A stretch of 64,000 nucleotides of DNA from Candidatus Levyibacteriota bacterium (GTDB lineage Bacteria > Patescibacteriota > Microgenomatia > Levybacterales > UBA12049), in assembly GCA_038254115.1 (NCBI GenBank), contig JBBSGK010000002.1:5589-69588 (forward strand), given 5' to 3'. A program made the position numbers and the translations under genes. The notes beneath the pieces are model-generated. The model did no database searches and was not told the origin of the DNA. It saw nothing but the letters and a program-made list of their open reading frames with translations. This document shows positions 1 through 64,000 of the stretch, in pieces (the stretch's first letter is position 1; each line of letters opens with the position of its first letter).

Positions 1-663
1 CAATCCGGCCTTTGTAATCGTCACGGGATAATGTTGTCATAAGGATTTGAAGTGGTTTTTCCGGGTCCCCTGATGGTTCGGGGACATATTTAAGAATTGC
101 ATCAAAAATCGGGGAGATATCGGCCATTGATGCCAAATCAGGCTCAAGTCCTGCTTTACCTTCCTTTGCAGATGCATAGACAATTGGAAAATCAGCTGTC
201 TCATCATCAGCCCCCAGCTCCAAAAACAGATCAAGTGTTTTGTCGTGTACTTCATGAATCCTTGCATCCGACCTGTCAATCTTATTAACAACAACAATAA
301 TCTTCAGTTTTTTCCTCAGCGCGTGCTTGAGAACAAAACGGGTTTGGGGCATAGGACCTTCTTTTGCGTCTATCAGAAGCAAGCATCCGTCAGCCATTGT
401 CAGAACGCGCTCAACCTCACCGCCAAAATCAGCGTGTCCGGGTGTATCGATGATGTTGATTTTGGTGCCATTCCAGTCAACTGATGCGTTTTTGGAAAAA
501 ATTGTAATTCCACGCTCTTTCTCAAGCTCGTTACTATCCATGATGAGATCTGTGCCTGATACTTCTTTGTTAAGATCCGTCTTTGATTGACGAAGAAGCG
601 CATCAACAAGAGTAGTCTTTCCGTGGTCAACGTGGGCTATAATTGCAACGTTACGTATGTTCA
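1..663 (-). CDS. typA: Translational GTPase TypA/BipA, N-terminal part (gene continues past window start)
   Basis: Minus-strand translation from the ATG at 661-663 gives MNIRNVAIIAHVDHGKTTLVDALLRQSK...DTPGHADFGGEVER...VVVNKIDR. G1-G4 GTPase motifs with a TypA/BipA-type N-terminus; no stop codon before position 1. Confidence 0.8.
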
Positions 664-727
664 TAATAATAAACCTCGCACTTCGCGAGGCCCATTAATG
701 ATATCATTTTAACCCAATAATTGCAAT

Positions 728-2365
728 TTATTTCTGGGCTTTTGCCATTTCTTTGAAGGAGACTGCTTTGGTCTTGGGAATAAAAAGCGATGAGAACGCT
801 CCAGCAAGGGTGAAATAAAATGCAAGAGTAAGGGCTGCTTTTGCGCCGTCCGTTACGGCTTGCGATATATCAAGTTTTAAAGCCTTTGCGATTTCCGGAT
901 ATTGACGGGCAAATTTCGGATCTCCTTTTGCGCCGCTTTCAACATTTACATTTTTTATACTCTCAATTATTTTTGATTTGGCAAAAGCCGGGATCCGGTT
1001 ATCTGATTTAATATTTTGCGGAATGTTTGTCGTGAGAGTTCCGGCCAAAATTGTTCCCAAAATAGCAATACCAATACTTGTTCCGATCTGCCTCACTGTT
1101 GAATTAACAGCGGATGCCTCGCCCGCTAGTTTTATATTCACTTGAGAGATAACTATATTTGTAAGCTGCGCGCTCGCCATACCTATGCCTGCCCCAAAAA
1201 GAATTAGCCCGGGAGCCAGAGTCATACCTGTTGCCGTCGTACTGAATAAATTTCCTAAGAGAAAAATTCCAAAAGCTGTTACGAACATTCCGATTGTTGA
1301 TATCCATTTGGGACCAATTTTTGATGCAATAAATCCGGACAGTGGACCAAAAATAGCCACACTTACGGATGCAAACATGAATACAAGCCCGGTATTAAAT
1401 GCATCTAGTCCGAGGGCATTCTGCAGATAAATTGTAAGCACAAAGAACACCCCGATAAGTCCCATTGATAGAATTCCAAGTGTTATAAGGCCTAGTGAAA
1501 ATCCCCGGTTTTTGAACATGCTCATTCTAAGGAGCGGATCCTGTCCGTTCCGCTCAAGTTTATTCTCAACCAAAACAAAAAGTATTAGAAGAATAGCCGA
1601 CAAGCCAAAGGCATATGGAATTATTGATATACCCGTATTGTTCCATGCAAAACTACCAAGAGAAAAAAGCTCCTGAGGGGCCCACCAGCCGTATTTACGG
1701 CCTTCAATAAGTCCGAAGATTAATATAAATAATCCGGAAGCTGAAAGAAATGTTCCGGCAATATCAAACTTTTTACCCCCATCACCTTTGGATTCCTGGA
1801 TAAATATCGATCCGATTATAGCAACTAAGGCTACAGCTACGTTGATACGAAGCGACCAGCGCCATGAGTAATAAGTTGTCAAAAATCCTCCGAGAAGAGG
1901 CCCGACGCTTGCGGATCCACCTGCAACTGATCCCCAAATTCCAAAAGCCACTGCTCTTTCTTTTCCCTGAAATTCACTTGCAATAAGAGAAAGCGATGAA
2001 GTCATAAGCATCGCGGCGCCAATTGCCTCTATAAAGGCCTCACCTAAAAATAAAATGTAAACATTCGGAGCGATCGAGGCAATAAAAGAGCCTACTGCAA
2101 AAAATACCGTGCCGATTAAGAAGATTTTTTTCCGGCCGTATAGATCACCGAGCCTTCCCATAATTATTAGCAGGGTTGCGATAATCAATGCGTAGCCTGA
2201 AATCACCCACTGAATTGCATCAAAGGTTGTGTTGAGATCCCGGAGAATATAAGGTATCGCAACGTTAAGCACTGTATTATCGATGATTACAATTGCAATT
2301 GAAAGAGCGAGAACGACTAGCGCATACCATCTGTATTTATCTGTTGAGAATCTGGATAAATTCAT
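728..2365 (-). CDS. MFS transporter, DHA2 (EmrB/QacA-like) 14-TMS drug:H+ antiporter family
   Basis: 545-aa polytopic protein. The N-terminal half (LGRLGDLYGRKKIFLIGTVFFAVGS..., GPLLGGFLT...W) matches MFS signature loops. A long hydrophobic central region with 14 predicted spans is typical of DHA2. Confidence 0.75.
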   Translation of the reverse strand: MNLSRFSTDKYRWYALVVLALSIAIVIIDNTVLNVAIPYILRDLNTTFDAIQWVISGYALIIATLLIIMGRLGDLYGRKKIFLIGTVFFAVGSFIASIAPNVYILFLGEAFIEAIGAAMLMTSSLSLIASEFQGKERAVAFGIWGSVAGGSASVGPLLGGFLTTYYSWRWSLRINVAVALVAIIGSIFIQESKGDGGKKFDIAGTFLSASGLFILIFGLIEGRKYGWWAPQELFSLGSFAWNNTGISIIPYAFGLSAILLILFVLVENKLERNGQDPLLRMSMFKNRGFSLGLITLGILSMGLIGVFFVLTIYLQNALGLDAFNTGLVFMFASVSVAIFGPLSGFIASKIGPKWISTIGMFVTAFGIFLLGNLFSTTATGMTLAPGLILFGAGIGMASAQLTNIVISQVNIKLAGEASAVNSTVRQIGTSIGIAILGTILAGTLTTNIPQNIKSDNRIPAFAKSKIIESIKNVNVESGAKGDPKFARQYPEIAKALKLDISQAVTDGAKAALTLAFYFTLAGAFSSLFIPKTKAVSFKEMAKAQK

Positions 2366-2376
2366 ACAATCAGCTA

Positions 2377-3387
2377 TTATAACCCATACTCACTATCAAT
2401 GGAATCCCTGACGCTCATTGTTACTATTTTATCAGCTCCCAAAAGCTCTGAAACTTTTACAAACTCATAACCTTTCTCTTTTAAAGCTCCTATTATTTTG
2501 GGCAGAGCATTTGCAGTCTCGGGTTCGTTTGGAAAACCATTCATATGGAGGACGATTATAGAACCATTTTTTACATTGTCCAAAATATTTTTTTCAATAA
2601 GTCCGCGGTCACCATTAAATCCATCCTGGCCCGCAACATCCCAATGCACGACTTTCAGGCCCTCCTTTTTCACATTTTCCAAATCAGTCTTTGAATAACA
2701 TCCGCCCGGAAATCTAAAATATTTATTTCCACTTTTACCGTATTCACTCAGGAGCTTCTGTGTTTTATTTATTTCTTCCTTATCCTGATCGTCTTTTGAA
2801 GGAGTTAGCCCGTAACAATGTCCATCGAATGATGGATGAGAGTAGGAATGGTTGGCAAGCTCAAACAAGGAATCGCCTGCCAGGAAACTTGTCTCTGTGG
2901 GATATGATTCGATCCACATCCCGCTTAAAAAAAGCGTTGCCTTTGTATTCGTGTTTTTGAGTATCTCAATTGTCCGGTGATCATAATAACTCTGAATTCT
3001 TCCGCGAGTTAAATTATTTTTCATCCGGGGAGTCATATCCGCGTCAAATGTAAGCGCAATTTTTTTCTTATCCGTCGGGCCGTGGAAAACGACGTCATCA
3101 TTTTTTGATACGGGACGGGGAATATTATTTTCACTGATTTGAGATAGGGGACTAATATCAGATAAGAGTTTGGTGTTTTCTGTAGCATAAACCGGAATAA
3201 TAAGTTTTTCCTTAAGCGGTATGCTGCCTGCCAGTACTATTATAATAAGGAGCATAGAAAACAATAAATTTTTATTTATGTTTATTACAGGTAGAGTAGG
3301 TAAGGAGTACTTTGGAGAGTAGGATATTTTGATTTGTACTTTTAAACCGAAAAATCCAAACTTGGCTTTTTTATATTTTTTTGCCAT
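2377..3387 (-). CDS. Polysaccharide deacetylase (NodB-homology domain), N-terminal membrane anchor
   Basis: Motifs TFDADM (metal-binding Asp-Asp), HSYSHP and IIVLHMNG match the carbohydrate esterase family 4 deacetylase core. One N-terminal hydrophobic span. Confidence 0.75.
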   Translation of the reverse strand: MAKKYKKAKFGFFGLKVQIKISYSPKYSLPTLPVININKNLLFSMLLIIIVLAGSIPLKEKLIIPVYATENTKLLSDISPLSQISENNIPRPVSKNDDVVFHGPTDKKKIALTFDADMTPRMKNNLTRGRIQSYYDHRTIEILKNTNTKATLFLSGMWIESYPTETSFLAGDSLFELANHSYSHPSFDGHCYGLTPSKDDQDKEEINKTQKLLSEYGKSGNKYFRFPGGCYSKTDLENVKKEGLKVVHWDVAGQDGFNGDRGLIEKNILDNVKNGSIIVLHMNGFPNEPETANALPKIIGALKEKGYEFVKVSELLGADKIVTMSVRDSIDSEYGL

Positions 3388-3420
3388 TCAATATTATTAT
3401 ATGCAATGCACACGGGCTAA

Positions 3421-4233
3421 TCAAGCATTATTTATTATATCAGCGCTTTTAAGAAGGCCATCAAGATCTGTCTCAATCTCCATGGTAAGAAGTCCATCGT
3501 ATTTTTCAGATTTTAGTGTTTTTAGGAACTCATCAATCGGAAGTGTTCCCTTTCCCAGAGGCATATGTTTGTAGCGCATGGGTCTTAGCGAATTATTGAG
3601 ATAATGCTTTTTGTAATCGCTGAGATGTATATTAACTATTCTATCCTTGTTGTTTTTGAAAAAGTCTATAATGTCACCGTTTGATTGGCCCAAATGGCAA
3701 ACATCCAATGTAATATTAAAGTTCTTCTCCTCCATAAGTGATGCAAATTTTTTTGAATCCCAGCAATATGCGCTAAGTGCGGACACCACATGTTTTTCTT
3801 GATTTTCAAAACCGATTTTTATCTTATATTCTTCTTCCAGAAGATGCAGGGAATCGATATATTTGGTATCAAATAACTGTTTCCCGACAGAGCTCATGTG
3901 TAAGACAATTACTTTTGCGCCGAGAAGCCGGGCTGATTCAAATAAACTTTTGATCTCTGAAATCCTGGTCTTTGTCAGAAAACGAAGAGCCTGGTGCACG
4001 CTGTAGATTTTCATCTTGTTCTCTTGAGCGGATTTTTTAAGATCTTCAATATCAGTAGGTGTTACGAAGTTGGGGAGAAGCACCTCAATCCCTTCAATTC
4101 CTGATTTCTTCATTTCGGAGAAGACTTTACGAGCAGGTGTATTGCCAAAAATTCTGTTCTTTACGACCTTGTTAAGTATTCGCCGCTTTTCGGGAAGGAT
4201 GTCGGTGAGAAATAGGTGGACCGAAGTTTTCAT
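3421..4233 (-). CDS. Sugar-phosphate isomerase/epimerase, xylose-isomerase-like TIM barrel (AP endonuclease 2 fold)
   Basis: KVIVLHMSS...KIGFENQEKH...ITLDVCHLGQSNGD...VNIHLSDYKKH...MPLGKGTLPIDEF. His/Glu/Asp metal ligands placed as in this fold. Confidence 0.55.
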   Translation of the reverse strand: MKTSVHLFLTDILPEKRRILNKVVKNRIFGNTPARKVFSEMKKSGIEGIEVLLPNFVTPTDIEDLKKSAQENKMKIYSVHQALRFLTKTRISEIKSLFESARLLGAKVIVLHMSSVGKQLFDTKYIDSLHLLEEEYKIKIGFENQEKHVVSALSAYCWDSKKFASLMEEKNFNITLDVCHLGQSNGDIIDFFKNNKDRIVNIHLSDYKKHYLNNSLRPMRYKHMPLGKGTLPIDEFLKTLKSEKYDGLLTMEIETDLDGLLKSADIINNA

Positions 4234-4352
4234 TTATATGAAATTATAAACTATTATTCACGCAAATTCTATGGCAATCAAAGTGTGTTAATATTTAAAT
4301 ATATTATTATAGGTTGTAATTAGTTTCTAAGTATGATACAATAGTTATAACT

Positions 4353-4841
4353 ATGAGAGAACAACATTTGAATTCAGGCGAGCAAGATTTATTTGATAAT
4401 TTGCATTTGGTAGAACTCGCAATTAAACATTTACCAAATCCAAAGGATAAATTTTCTTACGAAGAACAAGGTGATTATAACGACAGACTTGCTACCTTGC
4501 ATCTCGCAGGTTACATGATCGCAACTCGTGCAGGACGCCCACACCTGGCATCAACATATAAAGAAGATGCTCAATTAGAAAAACCTGATAGAGTAGGAGA
4601 GTTTGACAAGTTATCACCCGATGGGCAGCTGGAATTTTTGTTCATGAATGTCAGTGTTCACAGGACAGACTTCCAGCTCCCAACACTGCTTGCATCAATG
4701 ATTTCAGACCGCACTTTATCTAAAAACTGTCTTAGCAGGATACCCGCCATACCACATGAACCACAGAGACGACGTAACGGAATTACTAAACCAGGATTAT
4801 CACCAACATCATTTCCACCAAAGTACAAATATATTTTTTAG
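4353..4841 (+). CDS. Hypothetical protein (island gene 1), no recognisable domain
   Basis: 162-aa ORF, first gene of the GC-richer block. Upstream TTGTAA-N17-TACAAT promoter. Confidence 0.45.
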   Translation: MREQHLNSGEQDLFDNLHLVELAIKHLPNPKDKFSYEEQGDYNDRLATLHLAGYMIATRAGRPHLASTYKEDAQLEKPDRVGEFDKLSPDGQLEFLFMNVSVHRTDFQLPTLLASMISDRTLSKNCLSRIPAIPHEPQRRRNGITKPGLSPTSFPPKYKYIF

Positions 4842-4896
4842 ATATTTTATTATAAGTTATATTACTTCTTGACAAATAAAATTTTAGTGATATACT

Positions 4897-5487
4897 ATGG
4901 GGAATATGGGTAGAGAACGAGATGAAATACATGTTTCACTTAGACCAGATGACCTTGTAGGGTTAATGGCCAAATACGCCGGAAGAGCCCCAGGTGATGA
5001 AAGTCCCTTGGTAGTGAGAGCGAGAACCTTGGACAACCCTCATGATGGTGATTCTGGTAATAACCCATCCCTTAGATCAAGGCGAAGAAGATATGGACTA
5101 GCTGCTATAGCATTACCAGTAGCTGCGGGTTTGATATGGGTCGGACTGGACGGTAAATCCCCTATGGGTGGAAGTGCTGAGAAAAAAGGAAACACTACTC
5201 CCACAACCCTCCCGACAACTGTTAAGACTGAAGCACCGGCATCATCTGCTCCTCCTACAACTGCCGCACGGGTCGAGGCACCTCCACCATCTGCTCCTCC
5301 TACAACTGCCGCACGGGCCGAGGCAACTGCACCATCTGCTCCTCCTGCAACTTCTGCCGCACCGGCCGAAGCACCTGCGCCCACTCCTACAGAACCACCA
5401 AAATTATCGCCAGCACTCACACAGGGTTTACAAGATACTAATAGATTTCCCGGTAAAAGTGATCATAACACTGCGGTAGGTCAATAA
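4897..5487 (+). CDS. Hypothetical single-pass membrane protein with Pro/Ala/Thr-rich repeat tail (island gene 2)
   Basis: Hydrophobic span YGLAAIALPVAAGLIWVGL, then three imperfect 45-48-bp tandem DNA repeats (5233-5373) encoding APPTTAARxEAP units. The TTGACA-N16-TATACT promoter ends directly at the ATG. Confidence 0.55.
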   Translation: MGNMGRERDEIHVSLRPDDLVGLMAKYAGRAPGDESPLVVRARTLDNPHDGDSGNNPSLRSRRRRYGLAAIALPVAAGLIWVGLDGKSPMGGSAEKKGNTTPTTLPTTVKTEAPASSAPPTTAARVEAPPPSAPPTTAARAEATAPSAPPATSAAPAEAPAPTPTEPPKLSPALTQGLQDTNRFPGKSDHNTAVGQ

Positions 5488-5511
5488 GGCCGCAGATCAT
5501 ATTAAATAATT

Positions 5512-6537
5512 ATGGCAAGACATGAACAAGGGAAAACACATGAATTTAGACAGGCCTTACGAAGGTCCCAAGATCCCGAAATAGACGGAGATACCCCCCA
5601 ATGGAGTCACAGACCGAATTTGGATGAAAGAGGATTCACCAATATAAAGACACTAAAGCGCGCGGGATGGATAGTTGGAGGTGTTGTCGTAGGAACTGCG
5701 ACACTCGCATACTGTGTGCCACAAGCCGCTAAAGAAGGTGCAAGAAAAACAGCGCAAGATGTCCGTGACGCAGCCGGAAGATTTGTTTATAGTGAACAGC
5801 AAAGAACCACAATGGAAGGTATTATAGGCGGTGAGACGAACAAAAGAGAGGATAATATCGCTACCGACAGGACATATCTTGTTAAAATAAGAAGAGATAA
5901 ATTGCGTGAAATTCTAGGAAGGGAAGTGCCGGGGTGGATGACAAAAGGCGGAGGTGAGCTAACCATGCGTTATAAAGCGTTAGTTGGGGTGGACCACGCT
6001 GGTTTGATAGGCAATAATACCCTTTCTGAAGACGGTCTAAGAGTAACAACACGATTACCATTCCCCCACGTAATTGAAGCATTCCCGGATATAAGCGATA
6101 AACACCCTCACCTAGAAATTGAGAGTGGCGTAATTGAAGATTTCGTAGGTCAACTAAAAAGAATGGGAGGACAGGATTCAAAGAATCCTGACGAGATTCT
6201 TGCAATTGCTTTTGATTTGGCCCGAGTAGGAGAGAAAGCTGTTATTACAAATTTCATACAAAACGACTTTATGTTTCAACGATTTACAACGGACTGGATC
6301 ACCGCGCAGACCAAGAAAGATCTAGAAAAAACACGTGATGCTTTTCACTTGCCATATACGAGTGAAGATGTCATTTTCGAAGACAAGCCGGAGGTGCCGG
6401 TAAAAGATCGACTACCTGCAGGCGTATTTATCGATGCTGTGGACAAACCCAATGCTCATGGAGCTCCCCCTCCTCCGGAACCCAATCCGGCAATTGCCGC
6501 ACAGCCTAACGCTCCCAGACACGCGGCGGGCGGTTAA
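5512..6537 (+). CDS. Hypothetical membrane-anchored protein (island gene 3)
   Basis: 341 aa, N-proximal hydrophobic span GWIVGGVVVGTATLAYCV, Pro-rich C-terminus. Lies 24 bp after gene 2, so probably co-transcribed. Confidence 0.5.
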   Translation: MARHEQGKTHEFRQALRRSQDPEIDGDTPQWSHRPNLDERGFTNIKTLKRAGWIVGGVVVGTATLAYCVPQAAKEGARKTAQDVRDAAGRFVYSEQQRTTMEGIIGGETNKREDNIATDRTYLVKIRRDKLREILGREVPGWMTKGGGELTMRYKALVGVDHAGLIGNNTLSEDGLRVTTRLPFPHVIEAFPDISDKHPHLEIESGVIEDFVGQLKRMGGQDSKNPDEILAIAFDLARVGEKAVITNFIQNDFMFQRFTTDWITAQTKKDLEKTRDAFHLPYTSEDVIFEDKPEVPVKDRLPAGVFIDAVDKPNAHGAPPPPEPNPAIAAQPNAPRHAAGG

Positions 6538-6553
6538 TTTGGTAAAATAAAAT

Positions 6554-7204
6554 ATGAATGAAAGAAGACGAATTACAAGAAAATGCGTAGCGGTAACATT
6601 AGGTGTAGCAACTTTAGCTGGCGCGGATGCCATGGCTCTTCAGGCAAGCAAGCATGATTGGACAACGCATAGACAACGCGAAGCAATATTAGTTGCTGCA
6701 GCCCCCCCGTTGAAAGATGCCGCATGGGCTGTCGCGCCAGGTCCTGTAAAAGTTGAAAGACATTTGGGTCTGGATTTTCCTCAAGGGGAACGCGGACGGG
6801 ATACGGAAAAGGCTGATAAAGCACTTGCTTCTACTGACGGAATATTAGGAAAAGATCCCAACACAAAAGGATCCGTAGATACGGATAAACTCCGTGGATC
6901 AGTTCACTCTGATAATGATAACACTGCTGTAATGGCAAATATTTCAGGTGCCGCAAGTATATTGGAAGATAAAGTAAAAAAATTAGATTCCCAGGCATCA
7001 AAGGAGCGAAACCATGCGCTCGGCGAAGCAGCTCCTTTTGCTCTTGCCACACTTATTGGTGCGGGATATTTAACAATTAAGGCAGGGAGTTCTGTAGCTT
7101 ACCGAATTGGCCAGCGAATAAGACGCAAGCGTATAAAAAGAGAAGCCAGAGAAAGATTAGCCGAAAATGATTCTGACCGCCAGCCTGCACAACCCAAAGT
7201 ATAA
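6554..7204 (+). CDS. Hypothetical secreted/membrane protein (island gene 4)
   Basis: 216 aa. N-terminal signal-like RRRITRKCVAVTLGVATLAGADAMA, C-terminal hydrophobic span followed by a basic tail RIRRKRIKREARER. Confidence 0.5.
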   Translation: MNERRRITRKCVAVTLGVATLAGADAMALQASKHDWTTHRQREAILVAAAPPLKDAAWAVAPGPVKVERHLGLDFPQGERGRDTEKADKALASTDGILGKDPNTKGSVDTDKLRGSVHSDNDNTAVMANISGAASILEDKVKKLDSQASKERNHALGEAAPFALATLIGAGYLTIKAGSSVAYRIGQRIRRKRIKREARERLAENDSDRQPAQPKV

Positions 7205-7322
7205 GCACATAATATGTTTCTTATAACGTATTAAATACAATATCTTCTGTTCTTATAGCTTTTGTATTTAGCCTTATTACTCCTTGACATTTGAGGTATA
7301 TATTGATATACTATGACCCATT

Positions 7323-8981
7323 ATGGGAAGTAATCCCGAAATAGGAAGACGTAAGGAAGAAATACCTCGTAAAGATTTTCGAGTTACTGCTGAATGGGCA
7401 ATGGCACTTTTGGAAAAAGCCCAAGGTCTGCCTACCGTTGCTCCCGCAACCTCAGGGGAAAGCAGACGTAATCCCGGACTAGTTGCTCCCTCCCGGCCAG
7501 GAGGATTAGGGGATCGTGATGTCCAACCCAGTGGAATAATTATTCCTGAAGCTCACGTTAGAGGAGTGAGGAAAATAGTTACCTCCACATCTCCCGATGA
7601 GAAGGAGAGGAGACCCGAAACAGAATTGGAGAGATTTCAGAAAGTGTTTGATAAAGCCTGGAAAATTTCAGGACTTCCTGTAGAAGAAAAACCAAAAACC
7701 GTTGAACCCCAACCCCTATATACAGACAAATACACATATGGTGAAAGTGCTGTATATTTTCAAACAATGGAAGGAGCCGATGTAACAGAATTAATTAGAG
7801 CTCTTATGGACAAAGAACTATATGGGGAGGGTGATAACATTCTTTCTCCTGAAGGCAAAAAATGCTTATCTTTCTTGCTTGAGCATAGCGAAGAAGACTA
7901 CGGCAAGATTGGAAACCGGGCCGAAGGTATGTTTATGCATGCGCGTATAAATCATGAAATAAACATTCTAAAAAAAGCAGGGGAAACCGCCAGTAAAGCT
8001 GATCTATACCCTCAAGTAAAGAATGAATTTGCCCACCGGCGTGAACTTGTATTGCCGGGATACGGATTTGACTATTATAAGGTAACAGAATCAAAATTGC
8101 CTTTTATTGAAGAAGGTAAGGGCATGACTGATGCAACAGGAAATACAGCCACTCTAGATACCCCCGGGGATTTAAATGGTAGTGGAAGTTCTCGCTCCGG
8201 ACGCAGACGCAGACCCAGCCAAAGAACTGCAACAGCCGCTGTTGCATCAGTGGTAGCTGCTGCTCTAGCAGCGGCTGCTGTGACAGGCGTGGTTCCGGCT
8301 GAAGCTATATCAGGAATTCCATTAGCAGGAAGACTGGTAGATGCATCAAGTAAAACACCCAATTCAGCTTCCCACATCCACAAAAAAGGGGATAGAATGA
8401 CCGCAGTAATCCCAGCTAGTACATCTACTTCAGTAGCTACTACCGAAGCACCCAAAGTTACACCCGAAACCAAACCTCAAGTAACTGCCGATATTCCTTG
8501 GCTTAAATTGGACACAATGAACTGGTGCAATGACGCTATAAATGCCTACGCTATACTTCATGGAGCCGATCCTGATCTGGTAAAAATTTACGTTATGGTA
8601 AGAACAGCAGGTAATCCATTTATAAATAAACCCGGCGGCAAAGGAGTAGTGCTCATGACTAATGACTGGGCATCTGATGTTGCAAAAGGAATGGGGAAAG
8701 CCTCCTTTAACCTTATGGATCCAAATGAAAGTTTGGATATATTCTCCACATGGCTTGCAGTCGCAATGAATTTAACAAATGGAAACGTAGGTCTTGTTGC
8801 TGGTGTTTTTGATCGCGGGGATCCTGACCCTTCAGATTTTATCCAAACTGTAGCAGATTTATATGCTCAAAGAAAAGATTCTCAAAGTCCAGCCTACCAA
8901 AAGTTCTTAAGAGATAATGCGGGAATGATTGAAAATGCCCGCGTTGCCTTAAATAGTGCTGGTCTGATAAAACCGAAATAA
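7323..8981 (+). CDS. Hypothetical 552-aa membrane protein with conserved-looking Cys-containing C-terminal domain (island gene 5)
   Basis: Central hydrophobic span AAVASVVAAALAAAAVTGVV. C-terminal ~170 aa (WLKLDTMNWCNDAINAYAILHG...GGKGVVLMTNDWA) looks globular and may be a hydrolase, but its family is unassigned. Own promoter TTGACA-N17-TATACT at 7269-7297. Confidence 0.55.
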   Translation: MGSNPEIGRRKEEIPRKDFRVTAEWAMALLEKAQGLPTVAPATSGESRRNPGLVAPSRPGGLGDRDVQPSGIIIPEAHVRGVRKIVTSTSPDEKERRPETELERFQKVFDKAWKISGLPVEEKPKTVEPQPLYTDKYTYGESAVYFQTMEGADVTELIRALMDKELYGEGDNILSPEGKKCLSFLLEHSEEDYGKIGNRAEGMFMHARINHEINILKKAGETASKADLYPQVKNEFAHRRELVLPGYGFDYYKVTESKLPFIEEGKGMTDATGNTATLDTPGDLNGSGSSRSGRRRRPSQRTATAAVASVVAAALAAAAVTGVVPAEAISGIPLAGRLVDASSKTPNSASHIHKKGDRMTAVIPASTSTSVATTEAPKVTPETKPQVTADIPWLKLDTMNWCNDAINAYAILHGADPDLVKIYVMVRTAGNPFINKPGGKGVVLMTNDWASDVAKGMGKASFNLMDPNESLDIFSTWLAVAMNLTNGNVGLVAGVFDRGDPDPSDFIQTVADLYAQRKDSQSPAYQKFLRDNAGMIENARVALNSAGLIKPK

Positions 8982-9059
8982 TATTATGTATGAAAGAAAT
9001 GCGCCAGGAAATGTAGGATTACATCTTGGTTTGAAGTAAATATATATAGAATTTAACTT

Positions 9060-11837
9060 ATGGGTACTTTAGAAAAAAGATTAGGATTACGGGAACCATC
9101 TAAACCTGACAAAAGAGGAGCTGGTCATCCATTTGGTGAAGCTTTCACATTACTGGAGAAAGGCCATACCGGAGACTTTAATGCAGAACTCGCCGAGCTT
9201 GCAGCACGCTACAGAAAACCGCTGGAAGTTATTGCAAACATGCCTCCAGGAGTAAATGTGCCAGAAGCGGAAGCAGAACTAAACCTTGTTCTAAATACAT
9301 TAGGTCACGAACTCTTAGGACTCCTTCCTCCAGGTGATTTAGAAGATGTTCCAAGTGAAGAAGTTATTATTGCTCCAGGTACAGATAATAAAAGAAGGGG
9401 ATTAAGAGGGTTATCTCAAGGTAGAAAGCTAGGCACAACTTCGGCTCCTGATAAAAGTCCTAGACTAAAAAGAAAAAGGAAAGGCAAAGCCCAACCACCA
9501 GATGCGCCGGGATTGCCTTCAAAATCTGCACCTGTTGTTGAAGATGCATCTGAAAAGCCTGGACTTTTTACTCGAATAATACCTATTGATGATGAGGATA
9601 TATTTGGAGATCCGGAATCAGATGAAGGACTTTTTGAAAACAGAAGATTTCCAACAGTAACAATAGACGGAAGACAAATTCCTATATTAGGGTCTCCGGA
9701 TGATGACCTTGATCCGGATCATGATAGAATTTTCAAACCAGACACAACTGCTCTCAAAAGGCAGAGCGTTGCGCGCAGTATGGCTGTTGCAATGGCAAGT
9801 TCATTATTGGGTATAGATGTGGATCCTGACGAATTGACTGATGCTACAGAACCAGATCCCAAATCATTATGGTCAGCAAAAGCTGATCTGCACATAGCGG
9901 CAGATGTGATAAGTCCTACTCCACTGGCTGACCGTTGGGATAGCGCTATGGAAGTTTTATCTACCGGAGATCCGGTTACTACGACCCCTGACGAGACGCT
10001 ATTTGCCGGTATAGTGCAGCGTACATATCCCCCGGCAGATACCTCATCCTTGAATCCTGCAACTCATGCCTTAATCGTAGTGAAAGATTTTGCTAGGGAT
10101 AAATCAATTGGAAAAGCTGTGGAAAGTGCAAAACAAATTCTTGAGCTCATGTTGATGAGGTATAAAGAAAAAACAGCTAAAGAACTTGCGCTGCTTATTT
10201 CGGAGCAAAAAGATCCAGCTGTAATGGCGCGAGATGAAGCAATGATAAAAACCCTTATCGCAAGCGATGAAGATTTTTTTGATAAATGGGGAGTGAGTCC
10301 AAGTCATGAAACTTTAGTAGAGTCATTAAGAATCGTCGATGACGCAACAGGATTACTCAGAACTCGACAGCCCGTTGTCCGCGTAGATATACCTGTATTA
10401 GAAACAAAAGAAATAGTACCGGGAAATATACACAGAAGCTTAGCCGCAGCGGTGGCGGCAGTTGCTGCTTTACTTCCAAGTCAAGCAGGCCACCTCTTAG
10501 ATTCAGGTACTTCAAAGCCCAAACCCTCTGCTAAAACCCAATCAGTGGCCGGAGTACCGAAAGAATCAGTGGCCCAGAAAGTTCCTGATAAAGACGTACG
10601 GGCGTTGCCTGTTAATGATCCAGGAGCTTACGGATCAGGTGATAAAACTCACTGCGAAGGTCCGCCTATATCATTTGAGGGTGTAGAAAAAAAGCTTATA
10701 CCTGTTAGCACTCCGGACTTAAAAACTGGTAGACCAGGTGATTGCGTTAAAGCGCCGAGATATATTGTCATACACACGACCGCTTCTCCTGAGCCAACAG
10801 CTGAAGGAATTTATGAATATTTTGCAAGCGGAGCCGGAGGACGCGGTGTTGCATCGCAGTTTGTTATAGGAAATGATGGTCACACGATACAGATGGGGGA
10901 AACTCTAGCTAGCCAAGCCGATAGAATGTACCACGCAGCTTACAATAACGATGGGTCTATCGGTATAGAAATTACTGCTAAAGACATTTATAATAGCAAA
11001 TCGGAGGCGCCGACAGCGCAATATAAACAAACGCTTGCCTTGGTCAGAGCCCTAATGAAATTATATAACATACCGATTGCTGATCCGCAGCATAATTCAA
11101 CCTGGAGAGCTCCATCTAATAAATTCGATGATCCTCCTCCCGGCGTTTACGGTCATTATCAATTAAACCCTGTTAACCCTGACTCAAGAACAGATCCCGG
11201 GGAAGGTTTTTTTAAAGATCTTATTAATGACTTGCAATCACCCGAATCGGTACAGCCTCCGGCAACGGGGCCAGAACACATACCCGCAATCAAAGAACAT
11301 CTGACGCCGCCGAATTTAGATAGCAACGAAAATTCACAAATTAATATACCTTGGCTTTCCAAATCTATTCTTAAATACAAAGATAAAATTATCTCTGAAT
11401 CAGAAAAAAATGATATTAGCCCTGAGTTCGTTGCAATTATTATGGCAATCGAATCTGGAGGAGATTCAAGCGAAGTAAGTACTGCCAATGCAAAGGGCGT
11501 ATTACAAATTATTCCTTCTACAGCTGCCAGTATTGCAAAAGAATTGGGTATGGTAACTTATGATCTGCATAACCCGGATGACAACATAAAAATGGGAGTA
11601 CATTACTTGGGGCAACTGAAAAAATTATTCGGTAAAGAATCTCATGGACCATCATGGGACGAAACGATAAGACTGGTGTCTGCGGGATATAACGGGGGTC
11701 CTGGTGCCGCGAACAATATGAGAGATGGAATTTATACAAATAATGCAGGTCCGTTTCAAGAAACAAAAACTTATGCCGCTATGGCAGTTGAAATGTGGCA
11801 AAACAGACATAATCCTAACTACAAATCCCCACGGTAA
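9060..11837 (+). CDS. 925-aa bifunctional peptidoglycan hydrolase: Amidase_2 (PGRP-type N-acetylmuramoyl-L-alanine amidase) domain plus SLT lytic transglycosylase domain (island gene 6)
   Basis: Amidase_2 segment: YIVIHTTAS...SQFVIGNDG...YHAAYNNDGSIGIEI...GHYQLNPVNPDSRTDPGEGF. SLT segment: FVAIIMAIESGGD (catalytic Glu-Ser)...AKGVLQIIPSTA...SAGYNGGPG. Long acidic/basic N-terminal region with one hydrophobic span. Confidence 0.7.
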   Translation: MGTLEKRLGLREPSKPDKRGAGHPFGEAFTLLEKGHTGDFNAELAELAARYRKPLEVIANMPPGVNVPEAEAELNLVLNTLGHELLGLLPPGDLEDVPSEEVIIAPGTDNKRRGLRGLSQGRKLGTTSAPDKSPRLKRKRKGKAQPPDAPGLPSKSAPVVEDASEKPGLFTRIIPIDDEDIFGDPESDEGLFENRRFPTVTIDGRQIPILGSPDDDLDPDHDRIFKPDTTALKRQSVARSMAVAMASSLLGIDVDPDELTDATEPDPKSLWSAKADLHIAADVISPTPLADRWDSAMEVLSTGDPVTTTPDETLFAGIVQRTYPPADTSSLNPATHALIVVKDFARDKSIGKAVESAKQILELMLMRYKEKTAKELALLISEQKDPAVMARDEAMIKTLIASDEDFFDKWGVSPSHETLVESLRIVDDATGLLRTRQPVVRVDIPVLETKEIVPGNIHRSLAAAVAAVAALLPSQAGHLLDSGTSKPKPSAKTQSVAGVPKESVAQKVPDKDVRALPVNDPGAYGSGDKTHCEGPPISFEGVEKKLIPVSTPDLKTGRPGDCVKAPRYIVIHTTASPEPTAEGIYEYFASGAGGRGVASQFVIGNDGHTIQMGETLASQADRMYHAAYNNDGSIGIEITAKDIYNSKSEAPTAQYKQTLALVRALMKLYNIPIADPQHNSTWRAPSNKFDDPPPGVYGHYQLNPVNPDSRTDPGEGFFKDLINDLQSPESVQPPATGPEHIPAIKEHLTPPNLDSNENSQINIPWLSKSILKYKDKIISESEKNDISPEFVAIIMAIESGGDSSEVSTANAKGVLQIIPSTAASIAKELGMVTYDLHNPDDNIKMGVHYLGQLKKLFGKESHGPSWDETIRLVSAGYNGGPGAANNMRDGIYTNNAGPFQETKTYAAMAVEMWQNRHNPNYKSPR

Positions 11838-11931
11838 GCTTGAGTAAGCCCGTTTAATTTGTATCAGATAGTTTTTAAGAAATTTTTAGATCTATCCCTT
11901 TCATAGCAGTGTTTCCAAGATTTACACATTA

Positions 11932-13464
11932 TTACTTTGAATATGTTTCCTCGTATCCGGGGAAGAAGTCTGCTTTGTATTTGACTCCTAGCTTCTGAAG
12001 CATCTCCTCGTATGCCATGACCATAGGCTGAGGGCCTGAAATATAAAACAATTGAGACGCAGGATCTGGAACGTATTTTTTAATCATTTCCTCATTTAGC
12101 CTGCCCACTTCACCCTTCCAGCCATCAGGCGGATTTTCTGAAATTACGTATACTGTCTTTACCCCATTTTTTTCTGCTTTTTCCAAAAGCTCTTTGTAAG
12201 CGAATTCTGATGGATCGCGGGCTATGTAAAACAAGACTATTGGAAAAGTGAGTTTTTTATCCAGCATGTATCTGATAATGCTTACAAAAGGCGTTATACC
12301 GATTCCGCCGGCGACAAAAACATATTTCGTATCTGTCTCTTTGTCCAGTACAAATTCTCCCTCAAGATTTGTTGCATAAATTGAGTCTCCTGGATTTAAT
12401 TTGTTTAGCGCGCTCTTGAAACTGCTTGCCTTCTCAGGAATTTTAACTGCCAGTTTTACAGTGCTTTCAGTAGGGCTTGAACTGATTGTAAAATATCTTC
12501 TATTTCCGCGTGAGTCTGCATGCGGGTGGGGGAGAGTCCACTCCAAGAATTGGCCGGGTAAAAATGCAAATGACTTAACCGGCTCAAATACAAATTCCCA
12601 GATAGATTTGGCAATTTCTTTTTTGCTCTGCAGGACCAAATCATATTTTTCACTAAATCTGATGATTCTGAAAACCAGATTGGATACAAGCAGGGAAAGT
12701 TCCAGGGTATAAGAAACATTTAAATAATTTGCCAGGAATGTATAGACAAACCCGCAGAATATCCCAAAATATAGCCTTAATTTCCTATCAGCAGGACTTG
12801 TAATCGGCTCAGTGAGCATAACAAAAGTGAAGAAAAGAATTGGAGGAGATAGAAAAGCGCTTTTCAACAAATCCGGCAAACCCGCAATACCTACTGACTG
12901 GAAACTAAATACAGATAGAAAAAATGCGTAACTCAATACAAAACCGACGATCATATTAAACCTTTTCAGCTTGCGGATCATAAGCAATCCTCCAATAGCA
13001 ATAAACGGAAGCATGGTCTTGTCTCCTATCCACCAGCTCGCTCCCTGCCCGATCGCTACGGCTGTCACGGTAACCGCAATAGCTGCGGGATTAAAAATAT
13101 GCTGCTTTTTATACGCGATAAGGTACTTGGATGCCATGGAGATTACTCCGAGTATTGTTAGGAAAACAAGATTTTTGAGTAAAGGAAGAGGGCCTACTAT
13201 CAATGCCAGAATCGTTCCCGTGATAAGCTGTGACTCATAATTGGGTCGTACTTTAAATAGATAAGCAAAGACCTGATTCACAAGATATGAAATAAAAATC
13301 AGATAAAGCCCGGAGGTAAGCAGATCAATATAACTGTAGGGAATGATCTTTATAAAACTAAAAATTATTGCAAGAGAGTAAAGAGCTGTGAGGTAATAAA
13401 GCATCAGACGGTACATCGTTACTTTATTGAGGAGATTATCAAGTGGATTTAAAAACCGGTTCAC
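11932..13464 (-). CDS. Membrane-anchored FNR-type oxidoreductase: N-terminal polytopic domain fused to FAD-binding and NAD(P)-binding domains
   Basis: C-terminal RRYFTISSSP (RxYS FAD motif), GGIGITP (NAD(P)-binding), and a YISGP-type end. N-terminal ~290 aa very hydrophobic (several spans, FNPAAIAV). Confidence 0.6.
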   Translation of the reverse strand: MNRFLNPLDNLLNKVTMYRLMLYYLTALYSLAIIFSFIKIIPYSYIDLLTSGLYLIFISYLVNQVFAYLFKVRPNYESQLITGTILALIVGPLPLLKNLVFLTILGVISMASKYLIAYKKQHIFNPAAIAVTVTAVAIGQGASWWIGDKTMLPFIAIGGLLMIRKLKRFNMIVGFVLSYAFFLSVFSFQSVGIAGLPDLLKSAFLSPPILFFTFVMLTEPITSPADRKLRLYFGIFCGFVYTFLANYLNVSYTLELSLLVSNLVFRIIRFSEKYDLVLQSKKEIAKSIWEFVFEPVKSFAFLPGQFLEWTLPHPHADSRGNRRYFTISSSPTESTVKLAVKIPEKASSFKSALNKLNPGDSIYATNLEGEFVLDKETDTKYVFVAGGIGITPFVSIIRYMLDKKLTFPIVLFYIARDPSEFAYKELLEKAEKNGVKTVYVISENPPDGWKGEVGRLNEEMIKKYVPDPASQLFYISGPQPMVMAYEEMLQKLGVKYKADFFPGYEETYSK

Positions 13465-13471
13465 AACTAAA

Positions 13472-14464
13472 TTATATCACGTTTTTTGCTTCGTAATAAA
13501 CACCTTTTGTCGTACCGAGTTTTTTTACAAACCCCGCATCAGTTAATTTTTTTAGATCATATCGCAGTGTACGCTCATTTACAGCCATAAAACGTCTGCG
13601 TATTTGATCAAAATTGATAATTCTATGATCTTTTATAATATTTAGTATTTCTGTTCTTCTTGGAAGTAAATAATCCTCGTGCACAATTTCTTTCTTATTT
13701 AAAACCAGCTGCTTAGCATTGTCCGCCGTAAAAGCTATTGCCTCAAGCATAAATTCCAAATAACCGGTAACATCTTTTTCAGAATTTTCAAGTACCTGAT
13801 AATAGGTTGACCTATGATTATCCAAATATTCTTCAACTGAGATTAATCCCTTCATCCAATATCCGCCCTGTTTTAAAACAGATTGGATCAGCAATCTACC
13901 GACTCTTCCGTTTCCATCCAAAAAGGGATGTATTTTTTCAAAAGAATAATGAGAAAGGCAAGCGCGGATTGGTATAAATTGCTCCGAAGAACTATTTATG
14001 TATTCGAGAAGAGAATCAATAAGCTTTGGAATAATTGAAGGTGGAGGTGGCATATATATTGCAATACCTGCTGAATTAAAAATGGCGCTCATTTCTTTTC
14101 TGAACACTCCTGAATTAGAACTATTGTCCAAATTGCTCATAATAACTTTATGCCATTTTTTAATATCATTTTTTGTTATTTCTTTTTTATCTGCAATAGA
14201 GAGGGCATTAATTGCTTTGAGAATATTAAAGATCTCAATTTTTTTTATGTCATTTGAAGGTCTTGAATTTAATTCCTCAAGAGTAGTGGGGTTTCCTTCA
14301 ATTCTTGCGGAAAAGAGAGAACTTTTAAGTGAGGATTGACGGCGGATATTAATCTCAACATCCAATGGAATTTCAATTGATTCAATTACTGCCTTGCTTG
14401 CTTCTATTGAGGAAAGGTGTTGAGAAATAATGTTCGTTAATGAATATTTAGTAGGAATAAGCAT
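13472..14464 (-). CDS. Fic family protein (class II, with intramolecular inhibitory motif) plus C-terminal winged-helix
   Basis: Fic active-site motif HPFLDGNGRVGR. Upstream inhibitory SxxxEG motif SARIEGN. C-terminal ERTLRYDLKKLTDAGFVKKLG resembles a wHTH. Confidence 0.8.
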   Translation of the reverse strand: MLIPTKYSLTNIISQHLSSIEASKAVIESIEIPLDVEINIRRQSSLKSSLFSARIEGNPTTLEELNSRPSNDIKKIEIFNILKAINALSIADKKEITKNDIKKWHKVIMSNLDNSSNSGVFRKEMSAIFNSAGIAIYMPPPPSIIPKLIDSLLEYINSSSEQFIPIRACLSHYSFEKIHPFLDGNGRVGRLLIQSVLKQGGYWMKGLISVEEYLDNHRSTYYQVLENSEKDVTGYLEFMLEAIAFTADNAKQLVLNKKEIVHEDYLLPRRTEILNIIKDHRIINFDQIRRRFMAVNERTLRYDLKKLTDAGFVKKLGTTKGVYYEAKNVI

Positions 14465-14517
14465 ATCCTTATATTACCAGATATTGCCTAATGTTGCCAA
14501 ATCTTGCAAGATAGGGC

Positions 14518-15735
14518 TTATTCAACAAACGTAACTGCTGATCCGACTTTTCCGGCGCGTCCAGTTCTTCCAATTCTGTGGACATAATCATCATATGTTG
14601 CAGGTACGTCATAATTTATAACATGGGATACATCGTCAATATCCAGTCCGCGGGAGGCAACATCTGTTGCCAGAAGGACTTGGACTGCGCCTTGTTTGAA
14701 GTCCATTAGTGCACGCTGTCTCTGTCCCTGGGATTTATTGCCATGAATTGCCGTTGCGCGGAATCCACGCTCGAGCAGCATCTTGGTGAGCTTTTCAATA
14801 CCGTATTTGGTGCGTCCAAAAATCATAACCTTGTCATATCCATCCTGCGCCAATAAATCATGCAGCTGATCTACTTTCTGACCGGACTTTACTTTGATAA
14901 TATCCTGATCGATGTTTTCAGACGTTTCAGCTGTTTTGACAGAAACAGTAACAGGATCCTTAACAAACGCAGCTAGAATTTCACGGGTTGATTGATCGAC
15001 AGTTGCTGAGAAAAATAATGATTGCCTGGGGGAGGGAAGAAGAGACACCATGAATTTAATGTCTTTTATAAAACCTATATCAACCATCCGGTCAACTTCA
15101 TCAAGCACTACGTTTCTGAAATTCTGAAGATTTAGGCTTTTTCGCTGAATGAGATCTTTAAGTCTTCCTGGAGTCCCGATCACAAATTGCGGATTCTGAC
15201 GAAGCCTCTGGATCTGGCGGAACATAGATGACCCGCCAATTGAGAGAACAGATGAAATATTCATACCTCTTGAGAAAGCTATCAACTCTTCATTGATTTG
15301 AAAAGCCAGCTCGCGCGTTGGTGTGACGATCAGGAAATGTTCATTTCTATTTTGAATTGCTTTTTCAATAAGCGGAATTAGAAAAGCTGCAGTTTTGCCG
15401 GTACCAGTGTTGGCAATACCAATAACGTCACGTCCTTCGAGAATTGGAAGGATCGTCTGATCCTGAATTTGCGTCGGAATTGTGTAACCCTTATCTATAA
15501 TGTTTTTCTTGAGTGACTCTGAAATTTTGAAATCAACAAATGAGTTAACAGCTACATATGGCACTACCATTCCGGGCTCAGTTGCCTTGCTGACAAAGCG
15601 GTTGATGTCAATTTTCTGGGCATTCTGGTTGTTACGTCCTCCACCTGAAAATCTGTTTCTGAAATTTCCACGCGAATTATTATTGAATTTAGAACGTCCG
15701 TTGGAAGAACGTGAATTTTGAAATTTTCTATACAT
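14518..15735 (-). CDS. DEAD-box ATP-dependent RNA helicase with N-terminal RGG/Asn-rich tail
   Basis: Q-motif region, GTGKTAAF (motif I), PTRELA, DEVD (DEAD variant), SAT, HRIGRTGRAG (motif VI). N-terminus NSRGNFRNRFSGGGRN. Confidence 0.85.
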   Translation of the reverse strand: MYRKFQNSRSSNGRSKFNNNSRGNFRNRFSGGGRNNQNAQKIDINRFVSKATEPGMVVPYVAVNSFVDFKISESLKKNIIDKGYTIPTQIQDQTILPILEGRDVIGIANTGTGKTAAFLIPLIEKAIQNRNEHFLIVTPTRELAFQINEELIAFSRGMNISSVLSIGGSSMFRQIQRLRQNPQFVIGTPGRLKDLIQRKSLNLQNFRNVVLDEVDRMVDIGFIKDIKFMVSLLPSPRQSLFFSATVDQSTREILAAFVKDPVTVSVKTAETSENIDQDIIKVKSGQKVDQLHDLLAQDGYDKVMIFGRTKYGIEKLTKMLLERGFRATAIHGNKSQGQRQRALMDFKQGAVQVLLATDVASRGLDIDDVSHVINYDVPATYDDYVHRIGRTGRAGKVGSAVTFVE

Positions 15736-15892
15736 ATTTATAAATTGAATGTGATGAGTTAAGGCAGAGTGTGTATTTAAGCAATTAGCTCTAACTTGAG
15801 CAATCTAATCTGCTTAAACCTGTGAGGGTTTTGAGTAGGATGCTCTAATCTATTTCAACTGAATGTATTATAGCACAAAGGTACAGGGAATG

Positions 15893-17062
15893 CTACTTTA
15901 GTGAGTGGAATATTTGTTTAGCAGCGCGCTTCACCTCATCATTGCAAACAAAAACTGCAAAAAGCGTCACTATTGGCACTACCAAAATTAGCCCAATGCT
16001 TCCTGAAAGTGTCCTGACAATCTCATCACTTATATCCTCACTGTTTATCATTACCCACAAAGGAAGCTTGAGTGGATTAAGAATGATAAAGAGAAAAAGG
16101 GCAAGAGCCGATCCTGCGTATGCAAGAACCAGGGTGTTAACCATGGATACTACATGTTCGCGCCCGATAGAAAAGCTTTTTCTGAAAAGCTCTCTAAACT
16201 TCAATTTGGTATCAGTCGCTGAGAGCTCAAATACGGCAGCTGCCTGCGTTGTTGTAATATCGTTCAGCGCTCCGAGTGTCCCGATAATTATTCCTCCCAA
16301 GAGCAATCCCTTGACGCTTATATTGCTTGTTGCTCCGAATTGAAGAGAGGATGTTTCTTCGGTAAATCCGCTCAGATGGGTTACATTGACAAACAGAGAT
16401 GATAACCACGCTGTCAACATAAGTGAAATAAAGGTTGCGATAAGAGCAACCGTAGTCTGCTTTGATACCCCATGAGCAAGGTAAGTTGTCAGGAGAAGTA
16501 TTGCAATAGATCCGTAAATACTGATGAGAAGGGGATCGGCTCCATGTAATATAGATGGAATAATATAAAGAAATATTACACTCAAACTTATCGCAAGACC
16601 GATGACAGATCCCAATCCTTTCCATCCGGCAACAGCAATCACAACGAACAAAAACGCCAAAAATATGTATATGATTTCATTAATTCTGTACGAATCATAA
16701 ACTTGATACTGACTTTTTTGCCCGGGAGGCGCGATCTTGGTTAGTACCACCGTTTGACCTTCTTTTACAATTTGTGAGGGGGAGAGAGTTGTGTTTTTCC
16801 CGCTTTCGATTTCAACCGTTTTTCCTTTGTCAGCTCCATCTGATATCTCAACTTTTATTTTTTGATAAACATTTTTTACCCCTTCAACGAGCTTTACATT
16901 TTCATCCTCAACTTTTATTACTTTTGCTTTGACAAACGTTTGCTTTGGGGGAGCTGTGTTTTGCTGAGCGTGAGCGGGGCTTACCGGAATCAGAAAAATT
17001 AGCGACAACAGCATGGCGCAAAGTCCACGGACAATCATTTTCATTTTTAGATTATACCTCAA
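15893..17062 (-). CDS. YibE/F-like polytopic membrane protein with N-terminal signal peptide and extracytoplasmic domain
   Basis: Signal peptide MKMIVRGLCAMLLSLIFLIPVSPAHA, ~130-aa soluble domain, then about 8 hydrophobic spans with Gly-rich loops as in the YibE/F family. Confidence 0.45.
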   Translation of the reverse strand: MRYNLKMKMIVRGLCAMLLSLIFLIPVSPAHAQQNTAPPKQTFVKAKVIKVEDENVKLVEGVKNVYQKIKVEISDGADKGKTVEIESGKNTTLSPSQIVKEGQTVVLTKIAPPGQKSQYQVYDSYRINEIIYIFLAFLFVVIAVAGWKGLGSVIGLAISLSVIFLYIIPSILHGADPLLISIYGSIAILLLTTYLAHGVSKQTTVALIATFISLMLTAWLSSLFVNVTHLSGFTEETSSLQFGATSNISVKGLLLGGIIIGTLGALNDITTTQAAAVFELSATDTKLKFRELFRKSFSIGREHVVSMVNTLVLAYAGSALALFLFIILNPLKLPLWVMINSEDISDEIVRTLSGSIGLILVVPIVTLFAVFVCNDEVKRAAKQIFHSLK

Positions 17063-17072
17063 GAAATGCGTA

Positions 17073-17102
17073 TTGACAAATGCAATTGAGTTGCATTATA
17101 CT
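17073..17102 (+). promoter_or_regulatory. Promoter of zur-zupT (TTGACA-N17/18-TATACT) overlapped by a 7-5-7 inverted repeat AATGCAA-TTGAG-TTGCATT (candidate Zur box)
   Basis: Read directly: ttgacaaatgcaattgagttgcattatact, ending 6 nt before the ATG at 17109. Confidence 0.5.
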
Positions 17103-17108
17103 TGTGCC

Positions 17109-17522
17109 ATGGCAAATCAAAATTTTACAATGTTGTTAAACAAACATGACCTAAAAACAACTCAAGCTCGCGTTTCGCTTCTTAGGTTAATTGAAAAAGA
17201 GAAGAGCCCTGTTGACTCGCAATTTTTGATTGATAAATTGCAAAGCGCATTCAGCGTGGATAAGGTTACTGTTTTTAGAATTCTGAATGTATTGACTGAA
17301 CATGGTATTTTGAGAAAACTGGAATTCGGGGAAAATAAAGCGCGTTATGAATTAAATAACGAAGACCATCACCATCTGATTTGTCAGAACTGTGGAAAAA
17401 TTGAAGATATATCTGATTGCAACATAAGCGCTCTTGAGAAAGAAATCAAAACCAAAAAAAACTTTCTAGTTAAGCTTCACACTTTAGAATTTTACGGATT
17501 ATGCGCTGACTGCCAAAAATAA
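17109..17522 (+). CDS. zur: Fur-family metalloregulator, probably Zur
   Basis: MANQNFTMLLNKHDLKTTQARVSLLRLIE... DNA-binding helix. HHHLICQNCGKIEDI...GLCADCQK metal sites (HHH, CxxC...CxxC). Followed with a 1-nt overlap by a ZIP transporter. I prefer the second ATG of the ORF because the upstream ORF ends at 17062 and a promoter lies at 17073-17102. Confidence 0.75.
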   Translation: MANQNFTMLLNKHDLKTTQARVSLLRLIEKEKSPVDSQFLIDKLQSAFSVDKVTVFRILNVLTEHGILRKLEFGENKARYELNNEDHHHLICQNCGKIEDISDCNISALEKEIKTKKNFLVKLHTLEFYGLCADCQK

Positions 17523-18253
17523 TGGAAGCTTTAATTTTATCTTTTTTTGCATTTATCTCGACAACTCTTGGCGGGTTTGTCGGCCTTCGTAATAAATCAC
17601 GTCTTCACCTCATTATGAGTTTCACAGCAGGAGTGTTACTGGCAGTTTGTTTCTTTGATATTCTCCCTGAGATGTTCAACATTACTACAAAAAATAATTT
17701 AGATATAACTTTCGGTCTTGTGGCAATTGTCACAGGTTTTTTACTTATTCATGTCCTCGAAAAGTCTGCTCTAATTCATCACTCACATGAACACGAATAC
17801 GCGACTCACACCCACAAACACCCAACTGTTGGGCGAATTGGAGCAGGGGGTCTTGCATTCCACAGCTTGCTTGATGGAGTGGGAATTGGGCTTGGATACC
17901 ATGTAAATCCGCACGTAGGACTTCTAATCGCTATTGCCGTGATAGCTCATGATTTTTCAGATGGACTCAATACTGTGACTATAATGCTTACTCACAAAAA
18001 CACCCAGAAAAAAGCTATTATTTTCCTCTTAATTGATGCTGTTACTCCAATTATTGGAGTTCTTTCGACGTATTTATTTACAATTCCTACAAGTATTCTG
18101 CAACTATACCTGGGCTTTTTTGCAGGATTTCTTCTCTATATAGGAGCAAGCGATTTACTGCCCGAGGCGCACAGCGAACACAGCTCATATAGGATGATTG
18201 GACTTACAATTGTGGGAGTAGTATTTATTTTTGTGGTGACGCGTTTTACCTAG
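17522..18253 (+). CDS. zupT: ZIP-family divalent metal (zinc) transporter ZupT-like
   Basis: HSLLDGVGIGLGY, AIAVIAHDFSDGLNT and GASDLLPEAH are ZIP signature helices with His/Asp ligands. 8 predicted spans. Confidence 0.8.
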   Translation: MEALILSFFAFISTTLGGFVGLRNKSRLHLIMSFTAGVLLAVCFFDILPEMFNITTKNNLDITFGLVAIVTGFLLIHVLEKSALIHHSHEHEYATHTHKHPTVGRIGAGGLAFHSLLDGVGIGLGYHVNPHVGLLIAIAVIAHDFSDGLNTVTIMLTHKNTQKKAIIFLLIDAVTPIIGVLSTYLFTIPTSILQLYLGFFAGFLLYIGASDLLPEAHSEHSSYRMIGLTIVGVVFIFVVTRFT

Positions 18254-19209
18254 AGGAATTTTCCGATTTCTTTTTTAAGTCTTATTAAGCTTTCTTCGTC
18301 AACGAAAGAATAGGCAATAACTTTTTTCCCCATTTTTTCAAATACTTTTATATTTTTAATTACAAATTTTTCATCAAACAAATCTGTTTTTGTAAGAAGT
18401 ATAATTTCAGGTTTTTCAAGAAGCAGGGGATTGAATTTCTCAAATTCGGATCTTACTGTTTTGTATCTTTTCTTTGCATCATCATCAGATAGCTCGATGC
18501 AGTGAATTATCAATTTCGTTTTCTCAATGTGTTTTAAGAAAGTTATTCCAAGACCCTTACCGGTTGACGCGCCTTCTATAAGTCCTGGTATATCAGCAAT
18601 AGGACGTGATCCCATCATACCGATATTGGGCTCAAGAGTTGTGAAAGGGTAATCAGCGATTTTTGGTGTTGCATTAGTAAGGGCGGTGAGTAGGGTACTT
18701 TTCCCGGCATTTGGCAGTCCGATCAGACCAATCTCAGCAATGAGTCTCAGCTCAAGAAAAAGAATTTTTTTCTGCCCTGGTGTACCTGATTCCGCATACG
18801 TCGGCGCCTGGGTAACTGATGTTTTAAACTCCGTATTTCCACGTCCGCCTTTTCCTCCTTTGGCAAGAAGTACAGGGGTTGTTATGTCTGTAATTTCATA
18901 AATCTTATCTGTATCAACATCTGTGATTTTTGTTCCGCGGGGGACGTAGATTGTCATGTCCTCTGCATTTTTCCCAAAAAGATTTTTGGATTTACCGTCA
19001 ACTCCTGATTCGGCAGTTAATTTCTTTTTGAAGCGGAAGAGACGAAGATCATTTATATTGTTGGATCCCTGAAAGTATATATCGCCCCCATTACCGCCAT
19101 TGCCGCCATTTGGTCCGCCCCGCACATGCTGTCCGTCTCTTAGAAATGTAGATGCGCCATTGCCCCCACCCCCGGCCTTAATAGTGATTGTTACATTATC
19201 AACAAGCAT
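18250..19209 (-). CDS. obg: GTPase Obg (short form lacking a C-terminal extension)
   Basis: Gly-rich Obg fold MLVDNVTITIKAGGGGNGASTFLR...GGPNGGNGGNGGDIYF, then G-domain GLIGLPNAGKSTLL...DIPGLIEGAS. Confidence 0.85.
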   Translation of the reverse strand: MLVDNVTITIKAGGGGNGASTFLRDGQHVRGGPNGGNGGNGGDIYFQGSNNINDLRLFRFKKKLTAESGVDGKSKNLFGKNAEDMTIYVPRGTKITDVDTDKIYEITDITTPVLLAKGGKGGRGNTEFKTSVTQAPTYAESGTPGQKKILFLELRLIAEIGLIGLPNAGKSTLLTALTNATPKIADYPFTTLEPNIGMMGSRPIADIPGLIEGASTGKGLGITFLKHIEKTKLIIHCIELSDDDAKKRYKTVRSEFEKFNPLLLEKPEIILLTKTDLFDEKFVIKNIKVFEKMGKKVIAYSFVDEESLIRLKKEIGKFL

Positions 19210-19305
19210 CCTTGCATTGTAGCACTTATGGAATGGTTATAAAATCTGTTCAGCTCGTACCCTTGATTCACATTTTTAACCAAAACATGCTATAATCCTT
19301 TCAAT

Positions 19306-19800
19306 ATGGCTACTAAAGGGGAATATTTGTCTCCAGTCGATGCTAGCAGGTACCAAGGCAGGTCACTTCTTGATACTACTATGAGATCGCTTTTAGGATT
19401 TGAAGGAGTAAAACCGCCCGTAGTTTTAGGTGATATAAGAGCCCAAGGTTCAATGGGCACTATTAACGTCGCTGTGTTGGTAAATGCTTTCGGTTTTACA
19501 ACTAGCAAACTTGCAACAAGAGATAGGGTTACAGAAATTTTTAAGAGTATAAATGCTCAAGCTAGTATCGTACCCACAGAAGGAATTCCCCCTTTTCCTG
19601 AATTAGAGCGCCAAAGATGGTTTTCCGATACCAGTGTAATTGGATTTAATGAAACAATTGATGGAGTGGATGGAGTAGTATTTGTATGTATATCTCCCGA
19701 TAAACTAGAAGCTGACCGAATGCTTGAAGTGGTTATTAATGAATCAAGAGAAATCCAATTAGGAAAAAAAGAGACATTTACTTTGGGACGACTGCTTTAA
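19306..19800 (+). CDS. Hypothetical protein, no recognisable domain (GC-richer orphan)
   Basis: 164-aa ORF divergent from obg. Composition differs from its neighbours. Confidence 0.4.
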   Translation: MATKGEYLSPVDASRYQGRSLLDTTMRSLLGFEGVKPPVVLGDIRAQGSMGTINVAVLVNAFGFTTSKLATRDRVTEIFKSINAQASIVPTEGIPPFPELERQRWFSDTSVIGFNETIDGVDGVVFVCISPDKLEADRMLEVVINESREIQLGKKETFTLGRLL

Positions 19801-21567
19801 CTACCAACTTCCGCCGCCGCCGCCGCCGAAACCTCCTCCCGATGATCCTCCTCCTGAGAACCCACCGCTACTACTAGGCGTTGATGCAATTGCTGAAGAC
19901 ATGGAACTTGAAAAATCATTCATGTTTGATCCGAAATAAACCATGTTAAAGGGATGTGTTCCCGAATACCATCCCACTGCTGTAGATTTGACTCCTATGG
20001 AGTCCATTGCTTGAGCAAATTTTCCGGTTAAACCAAAGACAATTGCGTACGGCAAAACTTCATTGAACAAATTCTTTTTTTCAAAGAATTTTTGTCTGTA
20101 TGTTTCAGATTTATCGATAAACATACGGTATCCCTTGATCCTTCTATAAAGGTCACGTCCATAAGCAGTGCGTCTGGGCATGAATTTGGCGAACAATATA
20201 AATAGCAACCCGCTGATTATTGCTCCAACGCATAAATCAGTAAGAAAGACATTGCTGAAAGATATCATGTACCCGATGAGAAATGCGCCTATGAAGGCCA
20301 GGATAAATCCAGCGGCAAAATATTTACTGCGGACTTTCTCAGGATCTTCTGCAAATAACTTTTTCTCAACAACTTCCCGGTAAAGCTCGTCCTTGATTTT
20401 TTTTAAATCGTCGTAAAAAGTTGTCTTAAGCGTTGAGACATTTATTTCTTCTCCACTTGAAAATAACCCATTCAATAGCATTTTCTCGTAATTCATCAAT
20501 CCGTCTGTGTTGTTTTGTTTTTTTGTTAAAGTATAATCGGTCTTTCCAAAAACCCATTTCTTATCTACCTCTGTGATAGTCAAAAATCCACGTGACGCAA
20601 GATCTATTATCGTCGCGACCACATCCAGAGTGTCCGCTTTCTCATCCATGAGGACACCAATTTCGGCTGGCCTTAGCTCCTCAGGAGGAGTAAATTCTAT
20701 GACAGATGTCTCGTGTGTTCCGATTGGTTTGACCGAACCCGGATCTGAAACTTTTCCAAATGCTGAATCGCCAAACCAATAATCACGTCCGTTTTTGATC
20801 CATAAGTAAATAATTCCACCCATTCCAAAAGCCAGAATTATACCAAGCATAATAAGCGACGGTGTATCTATAAATTTCTCCCAAAACGTTTTAGGATTGA
20901 CTACCGTTAGTAGAGGCACTAAGCCTTTTTTATAACCTACTACAGCAGTCAATCCCTTTGCTTCCATCAGCTGCTCAGTTGCTTCAAACTTTGCTACTTG
21001 AGGTGACTGAATAGCGCTATGGCACTCTCCCTGTGAACCCGCATAACCCTGAAAACAGGCTACTTTAGTAATTCCGTCCGTAGGTAAAGTTATTGTGGCT
21101 TTTGCATTATTTATTCCGACGGGCCAATTATTACCGGTTACATTCCAATAAAGCTCGTCATGATCACTAAATCCTCTTAATACTCCTTTTGCTAAATATG
21201 TAATTTTGTAAGTATTTTTCCCTGAAATTGTTCTATTCTTATCACCAATTTTAATTCTAACGTACCCATCAGTGAGTGTTACTGAGTATTTTGCCTTATT
21301 CTCATTTTGCATAACTCCCTCTACGTTAATTTCTGTGTACGTTTTCTTGCCATCCTGCTCATAAACATACGGAATATCCCGGTATATCCCATGCTTTGAG
21401 AGCGTGCCAAAATCAACATCTATAGTTTCGTCGACCTTAACAATTCCTGTTTTCTGAATTTCAATATTGGAATTAAAATTGTCAATTACCCAACCTTCAT
21501 CAGCAAAAACGTAATGGGGGAGTAGTAAGAAGAAAAAAGCAAATACGAAAAATATTAAGCGCTTCAT
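19801..21567 (-). CDS. DUF2207-type membrane protein: signal peptide, extracytoplasmic domain, transmembrane segments, Gly-rich C-terminal tail
   Basis: N-terminal signal peptide, ~230-aa soluble domain, TM spans around LIMLGIILAFGMGGIIYLWI and FAAGFILAFIGAFLIGYMISF...LCVGAIISGLLFILFA. C-terminus GGFSGGGSSGGGFGGGGGGSW, an architecture characteristic of DUF2207. Confidence 0.6.
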   Translation of the reverse strand: MKRLIFFVFAFFFLLLPHYVFADEGWVIDNFNSNIEIQKTGIVKVDETIDVDFGTLSKHGIYRDIPYVYEQDGKKTYTEINVEGVMQNENKAKYSVTLTDGYVRIKIGDKNRTISGKNTYKITYLAKGVLRGFSDHDELYWNVTGNNWPVGINNAKATITLPTDGITKVACFQGYAGSQGECHSAIQSPQVAKFEATEQLMEAKGLTAVVGYKKGLVPLLTVVNPKTFWEKFIDTPSLIMLGIILAFGMGGIIYLWIKNGRDYWFGDSAFGKVSDPGSVKPIGTHETSVIEFTPPEELRPAEIGVLMDEKADTLDVVATIIDLASRGFLTITEVDKKWVFGKTDYTLTKKQNNTDGLMNYEKMLLNGLFSSGEEINVSTLKTTFYDDLKKIKDELYREVVEKKLFAEDPEKVRSKYFAAGFILAFIGAFLIGYMISFSNVFLTDLCVGAIISGLLFILFAKFMPRRTAYGRDLYRRIKGYRMFIDKSETYRQKFFEKKNLFNEVLPYAIVFGLTGKFAQAMDSIGVKSTAVGWYSGTHPFNMVYFGSNMNDFSSSMSSAIASTPSSSGGFSGGGSSGGGFGGGGGGSW

Positions 21568-21640
21568 TATTTTGCCCGGCCATTTGGCTTTGGATATCCA
21601 AATTATAGCAAATTAGATTAGTGTTTTGTATAATTGATTT

Positions 21641-22561
21641 ATGAAAAAACTCATTTTTTTAATCATTGCGGTTGTATCTATAATAATGGGGTATGTTTAT
21701 AAAACTCCTCTCGTGACCTATGCGGACAGTATTTTGTACGCATCCCCCTGTGACATACCAAGAACTTACCGCATTGGAAGCATTGATCCCAAATACAATA
21801 TGACTCGGGATAATTTTATAGCGAGTATCAATCAAGCAGGTAGCATTTGGAGCAGCTCTACTGGTAAAAATTTATTTGCTTATGACCCAAAAGGGAACAT
21901 TGAAATTAATCTTGTCTATGATCAAAGATCACTTCTGAACACTCAGATCAATGATCTGAATTCAAAAGTAAAAGAGCAGCAGAGTGAATTGGACCCTAAA
22001 ATAGCAGATTATAAAAGAAGGGCTGGCGAATTCAGGGCAAAAATTAACAAACTAAATAGTGACATCGAATATTGGAATACAAAAGGAGGAGCTCCGAGCG
22101 AAGAATATAATGCTTTAAAAAACCGTCAAAATAGTCTTGAGCAGGAATCAATTTCATTAAAAAATGAAGCATCATCCCTTAATCAATCAACAGATCTATA
22201 TAATCAGCAGGTGGGACAGCTTCACCAAACAGTAAACACCTTTAACGCGGCTTTGCAGTACAAACCTGAAGAAGGGGAATATATTTATGACAACGGACAT
22301 GAACTAATTAATATTTATTTTGATAATTCATCAGCCGAGCTTAAGCACACGCTTGCGCATGAGCTGGGACACTCAATCGGAATACCTCACAACAATAACA
22401 ACCTCTCAATCATGTTTCCCAGGACGACCGAGGCCACAGCACTCTCCGCTGATGATAATGCAGCGCTTGCAAACGTATGCGCAAAAAAAAGCGTAATAAT
22501 AGAAAATATAAAAAAACTTTCTTTACTTATCTCTAGACTGGGGCTAAAATTAAAACCCTAA
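21641..22561 (+). CDS. Metzincin (matrixin/MMP-like) zinc metalloprotease with internal coiled-coil insertion
   Basis: HELGHSIGIPH (HExxHxxGxxH) followed by the Met-turn SIMFP. N-terminal signal/anchor. About 100 aa of heptad-like sequence (KVKEQQSELDPKIADYKRRAGEFRAKINKLNSDIEYWN...) inserted before the zinc site. Confidence 0.7.
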   Translation: MKKLIFLIIAVVSIIMGYVYKTPLVTYADSILYASPCDIPRTYRIGSIDPKYNMTRDNFIASINQAGSIWSSSTGKNLFAYDPKGNIEINLVYDQRSLLNTQINDLNSKVKEQQSELDPKIADYKRRAGEFRAKINKLNSDIEYWNTKGGAPSEEYNALKNRQNSLEQESISLKNEASSLNQSTDLYNQQVGQLHQTVNTFNAALQYKPEEGEYIYDNGHELINIYFDNSSAELKHTLAHELGHSIGIPHNNNNLSIMFPRTTEATALSADDNAALANVCAKKSVIIENIKKLSLLISRLGLKLKP

Positions 22562-22637
22562 TTTGTAAAATATTGCTATTACATGTTATTAGGCTCATTC
22601 TTACATAATTCTTACATTTATATCTTATAGTTAAAGC

Positions 22638-24077
22638 ATGAAACCAAAGAAAAAAGTTATTATATTGCATATTGACGGCTTGGGCTTTGATGACGCTCAA
22701 AGAGCCATAAAAGAAGGACATATGCCTTTTTTGAAGAAACTTCTGACTGAGGAGGAGTATGAGATTTTAAGATACAGATCAGGAATTCCATCAACTACAC
22801 CATATGTTCAGGCAGGCATACTATATGGAGAAAATCAGGAAATCCCCGCTTTCAGATGGTGGGACCGCAAAAACAGTGAAATAATACGCGTGGCGGGAGA
22901 CAAGTCCTTTTATGATGTGGAGCACAGGTATTTCAATAACAAAAAACCGCTTCTGGAAAAGGGGGCAGCAATAGCATCATTATACGCAGGTGGTTCAAAA
23001 GATGTATTCGCTGTTTCATATATTGAAAAAGGGAATCGGAAATATTTCAATTCCTTGTTCCGCGAGACAGCTCTTCATTTGCTTCTCAATCCCATAAACA
23101 CTATTAAATGGAATTGGCATACATTCAGGAGAAGTATTAAAATTGGACGTGAATTAATTAAAAATATTTTAAAACGAAAATATATCGATTGGGTGCACTT
23201 TCCGATTTATCTTCTCGAGCAATTTCTTCTTGTATTTCCGACGACTATTGCGATTAAAAAAGCTCTAAATGCAAATTATCCTGTTACCTTTGCTGGTTTT
23301 TATTCTTATGACGTTATTGCTCATCTCTTCGGTACCAATTCGTCTCATTGCAACAGTGCCTTAAAAGATATAGACGGAAAACTTAGGAATATATCCGACA
23401 CGATCAATGAGGGAAAAGAATGTGATTTAATTATTTTGTCAGATCATGGGGAAACAGAGTTTTCATTCATAGAGACTATTACCGGAAAAACATTTGCTGA
23501 GCATATTTCAGATGTACTTCCGGACTATGAAATATTAGAGAATCCCGGGAAACATATTTTGACACCGGGAAAATCAAAAGGAAAGATTGTACTTGCGTAC
23601 TCTGGGGGACTTGCGCATCTATATGACGCTGAAAATGAATCCCGGATGAGTTACTCACAAGTTAAGCGAAAATTTCCAGATTTGATAAGAAAAATTTTGG
23701 CACTTCCTGAAATCAACGGTGCTATTGTCAGAGAAGCGGAAGATCATATATTTATAACGAATAGAGGCGAATTCTATCTAAATAGCCCACTTGGAAAAGT
23801 GGCCAAGGAAGTTTTGGGTAAGTATGACTTACCGGAAATAGTTGCAAAACAACTAATTGATCTAAATTCTTTCAAAAACTCTGGGGAGATTATATTTCTT
23901 GGCCAGCATGTAAAAAACCGTCAGATAAGTTTTGAAGCGCCTGTGTTTGGACATGGATCTATCGGCGGTTCACAAGCGCATCCATTTATTCTTCTCAAGA
24001 AGTCGCACAAATTAGACACAAAAAATATCACTGATGCTAGGCATCTTTACCCATTTCTAAGCTCCCTCGTTTCCTAA
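22638..24077 (+). CDS. Alkaline-phosphatase-superfamily enzyme, type I phosphodiesterase/nucleotide pyrophosphatase-like
   Basis: N-terminal VIILHIDGLGFDD metal-binding Asp cluster and later DLIILSDHGET (His ligand) are typical of the AlkP core. Confidence 0.55.
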   Translation: MKPKKKVIILHIDGLGFDDAQRAIKEGHMPFLKKLLTEEEYEILRYRSGIPSTTPYVQAGILYGENQEIPAFRWWDRKNSEIIRVAGDKSFYDVEHRYFNNKKPLLEKGAAIASLYAGGSKDVFAVSYIEKGNRKYFNSLFRETALHLLLNPINTIKWNWHTFRRSIKIGRELIKNILKRKYIDWVHFPIYLLEQFLLVFPTTIAIKKALNANYPVTFAGFYSYDVIAHLFGTNSSHCNSALKDIDGKLRNISDTINEGKECDLIILSDHGETEFSFIETITGKTFAEHISDVLPDYEILENPGKHILTPGKSKGKIVLAYSGGLAHLYDAENESRMSYSQVKRKFPDLIRKILALPEINGAIVREAEDHIFITNRGEFYLNSPLGKVAKEVLGKYDLPEIVAKQLIDLNSFKNSGEIIFLGQHVKNRQISFEAPVFGHGSIGGSQAHPFILLKKSHKLDTKNITDARHLYPFLSSLVS

Positions 24078-24078
24078 G

Positions 24079-24846
24079 CTATTTGATATTTATATCGCAG
24101 AAAACAGGTATGTGATCCGATCCCTTTATGTCAAGGCTCCAGGATTTATATGGATAGTTAAATGGTTTTATAAATATAGAATCCAATTTCTGCTTAAACC
24201 GTACCCCGGGACGCACAAAAGTCCATACTATTTCCGTTGTCAGGTCAAGAAATCCGGCTTCTTTTGCGTCTACCGAAAGATTTTTCCATCGGGGTCTGGA
24301 CGCAACTTTAAATGTATTGAAATCACCAATTATACAAGTTAGATCAACGGGCTTTTGTGATTCTGAATGTGTGAAGATTGCTTTCAGCTGCGCCCGCTTA
24401 TGATAATAACCGAACACATCCAGATGAGTAACATATACCCTTATAGATTTTTTTCCGAATTTTCCCTCAACCACAATGCAATTACGTTCCTGTTTTGGAA
24501 CAAGCCGAAATAGCATTTTTTCCCATTTTGGTAAATGTAGGCCGTAGACATCCGGTAGAAAAAAACTATTTTTTTTCGTTATTTTTATCTTATTTGAGTT
24601 CCAAATAAACGCATTTCCCTGGAACATATTCTTTTTTATTTCAATATTCTCCTGGAAGTATTTATATTGCGGACCCAATATTTCGGCAATTTCCGAAGCA
24701 TCTTCGACATTATCATGTATAAGCGATTCCTGAATTCCAACAAAGTCCAGTCCTGAAAACACATCATTTGAGGCAACCTCCCTCAATAGGATAGGCAAAT
24801 ATTGGCCCCGCTTAATATTCCATGTACAAATTCTTAAATTATCCAT
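24079..24846 (-). CDS. Endonuclease/exonuclease/phosphatase (EEP) family protein
   Basis: CTWNIKRG...VGIQE...HLDVFG...IGDFNTF...GSDHIPV: conserved Asn/Glu/Asp/His catalytic residues of the EEP fold. Confidence 0.65.
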   Translation of the reverse strand: MDNLRICTWNIKRGQYLPILLREVASNDVFSGLDFVGIQESLIHDNVEDASEIAEILGPQYKYFQENIEIKKNMFQGNAFIWNSNKIKITKKNSFFLPDVYGLHLPKWEKMLFRLVPKQERNCIVVEGKFGKKSIRVYVTHLDVFGYYHKRAQLKAIFTHSESQKPVDLTCIIGDFNTFKVASRPRWKNLSVDAKEAGFLDLTTEIVWTFVRPGVRFKQKLDSIFIKPFNYPYKSWSLDIKGSDHIPVFCDINIK

Positions 24847-24905
24847 TTAGATCAGAATATTATAATACCCATTTGTAAGAAATAAAGAAGAATAAACCTC
24901 TTGAC

Positions 24906-26195
24906 CTACTTATTTTTAATAGAAGAAACAAGAATCTTATCAACTCTATTCCCATCCATATCCATTACTTCAATCTTCAAATTATCTACCTCCAATTTAT
25001 CTCCCGTCACAGGGATACGCTCAATTCTATCCATTACAAATCCTCCAATCGTATGAAAGTGCCCGGACTTTTCGGCAGGAAGTTTTTTAATACCAAAATG
25101 ATCTTTAAATTCATCAATTGGTACCGTTCCGTCAACAAGAAATGATCCGTCATCCCGTTTTATAAATTCCTTTTCCTCAAGCTGATTAAGATTTGGAAGA
25201 TCTCCGACTATAGCCTCCAATATATCATTTAGAGATACCAATCCCTGAACATTTCCATACTCGTCAATTACAAGCGCAACATGAATTCCGGATTTCTTAA
25301 ATAGCTCAAGAACTTTTAATCCGGTTGTTCCCTCTGGAACAAATAGAGGCTTGTGCAGATGTTTTCTTAAATCTATTTCGCCCTCTATGAGAAAATTGGT
25401 TAAAATATCCTCTGTTCTTATTACTCCAAGTATTTTATCAAGACTGTCCTCAACAACCGGAAAATACGAATGCGGATTTTGAGATATTCTTTTTTTTAGA
25501 GTAGCAAACTTGCTGTCAACGTCAAGATAAACTATCTCAGCCCTGTGAATCATAAGGGATTGCACTTTCTTATCACTCATCCTAAAAGTCCGCTCTACTA
25601 TATCCTTCTCAGCAATTTGAAATACCCCCGCGCGCGTTCCCTCCCGAATAAGCATCCTTATCTCTTCTTCACTTACAGGCGGATCTTCTTTTGAAGTGAT
25701 CCTGAACAACCTTAGGATAAAATCAGTTGACGCACTAAGAATGACTATGAGGGGAGAAGCAATAATTGATATGTAATTCATGGGAAGAGCTAGTAGCTTG
25801 GCAAATTTTTCAGGATTGTTAAGACCTATTCTTTTGGGAACAAGTTCTCCAATTATTAATGATAGATATGTAATCGCTGCAACTACCAATATAAGCGCCA
25901 AAGTTTCGCTATACGGAGCAAAGAATGGATAAGCTCTAAGATAATTGGCGACATTTGCCGTAATTGTCTTTTCCCCAAAAGCGCCTGCAAAAATTCCGAT
26001 AAATGTCATACCGATCTGCGTCGTTGAGAGGAATCTGTTGGGGGACTGAGACAGATCAAGCGCCGCCTGCGCATTTATATTTCCATCATGAGCAAGCTGC
26101 TTGAGACGGGATTTGCGCGCTGAGATTATGGCAATCTCTGCCATGGCAAAAAATCCATTCAGAACAATCAGCAAAAGAACGATTAAAATCTCCAT
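24906..26195 (-). CDS. Hemolysin-family membrane protein CorC/HlyC (DUF21 + CBS pair + CorC_HlyC transporter-associated domain)
   Basis: N-terminal 4-TM DUF21 (AMAEIAIISARKSRL), tandem CBS region, C-terminal PVTGDKLEVDNLKIEVMDMDGNRVDKILV. Confidence 0.8.
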   Translation of the reverse strand: MEILIVLLLIVLNGFFAMAEIAIISARKSRLKQLAHDGNINAQAALDLSQSPNRFLSTTQIGMTFIGIFAGAFGEKTITANVANYLRAYPFFAPYSETLALILVVAAITYLSLIIGELVPKRIGLNNPEKFAKLLALPMNYISIIASPLIVILSASTDFILRLFRITSKEDPPVSEEEIRMLIREGTRAGVFQIAEKDIVERTFRMSDKKVQSLMIHRAEIVYLDVDSKFATLKKRISQNPHSYFPVVEDSLDKILGVIRTEDILTNFLIEGEIDLRKHLHKPLFVPEGTTGLKVLELFKKSGIHVALVIDEYGNVQGLVSLNDILEAIVGDLPNLNQLEEKEFIKRDDGSFLVDGTVPIDEFKDHFGIKKLPAEKSGHFHTIGGFVMDRIERIPVTGDKLEVDNLKIEVMDMDGNRVDKILVSSIKNK

Positions 26196-26266
26196 ATGTA
26201 TATTATAGCAAGTCCAGCTCAGGAAGTTAAATTTTAAACTTGCTTGCTAAATAGTATAATATATTT

Positions 26267-26575
26267 GTGATTGAGTTAAGAGTAAAACTATTAAATGGAA
26301 GGAGCAAAATAAGAGGTTTATTGGGTTCAAAAAAAGCTTACCCCGTGCTTTTAAAAACCCGTTTCGGAATTCACACGTTGGGGATGAAATTTCCGATTGA
26401 TGTAATTATTTTAGACAAAAATAATTTTGTAGTAAAGCTTGCAAAAAACCTAAAGCCAAACCATATTTTCCTTTGGAATCCTTTATATGAGACTTGCATT
26501 GAACTCCCGACCGGAGAAATTGCAAAACGAAAGATTGTAGTAGGAGAAAAAACAAAGATAATTATCTTAAGTTAA
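26267..26575 (+). CDS. Small DUF192-like protein (COG1430 family), tentative
   Basis: 102 aa. GLLGSKK...GIHTLGMKFPIDVIILDKNNFVV resembles the conserved Gly/Met-Asp core of DUF192. Confidence 0.35.
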   Translation: MIELRVKLLNGRSKIRGLLGSKKAYPVLLKTRFGIHTLGMKFPIDVIILDKNNFVVKLAKNLKPNHIFLWNPLYETCIELPTGEIAKRKIVVGEKTKIIILS

Positions 26576-26634
26576 TAGCTTTTTAAGCTTGGTTTTAGTA
26601 AAATATGCATTGTGGCATACTCAGTCACAAATAA

Positions 26635-26705
26635 TGGGAAGTCGTCTAATGGTAGGACAACAGCCTTTGGAGCTGTTTATTCTGGTTCGAATCCAGGCTT
26701 CCCAG
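26635..26705 (+). tRNA. tRNA-Gln (anticodon TTG)
   Basis: Cloverleaf read by hand. Acceptor TGGGAAG/CTTCCCA (U1-A72) with discriminator G73, anticodon loop CTTTGGA, T-loop TTCGAAT. Confidence 0.8.
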
Positions 26706-26769
26706 CATTGTTTTGAATCTTAATAATCCAATGATTTCAATGAATTAACGGTATTGTAGAATTGTTTAA

Positions 26770-27366
26770 ATGAGAAAAATTTTTGTGCTCGAATTTATTA
26801 CTATGGATGGCGTCATACAGGCACCTGGCGACTCCAAAGAAGATGCAGCCGAAGGCTTCAAATATGGTGGTTGGATGGGGCCATATTTTGGAAAAGATGA
26901 GATTGCGGGTCTGGAGATGGAGAAACAAATGAAGAAGACAGCTGGCCTGCTCCTCGGACGCAATACATATGACATCTTTGCGGGATTTTGGCCTAAAAAT
27001 ACCGAGTCTTGGCCACAAGTAAACAAAATCACTAAATATGTTGTCTCAAAAACCCTCCAAAAACCCACATGGGAAAATACTATCGTTATAAAAGACATTG
27101 AAGCATTAAAAAAACTCAAAGACTCGGACGGTCCAAACCTCCAAGTCTATGGAAGTGCAAATCTAATTCAGTCACTAATGGAGCAAGATTTGGTTGATGA
27201 ATTTTGGCTGAAAATATTTCCTGTTACTCTCGGGACAGGAAAACGGTTGTTTGACAAAGGCACTATCCCTGTATCTTTCAAGCTCTTCGACTCTAAAATT
27301 TCCCAAAATGGTATCATTTTTGCATACTACAAGCGTGCAGGAGATGTCAAAACGTCTGAAGTGTAG
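26770..27366 (+). CDS. Dihydrofolate-reductase-family protein (RibD C-terminal/YwjB-like reductase domain), paralog 1
   Basis: FITMDGVIQAPG, LLLGRNTYDIF, VYGSANLIQSLM, FPVTLGTGKRLF. 198 aa, typical size for the family. Confidence 0.7.
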   Translation: MRKIFVLEFITMDGVIQAPGDSKEDAAEGFKYGGWMGPYFGKDEIAGLEMEKQMKKTAGLLLGRNTYDIFAGFWPKNTESWPQVNKITKYVVSKTLQKPTWENTIVIKDIEALKKLKDSDGPNLQVYGSANLIQSLMEQDLVDEFWLKIFPVTLGTGKRLFDKGTIPVSFKLFDSKISQNGIIFAYYKRAGDVKTSEV

Positions 27367-27387
27367 CTTTGATAATAAGTTCCCACA

Positions 27388-27407
27388 CCTGCCTGCCGGC
27401 AGGCAGG
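27388..27407. repeat. Perfect 20-bp palindrome CCTGCCTGCCGGCAGGCAGG (copy A of dispersed palindromic element)
   Basis: Read directly. Identical 20-mer at 54716-54735. Imperfect copy at 32501-32519. Confidence 0.9.
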
Positions 27408-27482
27408 TAGTCAACCAATGCCAGGTTTTAGCCTTAAAATCCAAGGTTTTCAATGAATTAACGGTGTGGTAGAATTGATTAA

Positions 27483-28094
27483 ATGAGGAAAATCATCACT
27501 ACTACATTTATAACTCTTGATGGCGTTATGCAAGCTCCTGGAGGACCGGATGAAGATACCTCAAACGGCTTCAAGTACGGAGGTTGGCAGCTTCTGGGCT
27601 GGAATCAAGAGGATGAAGTGGCAGACAAGATTCTGGACAGCTTTATGAAGACTCCTTTTGAGCTGCTCTTGGGAAAACGCACCTACGAAATCTTTGCAGC
27701 ATACTGGCCAAACGACAAAAAAGAGCCAAGTGTGGCAAATCCGTTCAACAGTACGAAGAAGCATGTGGTCGCACATAAACCTTTTAAACTTTCATGGAAC
27801 AATTCTGCGCTTATTACGGGAGACGTGATTTCGGAAATAAAAAAGCTTAAAGATTTAGACGGTCCCGACCTGTGGGTGTGGGGTAGCGGCAACCTCATAC
27901 AAACGCTTCTAAAACATAATCTGATAGATCAAATGCATATCTTGACATACCCCATTACTATTGGCAGCGGTAAAAAATTATTCGCCGAAGGAACTCGTCC
28001 TGAAAAATTCACTCCGGTAGACACAAAAATCACCTCAACAGGCGTAATATTTGCAACCTACGAACCCTCAGAACAACTCAAAATAGGATCTTAA
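27483..28094 (+). CDS. Dihydrofolate-reductase-family protein, paralog 2 (tandem duplicate)
   Basis: FITLDGVMQAPGGPDED, LLLGKRTYEIFAAYWP, VWGSGNLIQTLL. The upstream ~40 bp (TTCAATGAATTAACGGTnTnGTAGAATTGnTTAAATGAG) duplicates that of paralog 1. Confidence 0.7.
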   Translation: MRKIITTTFITLDGVMQAPGGPDEDTSNGFKYGGWQLLGWNQEDEVADKILDSFMKTPFELLLGKRTYEIFAAYWPNDKKEPSVANPFNSTKKHVVAHKPFKLSWNNSALITGDVISEIKKLKDLDGPDLWVWGSGNLIQTLLKHNLIDQMHILTYPITIGSGKKLFAEGTRPEKFTPVDTKITSTGVIFATYEPSEQLKIGS

Positions 28095-28299
28095 TGAACT
28101 TTTACACATGCCCGATGCATCTGGAGATTAAGGGGGGATAAGCCGGGCAGGGTAGCTCATGCTATTGGGGTATAAAAAAAATTCAGTTCGCCTACTTTGA
28201 CATTTCTCAAAGTGCCTCTGACAAAAGTGAATCTCATTTAAGGCTTCGGACTGATTATCTTGACATCATTTCTGATTATTCAGAGCGCTAACTCAACTT

Positions 28300-28755
28300 T
28301 TAAGAACCGATAAGTTCTTTTCGCCTCAATTCCAATCTTCGCATTTTTTCTGCATAATTTTTAATATTTCTAATTGCTGTTTGCTGTCTTCTTCTCGCAT
28401 TCCTATCGGGAGCTTTTATTGTTTCCATTGCTCTAGCAAAAGCATTAGCATCCTCGGAAGAAGTTGCCTCTTTATTATATGGCTTCCATACTCTTTGATG
28501 TCGTGCGTCGGTTCCAGCATAATATAAATGCGTTTCAGGTCTTCTATGTTGCGGATTATATGCAACAACTGTTTCAATACCGGTATCCATATTAAATCTT
28601 GCAGCATATGCAAAAATGTCTCCATCAAATGAAAGTCTCTCAGGAGTTTTAAAATTCATAAATTCAGAGGTAGTATTAACTGTTACAAAACCAAAAGCCC
28701 TACTTGCCGGGTCTTGATCTACTCTCCCTCTTCTTGTTTCTGAAAGGTCTGCCAT
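28300..28755 (-). CDS. Hypothetical protein, no recognisable domain
   Basis: 151-aa ORF, GC-richer than its surroundings, basic C-terminus (RNARRRQQTAIRNIKNYAEKMRRLELRRK). Adjacent to tRNA-Gly. Confidence 0.4.
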   Translation of the reverse strand: MADLSETRRGRVDQDPASRAFGFVTVNTTSEFMNFKTPERLSFDGDIFAYAARFNMDTGIETVVAYNPQHRRPETHLYYAGTDARHQRVWKPYNKEATSSEDANAFARAMETIKAPDRNARRRQQTAIRNIKNYAEKMRRLELRRKELIGS

Positions 28756-29032
28756 ATTGACGTATTTTTATCATAAATTATACAAAAATGCAAATGCACG
28801 TATTTATGGTTAAATGCAAAAACAATTTTTTTCATTTAATTTACTTCTCCTACTAATCTGCTAACACCTTTTAACACAATCAAAGGCCCCCACAAAACTG
28901 TATTGGCAGCTACTACATAAATATCTACAGCTAATGAAGTATTCTTAATGCAGTTATCTGAGGATTTATAATTTCCAATAGTTGGGCGATTATATTGAAG
29001 GATATTGAGGACAAGTCCAAACGTTACTTGTG

Positions 29033-29103
29033 AGCGGGTAAGGGGAATCGGACCCCTGTAACCTGATTGGCAACCAGGTGTACTACCATTGTACTATACC
29101 CGC
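29033..29103 (-). tRNA. tRNA-Gly (anticodon GCC)
   Basis: Reverse complement GCGGGTATAGTACAATGGTAGTACACCTGGTTGCCAATCAGGTTACAGGGGTCCGATTCCCCTTACCCGC folds as a cloverleaf. Anticodon loop TTGCCAA. Confidence 0.8.
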
Positions 29104-29229
29104 AGTACATGGAGTATAACAAAATATTTATCTATCCTCAAGGCTTAATAATCAAATATTGACAAATGATTTGTTGAAGGAGTATCATCGTCCGAGTGCG
29201 CAAAAACTTTTCAGTTAAGCACAAAATTT

Positions 29230-29586
29230 ATGTCATTAGAAAACCCTTGGAGAAGACTTTCCAAATTATTTGGATATAATAGAACTAATGATCCGGAGTC
29301 CAGTGATTTGCTTTCAGTAAGAGAATTAACGGGAGCAATCGCTGCAACTGTTTGCGGATGCGGAAGTTGTCGGGTGAATGCCGAACCTGCACTCCGAAAT
29401 AACCCAGCATTGAAAAGGTTGAATTCCCATACTGCAAGTAAATTATGGGGTACTTTGCGATCTCAAAGCAGAGAATCTGCAAGACATTTTCAGGGGGAAA
29501 ACACTACCCACCTTTTAGGTACGGGTGTAGAAGTCACACACGGTCTATTTGATATCTCAATTAAAGCTAGAAAAAGCCAACTTTAA
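29230..29586 (+). CDS. Hypothetical protein, no recognisable domain
   Basis: 118-aa ORF, GC-richer, contains a CGCGSC motif. No known family. Confidence 0.3.
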   Translation: MSLENPWRRLSKLFGYNRTNDPESSDLLSVRELTGAIAATVCGCGSCRVNAEPALRNNPALKRLNSHTASKLWGTLRSQSRESARHFQGENTTHLLGTGVEVTHGLFDISIKARKSQL

Positions 29587-29621
29587 AAGCAGGTACTTGT
29601 TTTTTATTTTTCTGTGATACT

Positions 29622-30842
29622 TTAGCAAAGTGAGATAAATTTGATGGCAACATTCTCCCAACTAAGATCCTGCACATTGCGGTAAACTTCCCAGCTGACT
29701 TTTTTGTGAGATTTTTCATCTCCCAATAAACCCTGCATTTTCTCAGCCAGAAGAAGAGGATTGTTAGCAGAAGTTACAAGTGCCTCATGCGCTTTATCAA
29801 ATATACCTGACACTCCTGCAGCGTCCGTTGTTATGACGGGCGTTCCGCAGGCCATCGCCTCAAGAGCTGTCATTCCAAAAGCTTCATAGTGCGATGGCAT
29901 CACAACAACTTCACTTGCATTGTAATAATACGACAATTCGTCCTGTTCCTTACGACCAACAAATTTTACAGAAGTTGATATATGGAGTAACTTCCTGAGA
30001 CGTTCGAGCTTTTGAAGCTCGTTGGACCACTTGCTAGTGTGACCTGAAACATCTCCGCCTACGATCCAAAGACATAGCTTAAGATCCGGTTGCTTCTCAA
30101 GTAAAATTTTTGTAGCATAGACAAGTACATCTAGCCCTTTAAGCGGCTGGATTCTACCTACGAATAATATTATTTTGTGATCTAGATCTGCTTTGATAAA
30201 ATTCTTTGCTTTTTTCTTGTCCATCGGCTGAAATAATTTAAAGTTAATTCCCGGTATCAGAACTGATATTTTTTCTCTGGGACAATTATATAAAGTGTGC
30301 AAATATTCGGAGTCATTTGGACTTGTGGCTATTACCATCTCGGACTTTCTGACAAGCCTCAGCTCAGTCTGGACTCTTTGCATAGTTTCTTTTTCCTCAC
30401 TATTTCGTGCTACAAGATTTTTCATAAATGCTAGCGTGTGAAAAGTCATAAGCATAGGTAGATCATATTTTTTCTTTATTTCAAGTCCAGCAATGCCTGA
30501 TAAATAATAGTGACAGCTTAATATATCGTATTTGATATTTTCATCCTTCACAAATTTATAAAAATTTGCCAAAAATTCCGGGATGTGGCTTTTAAGTTTT
30601 TTAGGAGGCAAATAACCCTGAACACCCGCCGGTAAATGAATAACTCTTAGGTTCTCAGACACGTTTACAATTTGCTGACTTTCTTTGCTTTGAGATCTTG
30701 TAAAGATGTCAACCCTATAACCCTTAACTGCAAGTGCTTTTGATATCTCCAGAACATATACATTCATTCCTCCTATTTCCGAACCCTCATCTGAGAGGGG
30801 ACATGTGTGATACGAAATAACCGCGAGACGTTTCTTTTGCAT
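29622..30842 (-). CDS. GT4-family retaining glycosyltransferase, MshA/BshA-like (UDP-GlcNAc-type donor)
   Basis: N-terminal ISYHTCPLSDEGSEIGGMNVYV is the MshA-like acceptor-domain signature. C-terminal EAFGMTALEAMACGTPVITTDAAG is the GT4 E-x7-E region. Confidence 0.7.
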   Translation of the reverse strand: MQKKRLAVISYHTCPLSDEGSEIGGMNVYVLEISKALAVKGYRVDIFTRSQSKESQQIVNVSENLRVIHLPAGVQGYLPPKKLKSHIPEFLANFYKFVKDENIKYDILSCHYYLSGIAGLEIKKKYDLPMLMTFHTLAFMKNLVARNSEEKETMQRVQTELRLVRKSEMVIATSPNDSEYLHTLYNCPREKISVLIPGINFKLFQPMDKKKAKNFIKADLDHKIILFVGRIQPLKGLDVLVYATKILLEKQPDLKLCLWIVGGDVSGHTSKWSNELQKLERLRKLLHISTSVKFVGRKEQDELSYYYNASEVVVMPSHYEAFGMTALEAMACGTPVITTDAAGVSGIFDKAHEALVTSANNPLLLAEKMQGLLGDEKSHKKVSWEVYRNVQDLSWENVAIKFISLC

Positions 30843-30876
30843 TAGATCATTATACTATATAATATCCATAAGATTT

Positions 30877-31485
30877 ATGACTACAAATATCTATCTAGTC
30901 CGTCATGGAGAGGTTCACAATCCAAAAAAAATCGTTTATGGACGATTGCCAGGATTCCGTCTTTCGACAAAGGGTGTTCTAGAGGTTGAACAAACAGCAA
31001 ATTTTTTGATAGACAAAAATATCAGCACGATATATTCCAGTCCTCTTCTAAGAGCTAGGCAAACAGCCAAAATAATTCAAAAAAAATTATATTTGCCAAA
31101 TGTTTTTTTAACAAAAGACTTATTAGAAGTTAAATCATCAGCTCAAGGAGAATTAAGTTCCAAGCTGGATCTTATTCATCACAATTATTACGCGGCGCCC
31201 GTTTGGCAAAAAAACGATGACACAATGCACAGTATCAGAGATCGAATGAGTAAAGTATTTAAAAGACTGGCAAATAAACACCATGGTCAATCAGTTGCCG
31301 TAGTATCCCACGGAGACCCGATTTTAATCCTGAAAGCATATATAAATAATTTGCCCATGGAACTCGCAACGATCAGAAAAGAAAAATATGAACTGGGTCA
31401 CGCCGAAATATTAAAAATAGAACAAATCGACAATAAATTACCTACCATAAAGAGCGTTTTTTGCCAAAAATATGAAACTTTATAA
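30877..31485 (+). CDS. Histidine phosphatase family protein (phosphoglycerate-mutase-like)
   Basis: IYLVRHGEVHN (RHG catalytic His), RARQTA, VSHGD. Confidence 0.75.
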   Translation: MTTNIYLVRHGEVHNPKKIVYGRLPGFRLSTKGVLEVEQTANFLIDKNISTIYSSPLLRARQTAKIIQKKLYLPNVFLTKDLLEVKSSAQGELSSKLDLIHHNYYAAPVWQKNDDTMHSIRDRMSKVFKRLANKHHGQSVAVVSHGDPILILKAYINNLPMELATIRKEKYELGHAEILKIEQIDNKLPTIKSVFCQKYETL

Positions 31486-32671
31486 TACTTTGTCCCGCAA
31501 ACTGGAAGAATTTACTCCAATTGATGGCAAAACTGTCAAAATGTATGTTTGTGGAATAACTCCCTATGACACCACGCATCTGGGGCATGCATTCACATAT
31601 ATTTTTTTTGATGCACTGCAGCGTTTTTTAAAGTACAAGGGATTTAGCGTGGAATATACCCAAAACGTCACAGATATTAATGACCGTGACAACGATATCC
31701 TCAAACGGGCACAAGAACAAAGCGTCACGTGGCAAAATCTTGCAAAGTTCTGGACAGATAAATTCCTCTCTGATATGGAAGAGCTGAATTGGATAAAACC
31801 TGACAATTATCTATTTGCCAGCGAAAAAATACCCGCAATGATTGATCTGATTGAAAAACTAATTAAGAACAAAAAAGCATATCAAGTAAATGGGGGAGTG
31901 TACCTGGATATTTCTAAGATCAATGATTTTGGTAAACTATCCCGATTGCCGCAGGAAAAAATGCTAAGTATTGCAAAAGAATTTGAAGAAGATCTGAGCA
32001 ATCCTGACAAGTATCATCCGCTTGATATAACATTGTGGAAACCAACAGCTAATAATCAGGCTGAACATGTTCCGTCATTCGAAAGTCCGTTCGGCCCGGG
32101 ACGCCCTGGTTGGCATATGGAATGCTCAGCAATGGCAATTAAATCTCTTGGCGAGCAGATAGATATTCATGGCGGAGGAGTGGACTTGATATATCCTCAT
32201 CACGAGTCTGAGATAGCCCAATCAGAGGGAGGGACTGGTAAAATCCCTTTCGCGAGGTTTTGGCTTCACAATCAGATTGTAAGCTTTAAAGGAAAAAAAA
32301 TGTCTAAATCTCTTGGAAATTTGGTGATGGTCTCTAATCTTTTGAAAAAATATTCACCAAATGCAATACGATATCTACTGCTTTCCCATCATTATAGAAA
32401 AGAGTGGGAATTTCATGAAGCGGAATTGGAAGAGGCGGAGAAAAAAATAAACGTGATTAAATCGGCGCTAGATGGTTATTCTTCGAACGGAGAGTTCGAT
32501 CTGCCTGCCGGCAGACAGGGAACAAACAATGAAACAATTAAGCAGTTTAATAATTTTTTGGATGATGACATGAACACTCCTAAGGCACTGGAAGTATTGG
32601 TAAAATCTGCTGAAAAAGGAAATTATGAGGAATTAAAGAAAATGTTATATATTTTAGGTTTTAAGTTTTAA
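31472..32671 (+). CDS. cysS: Cysteinyl-tRNA synthetase (compact form)
   Basis: HIGH-type motif TTHLGHA, KMSKS motif, C-terminal DDDMNTPKAL anticodon-binding helix. Carries an in-frame copy of the palindromic element (DLPAGRQG). Confidence 0.85.
   Translation: MKLYNTLSRKLEEFTPIDGKTVKMYVCGITPYDTTHLGHAFTYIFFDALQRFLKYKGFSVEYTQNVTDINDRDNDILKRAQEQSVTWQNLAKFWTDKFLSDMEELNWIKPDNYLFASEKIPAMIDLIEKLIKNKKAYQVNGGVYLDISKINDFGKLSRLPQEKMLSIAKEFEEDLSNPDKYHPLDITLWKPTANNQAEHVPSFESPFGPGRPGWHMECSAMAIKSLGEQIDIHGGGVDLIYPHHESEIAQSEGGTGKIPFARFWLHNQIVSFKGKKMSKSLGNLVMVSNLLKKYSPNAIRYLLLSHHYRKEWEFHEAELEEAEKKINVIKSALDGYSSNGEFDLPAGRQGTNNETIKQFNNFLDDDMNTPKALEVLVKSAEKGNYEELKKMLYILGFKF
32501..32519. repeat. Imperfect copy B of the palindromic element (CTGCCTGCCGGCAGACAGG) inside cysS coding sequence
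   Basis: Read directly. Core TCTGCCGGCAGA is perfectly palindromic. In frame, encoding LPAGRQ. Confidence 0.7.
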
Positions 32672-32676
32672 ATTTT

Positions 32677-33408
32677 TTATATCTGTCCCGCGCTTTGCAT
32701 TCTTCTGGCGCATCCGGGAAACTGTGTATGTATACTTGACCTCGCAACAAGTCTTTGAACTGCTGCTTTCTGTACGTCAATTGGCGCAAGATCAGCCCTT
32801 GCATATCCGGTATTCATGCTATTCCAAGTTCCCGCTGAGAACTGAAAAGCTCCATAATATCCGTTTCCGGTATTTTTGGCAGGATCCATTCCTGCCTCGC
32901 AGCTTCCCAAAGCATTAATCTGCTCATCAGTTAATGTTTTCGGCGCGTTTGCAACTATATTTGCCGCAGGAACCTGACGCGCGGCAACTGCAGCTTGGTA
33001 ATGAGCTATTGGAGCGTAAGCATAAGTGTTAAGAGGTACTTCGGGTGCCAAACGGTCAGCAAGCTCTGTCTTTAAAATCTCAGGCTGTTCCGTTTTTGTC
33101 TTGCGGATTTTCAAAACTGTTCCAGGCTCTAATTGCGCAGCATTTTGAATCTGAGGATTCTCATTCCAAATATTTGTCCAGTAGTCCTCATTTCCATAGT
33201 ACTCTTGTGCCAGCTTTGATAAATAATCCCCCTCTTGGACAACATAAGTAGAAGAGTCAGTTTGCTCCAAGACTTGGCTGAACTTATAATGCACCGTTGG
33301 CGTTGGAGTTGGCGGCAAGGATGTCGTCAAAACGGATGATGCCAAGAATCCTGCGAGTAAAGTAATAATCATATTAAAAATCAAAACCAACTGCTTTATT
33401 AAAAGCAA
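32677..33408 (-). CDS. Secreted LysM-domain protein with C-terminal Rpf-like (resuscitation-promoting-factor-type) transglycosylase domain
   Basis: N-terminal hydrophobic anchor. LysM: YVVQEGDYLSKLAQEYYGNEDYWTNIWNENPQI...GTVLKI. Rpf-like: CEAGMDPAKNTGNGYYGAFQFSAGTW...VQRLVARSS. Confidence 0.7.
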   Translation of the reverse strand: MLLIKQLVLIFNMIITLLAGFLASSVLTTSLPPTPTPTVHYKFSQVLEQTDSSTYVVQEGDYLSKLAQEYYGNEDYWTNIWNENPQIQNAAQLEPGTVLKIRKTKTEQPEILKTELADRLAPEVPLNTYAYAPIAHYQAAVAARQVPAANIVANAPKTLTDEQINALGSCEAGMDPAKNTGNGYYGAFQFSAGTWNSMNTGYARADLAPIDVQKAAVQRLVARSSIHTQFPGCARRMQSAGQI

Positions 33409-33667
33409 TTGGTTTGAATTGGATATTCTATCACATTAAAATTGCTTTGTCAAGGGGTATAGTGTCACCAATCTAGCCTCATATTCAAGGATATTAATTA
33501 TCCTATAATAGTTAATGCAGCAAATTAACTTCTTACCCTCTTGGCAACCTGAGGAGAAAAAATATAATACGAAAAAATTAAAGTACTTCAGATAAAACTA
33601 TATTCCGGGGTGTTGTAGTTATGAGTACTAAAAAAGCTTGTACTAGCGGGCTAAGCAAGCGAGTGGG

Positions 33668-33740
33668 TGCTGAGGGTCAGAGTCGAACTGACATAGCCTG
33701 TTCTTCAGACAGGTGCCTTGACCACCTTGGCTACCTCAGC
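33668..33740 (-). tRNA. tRNA-Phe (anticodon GAA)
   Basis: Reverse complement GCTGAGGTAGCCAAGGTGGTCAAGGCACCTGTCTGAAGAACAGGCTATGTCAGTTCGACTCTGACCCTCAGCA. Anticodon loop CTGAAGA. Confidence 0.8.
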
Positions 33741-33764
33741 TTTGCGTGGTCGCATTTGACGCGG

Positions 33765-33837
33765 TGGACGATGCAGGATTCGAACCCGCGACATCTTCAG
33801 TGTAAATGAAGCGCTCTACCAACTGAGCTAATCGTCC
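33765..33837 (-). tRNA. tRNA-Val (anticodon TAC)
   Basis: Reverse complement GGACGATTAGCTCAGTTGGTAGAGCGCTTCATTTACACTGAAGATGTCGCGGGTTCGAATCCTGCATCGTCCA. Anticodon loop TTTACAC. Confidence 0.8.
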
Positions 33838-33915
33838 TGATACATGATTATATCTGAATTTGTAGTCACTATCAAGAAGCTTGGTCTGAGTGCCTGTCCG
33901 TGATATAATATAGGC

Positions 33916-34182
33916 ATGAATTCCGCTCAAGCACCCTACGTAATCACCAAGTTTGACGCGCTGAGTATTATACTTGAAGAATCTCCGCGGGCAGCCGAGC
34001 TTTTGGCAGAATATGGCCTTCACTGTGTCAATTGCTTTGCCAATCAATACGATTCCCTGGAAACAGGAGCAAGCATGCACAACATGACGGAGGTTGAAAT
34101 GCAGGATATGATTGATGAGATCAATACCCAGCTTGAGAAAGAATGGCGCGAGCAACACGCAGAAGCAAGAATTACGAAGTAA
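33916..34182 (+). CDS. Small DUF1858-type redox-disulfide protein (hybrid-cluster-protein-associated family) heading the suf operon
   Basis: 88 aa with the LHCVNC CxxC pair in the characteristic N-terminal helix. A TTGGTC-N17-TGATATAAT promoter ends 6 nt before the ATG (leaderless). Confidence 0.5.
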   Translation: MNSAQAPYVITKFDALSIILEESPRAAELLAEYGLHCVNCFANQYDSLETGASMHNMTEVEMQDMIDEINTQLEKEWREQHAEARITK

Positions 34183-34201
34183 GAAATAAGAATTAAGAAG
34201 T

Positions 34202-34948
34202 ATGAAAAATCAATTAGTCATCACTGATTTGCATGTCCAAACACTAGACGGGATAAAGATCTTAAATGGAATATCTCTGACAGTTAAGGAGGGAGAAATT
34301 CATGCAATCATGGGTCCCAATGGAGGGGGGAAATCAACTTTTGCGCAGGCTCTGATGGGTCACCCCGGATATGTAATTACGGAGGGGAAAATAATGCTAA
34401 ACAATATAGATATAACGCGATTAACCCCTGACTTGCGCGCAAAACATGGCCTATTTTTAGGATTTCAGTATCCCGTTGAAATTGCGGGTGTAAATTTTGG
34501 AAGTTTTCTGAGGCAAGCAATGAATGAAAATATCGAAAAAGGCGGAAAAAAGGTCTCTCCGATTGCCTTCCGCAATCTCCTTACACCTGCAGCAAAACAA
34601 CTGGGATTTTCTGATGAAATTACAAAGAGATTTCTAAACCAGGGTTTCTCGGGCGGTGAAAAGAAAAAAGCGGAGATTCTCCAGCTTGAACTTCTTAAGC
34701 CCTCATTTGCAGTACTTGATGAGCCTGACTCAGGACTAGATGTTGACGCGCTGAGATATATTGGCAAAAGTATTAACGGACTTGATCATAAAACAGGTCT
34801 AATTCTTATTACTCACTATCAGAGAATTCTTCATTATATAAAACCTCAGTTTGTTCACATCGTTGTAAAGGGAAAGATTGTTAAATCCGGAGATGAATCA
34901 CTAGCAAAAACAATAGAGGAAAAAGGGTACGAAGGATTTTCGTCTTAA
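34202..34948 (+). CDS. sufC: Fe-S cluster assembly ATPase SufC
   Basis: Walker A GPNGGGKST, ABC signature FSGGEKKK, Walker B LAVLDEPDSGLD, H-loop ITHY. Confidence 0.9.
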   Translation: MKNQLVITDLHVQTLDGIKILNGISLTVKEGEIHAIMGPNGGGKSTFAQALMGHPGYVITEGKIMLNNIDITRLTPDLRAKHGLFLGFQYPVEIAGVNFGSFLRQAMNENIEKGGKKVSPIAFRNLLTPAAKQLGFSDEITKRFLNQGFSGGEKKKAEILQLELLKPSFAVLDEPDSGLDVDALRYIGKSINGLDHKTGLILITHYQRILHYIKPQFVHIVVKGKIVKSGDESLAKTIEEKGYEGFSS

Positions 34949-34976
34949 AATTTCTAATTTCTAATTTCTAAACATT

Positions 34977-36374
34977 ATGAAGTCTCAACCGGTAGTCAAA
35001 ACATCTTACAAATACGGTTTTCACAAACCCGAAGCATCATTTTTCAAAACACCCATGGGTCTTAACCGTCAGGTTGTTGAGGCAATTTCGCATTTTAAAA
35101 ATGAGCCTGAATGGATGCTGCAATTCCGCCTGCAAGCTCTTATGATGTTTGAGCAGAAAATGCTTCCCACTTGGGGTGCGGATTTATCGGGAATTGATTT
35201 TGATGCTATGTACTATTACATCAGTCCAAGTGAGAAAAAATTTACAGATTGGGGCGATGTACCGGCTGATATTAAAGACACTTATGACAAAATTGGAATT
35301 CCACAAGCTGAGCAAAAATATCTGGCAGGAGTTGGTGCTCAATACGACTCGGAGGTTGTCTATCACAATTTGAAAAAGAAATGGGAAGATCTGGGTGTTA
35401 TATTTGTTGATACTGACACGGCGCTTACCAAATACCCTGATCTCTTCAGACAATATTTCGGAACAGTTATTCCTGTGTCCGATAATAAGCTTGCGGCACT
35501 CAACTCAGCTGTGTGGAGCGGGGGAAGCTTTATTTACATTCCAAAAGGTGTCCATGTAGACATTCCGCTTCAGGCGTATTTTAGAATTAATGCTGCTAAT
35601 ATGGGACAATTTGAACGGACACTTATCATTGCTGATGAGGGGAGTTACGTACATTACGTTGAGGGTTGCACTGCTCCTATTTACACAACAGATTCACTCC
35701 ACGCGGCAGTCGTAGAAATCATAGTCAAAAAGGGAGCTAGAGTCAGGTACACAACTATTCAGAATTGGAGCAATAATGTCTATAACCTTGTTACAAAGCG
35801 GATGCTGGTTGAGGAGGAGGGATTTGGTGAGTGGATAGATGGGAATCTCGGGGCAAAAGTTACTATGAAATATCCATCGGTTATTCTGAATGGCAAAGGT
35901 GCCAAGGGAGAAGTGTTGTCTCTTGCGTTTGCCGGAAAAGGGCAGCATCAGGACGCAGGTGGAAAAGCTATTCATCTGGCGCCTTACACAACTAGCACTA
36001 TTACTTCAAAATCTGTAAGCGTCGGGGGAGGCCGGTCCAGTTACCGGGGTATGGTAAAAATCATAAACGGCGCAAAAGGAAGCAAGTCTTTTGTCAGATG
36101 TGACGCGCTTCTTCTTGATGAATTATCACGGTCCGATACTTATCCGACAAATATCGTGAATGAGGAAGACGTAACACTTGGGCATGAGGCATCAGTCAGC
36201 AAAATAGGTGAGGAGCAGCTTTTTTATCTTATGTCCAGAGGCCTGTCTGAAGCCGCAGCAACCGGACTAATCGTTAACGGGTTTATTGAGCCGATTGTCA
36301 AAGAATTGCCACTTGAATACGCAGTAGAGCTGAACCGGTTAATAAATCTCTCAATGGAAGGCTCAGTCGGATAA
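34977..36374 (+). CDS. sufB: Fe-S cluster assembly scaffold SufB
   Basis: 465 aa. Conserved SufB C-terminal beta-helix region (...[18 protein letters not shown]...[27 protein letters not shown]). Confidence 0.85.
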
Positions 36375-36377
36375 TAG

Positions 36378-36935
36378 ATGAAAAGCATAGTTGTAAAAAA
36401 AAACGAAGAAAAAGTTATAACTGTTTTGTGGATAGGAAAAGAAACTGAATTATCTTACGATATCAAACTCGCCGGCATTGGTTCTTCCATAAAATTTTTG
36501 GGGCTTATCATCGGCAAAGGAATGCAAACTTTAACTTTGAATGTAAAAGTAACTCATGCTGCTCCTCAGACTACAAGTAAAATTATCATAAAAAGTGTTC
36601 TTACTGAATCGGCAAAGGTTGATATAGAAGGTCTTGTAAAAATAGATCCCGGAGCAAAGGGAACAAATGCATGGCTCGCAGCACATTTACTTTTATTGTC
36701 TGAAAGGGCAAAAGGAAGAGCTGTTCCAAGTCTTGAAATCCTTGAAAATGATATTAAAGCAGGGCACGCGACAACTGTTGGAAGAATCAATGATATGGAA
36801 GTTTTTTATCTGATGTCCAGGGGCTTATCAAGAAAAACTGCAAAAAATCTTATTGTGGAGGGATTCTTACGGGAAATGATTGAGCAGTTTCCCAAAAATC
36901 TAAGTCAAACTGCTGAAAGGGAATTGAGATTATGA
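36378..36935 (+). CDS. sufD: SufD-like protein (short, C-terminal SufBD domain only)
   Basis: 185 aa ending [34 protein letters not shown], paralogous to the SufB C-terminus. Sits between sufB and sufS. Confidence 0.7.
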   Translation: MKSIVVKKNEEKVITVLWIGKETELSYDIKLAGIGSSIKFLGLIIGKGMQTLTLNVKVTHAAPQTTSKIIIKSVLTESAKVDIEGLVKIDPGAKGTNAWLAAHLLLLSERAKGRAVPSLEILENDIKAGHATTVGRINDMEVFYLMSRGLSRKTAKNLIVEGFLREMIEQFPKNLSQTAERELRL

Positions 36936-38146
36936 AAGACGCAAGCTGGAATGATTTTCCAATCTTTAAAAATAACCCCGGTTTGGTCTATCTAGACAGC
37001 GCAGCTACCTCGCAAAAACCTCAAGCCGTGATTAATGCTGTTTCTAATTTCTGTGAAACCCATAACTCCAATATTCACCGCGGAATTTACACACTTAGTC
37101 ATAATGCAACAGATCTTTTTGAGAAAACAAGAGAAAAAGTAGCAAAGTTTATAGGCACTAAAACAGCAAGCGAAATAATTTTTACTAGCGGAACAACTGA
37201 ATCAATAAATCTTGTTGCAAGAGGCTACGGGAATAAACATTTGGAAAAAGGTGATATCGTAGTACTCTCTGAGATGGAACATCATTCCAACATCGTCCCA
37301 TGGTTAAGACTGAAGGAGGAAAAGGGGATTGAGGTAACATTTATTCCGGTTGATGATGAAGGAATTCTGGATTATAAAAACTTTGATGTAAATTATTCCA
37401 AAGTAAAACTATTAGCCATTACTCATGTCTCAAATGTACTGGGAACAATTAATCCAATTTCTGATATTGTTAATCATTTTAGAAAAAATGGGGCAGTAGC
37501 AAAAGTCTTAGTGGACGCTGCGCAATCAATTCCACATCTTGAAATCAATGTAAAAGATTTGGATTGTGACTTTTTGGCATTCTCGTCACACAAAATGCTC
37601 GGACCAAGCGGAGTTGGAGTTTTATGGACAAAAAAGGAAATTTTGGAGTCTATGGATCCTCTCATTTTTGGAAGTCATATGATAAAAAAAGTGACGAAGG
37701 ATAAAGCAACGTGGGCAGATATCCCTGATAAATTTGAAGCCGGAACGAGAAATATAGAGGGAGTGATCGGCCTAGGAGCAGCAATTGACTATCTACAAAG
37801 TACGGGATTGGCAAATATTCTAAAATATGAACAATTACTCACAGAATATGCTTTGGATAAATTTAAAACTTTGAAAGATGTCAAACTTTTCGGATCAAAA
37901 CTATCAAAAAATAGACTTGGCGTATTCTCATTTGCAGTTGGTAGGATACATCCTCATGATGTTTCGGAAATTCTTAATAGGGAAAATATTTGCATAAGAT
38001 CAGGCCATCACTGTACTCAACCCCTCATGAGCTGTCTAGGAGTAATGGGAACAGCCCGGGCTTCCCTCTACCTATACAACACAAAAAATGACATTGATAA
38101 ACTGGTTGATGGAATAGAGCTTGTTGAAAAAACATTTAAAATATAA
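36932..38146 (+). CDS. sufS: Cysteine desulfurase SufS (class V aminotransferase fold)
   Basis: PLP-lysine region FSSHKMLGPSGVGVLW, active-site Cys loop RSGHHCTQPLM, SufS-type N-terminus. Confidence 0.85.
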   Translation: MKDASWNDFPIFKNNPGLVYLDSAATSQKPQAVINAVSNFCETHNSNIHRGIYTLSHNATDLFEKTREKVAKFIGTKTASEIIFTSGTTESINLVARGYGNKHLEKGDIVVLSEMEHHSNIVPWLRLKEEKGIEVTFIPVDDEGILDYKNFDVNYSKVKLLAITHVSNVLGTINPISDIVNHFRKNGAVAKVLVDAAQSIPHLEINVKDLDCDFLAFSSHKMLGPSGVGVLWTKKEILESMDPLIFGSHMIKKVTKDKATWADIPDKFEAGTRNIEGVIGLGAAIDYLQSTGLANILKYEQLLTEYALDKFKTLKDVKLFGSKLSKNRLGVFSFAVGRIHPHDVSEILNRENICIRSGHHCTQPLMSCLGVMGTARASLYLYNTKNDIDKLVDGIELVEKTFKI

Positions 38147-38147
38147 C

Positions 38148-38516
38148 ATGCAGGATCCAATTTACCGCGAAATTATTCTGGAACACTGGCAAGACCCTCA
38201 AAATTACGGGGTAGTGGATAATGCTGATTTTGATGTAACTGATCTCAATCCGCTTTGCGGAGATGAGATACGCATTACCGGAAAAATAAAAAATGGCAAG
38301 TTGATAGATATCGGCTTTGTAAGTGAGGGCTGCGCAATATCCAAGGCATCAGCATCACTTTTTACGGAAAAAATAAAAGGAGAATCGCTTTCGGATATTA
38401 AAAAACTCGGCCCGGATGATGTCCTGGAAGAGTTGGGCATAGAACTTACACCGGCACGTACAAAATGCGCCCTCCTGATTTATTCTGCTACCAAACAAAC
38501 TCTTAAATCTTTTTAG
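38148..38516 (+). CDS. sufU: SufU/IscU-like zinc-dependent sulfur transfer protein
   Basis: YREIILEHWQDPQNYG...NPLCGDEIRITGKI...GCAISKASASLFTE. ATG at 38148 immediately follows the sufS stop at 38144-38146. The ORF-track TTG at 38121 is less likely. Confidence 0.8.
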   Translation: MQDPIYREIILEHWQDPQNYGVVDNADFDVTDLNPLCGDEIRITGKIKNGKLIDIGFVSEGCAISKASASLFTEKIKGESLSDIKKLGPDDVLEELGIELTPARTKCALLIYSATKQTLKSF

Positions 38517-39423
38517 CATGGAAATCAGTAAAAAGCTTAAGTATGCCGGGAGAGGAGCTCCAGGGAATCTCAGATAGTACCATGAAGAGTGCTATTCTAG
38601 GACTAAAGAACGCGACAGCAATCCCAATTGCCAAGGCGTTATTCATGTATGTTTTTGATACAGCTACTGCGATTCTATCCGTCTTTTTTCTCCAAAATAC
38701 TGCAAAATAGGTAATTATAAATGTTGCAATAAATAATAAATGAAGCCATAGAATGTCAACAAACGTACTAAATGGATTTGCCATAATTTGATTGGCTTGA
38801 GTCGAAACCACAATGTAATTTATTACGCAGCATGCAAGAATATTGATAAAGCTATAATATTTTGTGGTTTTGAGTACAGCATTCTTTCCAATTTTTCGAA
38901 CAATTTGAGAAGCAATTAGAGGAATAAAGTTAACAATATGCAAAGTTTTGAATAAATTTCCTAAATCCAGGTGAATTATTTTTTGTGCTAATACAAAGAG
39001 CAAAAATAAAACAGTAAAAGGGGACACAAGATAAGCAGCAACTGCAATAGCGATACTTAAAGAGGTATTTCCCTTAAAGATATCTGTCACAGCAGGGGAG
39101 GCAGATCCAGGGGGGATAGCTGAAAGCAGTAACATGCCAATTGCAATTTCAGGATTTATAAATTTAAACAGCGCATAGAATAGGACTGGAATAATAATAA
39201 GATAGAGTATGAGAATATAGAGAAGGAATAGAGGTTTTTTGAAATGAGCAACTACATTGAGAAAATCAATTTTGAGGCAAGCTAGGAAAAACATCAACAT
39301 CAACAGAGGGATAACAAGAAAACTAAAATTACGGCCAAAAGATGGAAAAAATAAACCGAGCAGCAAAGACAAAGTTAGAGGAATCCAAAACCTTTCTTCA
39401 AAAAGCTTAATGACTGTAATCAT
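38503..39423 (-). CDS. Polytopic membrane transporter, possibly bile-acid:sodium-symporter (BASS)/ACR3-like fold
   Basis: 306 aa, about 9 hydrophobic spans, Pro/Gly/Ser-containing re-entrant-looking segment LLSAIPPGSASPAV. Family assignment is tentative. Confidence 0.35.
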   Translation of the reverse strand: MITVIKLFEERFWIPLTLSLLLGLFFPSFGRNFSFLVIPLLMLMFFLACLKIDFLNVVAHFKKPLFLLYILILYLIIIPVLFYALFKFINPEIAIGMLLLSAIPPGSASPAVTDIFKGNTSLSIAIAVAAYLVSPFTVLFLLFVLAQKIIHLDLGNLFKTLHIVNFIPLIASQIVRKIGKNAVLKTTKYYSFINILACCVINYIVVSTQANQIMANPFSTFVDILWLHLLFIATFIITYFAVFWRKKTDRIAVAVSKTYMNNALAIGIAVAFFSPRIALFMVLSEIPWSSSPGILKLFTDFHAKKI

Positions 39424-40475
39424 ATTGCTTGTGTAATTTTATCTCCCAGCTCTTTTGTTCCGAGGATTTTGTCCGTCGTAATATCTTTTGTTCCGTATCC
39501 TTCTTCAAGCACTTTCTCAACCGCTAAATAGATTGCTTTTGATTCTTCGGTCATGCCAAAACTCCGCTCAAGCATCATTGCTGCTGATAATATAGTTCCG
39601 ATGGGATTGGCCGTGTTCAGCCCTGTAGCTTTTGGATAGCTGCCATGAATCGGTTCGTACAGCGCAGTTTTGTCACCAATTGACGCCGATGGCAACATGC
39701 CAAGTGACCCTGTTATAACGGATGCCTCATCGGACAGAATATCCCCAAACATATTGTCTGTTAATAGAACGTCAAAGCTTGATGGCCTTTTTATAATCTG
39801 CATTGCAGCATTATCTACAAACATATATTCAGTTTCAATTTGAGGATAGCTTTTTGCAATATCCTGCACCACCTCTCTCCACAATCTTGATGTTTCTTCA
39901 ACATTGGCCTTATCTACTAACGTCACCTTACTTTTTCTTTGGCCTGCAAGCTTAAATGCCACGTGCGATATACGGGTTACTTGTTTTTTTGTGTAGACGC
40001 TAGTATCATAAGCGCTATTTCCATTTTTAGTACGCCCCTTTTTGCCGAAGTAAATACCTCCGGTCAATTCTCTGACAACTACAAAATCAACGTCTTTAAC
40101 AATTTCCGGTTTAAGCGGAGATTTGTCGATAAGACTTTTAAATATATGAATCGGTCTTAAGTTGGTATAAAGATCCAGCGCAAGCCGCAGGCCTAAGATT
40201 CCCTGTTCAGGGCGCACTTTGGAAAGTGGGTCGTTGTCGTATTTCGGATCACCAATTGCACCGAAAAGAATTGCGTTAGTCTTCTTACACAAATCAAGAG
40301 TTTCATCCGGCAATGCAGTTCCTATCTTATCAATTGCAGCCCCACCAATTAAGCCGTATTCATACTCAAACTTATAATTATAGACTTGAGCTATTTTATT
40401 GAGGATTTTTACAGCCTCTGCAATAATCTCTGGGCCAATCCCATCACCAGGCAACACAGCAATTGTTTTTTTCAT
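39420..40475 (-). CDS. leuB: 3-isopropylmalate dehydrogenase
   Basis: MKKTIAVLPGDGIGPEI, ...NMFGDILSDEASVITGSLGMLPSASIG..., typical LeuB length. Sits within a leuA-C-D-B run. Confidence 0.9.
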   Translation of the reverse strand: MKKTIAVLPGDGIGPEIIAEAVKILNKIAQVYNYKFEYEYGLIGGAAIDKIGTALPDETLDLCKKTNAILFGAIGDPKYDNDPLSKVRPEQGILGLRLALDLYTNLRPIHIFKSLIDKSPLKPEIVKDVDFVVVRELTGGIYFGKKGRTKNGNSAYDTSVYTKKQVTRISHVAFKLAGQRKSKVTLVDKANVEETSRLWREVVQDIAKSYPQIETEYMFVDNAAMQIIKRPSSFDVLLTDNMFGDILSDEASVITGSLGMLPSASIGDKTALYEPIHGSYPKATGLNTANPIGTILSAAMMLERSFGMTEESKAIYLAVEKVLEEGYGTKDITTDKILGTKELGDKITQAI

Positions 40476-40476
40476 A

Positions 40477-41091
40477 CTAAGATTTTAATGAAAAGTCGTT
40501 TTTGCGCTTTTTTTCAAACTCTTCGGTTTCTTTCTTCACGCTTAGCAGATAATCCACATCATCATATCCATTGATAACGCAGATTTTTTTGTATGGATTT
40601 ATGTCAAAAGGCTCGCTCAATTTTTTTGCAGGAATACTGATGGTTTGGTTTTCAACATCAACTTCAATAACCATATTATGATCTTTTGTTACTTCAGCAA
40701 ACAATTTTCTCAAGAATGGCTTTGTGACTTGTACGGGCAGGAGGGTGTTGTTGAGGGCGTTATTCTTGAAAATATCTGCAAAAAAGCTCGACACAACGAC
40801 AGTGAACCCATAATCAGACAAAGCCCATGCAGCGTGCTCCCTGCTTGATCCTGAGCCGAAATTATTTCCGGCAATTAAAATCTCCCCTTTATAATTTGGG
40901 TGATTTAGAACAAAATGAGGTTTGGGATTTCCTTCGGGATCAAACCTCCAATCCCGGAATACATTTGCGCCAAACCCCTCCCGTGTGATTGCCTTCAAAA
41001 AACGAGCCGGAATAATCTGGTCTGTATCAACATCCTCCATATCGAGTGGAATTGCTGTTGATATGATTCTTTTAAGTAATTTTTTCTTCAT
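40477..41091 (-). CDS. leuD: 3-isopropylmalate dehydratase small subunit
   Basis: Aconitase swivel-domain signature [17 protein letters not shown]. About 200 aa. Confidence 0.85.
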
Positions 41092-42497
41092 ATAAACTCC
41101 CTTACATCGCTTACTCTTCCGGTAATTGCAGCAGCGGCTGCTGTCATCGGGCTTGCAAGAAATGTCCGCGCCCCCGGGCCTTGTCTTCCCTGAAAATTGC
41201 GGTTGGATGTAGAAACACAGTACTTACCGGCAGGTATCTTATCCTCATTCATTCCAAGGCAAGCTGAGCACCCTGCTCCACGCATCTGAAATCCTGCCGC
41301 CATAAAAATGTCATCCAGTCCCTCTTCCTGAATTTGCTTAACCACTTGCGCAGATCCCGGAACAACAAATACAGTCAGCCAATCAGGCTTCTTCTTTCCC
41401 TTAACAATTTGTGCGATTTTCCGGTAGTCCTCCATACGTGAATTTGTGCAGGATCCGAGAAATACATAATCTACTTTTTTGCCAAGAAGTTGTTTCCCCT
41501 GATCGGATACCATTCCCATGTATTCCATTGCTCTCAGAAAATTATCTTTTAAATTTTTCTCCTCAAACATACTCTCATCAGGAATCGTTCCTGTAATTTT
41601 CATACCCATCCCTGGATTGGTTCCATATGTAATCATCGGATCAATGTCCGCTGCGTCAAAAGAAATTTCTTTATCATACTTAGCCCCTTTGTCTGTCGGC
41701 AAAGTTTTCCAATACTCAACGGCGCTGTCCCACTTTTCACCTATGGGCACAAATTTACGTCCTTTCATGTATTCATATGTCGTTTCATCAGGCGCAATCA
41801 ATCCGCCACGAGCACCCATCTCAATGCTCATATTACAAATCGTCATACGCGCTTCCATGGAAAGTGATTCTATTGCAGATCCGGAATATTCAACAAAGTA
41901 TCCTGTTCCACCGGAAGTTGAAATCTTGGAAATTATATAAAGGATAATATCTTTTGAGCTGACTCCTTTTCCCAGTTTTCCGTCAATTCTGATATTCATT
42001 GTCTTTGGCTTATATTGCAAAATAGTCTGGGTTGCCAATACCTGCTCAACCTCACTTGTCCCGATGCCAAAAGCGATTGTCCCGAAAGCCCCATGTGTTG
42101 ATGTATGACTATCTCCGCAAACGATCGTCATTCCTGGCTTGGTAATTCCAAGCTCGGGCCCGATTATGTGGACTATTCCCTGAAATGGGTGGCCCAGTCC
42201 GTACAAACGAACTCCAAAATCGCGGCAATTTGTATCAAGCATCTCAATTTGCTTTCGGGACATTTCCTCTTTGATAGGTTTGTCCTGGTCTTTGGTAGGT
42301 ACATTGTGATCCATAGTTGCCCAAGTTCTATCAGGCCGGAAAACAGGAACTCCGCGTTTCCTTAATCCGTTAAATGCCTGTGGACTGGTAACCTCATGAA
42401 TCAGGTGCGCATCTATATAAAACACAGCCGGATAATTATCCTGCTGATGGACAATGTGCTGATCCCAGATCTTTTCAAAAAGTGTTTTGGGTTTCAT
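41088..42497 (-). CDS. leuC: 3-isopropylmalate dehydratase large subunit
   Basis: Aconitase-family Fe-S ligand regions ...[14 protein letters not shown]..., ...[10 protein letters not shown]..., [19 protein letters not shown]. Confidence 0.9.
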
Positions 42498-43984
42498 ATT
42501 ATTTTATTCAGAGCGTCCAGATATGCTTTAACTGATGCGACGATGACATCCGTATCCGCGCCAAAACCATAATACATTATTTTTTTATACTCAACTTGGA
42601 CATGCACCTTGCCCAGATCATCACTTCCTCCGGTTACAGCTTGGACAAGATATTCCTCAAGCTTAACCTTTTTCTTTAAAATCTTATCGACTGCCGAAAA
42701 AGCTGCATCCACAGGTCCGTCTCCTGTTGCCTGAGCTTTCATCTCTTGACCATTTATTTTTATAGTAACATTTGCGCTCGGTGTAACTGAGGTTCCGCAG
42801 ACAACTTCCAAAAGATCCAATGTTGCGTTATCTCCATTTACCTGGTCTCCCATAAGAATCCGCAAGTCATCATCATTGATATCTTTTTTCTTATCGGCAA
42901 CTGTCAGGAAATTTTTATAAATCTCATCCAGTTTTTCAGGTGTCACTTTATAATTAAGTCTTTCCAGGTGATATTTAAGCGCAGCTCTGCCCGATCTGGC
43001 TGTCAGAGCTAGGGAGGATTCTTTGATTCCCACATCCTGAGGACTTATGATTTCATAAGTTAAACGGTGTTTGAGAACTCCGTTTTGATGGATTCCTGAA
43101 GAGTGCGCAAAAGCATTGCGCCCGACGATTGCTTTATTTGCCTGAACAGGCATTCGCATAAGGCGCGATACCATGCGCGATGCAGGATAGATTTTTTTGG
43201 TATCAATTTGAGTTATTGCGTTAAGATCTTTTCTGGTTGAGAGGATCATCACTGCTTCTTCAAGGGAAGTATTTCCCGCCCTCTCGCCAACTCCGTTAAT
43301 TGTTACCTCAATTTGCCTCGCGCCGTTTTGGACAGCAGCAATTGAATTGGCAGTCGCCATGCCCAAGTCATTATGACAGTGAACGGCAACGATTACATCT
43401 TCAATCCCATCGACATGATCAAACAAGTATTTTATTTTCTCCCCAAATTCACTAGGAAGACAATAGCCGGTTGTATCGGGAATATTTACAGTTGTAGCAC
43501 CTGCTTTTATAGCTTTCTCTATAAACTCTGCCAGAAATTCATTATCAGTCCGTCCCGCATCCATGGCCGAAAACTCAACGTCCTCGGCAAATTTCTTGGC
43601 GTATTTTACAGCTTCCACGGCTTGTTCTGTTATTTTCTCACGTGTTGAGCGGAACTGATGGATGATGTGAACATCCGAACTGCTGATAAAGGTATGAATG
43701 CGCTTGTGTTTGGCGAACTTCAACGATTCGTTTGCTGCGTCTATGTCTCCTTTTATTGCGCGGGACAAAGCAGTAATGATTGGCTTTTTAACAACTTTGC
43801 TAATTTCCTGGACTGATTTCAGATCCCCGGGGCTTGAAATAGGAAAGCCTGCCTCTATGATATCGACTCCAAGCGACTCAAGCATTTCTGCAACTTCAAT
43901 TTTTTCAACAGTATTTAACTGACAGCCGGGGGATTGCTCACCGTCTCTTAATGTTGTGTCAAAGATAAAAATTTTATTTTTCAT
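42494..43984 (-). CDS. leuA: 2-isopropylmalate synthase
   Basis: [14 protein letters not shown] (DRE-TIM metallolyase N-terminus), [18 protein letters not shown]-terminal LeuA regulatory domain. Confidence 0.9.
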
Positions 43985-44798
43985 ATTTTTTATTTTTTCC
44001 CAGGAATAATAAATAGATAACCCCTATATATCCCGCCATTATAGAAAGTCTGGCCAAACTAAATTCAGAATCTATTCCTGTAAAGCTACGTACTGCGTGA
44101 CCAATCAGGCTACGCTCGTCAGGCATAAATCTCATTTGAAATGAAACAATGTCAGACAAGCGAAAATTAAATTGATGAGCGAGCAGCTCTGTTGTTCCCA
44201 CCTGGACCATTGATGCCCCAAGCAGCATAATCATATATTCCGTAATGCGGAACACTTTCTGTATGGGAAATTTGGTGTATGTAAAAAATGCCGCTATCCC
44301 AACAAGCGATGCTGATCCAAGTCCAATAAAAAGCCCCATCATATTCTGAAAGAAAACAGCAAAGAGCGAAGTGCTCGCTGTGAATAGAGCAATTTCAAAT
44401 CCTTCTCTTATTACTAATAATATAATAGTTGCAAACAATGTAAAATCAAAAGCTCTGTTCTCCAATTTTGTTTTAGCTGTTTTAATTATAGCTTTTTTAT
44501 TCTCACTTATCCGCCTGTGAAGGGAAAAAATAACATAAGCTATGAAGAATCCGGAAAACAGCATAAGATAGTTTCCCAATAATTCTGCCCGCTTTTCAGT
44601 TAGTATAACTCGGGCCGCGTCCCCAAAGGTGTAAGTTGCAGTTGACAAAATAACAGAAATTAAAATTCCCAGTGCTGCAGCAATCCCTATCTCTGTTTCT
44701 TTTTTCAAACGAAGCTTTCGTGATACTCCCAGAAAAACACCTATGATTAGGAATATTTCCAAAAACTCTCTGAATGCAATTATCGCTATACTGAACAT
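43974..44798 (-). CDS. FTR1/EfeU-family putative iron permease, first gene after the leu attenuator
   Basis: Two RExxE motifs in hydrophobic spans ([13 protein letters not shown] and [13 protein letters not shown]). Seven predicted TMS. I prefer the ATG at 44798 (MFSIAII...) over the TTG at 44855, which lies in the terminator U-tract. Confidence 0.5.
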
Positions 44799-44853
44799 AA
44801 TTTTAATTATACACCCGCCGTTGTTTTCTTTTCGTCTAACATCCTGAACCCAC

Positions 44854-44877
44854 AAAAAAAACCCCGCTGAGCGGGGG
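44854..44877 (-). terminator. Intrinsic terminator of the leu attenuator (CCCCGC-UCA-GCGGGG + U8 on minus strand)
   Basis: Plus strand reads aaaaaaaaccccgctgagcggggg. The reverse strand gives a GC hairpin followed by eight U. Confidence 0.75.
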
Positions 44878-44910
44878 TGTATTTGTTACTAACCAAACAA
44901 ATCTCCCCGC

Positions 44911-44955
44911 CTAAACGGTAAGAAGTGTAAGGTTAAGAAGTTGTCTTTTATTCAT
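44911..44955 (-). CDS. leuL: Leu-rich leader peptide MNKRQLLNLTLLTV (leu operon attenuator)
   Basis: 14 codons, 5 Leu. The stop is immediately followed by GCGGGGAG, which can pair with the 5' arm of the terminator (antiterminator). TTGACG-N17-TATTAT promoter at 44965-44993 (minus). Confidence 0.6.
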   Translation of the reverse strand: MNKRQLLNLTLLTV

Positions 44956-45057
44956 GTTGATTTGATAATATCAGAAGAATCACAATCCGTCAATAGTTTT
45001 GTTACGCCTGATCCTGTTTGAGATATTGACTGGAAAGTATAGCGAGGTGGTATACTA

Positions 45058-45435
45058 TTGTTCATGGATAAATCTCAACCCGCAACAAAAGAAGACTTAT
45101 TAGATCTTGAAAAAAGGCAGGATAAGAAGTTTGCTGCAAAAACAGATATAAAAGACCTCAAATTAGAAACTAAATCTATACGGGGAGAGCTTTTGAGGGT
45201 TGAGGAAAAAGTAGAATATATACAAGATGAAATAAAAGAAATTGGCGCAGATAACAAAAGCATGGATACCAAACTTGATAGACTCCAGAATACGTTGGAC
45301 AGTTTAGTCGGGGGAATTGATGAGTTAAGAGTTGAAAATACAGTTGGAACGCATCAGACCCGAGAGCTTCAGGTCAAAGTTGAAGATCATGAGAAGAGAT
45401 TAAGGCAAGTTGAGTCTTCAAAACAAGCAGCGTAA
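45058..45435 (+). CDS. Hypothetical coiled-coil protein
   Basis: 125 aa, heptad-rich (LKLETKSIRGELLRVEEKVEYIQDEIKEI...LDRLQNTLDSLVGGIDELRVEN). TTGACT-N17-TATACT promoter just upstream. Confidence 0.5.
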   Translation: MFMDKSQPATKEDLLDLEKRQDKKFAAKTDIKDLKLETKSIRGELLRVEEKVEYIQDEIKEIGADNKSMDTKLDRLQNTLDSLVGGIDELRVENTVGTHQTRELQVKVEDHEKRLRQVESSKQAA

Positions 45436-45511
45436 ATTAAATTTATCCCATAAAAAATTTAAGTGCGAAAAAGCTTGCATTCTCAGGCTTTTATGATAAA
45501 ATATCGATATT

Positions 45512-46018
45512 ATGACAGAAGCCAGAGATAATAGAGGCGCAGGAGAAGGAGCAGCTGCTGTAGATTCTCCTAGTAAACAACTGACAGTTCTTTGGGATGA
45601 AATGCGAGGAATTCAAAATGGATGGGGACATGGACTTGGTAGTGGTGGAGAAAAAGTTGGTTTTGGGTTTACTACAAGAACTGAGCCATCTGGAGATGGT
45701 GGTATACATGCGTCATTAGGCAAAGAAGCTGACGGATCTTTTAGAATAAGATTTTCATCTGTAAAGCGTGTGAGTTTAAAAACGTGGAGATGGGGAGAGG
45801 AGTACGAGATCACAGGGGATGTAATTGCAGACAGAAAAGTTCACGAAGACTTTAGGCTTGACGGTGTTGATATGAATGACAGAAATCCAAACCCACATAG
45901 TATGGGAATTGATGGATCTACTCCTGCTGGCCCAATAGGTTTCCTGAGAACATTATGGCAAGAGAGAAGAGATGAATTTAATGCTTCCAATCGGAGCGTT
46001 GGTCTCCCTAATGTTTAA
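45512..46018 (+). CDS. Hypothetical protein, no recognisable domain (GC-richer)
   Basis: 168-aa ORF, Gly-rich N-terminal half (WGHGLGSGGEKVGFGFTT). No known family. Confidence 0.4.
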   Translation: MTEARDNRGAGEGAAAVDSPSKQLTVLWDEMRGIQNGWGHGLGSGGEKVGFGFTTRTEPSGDGGIHASLGKEADGSFRIRFSSVKRVSLKTWRWGEEYEITGDVIADRKVHEDFRLDGVDMNDRNPNPHSMGIDGSTPAGPIGFLRTLWQERRDEFNASNRSVGLPNV

Positions 46019-46051
46019 AAGTTTTAAAATCGAACGAAACTATTTTAGATT

Positions 46052-46972
46052 TTAAATCTTCGTTGTCCAGGCTTTGTAATCTTTATCTTTCCCACGAACA
46101 ATACTGAAGAACTTTTCCTGAAGTTTTTTGGTGACAGATCCTATACCGGCTTTTCCAATTTGTCTATTATCTATTTTTGCAACCCACGCAACTTGACAAC
46201 CAGTTCCTGAAAGAAAAACTTCATCCGAAACATACAATTCGCTTCGTTCAATAGAACGCTCAATTGTATCAATGCCCATGTCTTTTGCAATTTGAATAAC
46301 AGACCTCCTCGTAATTCCCTCAAGGGCTCCTTCAGAAAGACCGGGTGTGATAAGTTTTCCGTCGCGGACGATAAATAGATTTTCTGCAGATCCTTCAGAT
46401 ACATGCCCTGAACTATTTAGTAAAATCGCTTCATCAAATCCACCATCAGTTGCTTCCTTTCTTGCGAGGGCTGAATTTACATATCCTCCTGAAAGCTTTG
46501 CACGGGTAGGAATTGCATTATCGCTGATTCTTTGCCAGGTCGAGACAATCATGGATAAGCCTTTATCAACCGGCATATATTCCTCAAGCGGAATCATGTA
46601 GAGAGCAAAATCAAGTTTTATATTTGCAAAATTAGGACCAAGCTCGGTATTACCGACATATGCAAACGGGCGAAGGTAAATATTTGTTTTAGGCTCATTC
46701 TTTGCAATAAGATCAAGTGTAATTTTTTTTAACTCCTCGTGCGAATAGGGAAGCGGACATCCTACAATTCTACCCGAAGACAAAAATCTCTTGTAATGAT
46801 CATCGATTCTAAAAAGAGAAACAAATCCTTCTTCTTTATTGTAGTAACCCCTGATGCCACCAAAAAAAGCTGTGCCGTACTGCAGAGCATTGGTCATAAT
46901 AGAGACCTTTGCATCCTCAATCTTTACGATTTCTCCTTGAAAAAATGCGTATGGAAATGCTTGAGTTTTCAT
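46052..46972 (-). CDS. ilvE: Branched-chain amino acid aminotransferase (fold type IV PLP)
   Basis: MKTQAFPYAFFQGEIVKIEDAKVSIMTNALQYGTAFFGGIRGY... Conserved E..GSAENLF and LSGTGCQV(T)...V motifs. Confidence 0.85.
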   Translation of the reverse strand: MKTQAFPYAFFQGEIVKIEDAKVSIMTNALQYGTAFFGGIRGYYNKEEGFVSLFRIDDHYKRFLSSGRIVGCPLPYSHEELKKITLDLIAKNEPKTNIYLRPFAYVGNTELGPNFANIKLDFALYMIPLEEYMPVDKGLSMIVSTWQRISDNAIPTRAKLSGGYVNSALARKEATDGGFDEAILLNSSGHVSEGSAENLFIVRDGKLITPGLSEGALEGITRRSVIQIAKDMGIDTIERSIERSELYVSDEVFLSGTGCQVAWVAKIDNRQIGKAGIGSVTKKLQEKFFSIVRGKDKDYKAWTTKI

Positions 46973-46991
46973 AAATTGATTTTAGCAAATC

Positions 46992-48824
46992 TTATACCTC
47001 TTGACCAGCGCCTTCTATTGCCGGTCTTGCTGTTGCCCTCATCCGGTTTAATAATCGGTTGTCAACAGGTTTTACAAGGGGATGAATACCTTTATTATCC
47101 GCTGCAACTTTCTGCCAAGCCTTTTTCCGCTGATCAAAAACTTTACTGTCTAATAACTCCTGACAATCAATAGTGCATTTGTTGATATCAACGATTATTG
47201 TGTCTCCATTCTCAATTAGCGCTATGGGCCCGCCAAGGTACGCTTCTGGCCCTACATGACCAATCACAAGTCCCACAGATCCTCCTGAAAAACGCCCATC
47301 TGTCATAAGGGCGATCGTTATTCTTTTTTCACGGCAAAGTGTTGTGATGCGGGACGTCGGATCAAGTAATTCAGGCATTCCGGGGGCTCCCCGTGGACCT
47401 AGATAGCGGATCACAACCATATCGCGGTCTTGAAAAATATCTGGTGAGTCCTCAAGAGCTTGAATCAATTCTTCTTCGCTATTAAATACGCGGGCAACGC
47501 CTTTGAATATTCCATTTTCCAAGCCACCCTCAACTCCTGCGACTTTGATAATTGCGCCGTTTTTCGGCGCAAGATTGCCCTTAAGTAAACGGAGACCCCC
47601 CGTTTTCTTGAAAGGTTTGGTTACCGAATAAATGACTTTGTGATCAGGCGAGGGAGGGGAAAGACGTTTGATTTGCTCGGCAAGTGTTTCGCCGGTACAA
47701 GTCACACAACTGCCATCAAGCAATCCTGCATCCAGAAGTTCTTTGACAATAACCTGCAAACCTCCGCTTTCATCAATATCAATCATTGAATACAATCCAA
47801 ATGGTCTGGCATTAACGAGGACCGACACATTTTTTGAAAGTTCGTTAAATTCTTCGGGCGTTATCACATCTTTCCATAGGTTGATTCCTCCGGCTCTTGC
47901 AATTTCAACACTGTGAAGCGCTACATTGGTCGATCCGCCCATTGCAATCGCGATGGTAAGGGCGTTTTTTAAAGAAGCGGGTGTCACGATGTCACGGGGT
48001 TTTATTTTTTTCTGTGTCATTTTTAAAAGACAATCAATTAGTTGATCCGGAAATTCCTCAACACGCCTCTTATCATCCGATGCGGGAGACACCATGTGCA
48101 GAGGTTCCATCCCAAGAACTGCAATAAACGATTGCATGGTGTTGTATGTGAACATCCCACCGCAGCTTCCTTGTCCGCAGCATGCGTTCAAAGCAACACG
48201 CTTTTTTTCCTCTTCATCATCGCTTCCAGCGGCTTGAAAAGCGCTGACGATATCAATCGGCTCATGAGTTTTTGGGTCGACTCCTGGTCTTATAGAACCA
48301 TCAGAAAGTATAATTGCCGGCTCATTGTGCTCCAAAATCGCTGCAAGTGTCCCGACTGGGGGCTTGTCACATGCAACAACAGAGATTAGTCCTTTGATGT
48401 CACTTCCGCTGAGGTGCAAAGTCATAGAATCGTGAGTAACTTCACGCCCGATTAGGGAGTAACGCATCCTGCCTGTTCCGTTAAGTTGCCCATCGGAAAC
48501 CCCGATTGTATATGCCTGAGGTATTAATCTAATTGGCAAATCATCCTTATTTATTCTTTGAGAAAGCGCTTTTTGGATTGCTGCAACTTTTTGAGTTACG
48601 CCGAGATAGCATTGGCTGTCACCCAAACTTCCTGTCACACCCCAAACATCTTTGTGAATTTTGCTTGGGTCTTGCTCCAAGAATCTGGCAGTACCTACTT
48701 TTTGGACATCGCGGCCGGGATTATCCGTTACGAAATTTGAATCATCAAAATTATCGTCACCACAATCACAATTCTCACATTTCTTATTAGTCGAATTTTT
48801 CATATTCTTAACTATACTCTGCAA
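46992..48824 (-). CDS. ilvD: Dihydroxy-acid dehydratase (IlvD/EDD family) with Cys-rich N-terminal extension
   Basis: CDKPPVG (CDK motif), NACCGQGSCGGMFTYNTM (Fe-S cysteines), TDGRFSGGS. Extra N-terminal KKCENCDCGDDNFDD. Confidence 0.85.
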   Translation of the reverse strand: MQSIVKNMKNSTNKKCENCDCGDDNFDDSNFVTDNPGRDVQKVGTARFLEQDPSKIHKDVWGVTGSLGDSQCYLGVTQKVAAIQKALSQRINKDDLPIRLIPQAYTIGVSDGQLNGTGRMRYSLIGREVTHDSMTLHLSGSDIKGLISVVACDKPPVGTLAAILEHNEPAIILSDGSIRPGVDPKTHEPIDIVSAFQAAGSDDEEEKKRVALNACCGQGSCGGMFTYNTMQSFIAVLGMEPLHMVSPASDDKRRVEEFPDQLIDCLLKMTQKKIKPRDIVTPASLKNALTIAIAMGGSTNVALHSVEIARAGGINLWKDVITPEEFNELSKNVSVLVNARPFGLYSMIDIDESGGLQVIVKELLDAGLLDGSCVTCTGETLAEQIKRLSPPSPDHKVIYSVTKPFKKTGGLRLLKGNLAPKNGAIIKVAGVEGGLENGIFKGVARVFNSEEELIQALEDSPDIFQDRDMVVIRYLGPRGAPGMPELLDPTSRITTLCREKRITIALMTDGRFSGGSVGLVIGHVGPEAYLGGPIALIENGDTIIVDINKCTIDCQELLDSKVFDQRKKAWQKVAADNKGIHPLVKPVDNRLLNRMRATARPAIEGAGQEV

Positions 48825-49257
48825 GTTCCAAAATTATCCCTTCCGGCCCTTCAAAGTAACACAATTTTTTATTTGATTCTTTATATTCCTGGATTCCGCT
48901 AAAAAATTTAATCCCTTTACTACCTAAATCTGCGACAACTTTTTCAATATCTTCAACCGCAAAAGCAACATGACGGTATCCAACTTGATTAAGAGAATTT
49001 ATCTTGGGATCTGTAGATCCAACAGGATTTAAAAATTGTAATAACTCTAAGTTAGTTTCTGTTCCTGGCAAATTTAACGCAGCAAATATTCCTTTTACGT
49101 CTTTCATCCTTGAAAGAGTATCGATCCACTCTCCAGTAAGGGTTCCTTCTCTTTGCACAATAAAACCAAAATTCAGAAAAAAATTCTTAGTCTCCTCTAA
49201 ATTACTTACCACAATATTAATATGGTCAATTTTTTTTATCATATTCATCCACTCCAC
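48808..49257 (-). CDS. VOC-family (glyoxalase/bleomycin-resistance/dioxygenase fold) protein
   Basis: KKIDHINIVVSNLEETKNFF...GYRHVAFAVEDIEKV... paired βαβββ modules with His/Glu ligands. Confidence 0.65.
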   Translation of the reverse strand: MEWMNMIKKIDHINIVVSNLEETKNFFLNFGFIVQREGTLTGEWIDTLSRMKDVKGIFAALNLPGTETNLELLQFLNPVGSTDPKINSLNQVGYRHVAFAVEDIEKVVADLGSKGIKFFSGIQEYKESNKKLCYFEGPEGIILELAEYS

Positions 49258-49288
49258 AGGGCGGTTTTTGATAACCGCCCTAAAACAT

Positions 49289-50341
49289 TTATTTCTGGTT
49301 CTCAGGCCTTAATTCCCTTACTTTTTTGCCTGTTCGCCACATTTCGCTGTTTTTTATAGTATCCAGCTCTACCTCAAGCTTCTTGCGGTAATCGGACTCA
49401 CTATTTTTCTTAATAGTCCGCGCTGCTTCTTTTCCTGATTTAACACTTTTATATAATTCTGAAAAAACAGGTTCTGTTGCCTTTCTGAACTTTTCTTTCC
49501 AATCGAGTGCACCGCGCTGCGCTGTTGTTGAACAATTTGCAAACATCCAGTCCATACCATTTTCTCCAATCAATGGAATAAGACTTTGGGTTGCTTCCTC
49601 AACTGTTTCGTTAAATGCCTCAGAGGGGGAGTGACCCATTTTGCGAAGCAAATTATACTGGGCTTCCATAAGTCCTGCAATTGCTCCCATCAATACACCA
49701 CGTTCACCTGTCAGATCGCTGTAAACCTCTTTTTCGAATGTTGTTTTAAATAGAAATCCTGATCCGATAGCAATTCCCAAAGCTTTCACTGTGTCCTGTG
49801 CGTGGCCGCTTGCGTCCTGAAAAACGGCATAACTTGAATTAATTCCCCGTCCCTCCAAAAATATTTTCCTGACCGTTTTTCCTGATCCTTTTGGAGCAAC
49901 AAGAACAACATCAACATCTTTTGGTGGTACAATTCCAGTTTGTTTTAAGAAAGTTATCCCAAAACCATGTGAGAAGTATAATGTTTTTCCTTTAGACAAA
50001 TGCTTCTTGACAGTTGGCCAGAGTTTGATCTGTGCTGCATCTGACAACAAATAGGAAATAATAGTGCCCTTTTCAAGGGCATCTTCAATTTCAAACAAAG
50101 TTTTGCCTGGCTTCCAGCCATCAACAATTGCTTTTTTCCAAGATGGGGAGTTTTTGCGCTGTCCGATAATTATATTTGCAATTCCATTGTCGCGCATATT
50201 TAACGATTGGGCCGGTGCTTGCACCCCGTAACCAATAACTGCAATTGTTTCGTTTATTAATACTTTTTTTGCTTTTTCAAGTGGAAATTCTTTCCGGGTT
50301 GTTACCTCTTCAAGAACTCCACCAAAATTTAATTTTGCCAT
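49289..50341 (-). CDS. ilvC: Ketol-acid reductoisomerase
   Basis: N-terminal Rossmann region IAVIGYGVQAPAQSLNMRDNG..., C-terminal knotted domain, typical length. Confidence 0.9.
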   Translation of the reverse strand: MAKLNFGGVLEEVTTRKEFPLEKAKKVLINETIAVIGYGVQAPAQSLNMRDNGIANIIIGQRKNSPSWKKAIVDGWKPGKTLFEIEDALEKGTIISYLLSDAAQIKLWPTVKKHLSKGKTLYFSHGFGITFLKQTGIVPPKDVDVVLVAPKGSGKTVRKIFLEGRGINSSYAVFQDASGHAQDTVKALGIAIGSGFLFKTTFEKEVYSDLTGERGVLMGAIAGLMEAQYNLLRKMGHSPSEAFNETVEEATQSLIPLIGENGMDWMFANCSTTAQRGALDWKEKFRKATEPVFSELYKSVKSGKEAARTIKKNSESDYRKKLEVELDTIKNSEMWRTGKKVRELRPENQK

Positions 50342-50380
50342 AATATTTCACCCCCTTTCAACGGAATTTTATCAGTTTTG

Positions 50381-50656
50381 TTAAATTCTACCAACCGGCT
50401 CTTTGTTTTCGCCTTCAAAAGCATCAATTATCTCAATAATTTTATTTAGCTGCTTGATAGTTTTTTGTGTGGTCTTCTTATCTTGATTAACAACTATTTT
50501 AAATTTAGAAATTCCATGGGTCTTAGTCTCTGAGACATCTAGACTTTCAATGTTTACTTTTCTCCGCAAAAAAAGATCAGAAATGCGGTAAAGCACTCCG
50601 GGTTTGTTTTCAGCAAAAATAGTTATAATACTGTTTTTAGGATCCATATTATTCAA
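50381..50656 (-). CDS. ilvN: Acetolactate synthase small (regulatory, ACT-domain) subunit
   Basis: ACT fold IITIFAENKPGVLYRISDLFLRRKVNIESLDVSETKTHGISKFKIV. Directly downstream of ilvB with an overlap. Confidence 0.8.
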   Translation of the reverse strand: MNNMDPKNSIITIFAENKPGVLYRISDLFLRRKVNIESLDVSETKTHGISKFKIVVNQDKKTTQKTIKQLNKIIEIIDAFEGENKEPVGRI

Positions 50657-52337
50657 GCCTTACATCTGAAACGGACATTCCCGACGGAACCATCGGAAAT
50701 ACATTTTCTTCTTTCCGGACTGTCACCTCCAAAAGCATGGGTTTTTTTGATGCCAATAGCTTCTCAAGTCCGCTTCCAAGCTCCTCTCTTTTATCGACAC
50801 GTACTGCATCAATAAAAAATCCCTTGGCAACCGCAACAAAATCCGGATTTACCAGATCAACAAAAGAATATCGCTTGCCATGAAATAATTGCTGCCATTG
50901 CCTTACCATTCCAAGGAAGTTATTGTTAAGAACAATAATTTTGACGGGGATTTGCTCCTGAAACAGTGTTGCCAGTTCCTGGATATTCATTTGAAAACTC
51001 CCATCCCCTATAATCGCAACAACTTGCCTGTTGGGTGCAGCAACTTTAGCGCCAAGTGCTGCGGGCAAGGCAAATCCCATTGTTCCCAACCCTCCTGATG
51101 TTATAAAACTATCCGGCTTTGCCAACTTGGAATATCTAGCAGCAACCATCTGATGTTGTCCAACATCTGCAACGATAACTGCGTCACCTTTTGTCTTTTC
51201 AGAAAGCATATTTATGGTTTCGGCCATTGTAATCATTCCGGTTGTGGGGTGCATTTCTGCATCTTTGACTATTTTTTGCTCTTTTACATCACACTTCTTG
51301 AATTCTTCAATCCATGAAGAGTGCTTGGATTTTTTCACATGGACTGTAAGAGCGGCAAGCGCCTCTTTTGCATCTGCAATAATCGGAACAGCAACTTCAA
51401 CGTTTTTATTCAATTCTGCAGGGTCAATATCAATATGAATTATTTTAGCCTGCTTGGCATAATTGTCCAGATTGCCCGTAACACGGTCGTCAAACCGCAT
51501 GCCAACTGCAAGTATGACATCCGCTTGGTTGGTTAGGAGATTTGTTCCGTAATTTCCATGCATGCCAAGCATACCAACATATTGCGGATGGTTTGAAGGA
51601 AGCGCTGACAGCCCGTGAAGAGTTGATGCTGCCGGAATATCTGTTTTCTCCAGAAACTTTTTAAGTACCTCTTCAGCCTTTGCAATAAGCACTCCATGAC
51701 CAACTAGCATAAACGGACGCTTTGCTGAGTTAAGAAGTTCTGCTGCTTGTATAATCTGCTTTTCATCGGGTATTATTTGTGGCTTGTAACCCAAAATAGT
51801 AGGAGATTTTTGATAAGTGAAATCCAGTAACTCATTTTGAGCGTTTTTTGTGATTTCAATCATTACCGGTCCCGGCCTTCCGGTTCTGCTTATGTGAAAT
51901 GCTTTTGCAAAGACTTCAGGAATCTCAGAGGCAGTGGTAATCTGATAATTCCATTTTGTAATAGGGGTTGTAACTCCGATGATGTCTGCTTCCTGAAACG
52001 CATCAGTCCCCAGAAGTTTGGCGGGAACCTGTCCGCAAATGCAAACAATAGGCACCGAATCAAGCATTGCGTCAGTTATAGCTGTGATCAGATTGGTCGC
52101 GCCCGGACCCGATGTAACGAGCGCAACCCCGGGCTTACCGGTAATACGCGCATAACCCTCAGCAGCATGTCCTGCGCCTTGTTCATGACGCACAAGGATG
52201 TGACGGATTTTTTCTTTGTAATCATACAAAGCGTCATAAACAGGCATGATTGCCCCTCCGGGGTAACCGAATATTACATCTACTCCTTCTTTCAAAAGAG
52301 ATTCCATTACTGCTTGTGATCCAGTTATTTGTTTCAT
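50649..52337 (-). CDS. ilvB: Acetolactate synthase large subunit (ThDP-dependent)
   Basis: GYPGGAIMPVYDAL..., ThDP motif GDGSFQMNIQELATL...NNNFLGMVRQWQ. I prefer the ATG at 52337 (MKQITGSQ...). The ORF-track GTG at 52349 would sit directly against the attenuator U-tract. Confidence 0.9.
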   Translation of the reverse strand: MKQITGSQAVMESLLKEGVDVIFGYPGGAIMPVYDALYDYKEKIRHILVRHEQGAGHAAEGYARITGKPGVALVTSGPGATNLITAITDAMLDSVPIVCICGQVPAKLLGTDAFQEADIIGVTTPITKWNYQITTASEIPEVFAKAFHISRTGRPGPVMIEITKNAQNELLDFTYQKSPTILGYKPQIIPDEKQIIQAAELLNSAKRPFMLVGHGVLIAKAEEVLKKFLEKTDIPAASTLHGLSALPSNHPQYVGMLGMHGNYGTNLLTNQADVILAVGMRFDDRVTGNLDNYAKQAKIIHIDIDPAELNKNVEVAVPIIADAKEALAALTVHVKKSKHSSWIEEFKKCDVKEQKIVKDAEMHPTTGMITMAETINMLSEKTKGDAVIVADVGQHQMVAARYSKLAKPDSFITSGGLGTMGFALPAALGAKVAAPNRQVVAIIGDGSFQMNIQELATLFQEQIPVKIIVLNNNFLGMVRQWQQLFHGKRYSFVDLVNPDFVAVAKGFFIDAVRVDKREELGSGLEKLLASKKPMLLEVTVRKEENVFPMVPSGMSVSDVRLE

Positions 52338-52349
52338 AAATTTAATCAC

Positions 52350-52372
52350 AAAAAAACCGCCTATTTGGCGGG
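52350..52372 (-). terminator. Intrinsic terminator of the ilvB attenuator (CCCGCC-AAAUA-GGCGG + U7 on minus strand)
   Basis: Plus strand reads aaaaaaaccgcctatttggcggg. On the reverse strand the hairpin is followed by seven U, 12 nt before the ilvB ATG. Confidence 0.75.
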
Positions 52373-52401
52373 ATTTTTATTACTTCGTTCTCCTCCCGCC
52401 A

Positions 52402-52446
52402 TTAGTGGGCCACGAGAAGGACGACTGTAATTAATATTTTTTTCAT
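52402..52446 (-). CDS. ilvL: Ile/Leu/Val-rich leader peptide MKKILITVVLLVAH (ilvBNC attenuator)
   Basis: 14 codons, 8 branched-chain residues. The stop is followed at once by GGCGGGA, complementary to UCCCGCC of the terminator 5' arm. TTGACT-N17-TACAAT promoter at 52459-52487 (minus). Confidence 0.65.
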   Translation of the reverse strand: MKKILITVVLLVAH

Positions 52447-52523
52447 ATACCAAAAGTGATTGTATCAGATGAAATTTATAGAGTCAAGAAGTACGGCAGT
52501 TGCAAAAAGATTTAGGAATTTAG

Positions 52524-53099
52524 TTATTTATCTCTTCTTACAAAAAAACCTTCATCCCCGTAGTTATCAGGGACGTTGTCAATCGAATGATCAAACACGT
52601 GTCCCTTACCAAACTTTGATCTTACTTTTCCATCCCCCAGATATACCCCAAAATGTACTGCATGAGCTAATTCAAGATTGAACTCTTTAGCAACTAATTC
52701 AAGCATTGTGGCCGCAAGCTCTTTCGGTCTTAAAGAGGTATATACAACAACATCATTAACTAAAGGGTCTTCATCAACCGCCAAGGTTTGATAGTTGCAA
52801 TGAGCTAAATATGCCCGTGGAGCAAGAAAAAGATTACGCTTACTGGTTAGAGGTATAGGATCTCCTAATTTTTTATCAAAGCAAAACTCTGCACACCCAA
52901 CCGTGGGCAAAAAATAAGTTTTAGGTGTATGAAGTACTATGCCTGACTGTCCGGTAAGAAGATCATTAATGGCATTTCTTTCGGAAATCCTCTCCATGTA
53001 CATTACAAGAGTTTTAAGTTCTGCTCGAGCTTGATTATGTGGAAGTACAATAGTTTTAAACCCTCTACCTTTTTCATCCTCTTTAGCCATAAAACGCAT
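52524..53099 (-). CDS. Hypothetical protein, no confidently assigned domain
   Basis: 191-aa ORF with conserved-looking Cys/His positions (TVGCAEFCF...YLAHCNY...HAVHFGVY). Family unknown. Confidence 0.4.
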   Translation of the reverse strand: MRFMAKEDEKGRGFKTIVLPHNQARAELKTLVMYMERISERNAINDLLTGQSGIVLHTPKTYFLPTVGCAEFCFDKKLGDPIPLTSKRNLFLAPRAYLAHCNYQTLAVDEDPLVNDVVVYTSLRPKELAATMLELVAKEFNLELAHAVHFGVYLGDGKVRSKFGKGHVFDHSIDNVPDNYGDEGFFVRRDK

Positions 53100-53764
53100 T
53101 CTAGCAGAAGATCTTATTTTTACAAGGTCAAAGTGAGTATCTCATTCAGTGCACCAGAAGCGATGACTCTTGAACTCCTGACTGACGCCATCTTAACACA
53201 CTGGGAACCGCTTGAACTGAATCTAAAAAGATCAGTCTTAACGATTTGTGGGCTACACAAGCGCAAGATGATAAGGGACACTCCTATTTGTATTGATAAG
53301 ATCTGATACATTTAACAATTGCCTTAGCATAATAGAAATTCGGCGCATAATACACATTTTGAAATGTTGAAACTCGCACTTACCTAGCAGAATTAGAATC
53401 TTCACCATATTGATCGAGAAGATGCTGGTTGCAATTAAAATTTGACAAAACAACTCATAGTATGATACTATCCCAAACCTATGGCAATGGAAAGATGGGA
53501 ATTAATCCAAAGACAAACAGGAAATGTCGCAGGAGCAGAAATGGCTCGCACTCTCCGTGAGCAATTTGGTGATATCCCCTTTCCCATTAGAGAAAGAGCC
53601 CTATAGAGATTAAAAGATTTGCTCCTGAGGCAAGAGAAGCTCTAGAAAGTCAGGGATTTGTAGTATATGGCTTAACAGGGCAATCAATAGCAACCCTTAG
53701 AGCATGTGGTGGACCATTTTGGTCAGCCTGGCACAACGGATTTGATTTTGAAACACACAGCTCA

Positions 53765-54154
53765 ATGCAATCAGAAGTCGCAATAAACCCAAGTAAGCTG
53801 TATTTAACAAGAAGTAATGGTAAAGATCTCTCCCAACAGGAAGCAATGGTAGGTAAGTATTCTGAAAAACTTGGCAAAACAATTAAAGGAGTTAAAGCGG
53901 TTATTGGTGAAGCGCCTGATTATGTAGAACTAGCATTTGCCCACCTAGACGCCACAAGAGGAAATGGACAACCGGATTACTTATTTGGCGAAAAATATGG
54001 TTCTAACTATGCAAGGACAAAAACCAAAACGGGTGGCTCTAGTGTCGCTTGTGTTGGTACCTTTCACCCCGCTAGTGGTTTGAATGTCTTCCGCTGGAAT
54101 GCCGGTGATGGTTATGACGTTGTTCATGTCGCTCCACTGGTAGTGCCTGCTTAA
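53765..54154 (+). CDS. Hypothetical protein; probably the 3' part of a frameshifted gene starting at 53481
   Basis: The ORF is open from 53591 in this frame. An upstream 41-codon ORF (53481-53606, MAMERWELIQRQTG...) in another frame overlaps it and has a good TTGACA-N16-TATGAT promoter. The 53765 ATG lacks a promoter or RBS of its own. Confidence 0.35.
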   Translation: MQSEVAINPSKLYLTRSNGKDLSQQEAMVGKYSEKLGKTIKGVKAVIGEAPDYVELAFAHLDATRGNGQPDYLFGEKYGSNYARTKTKTGGSSVACVGTFHPASGLNVFRWNAGDGYDVVHVAPLVVPA

Positions 54155-54363
54155 GATTTGGCATTTGTCCTCTTGGTAATCTTATCAATTAGTAAAAGCA
54201 ATTTCTGCTAGAGTAGTTGGGGTTAATGTCGTACAAAACTTATTAGCACTTTGTCCTAATGGTTACAAAATGTTAGAATTTGTAGCGATGATAATCCTTA
54301 CTTATAAAAAGATTTAAATTTATGGACAAATAGCTAATTATATTGATTTAACAACCTAATTAG

Positions 54364-54446
54364 TGCGGACGAGAGGAGTTGAACCTCCACACCCTTTCGG
54401 GCACTACCACCTCAAGGTAGCGTGTATACCATTTCACCACGTCCGC
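54364..54446 (-). tRNA. tRNA-Leu (anticodon GAG), long variable arm
   Basis: Reverse complement GCGGACGTGGTGAAATGGTATACACGCTACCTTGAGGTGGTAGTGCCCGAAAGGGTGTGGAGGTTCAACTCCTCTCGTCCGCA. Anticodon loop TTGAGGT. Confidence 0.8.
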
Positions 54447-54686
54447 TTATTGAATTTCTGCAATTTCCTTAATTATTTCTCTTCCGTAACCCGACTTAAA
54501 AAATAATTCTAATTTCCTAGCATCACCTCTGGTTGAACAAATTTCTACGTGAATTAATTCCGCAGGTAACATATGTCTCGTTGCGCTCATTTTACCCGAA
54601 AAGTGTTCAATCAATCTTTTGTCTAATGTTACCAGTTTGTCCTTTATAAAATTTATTATTCTTAATGCTTTTGAGAATATAAACAT
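54447..54686 (-). CDS. Small GIY-YIG-superfamily nuclease (COG2827/UPF0213-like)
   Basis: 79 aa. LDKRLIEHFSGK...ARKLELFFKSGYGREIIKEI aligns with the conserved RRLxEHNSG...ARxxExFLKSGxGRxF core of the family. The N-terminal GIY-YIG strands are degenerate. Confidence 0.55.
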   Translation of the reverse strand: MFIFSKALRIINFIKDKLVTLDKRLIEHFSGKMSATRHMLPAELIHVEICSTRGDARKLELFFKSGYGREIIKEIAEIQ

Positions 54687-54715
54687 AAAACATGTATTCG
54701 GTTAGCTTGTATACC

Positions 54716-54735
54716 CCTGCCTGCCGGCAGGCAGG
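54716..54735. repeat. Perfect 20-bp palindrome CCTGCCTGCCGGCAGGCAGG (copy C), 30 bp upstream of the GIY-YIG gene
   Basis: Read directly. Identical to 27388-27407. Confidence 0.9.
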
Positions 54736-54751
54736 ATTTCACCACGTCCGC
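54736..54751. repeat. 16-bp direct repeat ATTTCACCACGTCCGC duplicating the 5' end of the tRNA-Leu(GAG) gene (54431-54446)
   Basis: Identical 16-mers at 54431-54446 and 54736-54751 bracket the GIY-YIG gene and the palindrome. Confidence 0.85.
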
Positions 54752-54769
54752 AGTCCTATTGTTTACTTG

Positions 54770-54852
54770 TGCCCAGGAGAGGAGTTGAACCTCCACGCCC
54801 TTGCGAGCACTGGCACCTGAAGCCAGCGTGTATACCATTTCACCACCTGGGC
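54770..54852 (-). tRNA. tRNA-Leu (anticodon CAG), long variable arm
   Basis: Reverse complement GCCCAGGTGGTGAAATGGTATACACGCTGGCTTCAGGTGCCAGTGCTCGCAAGGGCGTGGAGGTTCAACTCCTCTCCTGGGCA. Confidence 0.8.
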
Positions 54853-54943
54853 AAAGATTTCTTGACAAGCGCCAATCGTAATTTTATCAGATGAGGATGG
54901 ACTTGACAACGGAGCTAAATTTTGCAAATATAAGAAAGCCCAC

Positions 54944-55510
54944 ATGAGGAAATTACTGCTTACATCAACTCTCATTGTTTTCGCTCCTTTTGCATTTATT
55001 TTTGGCCTAATCATGATACTGGTGGTACATAGTCAGGGCTCCCACGCCTCCATTACGGGCCAAACAGTTGCGTACGCCGCTCTTCCAAGTACTCAAAATG
55101 TGCTTGCTGCGACCATTATGGAAAGCGATGGTGGAACTGCCGAGAAAATACGTCAATTTTTAGCTGCTTATAATTCGCCCCTTGAGCCATATGCTGTGGA
55201 CATTGTGAATGCTGCCGATGAATATGGGCTTGATCACAGACTAATAGTCGGAATTGCTATGCAGGAATCAACGCTATGTAAAAAAATCCCTGATAATTCA
55301 TTCAATTGCTGGGGTTTTGGAATATATACGGGACATGTAACACGCTTTGCTGACTATAAGGAAGGCATATATACAGTAAGTAAAGCCCTTGCAACAAGAT
55401 ACAAAACCCGGGGACTGGTAACTCCTGATCAAATAATGACTATGTATACTCCTAGCAGCAATGGCAGCTGGGCACGCGGGGTCAATAGCACCATGAATAG
55501 ACTTCAATAA
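54944..55510 (+). CDS. Membrane-anchored cell-wall glycoside hydrolase, lytic-transglycosylase/glucosaminidase-like
   Basis: N-terminal TM anchor, then LIVGIAMQESTLCKK (Glu-Ser catalytic dyad context)...NCWGFGIYTG...YTPSSNGSWA. Family assignment is approximate. Confidence 0.45.
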   Translation: MRKLLLTSTLIVFAPFAFIFGLIMILVVHSQGSHASITGQTVAYAALPSTQNVLAATIMESDGGTAEKIRQFLAAYNSPLEPYAVDIVNAADEYGLDHRLIVGIAMQESTLCKKIPDNSFNCWGFGIYTGHVTRFADYKEGIYTVSKALATRYKTRGLVTPDQIMTMYTPSSNGSWARGVNSTMNRLQ

Positions 55511-55711
55511 CCTCTTAATTTTTTCCTATATAAATGGGCTAATCTCCATTTGAGACTTATAGTTTGCTACTTGACAAACCTATAGTTATATGATATTATC
55601 CATCCTAGATCCTAAGGCATGTGCCCAAAACACATGCGTTAGGATTTTTTTTGAGATACATTGAGATACCTCTCTTCCCATTTCCCTATAAATAATTTAT
55701 AATATGAGCAT

Positions 55712-55794
55712 GCGGATGTGGTGAAATGGCAGACACGCAAGGTTTAGGACCTTGTGCCCGCAAGGGTGTGGAGGTTCGACTCCTCTCATCCGCA
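55712..55794 (+). tRNA. tRNA-Leu (anticodon TAG), long variable arm
   Basis: GCGGATGTGGTGAAATGGCAGACACGCAAGGTTTAGGACCTTGTGCCCGCAAGGGTGTGGAGGTTCGACTCCTCTCATCCGCA. Confidence 0.8.
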
Positions 55795-55810
55795 CTTAAA
55801 TAATTAAACT

Positions 55811-56641
55811 ATGACAAAATCACTTATCGAAAGACAACCGGATGGAACAATAAAGCTAACAATAACAATTCCCCAAGAATTGATTGGCAAAATGCGGGAA
55901 AAAGCTATAATAGCCGCAAGCAGACAGGCAAGTGTTCCCGGGTTTAGAAAAGGAAAAGCTCCGGAAAAATTGGTTGAGGAAAAACTCAATAAAGAACAGA
56001 TAAAAGAAGACGTTCTGAAAGAGCTGATTCCCATGCATTACCAGCAAGCGGTTATGGAACATCAACTTAGACCAATTATGAACCCTAAAATTCATATAGA
56101 TAAGATCGAAGAGGACAAGGATTGGGTATTTGAAGCAATAACCTGCGAGGCGCCGAGCGTTGAAACAGGGGATTACAAAAAAAATGTCCAAAAGATAACG
56201 GCCAAAAGCAAAATTATTATTCCCGGAAAAGAAGTCCAAAAACCTTCTTTTGAAGAGATTGCCAAGGCTGTTCTTGAGACCTCGACTGTCAAAGTCCCCG
56301 GAATATTGCTTGAGCAGGAGACAGACAGACTCCTGGCGCAATTATTGAATGACATTAAAAAACTTGGGCTCAATCTGGAGCAATATCTTGCCTCAACCAA
56401 GCGGACTCCCGATGATCTTAGAGCTGAGTATGCCAAAAGAGCAGAAGATGATATGAAACTGGAATTTGTACTGCAAAAAATTGCAGAACTGGAAAAAATA
56501 ACAGTTGAAGAAAAAGAAATTGAAGAGGCAATCCAGAAAGCAAAATCACCGGAGGAAAAACAGAATTTGGAGAATAATAAATATCTATTGGCAGCCATTC
56601 TCCGTCAACAGAAAACGCTTGATTTTTTGATGGGTTTGTGA
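55811..56641 (+). CDS. tig: Trigger factor, minimal form (ribosome-binding N-domain + C-domain, no PPIase domain)
   Basis: Ribosome-docking signature GFRKGKAP in the N-domain. 276 aa against about 430 for full-length. No FKBP-like segment. Confidence 0.7.
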   Translation: MTKSLIERQPDGTIKLTITIPQELIGKMREKAIIAASRQASVPGFRKGKAPEKLVEEKLNKEQIKEDVLKELIPMHYQQAVMEHQLRPIMNPKIHIDKIEEDKDWVFEAITCEAPSVETGDYKKNVQKITAKSKIIIPGKEVQKPSFEEIAKAVLETSTVKVPGILLEQETDRLLAQLLNDIKKLGLNLEQYLASTKRTPDDLRAEYAKRAEDDMKLEFVLQKIAELEKITVEEKEIEEAIQKAKSPEEKQNLENNKYLLAAILRQQKTLDFLMGL

Positions 56642-56656
56642 TAGAATCACGTTGCT

Positions 56657-57322
56657 ATGGCAGGCAAAGTATCAAAAAAGGGTTTAATAAGAAATTCGCT
56701 TGAAGCAGTAACCAATATTGGCGATGCATCCGGCGTTGTGAGAGGTGCCGCGTCTTCCCTGGTAAATGACTTAGCGCTTGACGGCGGCAAAGACTTTTTA
56801 AGTTTTTTAGGAATGGATGTGGCATCAAAAGATAAGAAAGATTCTGATAAATCCTCACAGGAATCCCCCAACACTGAAACAGGCTCAATAGACATTGTCA
56901 ACTTCCAGGAAAAAGCCAAAAAAGTTGAGCAGCACGTTGAAGCAGCTATTGATTATCACCGCGATATCCTAAGATCTAGTGAGCGGATCTCCAAGCAGGA
57001 AATTCAATCCCTCAGCAATCAAGTAGAACAAATAAAAATGGAGATTCAGTCGCTTATTGCATCAACTAAAGAGATTCAAATGGAATTCTCCCAAGTAACT
57101 ATGGAACAACACGCTGAAAATGTGGGAACTTATCACACTAACTTCTTTGAGTGGATGATCATCATGATACGTGATGCCCGAAAAAAAGTTGAAGAATCAT
57201 CCAACTGGCTAAATGCGCAAAAAGGTAAAGGACAGAAAAAAGGTTATTGGGGAATGTTCAAGAAGCACGGTACCAGTTTTGCATTATCAAACGAACGTGG
57301 AGTTGCAACCCAAGTTGGATAA
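56657..57322 (+). CDS. Hypothetical coiled-coil protein
   Basis: 221 aa, central heptad region (ISKQEIQSLSNQVEQIKMEIQSLIASTKEIQMEF). No known family. Confidence 0.45.
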   Translation: MAGKVSKKGLIRNSLEAVTNIGDASGVVRGAASSLVNDLALDGGKDFLSFLGMDVASKDKKDSDKSSQESPNTETGSIDIVNFQEKAKKVEQHVEAAIDYHRDILRSSERISKQEIQSLSNQVEQIKMEIQSLIASTKEIQMEFSQVTMEQHAENVGTYHTNFFEWMIIMIRDARKKVEESSNWLNAQKGKGQKKGYWGMFKKHGTSFALSNERGVATQVG

Positions 57323-57330
57323 TTCTTCCG

Positions 57331-57457
57331 TTGACATACCTTAAGTGCATTGATATGATCTATTTAATGACTATAAAAAATATCAGTATTAAAATTATAA
57401 CTTCATAACGGAGAGGTCATTGCATAGCCTTTGAACCTCCCGGACGGGAGTTTTTTT
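57331..57457 (+). promoter_or_regulatory. ilvA control region: TTGACA-N17-TGATATGAT promoter, leaderless Ile-rich leader peptide MTIKNISIKIITS (57367-57408), CUCCC-GGAC-GGGAG hairpin + U7 whose 3' arm is the ilvA Shine-Dalgarno sequence
   Basis: Read directly. Leader has 5 Ile in 13 codons. The hairpin at 57437-57450 is followed by ttttttt and the ATG at 57458. Confidence 0.55.
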
Positions 57458-58705
57458 ATGGATAAAATCACAGTAAACACAATAGAGGAAGCTGCAAAAA
57501 CGCTTGACGGTGTTGTCAGCAATACGCCTCTGCAGTACAATCCTAGACTTTCAGCGGAGTTTAATTGCGATTTATACATCAAACGCGAAGATCTTCAAGA
57601 CGTACGGTCCTTTAAAATAAGAGGCGCATACAACAAGATTAATTCCCTAAAACAAACGGAGCGGAAACGGGGAATCGTAGCGGCCAGTACAGGCAATCAT
57701 GCGCAAGGCGTTGCTTACAGCTGCTTTCTTCTCAAAATAAAGGGAGTAATCTTCATGCCAACGGTAATATCCAATCAAAAAATTGATAAAGTAAAGCACT
57801 TCGGAGGTAAATATGTTGAGATCAAATTAATTGGCAAAACATTTGATGAGGCAGTGGACGCAGCGCGCAAATATTGTAAGGCTCACAATGCTGTTTTTAT
57901 TCACCCTTTTGATGATCCTTTGACAATATCCGGTCAAGGAACAGTGGGAAAAGAGATTTACGATAATTTGAAAGGTAAAGTTGATGTAGTAATCTCCCCG
58001 ATTGGCGGAGGAGGCCTTATCTCAGGTGTTGCCACTTATGTCAAAGGCAAGAAAAAAGAAGTAAAAGTTTTTGGAGTCGAGGCAAAGGGCGCTGCGAGCA
58101 TGGCAGAATCTTTAAAGCAGGACAAAATTGTTTCACTTGGAACATTTGATACTTTTGTCGATGGCGCTGCTGTCAATAAGGTGGGTCATTTGCCTTATCA
58201 AATTTGCTCTGAATTGGTGGAAAATGTACATATTGCCGAGGTTGGAAAAGTCTGCACTACAATGATTGACTTGTATCAAAATGAAGGGATAATCACGGAG
58301 CCGGCAGGCGCTTTGTCTCTGTCTGTTCTTGACGAACTAAGAGCCGAAATCAAAGGTAAAACGGTAGTATGCATACTTAGTGGCGGGAATAATGATATCT
58401 TGCGGTATCCTGAAATAATGGAAAAAAGTTTGGTGTACAAAGGGTTAAAGCACTATTTTCTGGTAGAATTCGCGCAGAAACCGGGACAATTGAAGCAATT
58501 TCTTAATAATGCGCTTGGGCCTCGGGATGACATCGTGCTTTTTGAATACATAAAAAGAAATTCACGGGAAAAAGGCCCCGCTCTAATTGGAGTAGAGCTA
58601 AGTAAAAAAGAAGATCTTGCCACACTTCTTGACAATATGGATAAATTGCAGATATTATATACAAAGATTACGAGCGATGACCCGCTATATGGTTTTATAT
58701 TATGA
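57458..58705 (+). CDS. ilvA: Threonine ammonia-lyase (biosynthetic threonine dehydratase) with C-terminal regulatory domain
   Basis: PLP-lysine motif SFKIRGAYNKI, GGGGLISG glycine loop, C-terminal ACT-like domain. Followed by ridA. Confidence 0.85.
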   Translation: MDKITVNTIEEAAKTLDGVVSNTPLQYNPRLSAEFNCDLYIKREDLQDVRSFKIRGAYNKINSLKQTERKRGIVAASTGNHAQGVAYSCFLLKIKGVIFMPTVISNQKIDKVKHFGGKYVEIKLIGKTFDEAVDAARKYCKAHNAVFIHPFDDPLTISGQGTVGKEIYDNLKGKVDVVISPIGGGGLISGVATYVKGKKKEVKVFGVEAKGAASMAESLKQDKIVSLGTFDTFVDGAAVNKVGHLPYQICSELVENVHIAEVGKVCTTMIDLYQNEGIITEPAGALSLSVLDELRAEIKGKTVVCILSGGNNDILRYPEIMEKSLVYKGLKHYFLVEFAQKPGQLKQFLNNALGPRDDIVLFEYIKRNSREKGPALIGVELSKKEDLATLLDNMDKLQILYTKITSDDPLYGFIL

Positions 58706-59079
58706 AAGATGTATTTACAAATGCTGCTCCCGCTTCGGTAGGCCCATATGCACAAGCTATTATAAGTAATGGCCTAGTCTTCTGCTCCGGTCAAATTGGC
58801 CTTGACCCAAAATCAGGTGAATTAAAAGGCGCAGACATAATCTCTCAAACATCCCAGGCAATCTTTAATCTAAAAGCTGTTATTGAAGCAGGAGGAAGCA
58901 ATCTTCAATACGTAGTCAAAACAACCTGCTATCTAACCGATTTGGCAGACTATCAAAAATTTAATGAGATTTATAACAAATATTTTGTTGAGCAGCCCGC
59001 CCGTGCAACTGTACAGGTCGCTAAGCTCCCCAAAGACGCGCTTGTTGAGATAGAAGCCATTGCTGAAGTCATTGTATGA
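58702..59079 (+). CDS. ridA: RidA/YjgF-family reactive enamine/imine deaminase
   Basis: 125 aa. APASVGPYAQAI...VFCSGQIGLDP...ARATVQVAKLP...VEIEAIA. ATGA overlap with ilvA. Confidence 0.8.
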   Translation: MKDVFTNAAPASVGPYAQAIISNGLVFCSGQIGLDPKSGELKGADIISQTSQAIFNLKAVIEAGGSNLQYVVKTTCYLTDLADYQKFNEIYNKYFVEQPARATVQVAKLPKDALVEIEAIAEVIV

Positions 59080-60158
59080 TACAGAAGAATAGGCTGGTTG
59101 AAACTTTCCTCGAACTTGTACAAATTGATAGCCCCTCAGGAGAAGAAAAAGAAATTTCAAAACTGATCGCGGCAAAACTTAATAAGCTGGGTGGAGCTAC
59201 GGAATTTGATAGTTATGGCAATATAATTGCCAGATTCGATGGAGTAGGTATTCCATGTATGCTCAACGCTCATTTGGACACAGTAGATCCGGGGCGGGGG
59301 ATCAAACCACACGTAACCGGGGAGAAAATTACCTCAGATGGAACAACAATTTTAGGCGCAGACGATAAAGCGGGACTTGCAATAATTATTGAAACATTAG
59401 CCTCACTAGTTGAAGAAAATAAGTCTCACGTTCCCCTTGAAATCGTACTGACACTTGGTGAAGAGGTGGGACTATTGGGAGCTGTAAATTTGGATTATTC
59501 CAAAGTAAAAGCAAAAATAGGCGTCACTTTTGATATGGCCGGAGGTGTGGAAAATATTACAACAGCTGCGCCGGGATATGCAAGAGTTGATGTGACTGTC
59601 ACCGGGCGCTCGGCCCACGCAGGCTTTGAACCCGAAAAAGGAATATCCGCCATAAAGATCATTTCAGAAATCATATCACAGCTTGAAGTTGGGAGGATTG
59701 ATGATGAAACAACAGCCAATGTGGGACTTATTGAAGGCGGGTCAGCAAGAAATGCAGTACCTGAAACTGCGCATTTTAAAGCAGAAATCAGAAGCCGCAA
59801 TCTAAAAAAACTGGAAGGACATAAGTTACATTTCGAAAAAGTTTTAAAAGATGTTCTCCTAAAGCATCCAGATGCAAAAATTGACTTGAATTCTCATACC
59901 GAATTTGACCCATATTTATTTAAAGAATCATACCATGTCATACAACGCGTTGTTAAAACACTTAAAAAAATGGGGCTGGAACCACATCTCGTGCCCTCAG
60001 GAGGAGGCGCGGACGTAAATATTTTTCATAAACATGGAATTGAGACATTATGCATTGGCGCCGGCTTTTACAATCCACATACAACACGTGAATATGTGCT
60101 TATCCATGAACTAGTAAATGGAGCAAAATTTTGCGAAAAATTTGTTCTAACTGATTAA
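59076..60158 (+). CDS. M20-family metallopeptidase, peptidase T (PepT)-like
   Basis: HLDTVDPG, GADDKAGLA and GEEVGLLGA metal-ligand motifs. About 360 aa. Confidence 0.65.
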   Translation: MIQKNRLVETFLELVQIDSPSGEEKEISKLIAAKLNKLGGATEFDSYGNIIARFDGVGIPCMLNAHLDTVDPGRGIKPHVTGEKITSDGTTILGADDKAGLAIIIETLASLVEENKSHVPLEIVLTLGEEVGLLGAVNLDYSKVKAKIGVTFDMAGGVENITTAAPGYARVDVTVTGRSAHAGFEPEKGISAIKIISEIISQLEVGRIDDETTANVGLIEGGSARNAVPETAHFKAEIRSRNLKKLEGHKLHFEKVLKDVLLKHPDAKIDLNSHTEFDPYLFKESYHVIQRVVKTLKKMGLEPHLVPSGGGADVNIFHKHGIETLCIGAGFYNPHTTREYVLIHELVNGAKFCEKFVLTD

Positions 60159-60202
60159 TTAAGCTGCTCTATATCAGTTGTGCTATAATTTGTTTTAGGT
60201 TC

Positions 60203-60276
60203 GGGCTCATAGCTCAGTTGGTTAGAGCGTTACATTGACATTGTAAAGGTCAGAGGTTCGACTCCTCTTGGGCCCA
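60203..60276 (+). tRNA. tRNA-Val (anticodon GAC)
   Basis: GGGCTCATAGCTCAGTTGGTTAGAGCGTTACATTGACATTGTAAAGGTCAGAGGTTCGACTCCTCTTGGGCCCA. Extended -10 TGCTATAAT upstream. Confidence 0.8.
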
Positions 60277-60307
60277 CAAATATTTAAATAAATGGTATAC
60301 TAAACAC

Positions 60308-60538
60308 ATGAATCAGCCATACGAAAAATCAAGTCTCAGGCTTTCAAAAAAAGAGATTATATTCAATAACATATTGGGTGGGATCAGCTGGGCTTTTGGC
60401 GCAACGATTGGACTTGGTCTTATATTTACACTTTTGGGAATAATTGGAAAAAATGTTAATCTTGTGCCGTATGTTGGTTCGTTTGTGTCAAAGATTATTG
60501 ACTTCGTACTCGCTACAAATCCTCACCTCCAAAGATAA
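60308..60538 (+). CDS. Small hypothetical membrane protein
   Basis: 76 aa with one or two hydrophobic spans (ILGGISWAFGATIGLGLIFTLLGIIG). Confidence 0.4.
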   Translation: MNQPYEKSSLRLSKKEIIFNNILGGISWAFGATIGLGLIFTLLGIIGKNVNLVPYVGSFVSKIIDFVLATNPHLQR

Positions 60539-60582
60539 CTCCTCTCTTTATAATTAGTCACAATTAAGATATAATCCAGAGT

Positions 60583-62316
60583 ATGGATAAACAAAATTTG
60601 GAACATCTCAGACATTCTACAGCTCATCTTTTGGCCGCAGCGGTGCTGGGCCTTTATCCTGAAACGAAGCGGGCAATTGGTCCGGCAATTGAATCCGGAT
60701 TTTACTATGATTTTGACTTCAAAGAACCACTAAGCGAAGAAGATTTACCAAAGATAGAAAAGAAAATGGAAGAGATTCTTAAGAGTTGGAATAGTTTTGA
60801 AAAAAAAGAAATAAGCGTTGAGGAAGCAAATAAGGAGTTTAAAAACGAACCATATAAATTGGAACTTATAGAAGAATTTTCAAAAGAAGGAAAGCTTTTA
60901 ACAATTTATAAAAGCGGCGATTATGATGATCTATGCAAAGGGGGACACTCTAAAAATCCGCAAAAGGAAATAGGCGCTTTTAAGTTATTGTCAATTGCGG
61001 GCGCATATTGGAAAGGTTCTGAAAAAAACAAAATGCTCACAAGAATTTATGGAACAGCATTCGCGACAAAAAAAGAGCTGGATGAATATCTTGCGATGCT
61101 TGAGGAGGCTAAAAAGCGGGACCATAGAAAAATTGGAAGAGAGCTGGATCTTTTCGTGATATCTAATTTAGTAGGTGCAGGATTGCCTCTTTTTACACCC
61201 AAGGGGACACTACTTCGTGACTTATTAGCTGAGTTTTCTGAATCGCTTCAAAAAAAGTATGGATATCAAAAAGTTTGGATTCCCCATATTGCCAAAACAG
61301 ATCTCTACAAAAAATCAGGCCACTGGGATAAATTTGGTGATGAATTATTCCTTGTTAAAAGCCAGGAAACAGATGATCAATTTGTTATGAAGCCTATGAA
61401 CTGCCCTCATCATATTCAGATTTATGAATCCCGCCCTCGAAGCTATCGTGAGCTACCTATTCGATATATGGAAACAACTACAGTTTACCGTGACGAAAAA
61501 GCAGGAGAATTATCTGGAATCTCACGCGTGCGCTCCCTTACGCAAGACGACGCACATGCTTTCTGCAAGATGGATCAAATTGAGCAAGAATTTGAAAATA
61601 TAATGACCATGATTAAAACACTGTACGGATCGCTTAACATGAAGTTTAAAGCTCGTTTATCGTTTAGGGATGATTCAGACAAATATCTCGGAGATAAAAA
61701 AAATTGGGATGTTTCGGAAAAAATTATTGAAGACGTTGCAAAAAAACTAGACATAAACTATGTAGCAGTAAAAGGTGAAGCTGCATTTTATGGACCAAAG
61801 ATTGATATCATGGTAGTTGATGCGTTGGGACGCGAATGGCAATGTGCAACTGAACAGCTCGATTTTGTACAGCCAGAGCGGTTTGGAATAAAATATATTG
61901 ATGCAGACGGACAGGAAAAAAATCCGGTTATGATTCACAAAGCCTTGCTCGGATCCATCGAAAGATTTCTGTCTGTTTATATTGAGCATACGAGCGGATC
62001 ATTTCCTACTTGGCTTTCACCTGTGCAAGTTTCAATTCTTGCAATTGCTGACAGACACAATGAATATGCCCAAAAGGTTAATCAACAGTTAAAGGACGCT
62101 GGAATCCGTTCAGAAGTTGATACGAGGTCTGAACGGCTCCAGGCCAAGATAAGAGATGCTGCTTTACAAAAAGTACCATTTATGGGTATAATAGGGGATA
62201 AAGAAACAGACACCAAAGAGGTATCTGTCAGAATTCGTGGCGGAGAAGACTTGGGATCGCTCACTGTTGACTCCTTAATTAATAAGTTACAAGAAAAAAT
62301 TGATAAGAAAATATAA
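60583..62316 (+). CDS. thrS: Threonyl-tRNA synthetase, form lacking the N-terminal TGS domain
   Basis: Starts at the HxxxH editing-domain motif (HSTAHLLAAAV). Class II motifs 2 and 3 (...YRDE..GELSGISRVRSLTQDDAH..., ...GPKIDIMV...). C-terminal anticodon-binding domain. A TATAAT lies 7 nt before the ATG (leaderless). Confidence 0.85.
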   Translation: MDKQNLEHLRHSTAHLLAAAVLGLYPETKRAIGPAIESGFYYDFDFKEPLSEEDLPKIEKKMEEILKSWNSFEKKEISVEEANKEFKNEPYKLELIEEFSKEGKLLTIYKSGDYDDLCKGGHSKNPQKEIGAFKLLSIAGAYWKGSEKNKMLTRIYGTAFATKKELDEYLAMLEEAKKRDHRKIGRELDLFVISNLVGAGLPLFTPKGTLLRDLLAEFSESLQKKYGYQKVWIPHIAKTDLYKKSGHWDKFGDELFLVKSQETDDQFVMKPMNCPHHIQIYESRPRSYRELPIRYMETTTVYRDEKAGELSGISRVRSLTQDDAHAFCKMDQIEQEFENIMTMIKTLYGSLNMKFKARLSFRDDSDKYLGDKKNWDVSEKIIEDVAKKLDINYVAVKGEAAFYGPKIDIMVVDALGREWQCATEQLDFVQPERFGIKYIDADGQEKNPVMIHKALLGSIERFLSVYIEHTSGSFPTWLSPVQVSILAIADRHNEYAQKVNQQLKDAGIRSEVDTRSERLQAKIRDAALQKVPFMGIIGDKETDTKEVSVRIRGGEDLGSLTVDSLINKLQEKIDKKI

Positions 62317-62884
62317 ACCAACTCTCAGGAAAACGTATAGACTCAATCAACGTATTTTTGCGTCACCACTAAGAGTACTGGACGTAGAAGGAAAATTGAT
62401 TGGTGTTCTTTCAAAATTTGAAGCACTAAAACTTGCCCAAGAGCAGGAATTGGATTTGGTCGAGATCGCGCCAAAGGCAAATCCTCCTGTTGCAAAGATA
62501 GTTGATTTTAATAAATTTCTCTATCAACAGGAAAAAAAGAAAAAAGAAGAAAAGAAAAAGGCAAAAGTAAGTGAAACCAAAGAAATAAGACTTGGCCCTT
62601 TTATGTCTGACAATGACTTGCAGGTCATGATAAGACGCGGGAAAGGATTTTTGGAAGAAGGACATAAATTACGGATGGTTGTAAAATTTAGGGGGCGCCA
62701 AATTGTACATCCTGAATTCGGACGGGAGATTGTAAATAAGGTAATAAAATCGCTTGGAAGTCTTTCAAAAGTGGACCGGGAACCGCACTTTGAAGGGAAA
62801 CAATTAGTCACTCTGCTATCAGCAGATAAAGGAAAAAAACATGATGACACCGGATCTCAACAAACTGTAGCAAGTACGGAATAA
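62300..62884 (+). CDS. infC: Translation initiation factor IF-3 (start uncertain; probable internal AUU start near 62354)
   Basis: LIGVLSKFEALKLAQEQELDLVEIAP...IRLGPFMSDNDLQVMIRRGKGFLEEGHKLRMVVKFRGRQIVHPEFG. The first in-frame TTG overlaps the thrS end. IF-3 genes classically use AUU, and an ATT at 62354 would give about 176 aa. Confidence 0.75.
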   Translation: MIRKYKPTLRKTYRLNQRIFASPLRVLDVEGKLIGVLSKFEALKLAQEQELDLVEIAPKANPPVAKIVDFNKFLYQQEKKKKEEKKKAKVSETKEIRLGPFMSDNDLQVMIRRGKGFLEEGHKLRMVVKFRGRQIVHPEFGREIVNKVIKSLGSLSKVDREPHFEGKQLVTLLSADKGKKHDDTGSQQTVASTE

Positions 62885-62902
62885 AATTTATTAAAAATAA
62901 TT

Positions 62903-63115
62903 ATGAAGAAGGCAATGAAAACAAAGCAAAAAGCAAAAGGGTCTGTCAGCAAAAGATTTAAAGTGACCAAAACCGGTAAAGTAAAATTTGCCCATCAATA
63001 TGGCAGTCACAAAAAGCTGCACAAATCAAAAAGCAGAATAAGACGTCAAAAAGAACCGGGTGAGTTGACGGGTGCATTTGCAAAAAAAGTCAAACAAATG
63101 CTGGGAGTGGCGTAG
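62903..63115 (+). CDS. rpmI: Ribosomal protein L35
   Basis: MKTKQKAKGSVSKRFKVTKTGKVKFAHQYGSHKK matches the basic L35 family signature. Confidence 0.85.
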   Translation: MKKAMKTKQKAKGSVSKRFKVTKTGKVKFAHQYGSHKKLHKSKSRIRRQKEPGELTGAFAKKVKQMLGVA

Positions 63116-63195
63116 GAGAAGCTTTTAGCTTATAGCAGCTAGCATCTAGTTTTATCTAGACGCTAGACGCTAATATACTAGATGCTAATAAAATT

Positions 63196-63546
63196 ATGGC
63201 AAGAATTAAAAGAGGAACTGTATCAAAAAGAAGACACAACAAATTGTTGGATCTGACAAAGGGCTTCAGGGGAACAAAAAGTACCCTTGTGAGAGAAGCA
63301 AAAGCAGCCAGTCTTCATGCCGGCCAATACGCGTACAACGGCCGGAAAGAGCGGAAAAGTGATTTCCGGTCTCTCTGGATCATCCGGATTGGAGAAGCTG
63401 CCAAACAACAGGGCATATCATACAGCGTTTTTATTAACAAACTTAAAAAAGCCAATATCGAGCTTGACCGGAAAATCCTAAGCAGCTTAGTTGCGGAAGA
63501 TCCCGCAGCTTTTAAGCAAGTTGTTGACTTAGCCAAAAAAGTGTAG
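63196..63546 (+). CDS. rplT: Ribosomal protein L20
   Basis: MARIKRGTVSKRRHNKLLDLTKGFRG... matches the canonical L20 N-terminus. Confidence 0.9.
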   Translation: MARIKRGTVSKRRHNKLLDLTKGFRGTKSTLVREAKAASLHAGQYAYNGRKERKSDFRSLWIIRIGEAAKQQGISYSVFINKLKKANIELDRKILSSLVAEDPAAFKQVVDLAKKV

Positions 63547-63559
63547 TATAAATAAGCCT

Positions 63560-63637
63560 ATGAGCTCGTCAGAACAGAAAAATTGGTTTTACTTTTACTT
63601 TACTTCCCAATCCGGGAGGTTGAGTCGCGGTTTATAA
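63560..63637 (+). CDS. Aromatic-rich leader peptide MSSSEQKNWFYFYFTSQSGRLSRGL (aroB attenuator)
   Basis: 25 codons with six consecutive aromatic residues (WFYFYF). A TTGACT-N17-TATAAA promoter (63524-63552) ends 7 nt before the ATG. Codons 19-21 (GGGAGGTT) are complementary to ACCUCCC of the downstream terminator. Confidence 0.6.
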   Translation: MSSSEQKNWFYFYFTSQSGRLSRGL

Positions 63638-63664
63638 CTAAAAGTAAATAAACCAAAACACAAC

Positions 63665-63688
63665 ACCTCCCACAAGGGAGGTTTTTTT
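63665..63688 (+). terminator. Intrinsic terminator ACCUCCC-ACAA-GGGAGGU + U7 (aroB attenuator; also terminates rplT)
   Basis: Read directly: acacctcccacaagggaggttttttt. Confidence 0.75.
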
Positions 63689-63778
63689 ATGCAAAAATCA
63701 TTAACACAGGAAGAATTTGATATACTGATGAAAGAAACGAAGTTGATTTCCAAAGATCCTGCATATATACAAATATGA
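63689..63778 (+). CDS. 29-codon upstream ORF (MQKSLTQEEFDILMKETKLISKDPAYIQI) translationally coupled to aroB by an ATGA overlap
   Basis: Starts directly after the terminator U-tract. Its TGA stop overlaps the aroB ATG. No SD precedes aroB. Confidence 0.4.
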   Translation: MQKSLTQEEFDILMKETKLISKDPAYIQI

Positions 63779-64000
63779 AAACTATAAATGTCACATTTCA
63801 AGAAGCTGAAAATAAAAAATATTCTATCATTATTGGGAATGGTCTTATTGAAAAAATCTCGACAGTTTTTGATTTTGCAGGATACTCTAAAGCGTTGATA
63901 GTCACCGACGATAATATCAAACCTCTTTTGCTTGAAAAGCTTTCGAAAGCTTTAAAGATTGACTCAGTCTCTTTCATCTTGCCACCGGGAGAGAATGAAA
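63775..64000 (+). CDS. aroB: 3-dehydroquinate synthase, N-terminal part (continues beyond window end)
   Basis: MKTINVTFQEAENKKYSIIIGNGLIEKI...ALIVTDDNIKPLLLEKL is the AroB N-terminal Rossmann region. No stop before 64000. Confidence 0.7.
   Translation, partial: MKTINVTFQEAENKKYSIIIGNGLIEKISTVFDFAGYSKALIVTDDNIKPLLLEKLSKALKIDSVSFILPPGENE

Follow-up and report, generated by a model that had tools for sequence, protein, structure and literature searches.

The region between the 3′ end of rplT and aroB, at the end of the window (the whole 64-kb stretch of DNA that was analysed), very probably holds a transcription attenuator of the classical ribosome-mediated kind, which would sense charged aromatic tRNAs and gate a shikimate-pathway operon. 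The preliminary description of this DNA, made from its letters, had named the parts: a TTGACT-N17-TATAAA promoter inside the 3′ end of rplT and 7 nt before an ATG, a leader with six consecutive Trp/Phe/Tyr codons, a GGGAGGU in the last leader codons able to pair with the terminator 5′ arm ACCUCCC, the terminator ACCUCCC-ACAA-GGGAGGU with U7 (63665-63688) itself, and a 29-codon ORF directly after the U-tract whose TGA overlaps the aroB ATG. All of these are present where they had been placed (Table 1). Its central proposal, that a shikimate gene stands behind an attenuator whose leader mixes Trp, Phe and Tyr codons, is supported by the conservation of the element and by the shikimate operon that follows it in L001, the closest relative.

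Table 1. Coordinates of the putative attenuator and its surroundings in the window
Feature	Position	Strand	Remarks
–35 box TTGACT	63524-63529	+	within the last rplT codons (Val-Asp-Leu)
–10 box TATAAA	63547-63552	+	first base is 1 past the rplT stop codon
Leader ORF	63560-63637	+	25 codons plus stop; encodes MSSSEQKNWFYFYFTSQSGRLSRGL
P1 5′ strand (UUGGUUU + UACUUUU)	63583-63596	+	overlaps the aromatic codons; partner 63640-63656; in centroid and MFE folds
Regulatory codons UGG UUU UAC UUU UAC UUU (W F Y F Y F)	63584-63601	+	six consecutive aromatic codons
Segment 1 (ACUUCCC)	63602-63608	+	5′ arm of the anti-antiterminator hairpin P2
Segment 2 (GGGAGGU)	63614-63620	+	partner is segment 1 (P2) or segment 3 (antiterminator)
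P1 3′ strand (AAAAGUA..AAACCAA)	63640-63656	+	3′ of the leader stop codon
Segment 3 (ACCUCCC)	63665-63671	+	terminator 5′ arm
Segment 4 (GGGAGGU)	63676-63682	+	terminator 3′ arm; SD-like GGGAGG 7 nt before ATG 63689
U-tract of intrinsic terminator	63683-63688	+	T7 run is 63682-63688
29-codon ORF (MQKSLTQEEFDILMKETKLISKDPAYIQI)	63689-63778	+	starts at the conserved post-terminator ATG
aroB 5′ part (3-dehydroquinate synthase)	63775-64000	+	cut by the window end

The promoter straddles the rplT stop codon (TAG, 63544-63546), with a spacer of 17 nt between its boxes and 7 nt from the end of TATAAA to the leader ATG. The position of the –10 box implies that the leader mRNA is leaderless or nearly so. 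A promoter of the form TTGAC(A/T/G)-17 nt-TAnnnT, always with a spacer of exactly 17 nt, is kept in about 27 of 36 loci of relatives, and its conservation extends to synonymous positions of the rplT codons GTT GAC. Most mRNAs of the host genome likewise appear to be leaderless: a Shine-Dalgarno (SD) sequence was found for only 3 of 53 window genes, and a TATAAT-like box ends 4-11 nt before the start codon in 23 of 51, with a peak at 6-7 nt. The remark in the preliminary description that aroB has no SD of its own is true, but says nothing about aroB in particular because this genome hardly uses SDs. Within the leader, we propose the W F Y F Y F codons as the site at which a ribosome stalls when charged aromatic tRNAs are scarce.

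Structure prediction, one of the checks proposed along with the first reading, agrees with the element, whose features go beyond what chance would produce: the 149-nt region folds with z = –3.2 relative to shuffles, and the terminator (63665-63682), a 7-bp stem with 6 G-C pairs followed by U7, was also recovered by a terminator scan. The alternative duplex between segments 2 and 3 has –12.9 kcal/mol in the window (z = –4.0). When all four segments were folded at equilibrium together with ribosome footprints, results were mixed and the terminator won at most stall positions; the antiterminator core, of only 7 bp, is less stable thermodynamically than the terminator. It follows that the switch must work kinetically, like that of the E. 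coli trp attenuator. In view of the mixed results, transcripts ending before segment 4 were folded in place of the full leader. In such a transcript of the window segment 3 is unpaired in the free RNA, and the 2:3 antiterminator (–20.1 kcal/mol) forms whichever of the six aromatic codons the ribosome is placed on. In a set of 31 loci, the paired fraction of segment 3 is 0.89 with a stalled ribosome versus 0.32 with a ribosome at the stop codon; in many relatives, the untranslated transcript ending before segment 4 folds into the antiterminator at equilibrium (mean 0.66). The antiterminator, which is exclusive of the terminator, is thus predicted by these models to be favoured by a ribosome on the regulatory codons. 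Segment 1 begins one base past the last aromatic codon, so that a stalled ribosome would cover it. In the window, a ribosome at the leader stop codon leaves segment 2 uncovered, and termination would therefore need hairpin 1:2 to refold behind it.

These features suggest the following course of events. From its conservation we infer that the sigma-70-type promoter at the rplT end would have its start site on the leader ATG or no more than a few bases from it, giving a leaderless mRNA as for most genes of the host; rplT readthrough transcripts would feed into the same element. With aromatic amino acids plentiful, the leader would be translated without a pause, segment 1 would pair with segment 2 and the aromatic codons with AAACCAA/AAAAGUA (P1), segment 3 would be free for segment 4, and transcription would end in U7. 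With Trp-, Phe- or Tyr-tRNA scarce, the ribosome would stall on the run of aromatic codons, melting P1 and covering segment 1, and segment 2 would pair with segment 3 once this has been made; the terminator would be blocked and RNA polymerase would go on. In the readthrough mRNA segment 4 would be single-stranded, its GGGAGG would act as the ribosome-binding site of the ORF at 63689, and ribosomes that end translation of this ORF at ATGA would be passed on to aroB.

Of 67 genome loci examined, 36 show this anatomy behind rplT, as do many metagenome contigs. Conservation of the mini-ORF, also proposed earlier as a check, is borne out by homologous leaders after rplT that amount to 57 distinct peptides of 15-34 aa, every one with an aromatic block; the block is kept as amino acids, and its order and codons vary (YFWFYF, WFYFYF, FFYFYF and others). 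In most leader-bearing loci the aromatic ORF begins 1-25 nt past the rplT stop, and in relatives an ACCUCCC-N3-5-GGGAGGU-U7 terminator lies about 100-135 nt past that stop, with a perfect 7-bp GC-rich stem and an uninterrupted U7-U9 kept in nearly all loci. Leader ORF, promoter and the terminator/antiterminator alternatives are kept across Levybacteria/Microgenomates. A covariance model built from the relatives gives the window element 102 bits; genome loci contain 32 matches to it at E < 1e-5, and metagenome loci contribute another 29. The leader is absent in loci with pheS within about 130 nt of the rplT stop, and no such leader follows rplT in the Dojkabacteria, Saccharibacteria or alphaproteobacterial loci examined. 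A subset of relatives (e.g. L013, L031, L037, L111 and L115) has pheL-like leaders ending in FFFTFA. A metagenome scan with RplT for a nearer relative gave 80% identity at best, not closer than L001 or L002. A lookup by the exact RplT protein, made in order to lengthen the contig, matched no record.

Conservation also extends past the U-tract, where GGGAGG-U7-ATG/GTG is kept in relatives; in L011, L017, L022 and L028 the first enzyme gene opens with this ATG. Such an arrangement would also be expected if control were mainly translational, the 3:4 hairpin hiding the GGGAGG of the 63689 ORF and a stall freeing it through 2:3, with termination secondary or inefficient. The GGGAGG is one of the three SD-like sites counted above, and a gene behind a leader cannot itself be leaderless and would presumably need such a site. 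We nevertheless regard mainly translational control as unlikely, since sequestration alone needs neither a conserved perfect GC-rich stem nor the U7-U9 tract, and for the E. coli homologue the described mode of action is termination of transcription (Springer 1985, as cited in PMC11802643). Both modes could operate side by side, and exposure of the SD is already part of the attenuation model.

The 29-codon ORF behind this start codon most likely relays ribosomes to aroB. Its TGA overlaps the aroB ATG (ATGA, 63775-63778), the ordinary junction between aroB and its upstream gene in L003, L005, L011, L017 and L061, and relatives have at the same start codon either the first gene itself or ORFs of 2-14 codons and unrelated sequence. 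The ORF may also be a relic of a DAHP synthase gene. It aligns to the C-terminus of an HMM of eight DAHP synthases with 3.4 bits (5 of 3000 shuffles score as high), a broader HMM aligns it to an internal segment instead, and every tblastn match has E ≥ 1; with so low a score, an alignment site that changes between HMMs and such E-values, this origin is not established. The preliminary description had taken the coupled uORF for a second layer of control. The coupling to aroB holds, and the ORF looks more like a relay, possibly a gene relic, than like an established second layer of regulation. It is very unlikely to be a regulatory uORF in its own right and to affect aroB, as a second sensor, through its translation or its peptide. 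Its overlap with the aroB start and its length, greater than that of the relay ORFs of relatives, would suit such a role, but it has no run of regulatory codons, its peptide is conserved in no relative, and both the ordinary nature of the ATGA junction and the enzyme genes or very short unrelated ORFs opened by the same start codon elsewhere speak against it. The weak likeness to DAHP synthase, too, hints more at the remains of a gene than at a purpose-built sensor.

The genes behind the element belong to aromatic pathways. In tblastn searches, the 75 N-terminal residues of the window AroB share 32-46% identity with the AroB N-termini of relatives (E 1e-9 to 7e-16), and its identification rests on this comparison because a homologue search with the 75-aa fragment gave no candidate sharing words. 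In Pfam the fragment alone has a weak Fe-ADH match only, and the full-length AroB of L001 has the DHQ_synthase and DHQS_C domains. Relatives have behind the element pheST alone, Phe-branch genes together with pheST, or a full operon ([PfkB]-DAHP synthase-aroB-aroA-aroK-aroE-aroD-aroC); L001 has the series from DAHP synthase to aroC, and other loci have pheA or chorismate mutase genes with pheST, or pheST alone. In the window the next ORFs after the element are the 29-codon ORF and aroB. DAHP synthase, the first operon gene in relatives, is absent before aroB and was not found in the 64-kb window, and neither pheS nor pheT was found there. Taken together, aroB in the window and the operons of relatives suggest that the downstream genes make or charge the amino acids that the leader would sense. 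Leaders before aro operons contain Trp codons more often (16 of 17) than those before pheST alone (7 of 19; Fisher p = 4e-4, with loci counted without correction for phylogeny). Mixed W/Y/F leaders are also found before pheST alone, and leader composition is therefore not strictly matched to the downstream genes. In evolutionary terms, the element of the Microgenomates could correspond to the pheM/pheST attenuator that stands after rplT, with Phe-branch or whole shikimate operons placed between attenuator and pheST.

The alternative pairings leave a trace in the sequences of relatives. Pair counts were made on an alignment derived from the covariance model, as MAFFT alignments had misplaced the terminator arm in several sequences. 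In it, 91.5% of cells are paired for P2 plus terminator (43-73% with a slid partner) and 86.6% for the antiterminator 2:3 (36-67% slid). The antiterminator duplex has z = –2.4 to –8.4 in 29 of 32 scorable loci, and variants of the core shift jointly, as in L028 (CGGGGUUAU:AUAACCCCG) and L009 (GGGGUUCG:CGAACCCC). Outside the conserved core the flanks of segments 2 and 3 co-vary as well, with –6.1 kcal/mol for cognate versus –3.9 for non-cognate combinations (none of 5000 permutations as low). In P2/terminator and antiterminator, there are few strict compensatory changes because the GGGAGG/CCUCCC cores are nearly invariant. For P1, the pairing GGUUUUAC:GUAAAACC recurs in relatives, and cognate strands pair at –8.4 versus –7.7 kcal/mol for non-cognate ones (permutation p = 0.009), which gives the stem modest support.

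Such co-variation is hard to reconcile with the hairpin being a plain intrinsic terminator of thrS-infC-rpmI-rplT, with the small ORF and the complementary segment fortuitous and aroB using its own signals; that the hairpin is simply the rplT terminator was one of the refutations named in the preliminary description. The hairpin and U7 do lie about 120 nt past the rplT stop, where there is no separate rplT terminator, and the hairpin, once formed, will end rplT transcripts. However, segment 2 follows changes in the terminator arm, the leader ORF, aromatic block and promoter are kept in dozens of genomes, and loci in which pheS comes directly after rplT lack the element. Strong terminators are moreover rare at gene ends, a stringent scan finding only 7 in 64 kb, 2 of which belong to attenuators; before aroB there is neither a promoter-like –10 box nor, given the ATGA overlap, a spacer. 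With the promoter conserved and such terminators rare, there is hardly any chance left that termination of rplT is all that the hairpin does. A T-box riboswitch, by which Firmicutes usually control aromatic and aaRS genes at the RNA level, was rejected together with other riboswitch and sRNA readings, as a T-box covariance model had no match at E ≤ 10 in 62000-64000 and Phe_leader was the only credible Rfam match.

The attenuator before aroB has company in the window, in which two further attenuators of the same design were found, one with Leu codons before a leu operon and one with Ile/Leu/Val codons before an ilv operon. On sequence grounds, this Levybacteria-like genome would control at least three amino-acid pathways (aromatic, leucine and branched-chain) by attenuation. 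To our knowledge, leader-peptide attenuation is documented mainly in Proteobacteria and a few Actinobacteria, and our literature search turned up no publication that describes it for the Candidate Phyla Radiation (CPR). The element reveals no new mechanism. As a tentative wider reading, which we think possible but would not bet on, Proteobacteria and CPR/Microgenomates would have the rplT-proximal attenuator by true homology, as a cis-regulatory module that is either ancient or was shared laterally. It would be here one instance of a reusable cassette (leaderless leader ORF, GGGAGG/CCUCCC segments, U7 and start codon) in which only the leader codons are swapped (aromatic, Leu or Ile/Leu/Val) and the terminator 3′ arm is the sole ribosome-binding site in an otherwise SD-less genome, with a whole shikimate operon captured upstream of pheST. 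If this were so, one RNA switch would gate transcription and translation together. Conserved as it is across many uncultured Microgenomates, the aromatic element offers a sequence signature by which regulation and the starts of operons could be annotated in CPR genomes. The natural series in which one attenuator stands over pheST, over Phe-branch genes or over the whole shikimate pathway may be useful for studying how regulons are rewired, and the leaderless leader ORF with a terminator-embedded SD gives a setting in which coupled transcriptional and translational control could be studied.

Among known systems, E. coli pheL/pheA and trpL/trp share with the window element the tandem regulatory codons, the 1:2/2:3/3:4 pairing and the intrinsic terminator, but they control terminal-branch genes with single-amino-acid leaders, and the window leader is not of the pheL-like type ending in FFFTFA that some relatives have. 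The aroR leader of Corynebacterium glutamicum, which precedes the aroF (DAHP synthase) operon (Neshat et al. 2014 as described in PMC11802643; predicted in PMC4046766), is, as described there, a direct precedent for a mixed-aromatic leader before a shikimate gene, having mixed aromatic codons (Phe-Tyr-Phe) at the entry to the common pathway. According to the same account it has three aromatic codons only, none of them Trp, and responds to Phe and not to Tyr (PMC11802643); compared by description only, it also differs in genomic context, not lying after rplT, and in phylum. Given this precedent and the resemblance to pheM/pheST, attenuation of aroB, which the preliminary description had set apart from the textbook cases, is less unusual than was thought.

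The closest likeness is to E. coli pheM/pheST-ihfA. The Rfam Phe_leader model (RF01859) aligns end to end with 63570-63690 at 37.8 bits (E = 3.6e-4), short of its gathering score of 55 bits, and a scan of 12 related loci at the gathering threshold returned tRNAs only and no Phe_leader, so that membership of RF01859 is not claimable at Rfam's own cut-off. E. coli pheM scores 75 bits with the same model, and the covariance model of the CPR elements finds it in turn with 32.6 bits (E = 3e-4), which makes the sub-threshold matches reciprocal. Both elements sit right after the rplT of thrS-infC-rpmI-rplT and have their own promoter after or at the rplT end. Both leaders end in an aromatic run plus Ser/Thr (..FRFFFYFST in E. 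coli, ..WFYFYFTS in the window), and both follow the same polypurine/polypyrimidine logic (AGGAGGCU/AGCCUCC/GGAGGCU + U7 in E. coli, GGGAGGU/ACCUCCC/GGGAGGU + U7 in the window). P1 matches the long outer stem of the Rfam consensus, and pheST lies behind the element in many relatives. In contrast to pheM, the window element is followed by aroB (in relatives by a whole shikimate operon) instead of pheST, and its leader mixes Trp, Tyr and Phe; its promoter lies across the rplT stop, and rplT has no terminator of its own. Its leader mRNA is apparently leaderless and without an SD, a start codon stands right after the U-tract so that the terminator arm would double as SD, and the host is a CPR bacterium rather than a gammaproteobacterium. 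The element is therefore best seen as this lineage's version of the E. coli pheM/pheST attenuator, to judge by its sequence a probable divergent relative with different genes behind it.

The element between rplT and aroB appears, on the basis of its sequence, to be a transcription attenuator of the leader-peptide type that responds to aromatic amino acids. A preliminary description of the window had proposed this, and a conserved leader, a promoter, an alternative pairing and the aromatic genes behind it show the proposal to be essentially right. The promoter, leader ORF, GGGAGGU/ACCUCCC complementarity, hairpin with U7 and 29-codon ORF all lie where that description had placed them, and the leader region folds more stably than its shuffles (z = -3.2). 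Upstream, the final 3.5 kb of the window carries thrS, infC, rpmI and rplT, all confirmed by Pfam. The ORF following the 29-codon ORF is truncated by the window end; its 75 available residues resemble the N-termini of relatives' AroB (best E 7e-16), and the full-length AroB of the closest relative, locus L001, contains DHQ_synthase domains. The rpmI-rplT spacer contains CTAG-rich direct repeats, a possible operator or RNA element acting on the ribosomal-protein genes.

Positions in the window of the rplT-proximal element, its surroundings and two further attenuators
Feature	Position	Strand	Sequence or remark
thrS	60583-62316		Pfam
rpmI-rplT spacer, direct repeats	63116-63195		..GCTAGCATCTAG..TCTAGACGCTAGACGCTAATATACTAGATGCTAA..
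rplT	63196-63546		Pfam
-35 box	63524-63529		TTGACT
-10 box	63547-63552		TATAAA; 17-nt spacer; 7 nt to leader ATG
Leader ORF, 25 codons	63560-63637		MSSSEQKNWFYFYFTSQSGRLSRGL
P1 outer stem	63583-63596 with 63640-63656		aromatic codons in 5′ arm; folding
Segment 1	63602-63608		ACUUCCC
Segment 2	63614-63620		GGGAGGU; complementary to segment 3
Segment 3	63665-63671		ACCUCCC
Segment 4	63676-63682		GGGAGGU
Terminator hairpin	U7 ends 63688		ACCUCCC-ACAA-GGGAGGU, then U7
29-codon ORF	63689-63778		TGA overlaps following ATG
Leu attenuator	44993-44851	minus	whole element
Leu promoter	44993-44988, 44970-44965	minus	TTGACG, 17-nt spacer, TATTAT
Leu-rich leader	44955-44911	minus	MNKRQLLNLTLLTV
Leu terminator	44876-44862	minus	CCCCGC-TCA-GCGGGG + U8; start codon immediately after
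Ile/Leu/Val attenuator	52487-52347	minus	whole element
Ile/Leu/Val promoter	52487-52482, 52464-52459	minus	TTGACT, 17-nt spacer, TACAAT
Ile/Leu/Val leader	52446-52402	minus	MKKILITVVLLVAH
Ile/Leu/Val terminator		minus	CCGCC-AAAUA-GGCGG + U7; adjoins ilvB GTG
ilvB	50649-52349	minus	acetolactate synthase large subunit; GTG start

Scanning species-representative genomes with RplT gave 80 loci, the best matches being labelled Candidatus Levybacteria/Levyibacteriota and other Microgenomates/Patescibacteria (RplT identity to the window 93% for L001 and 91% for L002); a metagenome scan added 80 further loci, none nearer than the genome loci. The mini-ORF is conserved: an aromatic short ORF (5-7 aromatic residues per 7-residue stretch) lies just 3′ of rplT in 36 of 67 genome loci examined, the window counted, and in most of the 36 it starts 1-25 nt past the rplT stop. 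An ACCUCCC-N3-5-GGGAGGU hairpin with U7 follows that stop at a distance of ~100-135 nt. Genome and metagenome loci together yield 57 distinct leader peptides of 15-34 residues. Their aromatic block retains its amino acids while order and codons vary (YFWFYF, WFYFYF, FFYFYF, YYWFTYF and others), matching the prediction of selection at the level of translation.

In about 27 of the 36 loci, TTGAC[A/T/G] stands exactly 17 nt 5′ of a TAnnnT box. Val-Asp codons close to the 3′ end of rplT contain the TTGAC, and their synonymous positions are invariant; the TAnnnT box begins at the rplT stop or just past it. The leader ATG, 6-13 nt from the end of the -10 box, has no Shine-Dalgarno (SD) sequence. An SD-less start close behind a -10 box appears to be the usual gene start in this genome: a near-consensus TATAAT ends 4-11 nt before the start codon in 23 of 51 window genes (peak 6-7 nt), and SD motifs are nearly absent (GGAG or GAGG at -21 to -4 in 3 of 53). 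We infer that the leader mRNA is leaderless or near-leaderless, as most mRNAs of this genome appear to be; no paper on leaderless mRNAs in Patescibacteria was found in the literature searched. It is true, as had been remarked, that aroB lacks an SD of its own, but in a genome that rarely uses them this is uninformative.

Structure prediction for the leader region yields the outer stem P1 and three alternatives: hairpin 1:2 (P2, the anti-antiterminator), the antiterminator 2:3 and the terminator 3:4. The 2:3 duplex is stronger than shuffles (z -2.4 to -8.4) in 29 of 32 scorable loci, and atypical terminator cores are matched by an altered segment 2 (L028, CGGGGUUAU:AUAACCCCG; L009, GGGGUUCG:CGAACCCC; also L066). 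Pairs were counted in 32 elements aligned to a covariance model of hairpin 1:2 and the terminator, from which the antiterminator is absent; 91.5% of alignment cells are paired for the modelled hairpins and 86.6% for 2:3, against 36-73% for slid-partner controls. Compensatory changes are scarce because the cores are almost invariant. The clearest evidence for the alternative pairing is co-variation outside the cores: the 3′ flank of segment 2 (12 nt) and the 5′ flank of segment 3 (14 nt) pair at -6.1 kcal/mol within loci versus -3.9 kcal/mol between loci, a value equalled in none of 5000 permutations. P1 is conserved as GGUUUUAC:GUAAAACC, with modest co-variation (p = 0.009).

When the window transcript is folded with its 3′ end before segment 4 and a ribosome footprint of 30 nt, the ribosome-free RNA is predicted to form P1 and hairpin 1:2 with segment 3 unpaired, and 2:3 is predicted to pair (-20.1 kcal/mol) whichever of the six aromatic codons occupies the A site. 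Across 31 loci the modelled paired fraction of segment 3 is 0.89 with the ribosome stalled versus 0.32 with it at the leader stop. With all four segments at equilibrium the terminator is often favoured in the model, so the choice would have to be kinetic, as it is in the E. coli trp attenuator. The window leader stop codon lies 16 nt beyond segment 2, so that under aromatic plenty the ribosome would not mask segment 2, and termination would need hairpin 1:2 to re-form behind it.

Behind the element, L001 carries DAHP synthase, aroB, aroA, aroK, aroE, aroD and aroC. Over the 160 loci, the downstream genes fall into three classes: pheS-pheT by itself; pheST preceded by Phe-branch genes (chorismate mutase, aminotransferase, prephenate dehydratase); and a full shikimate operon, often with a PfkB-family kinase first. 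The operon runs on into chorismate mutase in L085, L091, L095 and L101, with prephenate dehydratase also appended in L091 and L095. No leader was found in any of the 160 loci where pheS begins less than ~130 nt from rplT. Trp occurs in 16 of the 17 leaders that precede aro operons and in 7 of the 19 that precede pheST alone (Fisher p = 4e-4, kinship of loci ignored), which agrees with the suggestion of a mixed leader suiting the common pathway, but mixed leaders also precede pheST alone. The PfkB-family sugar kinase (PF00294) comes first after the attenuator in L003:6498-7316, L005:3525-4487, L010:3670-4581, L017, L018, L085 and L101, preceding a DAHP-synthase-like protein of ~310-320 aa and aroB; aroK is also in the operon. 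Second aromatic leaders, pheL-like or Phe-type, occur farther downstream (L002:6936-7042, L016:7360, L030:7645, L054:4535, L025:6947, L020:10477, L037:6576), for example MKNLIKTNAFYFTFAKRG in L002, where it directly precedes the gene for prephenate dehydratase, and MQKLRKINLFFFTFA in L037; two aromatic attenuators thus stand in series in some loci.

The start codon right behind the U-tract is conserved as well (GGGAGG-U7-ATG or GTG). The first enzyme gene begins at this codon in L011, L017, L022 and L028; elsewhere the codon initiates ORFs of 2-14 codons overlapping or abutting the first gene. The terminator 3′ arm would act here as an SD-like site, of which the genome has very few; this makes sense because a gene behind the leader cannot be leaderless. 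The 29-codon ORF terminates within the ATGA that starts aroB, an overlap of 4 nt found identically between the upstream gene and aroB in L003, L005, L011, L017 and L061, and its present role is likely that of relaying ribosomes to aroB. It is possibly a relic of an in-frame deletion of DAHP synthase, whose C-terminus its peptide resembles (QQLTWEQFDxLVK vs QKSLTQEEFDILMK). The DAHP synthase HMM gives the peptide 3.4 bits (5 of 3000 shuffles as high), a broader HMM aligns it elsewhere and not to the C-terminus, and every tblastn match had E >= 1. DAHP synthase, the relatives' first enzyme gene behind the attenuator, is absent at the window site, and neither it nor pheS, pheT or pheA was found within the 64-kb window; either another part of the genome encodes DAHP synthase or the entry step of the pathway is gone.

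The window contains two more attenuators built on the same plan, both on the minus strand. Behind the Leu attenuator, which the aromatic-element covariance model matches weakly (26.9 bits), come an FTR1-like ORF and then leuA, leuC, leuD and leuB (Pfam); ilvB is followed by ilvC, ilvD and ilvE (class IV aminotransferase). The model also matches, on the same strand, L032:121-242, L016:2504-2639, L030:2244-2359, L031:856-983, L059:378-544, L020:3313-3444 and L053:1027-1164, where Ile/Leu/Val-rich leaders (e.g. MFITSANNSIIIINSLREVLFV, MKRSFNLIITVLNSLTGGRSS) share the scaffold GGGAGG/CCUCCC-U7-ATG. A shared scaffold with differing leaders suggests a reusable attenuator cassette. The rplT-proximal hairpin could instead be merely a terminator, but a stringent scan of the 64 kb finds only 7 strong terminators, 2 of which belong to attenuators, and this makes an attenuator much the likelier reading.

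As such, the element would correspond in Microgenomates to pheM/pheST and would stand ahead of a shikimate operon. The Rfam Phe_leader model aligns to the window over its full length (63570-63690) at 37.8 bits, and its gathering score of 55 is reached neither there nor in any of the relatives scanned; the E. coli pheM leader, which lies downstream of rplT and controls pheST, scores 75 bits. Conversely, the covariance model of Candidate Phyla Radiation (CPR) elements built here detects pheM with a score of 32.6 bits (E = 3e-4), and the pheM sequence follows the same pairing logic (UUUUACUUUAGCACCUGAAUCCAGGAGGCU ... AGCCUCCCAGUGGAGGCU-U7). The two are alike in working and position and differ in the genes behind, and the likeness is due either to homology or to convergence. 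The literature search turned up no report of attenuation by leader peptides in CPR bacteria. A precedent for a mixed-aromatic leader ahead of a shikimate gene is C. glutamicum aroR-aroF, whose leader contains Phe-Tyr-Phe and is reported to respond to Phe (PMC11802643, PMC4046766). The mechanism is not new; what is new is the host lineage, the controlled genes and such details as the apparently leaderless leader and the putative SD in the terminator arm.
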